Notes: generated by a model not told the origin, from the sequence alone. Counted from the first letter of the stretch, positions 1 to 20,000 are shown. The stretch: DNA of 20,000 nt from an uncultured virus (IMG/VR IMGVR_UViG_3300033571_005398) (IMGVR_UViG_3300033571_005398:54761-74760), one strand, 5' to 3'. Translations and numbers: made by a program.

Positions 1-381
1 TGTCGCTGCCGCAGTGTATGAAGTAAACCTAACTGCGTATGATGGAATTTGACCCGCAGTAACATAGTATGCGTCTACAGTGGCAATTGCCGAACCGTCT
101 GAGTTATGAGTTACCGTATACGCCGAAGAAAATATGGCAGTGCTGCTGTTTTGCCCCAATGAGCGTAACTGGTCGTCAAAACGTTGCGTGATGTTGCCAC
201 TGCCGCGAACTGCCGCAGAAGCATAGTCGCTGAAAGAGTTTGCTCCTGAGCTAAGGTATACCGTGTAATACACGGTACTCGTGTTGGTTGTTGCGTTGTA
301 AAAAGCAGAGTCCGAGGATACATCTACTTGAAGGGTGTAGTTGTTTATTGTTGATGAATTAGTGCCTGAGTATGCAACCAC
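1..381 (-). CDS. Minor tail/structural protein, DUF859-like (partial; runs off the left edge; not in ORF track)
   Basis: Hand translation from GTG at 381, 5 nt downstream of the previous gene's stop, is open to position 1: MVAYSGTNSSTINNYTLQVDVSSDSAFYNATTNTSTVYYTVYLSS...YTVTHNSDGSAIATVDAYY... It is S/T-rich and beta-strand-like. The NTSTV and TVTHNSDGS motifs are reminiscent of DUF859 phage structural proteins. Confidence 0.7.
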   Translation of the reverse strand, partial: MVAYSGTNSSTINNYTLQVDVSSDSAFYNATTNTSTVYYTVYLSSGANSFSDYASAAVRGSGNITQRFDDQLRSLGQNSSTAIFSSAYTVTHNSDGSAIATVDAYYVTAGQIPSYAVRFTSYTAAAT

Positions 382-386
382 CTAAA

Positions 387-1352
387 TCACCAGAACCAGA
401 GGTCGCCTACTGCAGCTCCGCCAGCAGGTGTGGGTGTAGTGGCTTGTACAAAAATACGAAGGCCTTCACGGGCACCGGCCACGGTGTCTGCACCAGTTCC
501 GCCTCGGTTAAGCGGAAGAATTCCAGTTACTTCCTGTCCAGCAGCGCTTAGAGTAACCAAGTTACCGCCAGTAACTACTCCGGAAGCGTTAATCTTAGCC
601 ACACCAGTAGACGCGCCGCTCGAGCCAGACAGAGTAACTGTGCCAGAAGCTGTTAGTGCGTCGGTTGTCAGGACCTTACCAGAAGGCACCGTCAAACTTG
701 CAGTGAGAGTCTGTGTAGTTGCGCTTGTCTTAGAAACAAAGTTGGTGGTGACATCTCCGGCAAGCGCTACAGTTCCGCTAGTTGCGGGAAGGGCCAGCGC
801 GACAGTGCCGCTAGCGTTTGCTGTAATTGTGGTTACACCAGCAGATGCCCCGTTTACAATAAGGCTTGTAGAAATGACTGGAGAGGTGAGTGCTGGGTCC
901 GAAGCAAACACCGCGTTACCGGTTCCCGTTGTACCGTTAATAATCCCGCGGAGTTGAGTTGCTGTAGTGGTTGCCAGCTGGTCAAGTCGAGGAAGCCCCC
1001 ACGAAGGGGCAGCAGCTCCGTTTGACAGAAGAACCTGTCCAGAAGTTCCTGCAGCCAAAAAGGTTGTGGTGTTTGCAGCTGTGTTGTACGGCACCTGTCC
1101 AGCACCTCCGCCAGCAAGGTTAGTGGCACGGGCCACAGCTACTGTTGACGTAGTTCCTGAGGTAGTTAGGTAAGTCAGTCCCGCGGGGGCATACGGCAGC
1201 GAGGCCCATGCCGTAGTTCCGTCACCAAGCTTGAACTTGTTAGTGTCGGTTTCAAAGCCAACTTCTCCGGCAGCCAAAGTTGGGCCATTGGTTGTCCAGT
1301 TTGCCGCCAAATCGCGACGAAGCTGAATAATGGTTCTTGTAGGAGCAGGCAT
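387..1352 (-). CDS. Tail fibre/structural protein with Mtd_N (major tropism determinant N-terminal)/HylP-like N-terminal domain
   Basis: N-terminus IQLRRDLAANWTTNGPTLAAGEVGFETDTNKFKLGDGTTAWASLPY matches the Mtd_N motif. The body is G/T/A-rich, with a fibre repeat GILPLNRGGTGA and C-terminal IFVQATTP...VGDLWF. SD AAGGA lies upstream. Confidence 0.8.
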   Translation of the reverse strand: MPAPTRTIIQLRRDLAANWTTNGPTLAAGEVGFETDTNKFKLGDGTTAWASLPYAPAGLTYLTTSGTTSTVAVARATNLAGGGAGQVPYNTAANTTTFLAAGTSGQVLLSNGAAAPSWGLPRLDQLATTTATQLRGIINGTTGTGNAVFASDPALTSPVISTSLIVNGASAGVTTITANASGTVALALPATSGTVALAGDVTTNFVSKTSATTQTLTASLTVPSGKVLTTDALTASGTVTLSGSSGASTGVAKINASGVVTGGNLVTLSAAGQEVTGILPLNRGGTGADTVAGAREGLRIFVQATTPTPAGGAAVGDLWFW

Positions 1353-1360
1353 AGTTATCC

Positions 1361-1486
1361 TTACTGGTATTCTGCACTGTCAGGATAGCGCGGACCATTT
1401 ATAGGAAGCACCACCGCAGGACGGGTAGGGTAGTCGACACTCGGGGCAAACTTTAATAGAAATATGTCTTTTGGCAATTCTGGCAT
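1361..1486 (-). CDS. Hypothetical 41-aa Pro-rich protein (not in ORF track)
   Basis: MPELPKDIFLLKFAPSVDYPTRPAVVLPINGPRYPDSAEYQ*. Its ATG overlaps the upstream stop (TAATG), its stop overlaps the SD of the next gene, and it fills the gap exactly. Confidence 0.6.
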   Translation of the reverse strand: MPELPKDIFLLKFAPSVDYPTRPAVVLPINGPRYPDSAEYQ

Positions 1487-2826
1487 TAGAGGATTACCTC
1501 GCTTGCCCTGACTGTAAAGAAGTTGCTTTCGTAAATAACGAGACTCTCGTCAGTGAATGGGTCAATGGCACGGATTTCCCACCAAGTGCGGTTTGCAAGG
1601 TAGCGCGTTTGGTCCGCAGTAAGAGAAATCGTAAATATGTAGTTTTGGTTGGCGTTTACATCTACCGTTCCGGTAAGAGCACTCAACGCCAATACGGTAG
1701 TTGCGGTTCCCGTTACCGTGAATGTTGTAGAGGTAACTGCCGTAATCGTCCGTGTTCCGTTTACGGTTCCATCTACGTCAGTGATTACTACGGAAGTGCC
1801 AACCGTAAGATTGTGCGTGTATGGTGTTGTTAGCGTGATGTTTGTGCTGCCTGCTGTTCGAGCCGCATTTGTAATCGCAAAGTTTGGAAGGCTAGAGTTA
1901 ACGTTAAGCTCAAAGCCCTGCACAATTTGCAAAGAACCTCGTTGCAAAACGATGTTTGCAACAAACGTCTTTCCTGCGTAGTTTTTGGCTGTAAGAGTAA
2001 GGTCGGTAGTGAAAGCGCGTCCTTGGTAAGCCGTGAGCTCTCCGTTTTCTGTTGGGAAAGGAATTGGCTGAGCACCATACGTAGGCAGAGACATTCTCGC
2101 ACGCTGGGCAAACGACCGGTCGTCCACCTCTTGTGGCTTGTACACGGGGACATACCGGTTTGTGGTTTTGGAGATTCGACGCAAAGAAAATACGTCAATC
2201 TTGTACAGACCAACGCCGAGGTGCACACACAGGTCCCGGTACTGCTGTTGACGAGTTTGCATCATCTCCATGAGCTGGCGGTAACGCTCGGCTCGAGGAA
2301 TGGTCACGCCATCGGGAGCTTGAATGTCAATGTCAAACGCTGCATCTGTAGCTAGCGTATACAGCGCTAGGGTAGTGGCGTACACAGCCACTGGGTACTC
2401 TTCAATGGTGGGCAAGTTGCTGACTACGATTTTACGACCAATAGCATCAACGTGCTTTGCGCTGTGCTGCTCAACGGCGTCCGTGACAAGTGTTGTAAGT
2501 TCTGCGTTTGTAAAATACCTAAAATACGTACCACTAACAAGAAACTCAACACCCGACTTCGGCACAGTCTCTCCGGAGTTAACCAGCGCGGGGTACTCTG
2601 CGTTAGTGAGTGTCACTACCAAAGCTCCGGTAGAGGCCTCTACGTACGAATCTGAAGATACGTCAATCCCGTCGGCAATCACCGTGACGCTTGCCGGGTC
2701 ACACGGTGCGTAGTGCAACTGAAAGCGCCCAGTTGTTCCATCAGAAACAAACTGGGTTGCAAAAGACTTGCCTAGGTCGCCCAGTTCTAGGCGGACCTTG
2801 CTAATCAAACCATTAATGTCAGCCAC
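1486..2826 (-). CDS. Virion structural protein, probable head-tail adaptor/neck protein with inserted beta-rich domain
   Basis: 446 aa, two genes downstream of the major capsid gene. N-terminal LISKVRLELGD and internal YFTNAELTTLV resemble adaptor-protein motifs. GTG start with SD GGAG. Confidence 0.55.
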   Translation of the reverse strand: MADINGLISKVRLELGDLGKSFATQFVSDGTTGRFQLHYAPCDPASVTVIADGIDVSSDSYVEASTGALVVTLTNAEYPALVNSGETVPKSGVEFLVSGTYFRYFTNAELTTLVTDAVEQHSAKHVDAIGRKIVVSNLPTIEEYPVAVYATTLALYTLATDAAFDIDIQAPDGVTIPRAERYRQLMEMMQTRQQQYRDLCVHLGVGLYKIDVFSLRRISKTTNRYVPVYKPQEVDDRSFAQRARMSLPTYGAQPIPFPTENGELTAYQGRAFTTDLTLTAKNYAGKTFVANIVLQRGSLQIVQGFELNVNSSLPNFAITNAARTAGSTNITLTTPYTHNLTVGTSVVITDVDGTVNGTRTITAVTSTTFTVTGTATTVLALSALTGTVDVNANQNYIFTISLTADQTRYLANRTWWEIRAIDPFTDESLVIYESNFFTVRASEVIL

Positions 2827-2883
2827 AAAATCTCCGTATTCCTCTGTATCTATGTTCCCGGATTATGCGCGCAAATACAGGGC

Positions 2884-2931
2884 AAAGAGAAGTCCCCCTG
2901 CAGGGAGGAGGGCGAGAACCTGCAGGGGGAC
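2884..2931 (-). terminator. Intrinsic terminator after the capsid operon
   Basis: 13-bp inverted repeat GTCCCCCTGCAGG (2892-2904) / CCTGCAGGGGGAC (2919-2931), followed on the minus strand by TTCTCTTT. Confidence 0.7.
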
Positions 2932-2943
2932 CGTTTGGTAGGA

Positions 2944-3318
2944 CTAGCCTCCGGGAGCCCAGACGTATCCGAGCTGTTCCAGATATGCTGCCAAATCTCG
3001 AGGGACGGAGTACTTTACTCCAGCCTTGAAGGTGTAGTGGTTTCCTACACCATAGGTCATTTCTTCAATATCCGTAATGGTCCGAATAATGACCTTATCG
3101 TTGTTGACCGATACGCCAACTTCTACAACCTCATCAATAAGGATGGGCTGGTCAGGCCTTTTAGGGTCGAAGACTTGAGTCTCCAACTCAATGGCCTCCT
3201 GAGCGCGGCTGATAGAAATCTCGTCTGCACGCTCTTTAATGGCCTTTGCGTTTTGTTTAGCTGCCTTCTCGGCAGCTGCGCCCGTTGCATCCAACGGGCT
3301 GGTGGGAAGGTTTGCCAC
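2944..3318 (-). CDS. Hypothetical head-associated protein
   Basis: 124 aa, immediately downstream of the major capsid gene, with SD AAGGAG before a GTG start. Confidence 0.75.
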   Translation of the reverse strand: MANLPTSPLDATGAAAEKAAKQNAKAIKERADEISISRAQEAIELETQVFDPKRPDQPILIDEVVEVGVSVNNDKVIIRTITDIEEMTYGVGNHYTFKAGVKYSVPRDLAAYLEQLGYVWAPGG

Positions 3319-3348
3319 GATTTCATTTCTCCTTGTATTAATTTTGTG

Positions 3349-3378
3349 TTGGGGGGAGAGCCGAAGCCCTCCCCCCGA
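3349..3378 (-). terminator. GC-rich hairpin with cUUCGg tetraloop after the major capsid gene (attenuator or mRNA stabiliser)
   Basis: Minus strand reads TCGGGGGGAGGGC-TTCG-GCTCTCCCCCCAA. No U-tract follows. Confidence 0.55.
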
Positions 3379-3389
3379 TGAAGCAGTCG

Positions 3390-4523
3390 TTAGTTGGTGT
3401 AAGCCTTAACGATAGCTTGGTCGGTGATGACACCGAGGCCCCAGATGGAGTACCATGCGAGAGCGTGCTCACGACCGAAGTCGAGAACGCCACCGTCACG
3501 GAGCTCAACCGGAAGGCTGATGGCGTGACCAAACGCGTTGTCACCAATCATGATGGACTCGTACACGTCAGCCGTGTTACCGGTAGCCGAGGTAAGGTAA
3601 CCAGCCTCAGCCGTGAAGTCAGCCGACGTAGGGTTACCACCCTGACCGGGGGCGGTGTTCGCCTTGACCGGAACCACGCCAGCGTTAGCAGGAACGCCAA
3701 CGTTGGTCGAAGTGGTGTACGTGCCGTTCGCAGCGAGCAGCTTGACCTGAGTGGTCTCGATGAACACAACGTCGTAGAGGCGACCAATCTCACCAAGCAT
3801 GAAGTTACCGGGGGCGGCGTACTTCGTGACTTCAATGAACTCCGGGTTTGAGCGGAGGTCACGCGACTGCTTGGGGTGAATGAACATGACGTAGGTCTCA
3901 CCAATGCGGGGGATGTTCTTACCGGCGAGGGTAAGAGCAGCGTCCTTGATGGTACCGGTCGTCAGCTTGTGGTTACCGTCGAGGCTCGAGATACCCGTAC
4001 CAACCGTACCTTCAGCGTAGGTGTTGAAGGTGGTCGATGCCGAGAAGCCAGAGCGGTCGTAACCGAAGACAGCCGAGGTGGCAGCCGACAGGGTGTTACG
4101 AGCCTGTACGTCGAGGTACTGAGCCATGTGGCGACCGAGAAGACGCGAAGCCGAAGCCATGATGTCGTCGAACGAGGCGTTCAGCAGCAGCTCGGAAACT
4201 GCAACTGCGTAGCCGTGCTCAGCAACGGTGATGGCAATCTGCTCAGCCGTCAGTGCGTTCGTGGTCATACGAACACCTTCAGTGAGGGGGGTCGGGTCAA
4301 CCGAGAAGTTCTTGTAACGCAGGAAGTTCACGCGGAGACCGGGAGCAACACCAAGTTCCGTCTTCTTTACAGCGAACTGCTCGAAGCGGAGGATGGGCAT
4401 TGCCTGAAACAGGATTTCCTTGGACCAGATGGTCTGGATGGCCTGCGAGAGCTGGCTGTTGGAGCCAGAGTAAGCGGTAGGAGCAGAAGCGAGCTGCCCA
4501 GAACCGGTAATGGCGGATGCCAT
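3390..4523 (-). CDS. Major capsid protein (N4-gp56-like family)
   Basis: 377 aa following portal and scaffold. Motifs LTEGV, ITVAEHGYAV, YVMFIHP...DL, GEIGRLYDVVFIET and DFGREHALAWY. Strong codon bias and SD AAGGAG. Confidence 0.9.
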   Translation of the reverse strand: MASAITGSGQLASAPTAYSGSNSQLSQAIQTIWSKEILFQAMPILRFEQFAVKKTELGVAPGLRVNFLRYKNFSVDPTPLTEGVRMTTNALTAEQIAITVAEHGYAVAVSELLLNASFDDIMASASRLLGRHMAQYLDVQARNTLSAATSAVFGYDRSGFSASTTFNTYAEGTVGTGISSLDGNHKLTTGTIKDAALTLAGKNIPRIGETYVMFIHPKQSRDLRSNPEFIEVTKYAAPGNFMLGEIGRLYDVVFIETTQVKLLAANGTYTTSTNVGVPANAGVVPVKANTAPGQGGNPTSADFTAEAGYLTSATGNTADVYESIMIGDNAFGHAISLPVELRDGGVLDFGREHALAWYSIWGLGVITDQAIVKAYTN

Positions 4524-4555
4524 AGTTTTCTCCTTAAGAGGTTAGAGGTTGTGGA

Positions 4556-5326
4556 TTAACCGAACAATCCCTGACCGCGATTTGTACCGGTAGAGCCGAG
4601 AAGCTTGTCTCGGTTTTTGGCATACTCTGCCATCGACATATTCCGAAGTGCATCCGGAGAAGCCGTCTGGGAGTCCGAGTCATTATCGAGGGGTCCGTTT
4701 GCCGGAACGGTAATGCGTGCTCCGACCATTTCTTTCCGAGTCTGCTGTGACGCTGAGGCCACTGATTCGAAAATTCGAGTTGACTTGTCTTTCAACTGAG
4801 AAACGCTGGATTCAATTTCATCCTTGGTGTTTCCTTGAATGAGGTCAATCAACTCAGGAATAATATTTTCGCGCTCCTGCTCAAGACGCTGCTGGCGGTA
4901 GGCCTGCAAGTCCTGATATTCACGCTCTCGCTCAAGAAGGGCAAGTGCTGCTTCACGCGCTGCGCGTTCGGCGTCAATCTGAGCTTGAAGTTCTTCTTCT
5001 TTCTTCTTAAGAAGTTCCTTCATACCCATCTCTTGCTCAGCCTCTTCAGCCTTTTTCTTGGCTGCTTCGGCCTCACGGGCGGTACGCTGTGCACGACGCT
5101 CAGCTTCCCTGCTCGCGCGTTCCTGCTCCTGCTGCTTGAGCTGAGCAAGTTCTTCCTTCATCTTCTCCATTGTGGAGTACACCTTCTGCTTTTCCTGCTC
5201 ACGAGCCTTCTTGATATCTTCTGCTGTGAACTGGGCGGGGAAGGGATTCTCTTCGGGAGTCAATTCCGGGGTAATGAGCGGTGCATCGGTGGCGGGGTCG
5301 GCCGCAACCTCTGTGTTTTCATCCAT
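4556..5326 (-). CDS. Capsid scaffolding protein (likely start MDENTEV at 5326)
   Basis: E/K/Q/R-rich coiled-coil protein between portal and capsid genes. C-terminal MSMAEYAKNR is typical of scaffold tails. Confidence 0.8.
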   Translation of the reverse strand: MDENTEVAADPATDAPLITPELTPEENPFPAQFTAEDIKKAREQEKQKVYSTMEKMKEELAQLKQQEQERASREAERRAQRTAREAEAAKKKAEEAEQEMGMKELLKKKEEELQAQIDAERAAREAALALLEREREYQDLQAYRQQRLEQERENIIPELIDLIQGNTKDEIESSVSQLKDKSTRIFESVASASQQTRKEMVGARITVPANGPLDNDSDSQTASPDALRNMSMAEYAKNRDKLLGSTGTNRGQGLFG

Positions 5327-5452
5327 TATGATTCTCTTTTCATTCTCTTGGTCGTTTTCCGAATTAGTGACACATGACCTGACTGATGTAACACAAGTCA
5401 ATCTACGAAAGATTAACTTGTCTTCCTAAAATCAATGATTTCAGGAAATTAT

Positions 5453-7186
5453 TTACTTGTCCCTGTCAACTGCTCGACGAGACGGAAGCTTTGTTCCGTA
5501 CGCATCAGTAACAAGCTTGTTTCGGATTTCTGCTTCACCCTGAATCTCAACACCGTTAGTGTTTGTAAGTGGGTCTTGCTGCGATTCCGTAGTAGAGGGG
5601 CCGAGGATACCATCGCCCATAGTGTCGCCGTCGCCAAGCATGGTCGGGTCCATAGGAATGGCCGTGCCATCGGGGCCAGACATCATTCCTGTCATGTCCA
5701 TGATTTGCTTCTGAACCTGAAGCTTAATGAGGTTGAGTGCACCATCGGCCTCAGCATCCTCAATAAGTTCAAGACGAATCTCTTCCAGCTTCTCTTCGGG
5801 GAATTCTTCGCCAAGAGCCCGGAGGGCGCCCTCCTTTGACTCCAGTCCCATTCCCATCTTCTGCTGAAGTTCATTGAGTAGAACCAGCTTGTCAAGCGGT
5901 AGGGGCGGAGGAAATTGTGCGTACGTTTGATACGAAAGAGGGTCGTTTGGGTCTAGCCGGTCGAACTGGCCTTCCTTGAGGGGTCCGTCCTCGTCCGGGT
6001 TCCACAGGAATGTCTCGGGCTCTTTAACGGCAAGATTAAGCATGATAATCTCGTTAATCTTCTCAAGACCAGCACCATACTGTGCGGTCTTTTGAGACCA
6101 ACGGTTCATAAGAGGCTGGTACTGGATAGACAGAGCAACACCCGAGGTGTTAGAGATGGGCTGAACTTGACCCAGAGCGGTTTCCGGGATGTTCATCAAC
6201 TCGTGCATTGAGCGCTTGAGTGTCTCCATGTACTGCATAGCACCAGACAGCCCAGCAGAACCACCTTCAAGGTTAAACACACTCGAGTCTTTGGGCAGAC
6301 CTCCCCAAACCTTTTTGGCACCCTTTTCAAGATTGGACGCCTTGGCACCAATGATTACGGTAACGGGTGCCGCGTGATAGTTAATGATGTCTGCGACATC
6401 GGTAGCTATTTCGTTGTACGACCGATTAAGCGTGATGATGTCGTGGGCGTCTGCGAGTCCCCACGGTGAGCCAGCTACAGGGATATTCGGGATGTGTACA
6501 ACGGGAATCTCACCAAGCGGATTAGGCCGCGAGTCAATGAGCTCGTCGTTGATGTACTCTTCAATGATGTCATCAGTCAAAATCTCCGTGTAAGTAAAAA
6601 CTTGACGGGTTCCCTCAAGAGAGGTTCCCCAAAAGCGGTACTTCTGCTTAAACCGTAGCAGACGAGTCCGGTCGTGGGGGTGAAACTCCGGGAAACAGAA
6701 CGCGCTGTTCAAGGGGAGAATACGGACACGCCCGGGGTGAAACCTCCCAATAGAGTCGGTCCACGCCTCTTCGTAAGCAATCTTTACAAAGCAGTCACCA
6801 GTGATTGAACCAATCTGAGACATCTCAAACAAGATTCGCTGCTTGTCATTGTCTACTTCCCACACGCGCGCGAGACGGTCCGGAACAATCGCCTCGGTTG
6901 CCTTGGGAGAGCGGAAGTGGATTCCCTTACCAAAAGTAAATCGAGTCAAGTAGTCAATGAATGCACGGTAGTAGTTAAACGATACCTGCATCTCTCCTTG
7001 CTCGCGGCGGTAGCCCCAGTGGTGGCCGAGGTACATTGCCCAGTTGAGCGAGTAGCGATTTAGGCGAGGCCCGTGAACCTCAAACTCTTCATCAGCAAGT
7101 TCTACAAGCCCAAGGGGCGAGATGCTGATGGTTAGGTCAGAAGATGCCGCCCTATAACTAGGCGGCGAAAAATCTGCAAATGACAT
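5453..7186 (-). CDS. Portal protein
   Basis: 577 aa between terminase and scaffold. Motifs SITGDCFVKI, NPLGEIPVVHIPN, SGVALSIQYQPL and FPPPLP resemble SPP1 gp6-like portals. Confidence 0.9.
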   Translation of the reverse strand: MSFADFSPPSYRAASSDLTISISPLGLVELADEEFEVHGPRLNRYSLNWAMYLGHHWGYRREQGEMQVSFNYYRAFIDYLTRFTFGKGIHFRSPKATEAIVPDRLARVWEVDNDKQRILFEMSQIGSITGDCFVKIAYEEAWTDSIGRFHPGRVRILPLNSAFCFPEFHPHDRTRLLRFKQKYRFWGTSLEGTRQVFTYTEILTDDIIEEYINDELIDSRPNPLGEIPVVHIPNIPVAGSPWGLADAHDIITLNRSYNEIATDVADIINYHAAPVTVIIGAKASNLEKGAKKVWGGLPKDSSVFNLEGGSAGLSGAMQYMETLKRSMHELMNIPETALGQVQPISNTSGVALSIQYQPLMNRWSQKTAQYGAGLEKINEIIMLNLAVKEPETFLWNPDEDGPLKEGQFDRLDPNDPLSYQTYAQFPPPLPLDKLVLLNELQQKMGMGLESKEGALRALGEEFPEEKLEEIRLELIEDAEADGALNLIKLQVQKQIMDMTGMMSGPDGTAIPMDPTMLGDGDTMGDGILGPSTTESQQDPLTNTNGVEIQGEAEIRNKLVTDAYGTKLPSRRAVDRDK

Positions 7187-7189
7187 TAC

Positions 7190-7492
7190 TTATCGCCCTT
7201 TTTCTTTTTGTTTGTTAACCCGCCGTGCGAGTTGTTCGCGCTTCTTCTCTTCGAAGTGCTTTTTTGCCATCTTTTCTTGACGAGTCTTTACCGACACATC
7301 CGCAAACTGACCGCCATGTTTAATGTACTGGTCGTGCACCCAGTGGCTTGCGCCCGGGGACGGGTACTTAGAAAAACGAGCTTTGGCCTGCATGATAATC
7401 ATGCTCCAAAGACGCTCGTTAGTCGGAACCTTGTGTCCACCAGAGTGGTCACCCTTGTGAACTAGGCTCCCGCGTTCGTTACGCGAATACAT
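7190..7492 (-). CDS. Hypothetical basic protein
   Basis: 100 aa with SD GGAG. Contains KYPSPGASHWVHDQYIKHGGQF and a K-rich C-terminus. Confidence 0.7.
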   Translation of the reverse strand: MYSRNERGSLVHKGDHSGGHKVPTNERLWSMIIMQAKARFSKYPSPGASHWVHDQYIKHGGQFADVSVKTRQEKMAKKHFEEKKREQLARRVNKQKEKGR

Positions 7493-7511
7493 CTGCTCTC
7501 CAATCTGAGAG

Positions 7512-7560
7512 AGGCTCCACTACAACCACTGCCGTAACGACGGGGGCTGTGGTGGAGCCT
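7512..7560 (-). terminator. Long intergenic hairpin, probable terminator
   Basis: AGGCTCCACTACA (7512-7524) pairs with TGTGGTGGAGCCT (7548-7560). The minus-strand tail is pyrimidine-rich (CTCTC). Confidence 0.55.
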
Positions 7561-7571
7561 TTCGTCAGAGT

Positions 7572-7967
7572 CTAGTCGTTTACGACAGTCGGGTTGAGGC
7601 GCTGAGTGCGAGCACCCGAGCGAGCAACGACCTCAACAGTCTGCTCAGCGTAGTTCGAGAACGAACCGTGAGCAAACTCTCCGAGGAACGTCGGGGCCTC
7701 AATCCAAGAGCAAGAACCAACGTGAGCACGCTCGCCAAGGGTCTCAGCGGCAGGCTTCTGCCATACGGGGGCATTCCGGTTCGGACGACCGGGAGCGGAA
7801 GCAAAGCCGCTCATGATTCCCTTCTGGAAATCGGTGGGGACATCCGTGTCAGTCGCAATACCTTCTTCGAAACGAAGAGGTCCACGACGCTCAAGGTTGC
7901 CAGCGGCCTTCATGTCGTAAGACTGAGGCGAACGCTCCGGGAAAACGGGTGCGGGTCCAATACCCAT
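7572..7967 (-). CDS. Hypothetical protein between terminase and portal, possibly a virion protein (likely start MGIGPAP at 7967)
   Basis: Strong SD AAGGAG before the ATG at 7967. Codon bias resembles the capsid gene. Has its own promoter-like motif upstream. Confidence 0.75.
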   Translation of the reverse strand: MGIGPAPVFPERSPQSYDMKAAGNLERRGPLRFEEGIATDTDVPTDFQKGIMSGFASAPGRPNRNAPVWQKPAAETLGERAHVGSCSWIEAPTFLGEFAHGSFSNYAEQTVEVVARSGARTQRLNPTVVND

Positions 7968-7985
7968 GAGAAACTCCTTAGTATG

Positions 7986-8017
7986 TTGAAATGCGCATTT
8001 CAATTACAAGTCTGACA
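7986..8017 (-). promoter_or_regulatory. Promoter-like TGT-CAGACT (8017-8009) followed by a perfect 18-bp palindrome TTGAAATGCGCATTTCAA (7986-8003)
   Basis: Read directly from the terL-7967 intergenic gap. Confidence 0.5.
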
Positions 8018-8052
8018 AGTTTTAGCTCCAAAGTGTTATCAAACTCTAAGTA

Positions 8053-9642
8053 TTAGAAAAATGCACTAGAACTTACCTGAACCTCTGGCATGACCAAATC
8101 GACTGTCATTGAGCAAGCAATGGCCAGTGAGTCTACGTAGTCATCGTGCGCGTACGTTTCATCTGGAGCAGCCACTGTAAAGTTTGGCCCTTTGTACTGG
8201 ATTTCTGCATCAGTCATTTGCTGCGTAAACCGCTTCCAAAGTCGAAGTCGACGGGTCTTTGCATGGGCAGGAAACGACAGCATGCGGCGTTGCATTAACG
8301 CTTGGAGGTGCTTGAAGCGCTTGGACTGCTCGGACTGACTAGACGTAAGCGCAATGACTTCTGCTCGGGGCATAAGCACTTTGAGTCGTTGGGCCACGGC
8401 GTCACCGACACCGTTAGCGTCTACACCAATGGCAAGAACATCGTAGTTACTCAAGAAGTTGACAATCTGGAAGTACTGCTCTTCCCAGTCATCGCCCTGA
8501 ATCTCGAGCCAATTAAGCACGCGGTGGTCAAAGTACCCGAACTCGTCTGGCCTATCCCAGTCGACCCAAACGACAGTCACCACGGTGGAGTCCATTTTAC
8601 GGGCCGGGTCAATGCCGACAACCACGGGCGTTTTGTGCCACATCTTTACAAGCTCTTGGCTGGTATCCCCAAGCTCATCCATGAGAGTCTGCGTAACAAA
8701 CATTCCTCGTTCAAGCAGCCACTTGCAGTTGTATGACATTTGAAACTCGTCTGAGTCTTCGCCAATTCTAAGTTTCTCTTTGCTGATGAATTTGGCGTAG
8801 TTTTCGTTTACTTTAGCAACGTCTTTCCAGTCCCACTGAAAGTGGTTCTGTCGTGCCCCTCGGCCAGTAGCTCGGCGTTTATTTAGCTGAATGGCCCTGT
8901 AGAAGTTGTTTTTGCTTGTAGTTGGGGTACCGGTCTTAATCATGGTTCCGGCGTAGTACGCCAGCATGGGAGAAATTGACTTAGATACCGTAAAGTCGTC
9001 GGCCTCTTGACACTCGTCAATAACAACAACGTGAAACGACTTAGACTCAATCTTGGCGCGAGGGTTGGCCGTCATCATGGTCAGTGTGGACCCAGAACGC
9101 TGTAGCCTAATCATTTTGGTAACGCCACCAACACGTTTGGCAGAGTCGTCAATCTCTGGGTCGCCAAGAATCTCAATAGCACGCTCTGAGGTAAGCCGCG
9201 TAACGGTTCGACTGAACAGGGTTTCTGCCTGTGACTCTGTGGGGGCAAACATGCCGACCCACAAACCGCCTTTAAACTTACCCAGTAGGTCCGGGTACAG
9301 CTTTGCGAGCAACGGAAGAATGACCATCAGAGTTGCCAAGGTGTCTGAAACAGTCTCAGTTTTTCCAGACTGACGAGAGGCTAGAGCGGTAACTTCTTCG
9401 CCATCGTTGATGATTACAGATTCAATGATTCTTCGTGCCAAAGGCTTTTGGTAGCTGTGCAGGTCGTGGCCTACCAGCACCACCATAAAGTGCATAATCT
9501 TTTCAATAAGTTTATTTACAAACTCTTGGCTGAGCTCATCCATGTCGTCATCGACGTCGTCAAACTCATTAGTCTCGTAGTTTTCCTGATAAAACTCGGG
9601 AGTAATCTCTTCAAATTTACTCTCGAGCTCGTCGTCAGTCAT
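8053..9642 (-). CDS. terL: Terminase large subunit
   Basis: Walker A SRQSGKT, Walker B VVVIDECQE, coupling motif TGTP, RNase H-like nuclease motifs VGIDPA and HDDYVDS. Confidence 0.95.
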   Translation of the reverse strand: MTDDELESKFEEITPEFYQENYETNEFDDVDDDMDELSQEFVNKLIEKIMHFMVVLVGHDLHSYQKPLARRIIESVIINDGEEVTALASRQSGKTETVSDTLATLMVILPLLAKLYPDLLGKFKGGLWVGMFAPTESQAETLFSRTVTRLTSERAIEILGDPEIDDSAKRVGGVTKMIRLQRSGSTLTMMTANPRAKIESKSFHVVVIDECQEADDFTVSKSISPMLAYYAGTMIKTGTPTTSKNNFYRAIQLNKRRATGRGARQNHFQWDWKDVAKVNENYAKFISKEKLRIGEDSDEFQMSYNCKWLLERGMFVTQTLMDELGDTSQELVKMWHKTPVVVGIDPARKMDSTVVTVVWVDWDRPDEFGYFDHRVLNWLEIQGDDWEEQYFQIVNFLSNYDVLAIGVDANGVGDAVAQRLKVLMPRAEVIALTSSQSEQSKRFKHLQALMQRRMLSFPAHAKTRRLRLWKRFTQQMTDAEIQYKGPNFTVAAPDETYAHDDYVDSLAIACSMTVDLVMPEVQVSSSAFF

Positions 9643-9874
9643 ACTTGGCCCGCTTCTTCAATTCCTGCGTAATTGCGTACAACGCCTCAGCCCCAAGGTC
9701 AGCCTCATCCAAAAGAAACCCTTCTTTTGTCTTCATCCACCCGGTAACGTTTTTGCCAATTACAAACAGGGAGTTTTCAGCCCAAGTCACCAGTTCTGGA
9801 GTAGATATCATACCAACTCTCTTCTGGAGCTTGGTCTGGGGCTGGGACCCATCCTTTTTCTTCTGAAAAATCAT
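9635..9874 (-). CDS. Hypothetical small helical protein directly upstream of terL
   Basis: 79 aa; its stop overlaps the terL start by 8 nt. Confidence 0.65.
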   Translation of the reverse strand: MIFQKKKDGSQPQTKLQKRVGMISTPELVTWAENSLFVIGKNVTGWMKTKEGFLLDEADLGAEALYAITQELKKRAKYD

Positions 9875-10124
9875 CGTCTGTTAACACCCGTCCTTGAATT
9901 GCGTTACTTAATGCGGCCTCTTCAGTTTCCTGACTGCCGGTCCAACGCCCCAATACTAACGCGTTATGAAACGGAAGTCTCACAATAAAGGGCTCTGCGG
10001 TTCTAAAGGGCTCCTCAATCTCCTGAGTCCAGCCGCGGACAACTACTCGCCAGCCCCATTGAGCGCGGTAGTTGCGAAGAAGTTGAGTGAACCGAGTTTT
10101 ACCGATGTTGTGTACTTGAGGCAA
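9777..10124 (-). CDS. Hypothetical protein (likely TTG start at 10124, MPQVHNIGK...)
   Basis: C-terminal part of ORF 9777..10388. The TTG lies 1 nt after the stop of the KTSC gene. Confidence 0.6.
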   Translation of the reverse strand: MPQVHNIGKTRFTQLLRNYRAQWGWRVVVRGWTQEIEEPFRTAEPFIVRLPFHNALVLGRWTGSQETEEAALSNAIQGRVLTDDDFSEEKGWVPAPDQAPEESWYDIYSRTGDLG

Positions 10125-10125
10125 G

Positions 10126-10995
10126 TTATGGCTTTCGTCGTTTTGCGGGGTTCTTGTTTGCAGTAGCAGGATTTTTACCGAAAGTTGCTTTAGGGGAAGT
10201 GCCCTTAGGTTGACGCAGTGGGCGCATCCCTTGATTTCCTGAAAACAGAATTTGGTTGGCACGAGCAACTCTATAGAACAATTCTTGTGCCTGCTGGGAC
10301 AAGTAAGACATTTGTGCATATCCTCGAGGTTTTCGGTCAAGGAATTGCCGGATGTACCGTCCTTTAGATGTGGCCGCCTTAAACCCATCCCACGCTGCTC
10401 GGCCCACGTTGTAGTAGTTGTAAAACGTTCCGTCTCTAAAAATGACGGTCAAAGTTAGCCGGTCAGGGTCATAGCCTGCCGCAATAGTTCGTGGCCGCCG
10501 AGGGTTTGACGTTGATGTCGGGCGTACCGTAATAGCCGCCGGACCTTGGTCATTATCGCGTGGGTCCTTGGCGTAATTGGCATACGTCTGGGGGTTGTAG
10601 TACGTGCCCGCGGTTACGTCGTGCCCGTAGTTTGCCGAATCGGGCTGGTCCGTAAGGACGGCGTAAGCTTCAGTTACAAAGCTCGAGGGACCGTACCTAC
10701 GAAGAGTCCCGCCGTATGTTCGAGTACGGGCAAACTCACCGCCCTGAGCAGCAATTGGCAAAGCAGCTGCAAACGACTCGTCAATAACGTCGGGGTTTAC
10801 TGACGGGTTTTGGCGAGGAACGCCAGTTGGTGTTACGCGGCTAACTCGCCCGATTTGGTATGCCTCTTTAGCACTTCCTCTATCGAATCCATACAGCCTG
10901 TTCCGGGGGTCACCGGCACTGATGGCAGCCATGCGTGCCTCCATCTCAGCTTGTGACGGCCGAGATGGAGGCATGCGTTGAGACGCGTTAGCCAT
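10126..10995 (-). CDS. KTSC-domain protein
   Basis: TIAAGYDPDRLTLTVIFRDGTFYNYYNVGRAAWDGFKAATSKGRYIRQFL matches the KTSC consensus. Long, probably disordered N-terminus. Confidence 0.8.
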   Translation of the reverse strand: MANASQRMPPSRPSQAEMEARMAAISAGDPRNRLYGFDRGSAKEAYQIGRVSRVTPTGVPRQNPSVNPDVIDESFAAALPIAAQGGEFARTRTYGGTLRRYGPSSFVTEAYAVLTDQPDSANYGHDVTAGTYYNPQTYANYAKDPRDNDQGPAAITVRPTSTSNPRRPRTIAAGYDPDRLTLTVIFRDGTFYNYYNVGRAAWDGFKAATSKGRYIRQFLDRKPRGYAQMSYLSQQAQELFYRVARANQILFSGNQGMRPLRQPKGTSPKATFGKNPATANKNPAKRRKP

Positions 10996-11010
10996 TAGCT
11001 ACCTAAGAGA

Positions 11011-11667
11011 CTAAGCAGCCCAAGGCGTGATGGTGATAGCTGCGCCGACTGCAATCGTGTTAGCACCAGCAGCGACCGACTGAGCCTTGATGGTTGCAGC
11101 AGCACCCTTAAGCTGAGTTCCGGGCGTGATAGCTCCCGTGTCAGCAACAGTCCAGCCAGTACCCGAGATAACGAGGGTGCTTCCTGAGCCGCCAGTTACC
11201 GTCCAAGTACCAACGAGTGCTGCGGGGATACCCGTACCAGCCGTAATGGTGACCTTGGTGCCAACTGCCCATGTGTCAGTTCCGCCAGCAACGGTAACCG
11301 TTGCAGCAGTCGTCGTCGTGACGTTAATGCGAGTGGGCTGAGTAGCGGTGTTGGTTGCACCAGCAGCTGTGGTGACCGTAAGCCCATCATCCGTAAGGAT
11401 GCGGCTTGCAAGTGCTGTAGCCACGCCAAGAACGCTAGGAACTACGATGTAGCCCAAGCCTTCAGCACCTGCGGCGTTGGGGGTGTAGATGGGGTAGCCA
11501 TTCCAGCCTTGGTAGGCAATTTCGTGGCTGTCGAGAGTGGCGTCAAGGAGTGCGCCGCCATTTTCAAGTCGTTCGTCATTCGGCTGGAGCGGGATGTTGC
11601 CCCACACGAAATCTACGGCTACGTTACCTGCGTCATCGAGCAGGTTTCCGTTTTCATTTACTGCCAT
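11011..11667 (-). CDS. Probable structural protein with a PASTA-like repeat interrupted by a beta-rich insertion
   Basis: VPSVLGVATALASRILTDDGLTV...IKAQSVAAGA...GAAITIT resembles a PASTA domain; T/A/G-rich. Confidence 0.55.
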   Translation of the reverse strand: MAVNENGNLLDDAGNVAVDFVWGNIPLQPNDERLENGGALLDATLDSHEIAYQGWNGYPIYTPNAAGAEGLGYIVVPSVLGVATALASRILTDDGLTVTTAAGATNTATQPTRINVTTTTAATVTVAGGTDTWAVGTKVTITAGTGIPAALVGTWTVTGGSGSTLVISGTGWTVADTGAITPGTQLKGAAATIKAQSVAAGANTIAVGAAITITPWAA

Positions 11668-11720
11668 AATATTTGTTCTTTCTCTAGAGAGTGGATTGTC
11701 CCCTACGCGTCGGGGAAAGG

Positions 11721-11957
11721 CTAGTCTTCCTTATCACAGTCGTGGTCAGAAAGCTCTGCCTCATATAAAATCGTCCCACAATCCTTGCAACGAAACAGCC
11801 TAACGTCGTCAAGAGCTTCGTGAAGAGAGTCCCCTTGAGAGTCGTCATTATAAACTTTTGGTTGCGCCATAACCTCTGGGGGGAAGGGGCCTCTGGGAGC
11901 ATGCGCCGTTTTAGGAATAGCGTGGCCCTGAATGGCAAACTTACGGATAACAGGCAT
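11721..11957 (-). CDS. Small protein with C-terminal Zn-finger-like motif (likely leaderless start MPVIRKF at 11957)
   Basis: FRCKDCGTILYEAELSDHDC. Upstream TGC-TTATAT lies 6 nt before the ATG. Confidence 0.65.
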   Translation of the reverse strand: MPVIRKFAIQGHAIPKTAHAPRGPFPPEVMAQPKVYNDDSQGDSLHEALDDVRLFRCKDCGTILYEAELSDHDCDKED

Positions 11958-11969
11958 ACCCTCATATAA

Positions 11970-11995
11970 GCACAAAGCCCTCCAAAAGGAGGGCT
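11970..11995 (-). terminator. Hairpin, probable terminator
   Basis: AGCCCTCC-AAAA-GGAGGGCT (11976-11995), followed on the minus strand by TTGTGC. Confidence 0.5.
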
Positions 11996-12014
11996 AAGGC
12001 ATGATGAGACTAAC

Positions 12015-12095
12015 TTACTGGCAAGAATCGCACTGCAGGAGGTCCATTGGGTCAATTGCGACGACATAGCCGTCTACGTTGTCTGTTTCTTTCAT
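12015..12095 (-). CDS. 26-aa peptide ending in CxxCQ, resembling an RNR alpha C-terminal redox tail (not in ORF track)
   Basis: MKETDNVDGYVVAIDPMDLLQCDSCQ*. SD AAGGAG lies 11 nt upstream and a hairpin follows the stop. Confidence 0.7.
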   Translation of the reverse strand: MKETDNVDGYVVAIDPMDLLQCDSCQ

Positions 12096-12110
12096 TTGAT
12101 GGGTATCTCC

Positions 12111-12374
12111 TTAGGGTGTGGGCTCCTCTGCGGGAGCAGTTGTCTCTTCGGCGGGCGCTTCAGAGGGGGCTTCTCCCTTAGACGTCTTCTTTGACGTTTT
12201 GGGGGCAGGCTCTTCAACAGGTGCTTCAACCAGAGGAACCGGCTGAGCGTAGCGTACGTACTCCTCTTTGTATGTAAAAGACGGACGGCACCGAGTGCAG
12301 TACAGCACTTCTTCCGCTCCGGGAGCGGCCCAAACGATGTTGGCTTCGCGAGTGCAGTTGACGCATTTAGACAT
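12111..12374 (-). CDS. Small CxxC-CxxC Zn-binding protein with P/E/A/K-rich tail
   Basis: CVNC...CTRC; SD AAGGAAG. Confidence 0.75.
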   Translation of the reverse strand: MSKCVNCTREANIVWAAPGAEEVLYCTRCRPSFTYKEEYVRYAQPVPLVEAPVEEPAPKTSKKTSKGEAPSEAPAEETTAPAEEPTP

Positions 12375-12406
12375 GGTGGTACTTCCTTAATTGATGTTGG
12401 TGAGAG

Positions 12407-13120
12407 TTACTTAGGTGGCCGAGGCTTGCGAGCTGCGGGAGGCTTAGCTGCCGGAGCTTTAGCTGTGGGAGCCTTGTTACCAGTGGGTTTGGGCGCGGTG
12501 GAGCGTGTGGTGGACTTAGGCGTTGTTGCCTTAGCCCGAGTTGGCGTGGTTGGAGTTGCCGTGCTGTGACCTTGTAAAGATGCCTTGTGCAACTCGTCAA
12601 TGTTCTTTGTACCAATCGGCACAGTAGTCCTAACGGTTCCGCCGTTAGGAAGTTTGTCTACTCTACTCTCTGTCCGCTTAATACGAGGCTTTGCTGCAGG
12701 AGACGCTACTGCTGAAGGCTGTGCATTAGCAGGAGGGGGATTAAATGTTGCAGACGCGTTTTTACTTCCGGTTTTTGCGCTAGACGCCAGCCCACTCTCA
12801 CCGATTCGAAGAATGTTGTTTGTGTTAATATCGGCCATCATGGCTTTAGTGGCAAACTTCATGGCGCCTTTTGCAGCAATCTTGTTCCACTCGGTTTGGG
12901 CGTCTCCGCGAGCATTGGCCGCTGCTTCGTCCATGTGTTCTTTACGGCCTTTAGCAATCTCATCCCGGCGCTTTTCCAATGAACTGCCAAACTTGTTAAG
13001 GACGGAGCCTACAAGTTGTACTCCCCGTTCGACTAGCTCATTCCCCGTGCCATAGTTGTACTCTGCTGGCTTAGCTCCAATAGGGACTTGCTGATTCGGC
13101 ATTGCGAAGTTGTCAGCCAT
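12407..13120 (-). CDS. Hypothetical protein with basic P/A/K/T-rich, histone H1-like tail (likely start MADNFAM at 13120)
   Basis: Start overlaps the upstream stop by 8 nt. Low-complexity C-terminus KAPTAKAPAAKPPAARKPRPPK. Confidence 0.65.
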   Translation of the reverse strand: MADNFAMPNQQVPIGAKPAEYNYGTGNELVERGVQLVGSVLNKFGSSLEKRRDEIAKGRKEHMDEAAANARGDAQTEWNKIAAKGAMKFATKAMMADINTNNILRIGESGLASSAKTGSKNASATFNPPPANAQPSAVASPAAKPRIKRTESRVDKLPNGGTVRTTVPIGTKNIDELHKASLQGHSTATPTTPTRAKATTPKSTTRSTAPKPTGNKAPTAKAPAAKPPAARKPRPPK

Positions 13121-13487
13121 CGTTAAGCTTTTCCTCAATGCGACTCATCTTTTCGTCGCCTTTTCGTAGTCGGTCTTCTATGCGCGCCATGCGCGTCTCG
13201 CCTTCATCAAGCTTACTCTCAATGCGGGCTACTGCGTCCTTCAAAGTGGAGCCAGAATTCTTTTTAAACTCGCCATCAATGTCATTCAGACGCTCCATGA
13301 CACCGGGGGCGTGGTCGCGCCCGGGCTCAGCGTCTTCGCCCTTCCAATCGCGCATAAAGTCATCCCAGCCACTACTAAACGTCTTAAATTTTCGAGCCAT
13401 AGGGAATACCACCGCCGAAAGGACCGCTATCACACAGCTCGTAATGACTGCAATAGAGGTAAGTATGCTTAAGTCGATTGTTATCAT
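13113..13487 (-). CDS. Single-TM membrane protein with coiled coil (DUF2746-like; lysis-cassette type in actinophages)
   Basis: N-terminal hydrophobic helix, motif NSGSTLKDAVARIE and heptad-repeat C-terminus. Confidence 0.6.
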   Translation of the reverse strand: MITIDLSILTSIAVITSCVIAVLSAVVFPMARKFKTFSSGWDDFMRDWKGEDAEPGRDHAPGVMERLNDIDGEFKKNSGSTLKDAVARIESKLDEGETRMARIEDRLRKGDEKMSRIEEKLNDG

Positions 13488-13520
13488 GGCTGAATTTTCC
13501 TAATGGTAGCCGAGGACAGG

Positions 13521-13757
13521 TTACTTGACGCCCCACTGGCGGCGAGCGTTTATTGACCGCCACAGCTCGGAAGCATCGCTTCCTCCGGAGTTATTTCCTC
13601 CGTTGCTGTGCTCGCCCTGAACACCCCGGCCTTGCCCGTTAGACCCAATGATAGATGGTCGTTCTTTCGATTTTGGAAACGATGCCGAAGTAAACTCTAC
13701 GCGTAGGTTTCGTTGCGGAAATGGCAAGACTTGCTTGCGAGGCACCATATAAACCAT
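13521..13757 (-). CDS. Hypothetical protein (probably leaderless)
   Basis: 78 aa; TGT-CATCAT lies 6 nt before the ATG. Confidence 0.6.
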   Translation of the reverse strand: MVYMVPRKQVLPFPQRNLRVEFTSASFPKSKERPSIIGSNGQGRGVQGEHSNGGNNSGGSDASELWRSINARRQWGVK

Positions 13758-13794
13758 GTCTCTATGATGACAAAAAAATGGCTGTTACACAGCC

Positions 13795-14085
13795 TCAGCT
13801 GGCGGCAGTTCCTGACGCGCCGGAGTTTACCCCCGAGGTTGCAGCACCGGCTTCAAGAATAGCCCCAGCCATCTTTGAGTCTGCATCTGGCTGAGCTTGG
13901 TCGCCCTGTGGTGGCGCTGCTGTAGTTATGCCTGAAGTTCCTTGCATAGCGGAAATATACGTGGGGTACCCGTAAAACCAGTACCCTATTCCGGTATACC
14001 CGCGCTCAATGTTTTGACGACCATATCTACGCATCTCGGCCTCGTAGTACGGGGCCAGCTGATTTTGGTCAATGTACGGAAACAC
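13795..14085 (-). CDS. Hypothetical protein
   Basis: 96 aa; its GTG overlaps the upstream stop (TAGTG). Y-rich N-terminus and A/G/S tail. Confidence 0.6.
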   Translation of the reverse strand: MFPYIDQNQLAPYYEAEMRRYGRQNIERGYTGIGYWFYGYPTYISAMQGTSGITTAAPPQGDQAQPDADSKMAGAILEAGAATSGVNSGASGTAAS

Positions 14086-14159
14086 TACTCGTCTTCTTCG
14101 TCGTACTCGTCGTACTCGTCATTTTCGATGACAATAAACTCGTAGTTGTCTTTTTCCAT
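14085..14159 (-). CDS. 24-aa acidic micropeptide (not in ORF track)
   Basis: MEKDNYEFIVIENDEYDEYDEEDE*. SD AGGAG lies 9 nt upstream and the stop is coupled to the next GTG. An alternative ATG is at 14165. Confidence 0.55.
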   Translation of the reverse strand: MEKDNYEFIVIENDEYDEYDEEDE

Positions 14160-14171
14160 TAGCATTTACTC

Positions 14172-14357
14172 CTAGAACCGACGGTGTGCGTTTCCAGCAA
14201 ACTTGTTCTCATCAGTAGTGTCCTCGACATTGCTGCCCTCAAACTCCTGCGTCTGAGTGTCAGGCCCCGAGTATTTAGGGTCATTGCGCTGAGTACCCAG
14301 CATGCCTAGACGCGCGTGTATGGCTCCAAGGCCGAAGTCTTCGTTATTAGCTCCCAT
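14172..14357 (-). CDS. Hypothetical 61-aa protein carrying the MGxNNxDF N-terminal tag (probably leaderless)
   Basis: Begins MGANNEDF; TGT-CAAACT lies 6 nt before the ATG. Confidence 0.7.
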   Translation of the reverse strand: MGANNEDFGLGAIHARLGMLGTQRNDPKYSGPDTQTQEFEGSNVEDTTDENKFAGNAHRRF

Positions 14358-14378
14358 ACATACAGTTTGACAGAAGCT

Positions 14379-14654
14379 TTACTTAAAGTCTGGGTTCAGT
14401 TCCTTCATTTTTGCGACGTACTTATCCCGGGCAGACATGATGAACTCTTCGATTTCCTTGTAACGACGAGCGGCCTGTGTCTCAATAGTTGCCATTTTCT
14501 CATCATCAAGTTCGGCGATGTTCTTTCGGATGGTGGCAAGAGCCTCATCCAAAGAAGCTTTTGCTTTTGCTGCTTGGATTTGCTCGCGCTCCCACACCAT
14601 CTCTACGTGCGCGAGGTTCTTAGCAATCCGCTTTTGCTGGTTCTTTCCGGACAT
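14379..14654 (-). CDS. Hypothetical helical protein (likely start MSGKNQQ at 14654)
   Basis: SD AAGGAG precedes the ATG at 14654; 91 aa, charged and helical. Confidence 0.75.
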   Translation of the reverse strand: MSGKNQQKRIAKNLAHVEMVWEREQIQAAKAKASLDEALATIRKNIAELDDEKMATIETQAARRYKEIEEFIMSARDKYVAKMKELNPDFK

Positions 14655-14656
14655 CG

Positions 14657-15118
14657 TTACTCCTTTATTACGTCTAGGTATTCGGGGCATTGCCATTCCG
14701 CAAAAGCCTGTTCGGCATCTGCATACGACTCGTATTCTGGCGCATTGTACGGATAGATGTACACATGGCCATCTTGTGGCATTACGCGCAACACAACAAG
14801 GCCAGAAGTGCTGTTTGCGGCAACTTCCCAATAGCCAAGGTGATTAACTGCATTTGGGTCCCACAGCATCCAGTTATCTGGGTTTGTAATAGAACCGTTT
14901 ACGTTAGAACACTGCGTCGATAACCCCGCTACAACTGCGCCAATAACGGTTGTTGCAGAAGCCTGTTGTGGAACCGGAGGAGCAGCAGGTGTCTCGAAAG
15001 CTACTGTCACAGTCTCGACAGGGGCTTCGGGTGCAGCGGTGGATACGCCAACGGCACTGCCGATAATCGTGCCAGCGCCAATGATTATGCCTATAAGTGG
15101 TCCGGTCATGGAATTCAT
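14657..15118 (-). CDS. Membrane-anchored or secreted protein
   Basis: N-terminal hydrophobic segment PLIGIIIGAGTIIGSAVGV, P/A/T linker and a two-Cys C-terminal domain. Confidence 0.7.
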   Translation of the reverse strand: MNSMTGPLIGIIIGAGTIIGSAVGVSTAAPEAPVETVTVAFETPAAPPVPQQASATTVIGAVVAGLSTQCSNVNGSITNPDNWMLWDPNAVNHLGYWEVAANSTSGLVVLRVMPQDGHVYIYPYNAPEYESYADAEQAFAEWQCPEYLDVIKE

Positions 15119-15125
15119 GTTGCAT

Positions 15126-15156
15126 AGACTAGCACAGCATTTGCTGATAATGTCAA
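15126..15156 (-). promoter_or_regulatory. Housekeeping sigma-type promoter (TTGACA-N19-TAGTCT, extended -10 TGC), 7 nt before ATG 15118
   Basis: Minus strand reads TTGACATTATCAGCAAATGCTGTGCTAGTCTATGCAACATG. The 19-nt spacer is longer than consensus. Confidence 0.5.
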
Positions 15157-15159
15157 ACT

Positions 15160-15261
15160 ATGGACGCAACCACACTTCTTGGGGTCATTGGTTCTCTGTT
15201 TATTGGTATTGCTATCGGTGTTTCTGTTTGGAAACACAAACACGATAATCACGATAAGTAA
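15160..15261 (+). CDS. 33-aa single-TM micro-protein (not in ORF track)
   Basis: MDATTLLGVIGSLFIGIAIGVSVWKHKHDNHDK*. GATAAT lies 8 nt before the ATG, consistent with a leaderless transcript. Confidence 0.6.
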   Translation: MDATTLLGVIGSLFIGIAIGVSVWKHKHDNHDK

Positions 15262-15317
15262 GTAATCTCTGCTATCCTTTTGATGGCAATACCAACCATC
15301 TACCAAAAGGAATAAAC

Positions 15318-15431
15318 ATGTCTGAAATTGACGAGACCGTAGAGGTCGAGGCTGAAGAGGTCGAGGCTGAAGAGGTCGAAGCTGAAGAGGTCGAAGCTGA
15401 CGAAGACGCCGACGAGGCTGACTCGGAGTAA
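15318..15431 (+). CDS. 37-aa highly acidic micro-protein (not in ORF track)
   Basis: MSEIDETVEVEAEEVEAEEVEAEEVEADEDADEADSE*. SD AAGGA, upstream extended -10 TGC-TATCCT (15270-15278) and a downstream terminator. Confidence 0.75.
   Translation: MSEIDETVEVEAEEVEAEEVEAEEVEADEDADEADSE
15342..15401 (+). repeat. 4 x 15-bp tandem repeat GAGGTCGARGCTGAM encoding EVEAE
   Basis: Read directly; in frame within the acidic ORF. Confidence 0.85.
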
Positions 15432-15441
15432 CTACTTTAAG

Positions 15442-15476
15442 AATAAGGGAGACTTAATTGTCTCCCTTATTTTTTT
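15442..15476 (+). terminator. Intrinsic terminator, possibly bidirectional with the convergent tRNA
   Basis: AATAAGGGAGAC-TTAATT-GTCTCCCTTATT followed by TTTTT. Confidence 0.85.
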
Positions 15477-15477
15477 G

Positions 15478-15550
15478 CTCCCCGACGTGGACTCGAACCA
15501 CGAACCTGCGAGTTAACAGCTCGCTGCTCTGCCAATTGAGCTATCGAGGA
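15478..15550 (-). tRNA. trnN: tRNA-Asn (GTT), CCA not encoded
   Basis: TCCTCGA-TAGCTCAATTGGCAGAGC-A-GCGAG-CTGTTAA-CTCGC-AGGTT-CGTGG-TTCGAGT-CCACG-TCGGGGA-G gives a full cloverleaf with anticodon GTT. Confidence 0.95.
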
Positions 15551-15649
15551 ATAACCCATCCTATCCGCAGCTCACGTTCCAATTCGCTACGGCAGGTGCT
15601 CTAGCCACTCTAGGAACGAGTTGTTGGCCAACACTTTTCGGCGGGTTAT
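15551..15649 (-). ncRNA. Candidate 99-nt structured RNA forming the 5' leader of tRNA-Asn
   Basis: Terminal stem ATAACCC/GGGTTAT, internal stems CCGTAGC/GCTGCGG and CTAG/CTAG, and a possible pseudoknot CGTTCC/GGAACG. It starts 6 nt after a -10-like TATGCT (15661-15656). Confidence 0.5.
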
Positions 15650-15665
15650 AGGTACAGCATACAGG

Positions 15666-15959
15666 CTATTTGCCGACTTTTTCCGCCCACGCTTGGCCGC
15701 TTTTTGTACGTACACTACTGTGCTGTGGTGCCGTAACGCCCAAGGTTTTAGCGTGGTTCCATAGTCCTGTGGCAATTCCCTTGCCTCGGTGCTCTGGGTC
15801 TACCGAGATGTCTTCAACTCGGCCATGCTGCCGATTCCAGCGCATGTACCCAACAACATCTCCCACAGCTGGGTCAAAGGCCTCGAGCTCATGGGAGGTT
15901 GGGTGCGTATCCGTAAAGGTGTATGAGATTCCGTTGAAGTCTGCTTTATTGCGGCCCAT
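15666..15959 (-). CDS. GNAT-family acetyltransferase with MGRNKADF tag
   Basis: Acetyl-CoA-binding motif A ISVDPEHRGKGIATGL. Confidence 0.85.
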   Translation of the reverse strand: MGRNKADFNGISYTFTDTHPTSHELEAFDPAVGDVVGYMRWNRQHGRVEDISVDPEHRGKGIATGLWNHAKTLGVTAPQHSSVRTKSGQAWAEKVGK

Positions 15960-16212
15960 CAGCCAGACCCCTTACCTTGAAGCCGATGCGCGAGTTGTGG
16001 ATACCAAACTCTTTGGCCGCCCCCGAGTGGCGTTGAATGTCCTCGGAAGGCTCTACGTGATAAAGCTTAGAGCCGTAGCTAGCGGCGACTTCACGGTTGG
16101 TGGAAGCCCACGCAACTCCGTCAGTACGTGGTTCTACAAGGTCACCGGGGTTGAGGTCAGCGTCTGTGCCGTGAAACAGCCCTTTGGCAAAATCGTTGTT
16201 GTTTCTACCCAC
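15946..16212 (-). CDS. Arr-like ADP-ribosyltransferase-fold protein with (M)GRNNNDF tag (likely GTG start at 16212)
   Basis: LFHGTDADLNPGDLVEP...AWAST...AASYG...LYHVEP...SRIGFKVRG. SD GAGGA lies 5 nt before the GTG, which overlaps the upstream stop by 8 nt. Confidence 0.7.
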   Translation of the reverse strand: MGRNNNDFAKGLFHGTDADLNPGDLVEPRTDGVAWASTNREVAASYGSKLYHVEPSEDIQRHSGAAKEFGIHNSRIGFKVRGLADGPQ

Positions 16213-16558
16213 GTTGTTCCTCATTATCTGGAGTGATTGTTGTGGGTAGGTAATACCCCTTTGTAGTTTTGGACCAAGCATCGCCTGCTTCAGTACGAAC
16301 GCCAGAGTGCCTAGGGCGCGGAATGTGGGGCGATGATTCTGCCATTACTCGCGCGAAGTCAAACATCCCAGTCGCAATACCTTTACGCCGCCAGTCAGGG
16401 TCAACATAGATGTCGTTAATCTTTCCACCCTGATTAGACCAGTGCAGGTAACCGACACCCTGCCCTTCTCCGGGCTCTTTGGCGGAGACAAAGTGGTCCC
16501 CGTTGAAACGCGAATAGCGAAAGGTAACTCCGTGAAAGTCTGCGTTGTTCCTGCCCAT
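16205..16558 (-). CDS. GNAT-family acetyltransferase with MGRNNADF tag
   Basis: IYVDPDWRRKGIATGM. Paralogue of 15666..15959, sharing VGY.xW and HS.VRT..G.AW. Confidence 0.85.
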   Translation of the reverse strand: MGRNNADFHGVTFRYSRFNGDHFVSAKEPGEGQGVGYLHWSNQGGKINDIYVDPDWRRKGIATGMFDFARVMAESSPHIPRPRHSGVRTEAGDAWSKTTKGYYLPTTITPDNEEQRG

Positions 16559-16806
16559 TACTGTATGCGCCTCTTTACTCTGAAGCCCTTACTAGCGCGA
16601 AGCATTTTGGCATCCACTACTGTGTCGTAGTGCTCAACGCCCTCACTTTCTACAGGCTCTACTGCGTACACGTCTCCAAATCCTCTGGCATACCATTTTT
16701 GGTCGGTAGCAAAAGCGTGAGTGTGCTCTCCCTGTGGAGTAATGATGTCACCTTTTTTAAACGGGTGAGAACTACCGTGATAAAAGTCCCCGTTATTTCT
16801 ACCCAT
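16558..16806 (-). CDS. Arr-like ADP-ribosyltransferase-fold protein with MGRNNGDF tag
   Basis: FYHGSSHPFKKGDIITP...HAFATD...ARGFGDVYAVEP...SKGFRV. Confidence 0.7.
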   Translation of the reverse strand: MGRNNGDFYHGSSHPFKKGDIITPQGEHTHAFATDQKWYARGFGDVYAVEPVESEGVEHYDTVVDAKMLRASKGFRVKRRIQ

Positions 16807-17134
16807 TAAGCTCTCCCGTTATTTTGAAGCCTTTTTGACTTTTAAATATCTTTGTTTTGCGAGATTTAGCCAAAGGGTATTTTACGCGGTTCACGATAAG
16901 GTTCTCTTCTTGGTCCACGGGTTCTACGGTAAAGACTCGTGCGGGAACGGTTTCTCCCCGTAACTTCGTTTCAATCTCCGCCTCGGAGTCGGCATAAGCA
17001 CGCGCTTCGTGTTTAGAGTCTGTAGCAAAAGCGTGAGAGTAATTCTTGGGAATTACTACATCCCCTAGGTTAAAGGGGTGTACCGTCCCGTGATAGAGGG
17101 CTGACTCTTCAAAGTCGGCGTTATTGCGACCCAT
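16799..17134 (-). CDS. Arr-like ADP-ribosyltransferase-fold protein with MGRNNADF tag
   Basis: LYHGTVHPFNLGDVVIP...HAFATD...ARAYA...VFTVEP...SQKGFKITGE. Confidence 0.7.
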   Translation of the reverse strand: MGRNNADFEESALYHGTVHPFNLGDVVIPKNYSHAFATDSKHEARAYADSEAEIETKLRGETVPARVFTVEPVDQEENLIVNRVKYPLAKSRKTKIFKSQKGFKITGELNG

Positions 17135-17250
17135 TACACCCTCACAAGACGGCGCTTAATAGGGTCAAAAATCTTGGGACGCTTCTTAAACCCTTTACCG
17201 CAATTGCGGTTGTCGTTGCGTACACCAGAGCCTTTGGATTTACGTGCCAT
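17134..17250 (-). CDS. 38-aa very basic micro-protein (not in ORF track)
   Basis: MARKSKGSGVRNDNRNCGKGFKKRPKIFDPIKRRLVRV*. SD AGGGA; its stop overlaps the next ATG (TAATG). Confidence 0.7.
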   Translation of the reverse strand: MARKSKGSGVRNDNRNCGKGFKKRPKIFDPIKRRLVRV

Positions 17251-17262
17251 GGTAGTTCCCTA

Positions 17263-18921
17263 TTAAAACAGAGTGGGTTGGGTGGGCGGTTGCGTGTCCC
17301 TAGCACCATCAGTCAATGCCGCAGCCCACGCTTTGTGCGCCGCTTTGCCTTCGGCCTCATAGCCGGTTGATGCCAAAGCTTGGCGAACATGCTCATGGTG
17401 GTGGTACAAGTGGCCTAGTGCCAATACTGTCATTCGTTTTTTGGCAGCATCGTCGGCGTACATTCCGTCGGTTTGCCCATTCCACAAGTCTTTCCTGTTT
17501 GGAATGGTATTCATGTTGTTTTCACCCATGGCAACATGCGCACGGGCGGCAATGTACGCAGCGGAGGCCACACGGCCACCAGTTCTAGTTTTGAAGTAGT
17601 TTGCGCCGTAGCCTCCCTCTGACTGCAGCTCTTTCGCGCGCGATGGACGTGACGGGTCAAGCGCTTCTTCATAAGCATCACGGTATTTATGATGCCTATC
17701 CTCGTAACCGTCGGCCGCGCCCTCTTGAATCGGGTCGGGGTAAGACATTGTCATGTCCCGAATATTTGGGTCTATTGAGTGCCCCAACTCATGAGTTAAC
17801 GTGTCGGGTTTAACTCCGGACGAAACAATTACTCGTTTAGATTTAGGTTGTTTAGGTTCAGCTACTTCAGCAGTTGGGTCTGGGACCGCTTCGTGACGCA
17901 AGTGGTACCAAAGCGTTTTGTTTCGTCCACTGTATTCGTTTTCTACAGCTGTTTTTATAGGAGTAGCAATATAGTCTTTGGTGCTTGCCCCCTTGCCCGG
18001 AAAGATGTTTGCGGTGTGCCCCCCGGGTAAATAGTGCACGTCCGTGTCTTTGTCGGGGGAGTACGGCTCTCCTTTGGCGTTAAAGTACGTCGGGGCTACT
18101 GCTTGCTGCGGGGTACGTGGCATATTTTCCGGGTCATTGCGAGAGCTGTACCAACTACCGCTGTCCTCCATCCATCCCGAGAAGCCTTCGGTGAAGAGTC
18201 GGTTGTGCCCGTATCCGTGCTCCTCGCCTAACGCCTCGGTTTGAGCCCGCCACTTGGGGTTAGGAATTGGTGCGCCCCGCTTAGCGGGAGGTAGCGCGGG
18301 CTTTTCTTTAGGCGCAACCCACTCGGACTTGGTTAGTTCATTTAATGTTATGTTTCCAGAGCTAGTGTCGTAGTGGCCCCCCCAAGTTCTTTGTGGGGGG
18401 CGAACCTCTACACCTACTGGTTTTAGGTTGGCCCATTCTTGGTGTGGAATGCCACTTTCGATAGCGGCTTTTCGAACACCTTCAATCTGCATGGTTGCTC
18501 GGTCCACACTAACGCGAGGGGCCCGCTCGCTCAATTGCCTGTAATTTTTAGATGTGTTTGCTCTATCTTCCGGAGTCATCTGGTCTGGAGTAACCTCTTC
18601 ACCGGAAGTTTTGTGTCGAAAGATATTTGTGGGTTTCAGAGGGCCGTTTACACGGCGAAACGCCTCGACGTCACCCGTTCCAAGAACTCGGTCAATAGCT
18701 GCATGGCGTTCGTCATCAGAAATAGACGGGTCTTTACTCGACCCAGTCCCCCAGTGCGGGTCAAATAGCATGCCTTGATAAGAGCTTCCAATGTAAGGAG
18801 AACCAATATGAGGCATGGGGCGTACTTCGGAATTGGTCTCCCCCTCATTTGGGGTGTGAAAAATTGTCTCACCCTGCTCATTAACAAAGTAGGTATTCTT
18901 AAACTGTTTTCCGAGTGGCAT
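17263..18921 (-). CDS. Large protein with zincin-like (HExxH) metallopeptidase motifs
   Basis: GGHYDTSSGNITL ... TLTHELGHSID ... QEGAAD; SD GAAAGG. Confidence 0.6.
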   Translation of the reverse strand: MPLGKQFKNTYFVNEQGETIFHTPNEGETNSEVRPMPHIGSPYIGSSYQGMLFDPHWGTGSSKDPSISDDERHAAIDRVLGTGDVEAFRRVNGPLKPTNIFRHKTSGEEVTPDQMTPEDRANTSKNYRQLSERAPRVSVDRATMQIEGVRKAAIESGIPHQEWANLKPVGVEVRPPQRTWGGHYDTSSGNITLNELTKSEWVAPKEKPALPPAKRGAPIPNPKWRAQTEALGEEHGYGHNRLFTEGFSGWMEDSGSWYSSRNDPENMPRTPQQAVAPTYFNAKGEPYSPDKDTDVHYLPGGHTANIFPGKGASTKDYIATPIKTAVENEYSGRNKTLWYHLRHEAVPDPTAEVAEPKQPKSKRVIVSSGVKPDTLTHELGHSIDPNIRDMTMSYPDPIQEGAADGYEDRHHKYRDAYEEALDPSRPSRAKELQSEGGYGANYFKTRTGGRVASAAYIAARAHVAMGENNMNTIPNRKDLWNGQTDGMYADDAAKKRMTVLALGHLYHHHEHVRQALASTGYEAEGKAAHKAWAAALTDGARDTQPPTQPTLF

Positions 18922-18958
18922 ACCGGACCTTTCGTACTATTCGTACTTAAAGTATGAC

Positions 18959-19945
18959 CTATTTTGTCGTGGCAGACGCGTTGGACTCATACGAGGTGTT
19001 GGTAGCCTCAAAAAAGTTAACAAGCTGTAAAGTGTCGTTGGCAGCAGCCATCCACTTGGCAGGATTGGTTACGTTGTAGTGCGGACCAAAGCCGAGCTCC
19101 TCAAGACGACGGTCGGCCAAGTACTTGGTGTACTGGCTGGCGTAGTCAGCGTTCAGGCCAAGGATGCCGTGGGGGAACTGGTCACGGTTGTACTGGATTT
19201 CCATGTCTACTGCGTCCAAAATCATCTGCTTGATTTCATCAGCAAACTCGGGCGTGACAATGTCGGGGTTCTCTTCGAGGATGGTTACCACAAGGTTGGT
19301 CCCAAACTTCAAATGAAGGCTCTCATCACGGACAATCCAGTCAACAAGTGAGCCGAAGTTGCGGAGCAGATTACGCTGGCGGAACGACAGGGCCACCATG
19401 AAGCCACTGTAGAACCAGATACCCTCCATGATTACCGAGTAAGCCACGAGGTTACGGACGAAGTCCTGCTTGCCCTCTACGGTTTCAATGTCAAGGCGCT
19501 CTTCCGTCATGCGCGTGATGAACTTGACCTCAAAGTCTTCTTTTGCCTTAATTGACGGCACAGCCACATGCTGAGCGTAAATTGCCTCACGGTCCACCGG
19601 GAACGTCTCGAGCACGTACTCAAAGCTCATGCAGTGGTTGGCTTCTTCCCACATCTGCTTGGCTAGGTACAGGTGGCACTCGGGTGCGCTCAAATAGGGG
19701 TAAACACCAAATGCCAATGCCTTGTTCACAATCAGCTCAGAGGGGTTAAAGAAGCTCATCAAGAAGGTAATGGCGTGCTGCTCGTCCTCAGACATGGTCT
19801 TGAAGTCGGCAATATCTTCGCCAAGCTGAATCTCATTGGGGAACCATGTATTAGCGACCGCTTGGTCGTACAAGTCCATTGCCCACTGATACTTGACAGG
19901 CTTCAAAAGCAAGCCTTCTTGAATACCCTGACCCAAAATTCCCAT
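18959..19945 (-). CDS. nrdB: Ribonucleotide reductase beta subunit, class Ic (R2c)-type signature
   Basis: Ferritin-like ligands FFNPSE, EEANH, MEGIWFYSGF and RDESLH; C-terminal NFFEATNTSY; SD AAGGAG. Confidence 0.93.
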   Translation of the reverse strand: MGILGQGIQEGLLLKPVKYQWAMDLYDQAVANTWFPNEIQLGEDIADFKTMSEDEQHAITFLMSFFNPSELIVNKALAFGVYPYLSAPECHLYLAKQMWEEANHCMSFEYVLETFPVDREAIYAQHVAVPSIKAKEDFEVKFITRMTEERLDIETVEGKQDFVRNLVAYSVIMEGIWFYSGFMVALSFRQRNLLRNFGSLVDWIVRDESLHLKFGTNLVVTILEENPDIVTPEFADEIKQMILDAVDMEIQYNRDQFPHGILGLNADYASQYTKYLADRRLEELGFGPHYNVTNPAKWMAAANDTLQLVNFFEATNTSYESNASATTK

Positions 19946-19965
19946 TGAAATATCTCCTTGTAGAC

Positions 19966-19992
19966 ATAGAAACCGCCCAAGAGCGGGCGGTT
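19966..19992 (-). terminator. Hairpin upstream of nrdB
   Basis: AACCGCCC (19971-19978) / GGGCGGTT (19985-19992), followed on the minus strand by TCTATGT. Confidence 0.5.
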
Positions 19993-20000
19993 CCTCTAGT

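Follow-up and report, generated by a model that had tools for sequence, protein, structure and literature searches.

Encapsulins are cellular compartments in which unrelated enzymes carry short terminal cargo-loading peptides, usually C-terminal, that bind inside the HK97-fold shell. Among bacteriophages, the T-even internal proteins are described as a diverse, exchanged set, encoded at hyperplastic loci, whose sole common feature is a short N-terminal peptide (PMC3012670). In phage P1, the first 30 residues of DarB are reported to suffice for capsid targeting (PMC9024508), and the Dar set includes the ParB-like DdrB, which is listed as a head protein (PMC5512222). The same source presents ADP-ribosyltransferase (ART) domains, GNAT domains beside ART, and DdrB-like ParB domains as hub domains in proteins for which packaging and injection are predicted (PMC5512222).

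The window examined here is a 20,000-nucleotide stretch of DNA from an uncultured virus (IMG/VR IMGVR_UViG_3300033571_005398). The original prediction was that six small genes within it share an N-terminal tag, and all six tagged starts are present, each on the minus strand (Table 1). A genome-wide scan for the motif against a random control had also been proposed. Across all six frames of the whole 74,760 bp, the six matches to G.N..DF each lie directly after an ATG or GTG, whereas 200 first-order Markov simulations gave a mean of 0.325 matches (maximum 3), and a mean of only 0.015 that were start-adjacent (maximum 1). The GTG start of the 88-aa gene is supported by a 79% identical relative (L046) that begins with ATG.

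The tagged array and its neighbours

Table 1. Features of the tagged array and adjacent genes, in window coordinates
Feature	Position	Strand	Basis
Tagged gene 1, MGRNNADF, 111 aa, Arr-like ADP-ribosyltransferase	16799..17134	-	Arr-ms E 5e-4, below cut-off; AF2; Foldseek
Tagged gene 2, MGRNNGDF, 82 aa, minimal Arr-like protein	16558..16806	-	Alignment with Arr-like family
Tagged gene 3, MGRNNADF, 117 aa, mini-GNAT	16205..16558	-	Acetyltransf_7 30.4 bits vs 27; AF2
Tagged gene 4, GTG start, GRNNNDF, 88 aa, Arr-like	15946..16212	-	Arr-ms E 0.009 (weak); alignment; L046 relative
Tagged gene 5, MGRNKADF, 97 aa, mini-GNAT	15666..15959	-	Acetyltransf_1 33.8 bits vs 20.7
Tagged gene 6, MGANNEDF, 61 aa	14172..14357	-	Tagged start; conserved relatives
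38-aa basic peptide gene leading into tagged array	17134..17250	-	Conserved before arrays in relatives
tRNA-Asn (GTT) at array end	15477..15550	-	
12-bp hairpin between A run and T run	15443..15473	.	-21 kcal/mol, z -4.4
552-aa protein with HExxH motif, between RNR-beta and array	17263..18921	-	Sequence
Ribonucleotide reductase small subunit (RNR-beta)	18959..19945	-	phrog_86, E 8.5e-71

The ATG of tagged gene 1 overlaps the TAA of the 38-aa gene upstream (TAATG). The basic peptide encoded there has no Pfam or PHROG match, and is 100% identical in L019, L032, L036 and L064 and 69-72% identical in L062 and L077. The gene upstream of tagged gene 2 stops at the TAG within ATGGGTAG, and in tagged gene 2 itself the tag directly adjoins the YHG motif. 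At tagged gene 5 the overlap is 14 nt, the upstream stop being the TAA inside the tag codons AAT-AAA. Tagged gene 6 shows no coupling to the gene upstream; its product matches no Pfam family, and its 59-aa relatives are conserved and start MGANNQDF and MGANNSDF (BLAST family 13).

Gaps of 37 and 12 nt separate RNR-beta from the genes that follow it. Terminator-like hairpins lie upstream of RNR-beta and another lies after the tRNA, and the five-gene array appears to share one transcription unit with RNR-beta, which comes first. The hairpin at 15443..15473, which none of 200 shuffles equalled, is probably a two-way terminator that closes this unit; it was not listed by the consensus terminator scan. 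A tRNA-Asn is found near tagged genes in 8 of the 60 loci scanned. The 552-aa HExxH protein gave no family, solved relative or MPTase match in family and structure searches, and occurs in only one of 76 tag loci (L009, from a near-identical phage); as a partner of the tag it is not conserved. In the window, the array and the large terminase gene share a strand, with the array ~6 kb upstream.

Distribution, cargo and structure of the tag

MGRNNxDF, often followed by [HNQ]-x-G, heads 69 distinct ORFs of 45 to 221 residues on IMG/VR contigs; with the first 9 residues trimmed off, BLAST groups these into 36 families. Part of the conservation within this set is built in, since these residues were fixed by the search pattern. 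Arg-type pattern matches resembled gene starts in 62 of 65 cases in IMG/VR, compared with 3 of 59 in bacterial genomes, where the DNA pattern behaves as chance. All 22 profile matches at E<=0.001 begin at residue 1, and as far as searched the tag is found only in viral contigs. Some pattern matches are chance, namely the MGS... cases and an internal match in a baseplate-hub-like protein. The carriers belong to a group of uncultured, contractile-tailed freshwater phages of Actinobacteria, ~95 kb in size, not all of which have the tag; those with this tag span 41-52% G+C and probably infect several host species. The tag is absent from BRock, E3 and Cane17, and from all seven long relatives picked by capsid similarity. 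Tagged genes are accessory, rapidly exchanged small effector genes.

The cargo ranges from mini-GNATs, Arr-like ADP-ribosyltransferases and ParB-like proteins to many tiny unknowns, including many hydrophilic proteins of 45-90 residues without an enzyme fold. No tagged ORF has more than one recognised domain; combinations of effector domains on a single polypeptide were not seen. The GNAT identity proposed for the 97- and 117-aa proteins held, both scoring above the Pfam gathering cut-off (Table 1), and the R/Q-x-K-G-I-A motif of the acetyl-CoA motif region is conserved. As the proteins are only ~100 residues long, they are predicted to be enzymes with a truncated GNAT fold. The Arr-like assignment fell below the Arr-ms Pfam cut-off of 25 bits (111-aa, 20.6; 88-aa, 16.7; 82-aa, no match), yet an ART fold most like Arr and conserved His-Gly and acidic motifs bear it out. 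For the AF2 model of the 111-aa protein (pLDDT 80.7), the best Foldseek match is Arr 2hw2 (E 3.3e-4, TMq 0.64); the top-ranking matches are 2hw2, 9iaf and 9iba (E 3.3e-4 to 4e-3, probability 1.00), and other ART folds come after them. The 111-aa protein can be aligned with those of 82 and 88 aa, H15, G16, E71 and P72 being invariant or nearly so. The 82-aa protein is shorter than the matched Arr chains (138-145 residues). Some cargo are probable R-S-E ADP-ribosyltransferases, with an Atlas lead as the one basis. ParB_N matches a 164-aa tagged protein of L077 at 26.3 bits, exactly equal to the 26.3 cut-off (E 7.9e-6), and the match of a member bearing the second tag described below is weak (E 0.023).

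A close relative of this phage carries a second N-terminal tag, M[SA]A[QE][DN]NLS (longer consensus M[SA]A[QE][DN]NLS-x-x-[QL]-[FW]), on the same four enzyme families, whose members with tag 1 and tag 2 number 9/17, 12/2, 2/11 and 1/12. Because these families bear either tag, tag and cargo are independent modules. The two are mutually exclusive, with 10 tag-1 records lacking tag 2 and 6 tag-2 records lacking tag 1, and the tag of the sister phage would serve the same purpose as MGRNNxDF. A small second residue leads to removal of the initiator Met by methionine aminopeptidase. Since every tag of either type has G, S or A, all small, as its second residue, the tagged proteins probably lose this Met, exposing a defined N-terminus. 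The phylogeny of portal and capsid does not predict the tag type: G001 (tag 1) and G011 (tag 2) are 98% identical in portal and 88% in capsid, and in the tag-1 genomes G004, G005 and G007 both proteins have only 66-70% identity with those of G001.

The motif might have been a core strand of both folds, an outcome named in advance as fatal to the idea of a tag. Instead, AF2 models predict a disordered peptide outside both modelled folds: in the 111-aa protein residues 1-8 have no structure (pLDDT about 50), and in the 117-aa protein (pLDDT 71.2) residues 1-7 fall below 50 and the first strand begins at residue 12. The linker from tag to HG motif varies from 1 to 14 residues, and all four non-self homologues of the 111-aa protein keep the tag at 40-43% identity overall. 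With 36 families and a second tag on the same enzymes, these features strongly support the proposal of a tag on unrelated folds rather than a fold element.

Selection on the peptide and candidate readers

Conservation had been placed at the level of the peptide rather than of a DNA repeat. In the window, the tag codons do differ as described (Arg CGC, AGA or AGG; Gly GGC, GGT or GGA; Asn AAT or AAC; Phe TTC or TTT) and the amino acids are kept. Overall, Arg is encoded by CGY in 49 cases and AGR in 17, no start-like match has Ser (AGY) at this position though the pattern permitted Ser, and third positions of the Gly and Asp codons are close to background usage. This variation at synonymous sites indicates selection on the peptide. 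MGRNNxDF can be described as a modular address peptide at the N-terminus, maintained by selection at the protein level.

It is very improbable that there is no functional tag and that the shared start is a leftover of tandem duplication of one ancestral gene, or chance. Arrays do hold paralogues (in the window, two genes of GNAT and three of Arr-like type) and the chance matches mentioned above would fit, but the tag is borne by 36 BLAST families and no fewer than two modelled folds, and stays invariant on cargo down to about 40% identity. The simulations, the control with bacterial genomes and the occurrence of the second tag on these enzymes also speak against such an origin. Duplication or chance as the source of the tag is largely refuted by the controls.

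Tagged genes almost always overlap an upstream stop codon. TA precedes the start (TAATG) in 54 of 69 tagged ORFs versus 138 of 535 other genes, an upstream ORF stops within -10 to +11 nt in 64 of 69, and 1- or 4-nt overlaps occur at 47 of 53 tag-2 starts versus 28% of all genes. Codon 4 is AAT in 59 of 69 tagged ORFs, against a background of 50%, and with codon 5 forms a TAA in the third frame, which is used as the upstream stop at 15946-15959. The genes have been inserted where other genes meet, one case being the junction of two neighbour gene families at which G013 has no space for an extra gene and the slot of the present phage has no tagged gene. An HNH endonuclease gene lies just downstream of a tagged gene in four loci and nearby in two more. 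All of this would suit a tag that acts chiefly as a 5' adaptor for gene cassettes lacking promoters, ending the upstream frame in any frame and restarting translation at a junction where cassettes recombine, with the peptide a constrained by-product. We consider this unlikely, as there is free variation at most synonymous positions (Arg draws on two codon families, and both CTN and TTR encode Leu7 of tag 2), the seven invariant residues are not needed for a restart signal, and the 61-aa family keeps the tag while uncoupled from its upstream gene.

The tag would be read by one common partner, most likely the assembling virion. The mini-enzymes (two ART types, GNAT and ParB-like) and small unknowns would then ride in the particle and enter the next host with the DNA, the tag taking the place of the covalent bond between these kinds of domain in the 'polyvalent' virion proteins known from other phages. 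Virion loading, like that by the T4 capsid-targeting sequence (CTS), is tentatively the best analogy. In its favour, the cargo belongs to protein classes for which delivery by virions is known or predicted. A homologue of the mini-GNATs is an internal domain of Rhodococcus phage E3 gp70, which is annotated as structural and lies two genes before the portal gene. The position of the array and of eight other loci (tagged gene ~2-2.4 kb away) upstream of the large terminase gene was counted in favour. PHROGs family scans recognised no prohead protease in the portal-scaffold-capsid head module, and the absence of tag 1 from the seven capsid-similar relatives was counted against loading.

Other observations counted against virion loading speak for docking of all tagged proteins on one conserved host component in the infected cell, the proteins being made after infection and not packaged. 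The array is apparently transcribed with RNR-beta, and in the largest locus group the tagged slot corresponds to the recombination/replication region of the present phage, far from the head genes. None of 786 phage gene families co-occurs with the tag (the threshold being presence in 5 or more of 6 tag-1 genomes and absence from 3 tagless genomes), and tag type is independent of head-protein phylogeny, which would be expected of a reader other than a variable phage protein. The mutual exclusion of the tags and the probable Met removal also fit. The component could be a hub modified by the enzymes, or a protease or adaptor that times removal through an N-terminal degron. However, we know of no host-binding or degron motif that the tag resembles. 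With tag 1 spread over phages of 41-52% G+C and probably several hosts, the host site must be very conserved, yet a sister phage has a wholly different tag; for hydrophilic cargo of 45-90 residues, delivery to a substrate has no obvious meaning. We regard host docking as possible but doubtful. The original interpretation therefore stands for a modular peptide tag on unrelated proteins; prohead loading is drawn by analogy, with signs both ways, and the alternative first offered, docking on one common partner, is about as likely.

Comparison with known systems

Interchangeable N-terminal labels of 8-12 residues, in at least two alleles that never share a genome, rather likely route solo mini-enzymes and tiny proteins to one destination. 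If this is a host machine, the tag would be an undescribed phage-to-host addressing code. If the peptide does act in loading or docking, its 8 residues could bring proteins of any kind in through phages of the most abundant freshwater bacteria, or while these phages infect. With two exclusive alleles present on one set of enzyme families, a swap experiment to identify the reader already exists in nature. In metagenomes, a simple start-of-gene motif would find these gene families, and the tag may mark otherwise invisible host-takeover or counter-defence genes (at least 36 families, mostly unannotated). The predicted Arr-like ARTs of 82-111 residues and GNATs of ~100 residues may be of interest as minimal enzymes.

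Like the T-even CTS proteins (IPI-III and Alt), the tagged set includes ADP-ribosyltransferases and shares only a short N-terminal peptide; here a ~10-residue peptide is the only common feature of 36 families and two folds. The tagged phages differ in lineage, host phylum and motif, the T4 CTS motif being presumably unlike MGRNNxDF, and packaging is here a candidate reading. Family scans recognised no prohead protease or cleavage site, and the tagged genes lie in early-looking operons, are translationally coupled and have two alternative tags in sister phages. Encapsulin peptides are likewise short, terminal and found on unrelated cargo, but the tag is N-terminal and capsid binding would be by analogy. 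For P1 DarB/Dar, an N-terminal signal of <30 residues directs cargo into a myovirus head (PMC9024508), as the candidate reading has it here; P1 Dar proteins are large, with no consensus signal in the account given there (PMC9024508), whereas an almost invariant 8-mer heads many tiny proteins here. The polyvalent proteins (Iyer et al. 2017) have the same domain repertoire as the cargo, including ART, GNAT beside ART, and ParB-like domains, and mini-GNAT homologues lie inside the large proteins E3 gp70 and Cane17 gp71. Polyvalent proteins join 2-15 domains per polypeptide, whereas the tagged set has one gene per domain, of ~80-190 residues, each with its own tag. If the destination is the virion, the tag would be a protease-independent capsid-targeting code in actinophages and the non-covalent counterpart of polyvalent fusion.

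Extent of the N-terminal tag

The original prediction described six genes whose small products begin with an MGRNNxDF-type motif, here called tag 1, and all six, on the minus strand, start exactly as it stated. When the genome was scanned alongside simulated controls, G.N..DF occurred six times in six frames and was start-adjacent in 6/6, whereas the simulated means were 0.325 occurrences and 0.015 start-adjacent ones. We searched IMG/VR with a degenerate DNA pattern that encodes M-G-[R/S]-N-N-x-D-F, which yielded 76 loci, and called a match gene-start-like if a stop lay within 30 codons upstream and the ORF was at least 40 aa. This held for 62 of 65 distinct Arg-type matches and 0 of 5 Ser-type matches. 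In bacterial genomes, the matches listed comprised 59 Arg and 21 Ser forms (80 loci with flanks), which is the ratio given by chance, and among those listed 3 of the 59 Arg matches were gene-start-like.

A slightly looser rule gives 69 distinct tagged ORFs, with a median length of 86 aa, a GRAVY of -1.0 (very hydrophilic) and a near-neutral median pI of 6.1; Gly occupies position 11 in 33 of them. That the common start reflects paralogy or chance is scarcely credible, and after removal of the first nine residues the ORFs fall into 36 BLAST families. One of the 69, in locus L052, is probably a chance match. A 500-aa baseplate-hub-like protein (L020, L040, L063, L067) was rejected as chance, the match lying inside a longer ORF of unrelated phages. 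Against 5.8 billion proteins, a 42-residue N-terminal profile reached E<=10 for 10 among 7,998 scored candidates, and these few matches indicate that the tag is too short for that route; against 1.84 billion representatives it returned 22 proteins at E<=0.001. Peptide strings of neither this tag nor the second one described below were found in any relevant paper, supplements aside; the available text of a freshwater actinophage paper speaks of VIP2-like ARTs alone, and the term "N-terminal" is absent from it (PMC6802176).

The window is the final 20 kb of a 74,760-bp IMG/VR virus record with 51% G+C and a completeness estimate of 77%, and a near-identical complete record (G001) of 94.5 kb has terminal repeats. 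The phage is contractile-tailed with an HK97-type capsid, and it carries an integrase gene, replication genes of its own and a WhiB gene; the host is therefore an actinobacterium. The closest cultured capsid proteins are those of Streptomyces phage BRock and its relatives (60-62% identity), and capsid relatives are encoded on at least 598 IMG/VR stretches. The tag is absent from the cultured phages BRock, E3 and Cane17, and a 5.5-kb region compared with 50,697 phage records gave a near match for the tRNA only. As a prophage route to the host, the bacterial-genome scan gave, among the matches listed, chance-like matches only.

A peptide-level module and its gene junctions

Tag 1 is a peptide-level module. 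Since residues were fixed by the search pattern itself, conservation inside the pattern-derived set is in part built in; unbiased evidence comes from the 111-aa protein, whose 4/4 non-self homologues keep the tag while being only 40-43% identical overall. The two GNATs of the window have the tag in common at an identity of only 42%. The claim that conservation acts on the peptide and not on the DNA is borne out by codon choice, with Arg encoded by CGY in 49 cases vs AGR in 17 and most third positions at background usage. The linker from the tag to the catalytic HG motif varies from 1 to 14 residues. The tag lacks secondary structure in each of the two AF2 models, where its pLDDT is about 50 or lower; a core strand in both folds had been named in advance as the observation that would speak against a tag, and the two models place the motif outside the core.

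G011, a complete relative that lacks tag 1 and whose portal and capsid are 98% and 88% identical to those of G001, has an array of genes that start M[SA]A[QE][DN]NLS (tag 2). A pattern scan for tag 2 gave 40 loci (L302-L341) and 53-54 distinct ORFs, with the extension x-x-[QL]-[FWL]. Leu7 is encoded by both CTN and TTR codons, so tag 2 is also kept at the peptide level. Either tag is found on each of four families (Arr-like, GNAT, ParB-like and R-S-E-like). Among the loci and long records examined, 70 have tag 1 alone, 41 have tag 2 alone and none has both; tag 2 is absent from ten tag-1 records and tag 1 from six tag-2 records. When ten genomes were searched without bias for N-termini in common, the tag sets were found again in G001, G002 and G011, and the three tagless genomes gave only paralogues or low-complexity matches. 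Separately, G011 has a third common start, M(M)SNLGKQF, on a GNAT of 123 aa and a protein of 100 aa with unknown fold, and outside the window the phage itself encodes a 263-aa phrog_3170 protein (function unknown) whose start, MARNVRDLQEG, resembles the tag plus extension.

The gene junctions have a signature of their own. TAATG starts are found in 54/69 tag-1 genes vs 138/535 other genes, and the upstream ORF stops between -10 and +11 nt from the tag-1 start in 64/69. The overlap with the upstream stop takes the form TAATG, ATGGGTAG, or TAA within AAT-AAY. Overlaps of the ATGA or TAATG type mark 47/53 tag-2 starts, the base rate being 28% in ten genomes. Codon 4 is AAT in 59/69 tag-1 genes and makes a third-frame TAA, at which the 88-aa gene of the window ends; the opening 14 nt of a tag thus shut the two remaining frames. 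The bias at the nucleotide level is genuine and leaves seven invariant residues unexplained, and we consider it improbable that the tag has a cassette-junction function. A fusion to the gene upstream by frameshift or read-through was rejected, since no common slippery site was seen upstream and the +1 frame is closed after four codons.

Cargo enzymes and gene neighborhood

The recognized cargos, that is, the protein bodies behind the tag, are mini-GNATs, Arr-like ARTs, ParB_N proteins and, from an Atlas lead only, probably an R-S-E ART. Both folds named in the original prediction were recovered: Pfam confirms GNAT on two genes of the window, and the AF2 model of the 111-aa protein (pLDDT 80.7) has Arr, the rifampin ADP-ribosyltransferase, as its best match and other ART folds next, which points to an Arr-like ART. 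The 82- and 88-aa proteins can be aligned with it.

Coordinates of tagged genes, their neighbors and related features (Lnnn, loci; window positions unless a locus is given)
Feature	Location	Strand	Remark
Array of five tagged genes (111, 82, 117, 88, 97 aa)	15666-17134; starts 17134, 16806, 16558, 16212, 15959	-	
Tagged 61-aa gene	start 14357	-	
Start overlaps with upstream stop	15946-15959, 16799-16806, 17134; tagged loci		
38-aa very basic peptide gene	17134-17250	-	leads directly into tagged arrays; conserved, with 100% identity in four loci and 69-72% in two
552-aa HExxH protein	17263-18921	-	no match in Pfam, PHROGs, PDB sequences
tRNA-Asn (GTT)	15477-15550; L014, L019, L023, L046, L049, L062, L306, L326		beside tagged arrays, 8/60 loci
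Two tiny ORFs	15160-15261, 15318-15431	+	between minus-strand units
HNH_3 gene	L026, L013, L043, L078, L012, L021		near or after tagged gene; four directly adjoining, others nearby
Tag-2 array of G011	L288:2161-5627		about 21.2-24.6 kb
M(M)SNLGKQF genes of G011	L288:8079-8749		
263-aa phrog_3170 protein	L081:14849-15640	-	
Untagged run of G001	L301:1420-5585		about 77.4-81.6 kb, past the end of the window's record
E3 gp70	L204:2125-5284		

The tagged genes are accessory cassettes. Records picked for having the tag contain 1-6 tagged genes, and among long relatives picked by capsid similarity tag 1 is present in 0/7 and tag 2 in one. In many loci a single hypervariable tagged gene lies directly 3' of a conserved 118-130-aa gene (neighbor family 2, present in 26 loci); at the same slot the flanking genes of another genome, G013, are too close for a further gene, and the tagged gene is absent there from the window's phage. 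In other loci the tagged gene precedes the terminase gene by 2-2.4 kb, and in four of these it is followed directly by the gene of a small HNH endonuclease (Pfam HNH_3, 96-110 aa), a possible means of moving cassettes.

In the window's phage the order is RNR-beta (ribonucleotide reductase small subunit), the 552-aa HExxH protein, the 38-aa basic peptide, the five tagged genes, tRNA-Asn and a strong hairpin. No family match was found for the 38-aa peptide, which was rejected as a general tag partner, being confined to loci with RNR beside the array. The HExxH protein was rejected as a reader or processor of the tag; L009, from the near-identical phage, is the one tag locus that has it, and it is missing from a relative with a 98% identical RNR-beta. 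The tRNA-Asn is the commonest tRNA beside tagged arrays, and an invariant Asn is present in both tags. Of the two tiny plus-strand ORFs, one encodes a 33-aa hydrophobic peptide and the other, which ends at the shared hairpin, a 37-aa acidic protein with an EAEEV-type repeat. Elsewhere, G001 has a run of untagged mini-GNAT-like genes, among them a 118-aa Arr-like paralogue with the start MSRREEF, which looks like a decayed tag, and two paralogues with the common start MAQPELP.

Candidate readers of the tag

Phyletic profiling over ten complete or near-complete genomes linked 0 of 786 families to the tag, tag type did not track the phylogeny of portal, capsid or scaffold, and tag-1 and tag-2 phages were not separable by G+C content. 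Therefore, the reader, a hypothetical partner recognizing the tag, is either part of the conserved phage core or a component of the host, or there is none. Docking of the tagged proteins on a host target or protease is one such reading, which we regard as a tentative possibility, only slightly less likely than virion loading.

The original prediction favored a virion-loading signal, and our analysis leaves this a tentative possibility. Against it, the operon neighbors of tagged genes are early-looking, tag and head proteins do not vary together, and a PHROG family scan recognized no prohead protease. Co-folding of the 111-aa tagged protein with capsid protein and scaffold (all three as alignments, without controls) scored 0.00, which speaks neither for nor against binding. 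In favor of loading, ARTs, GNATs beside ARTs and ParB-like domains are hubs of predicted-packaged proteins in the available text of PMC5512222. In addition, a mini-GNAT homologous to the tagged GNATs forms an internal domain of Rhodococcus phage E3 gp70, a large protein annotated as structural and encoded beside the portal gene (two genes before); in the record its gene is marked as a pseudogene joined from two pieces. The 504-aa Cane17 gp71 likewise has a mini-GNAT as an internal domain.

Known systems offer a parallel for a virion-loading signal. T-even internal proteins share a capsid-targeting sequence (CTS) only, and that this is their sole common feature, as the accessible part of PMC3012670 has it, would favor loading. 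So would P1 DarB, whose first 30 residues are sufficient for capsid targeting according to the portion available of PMC9024508.
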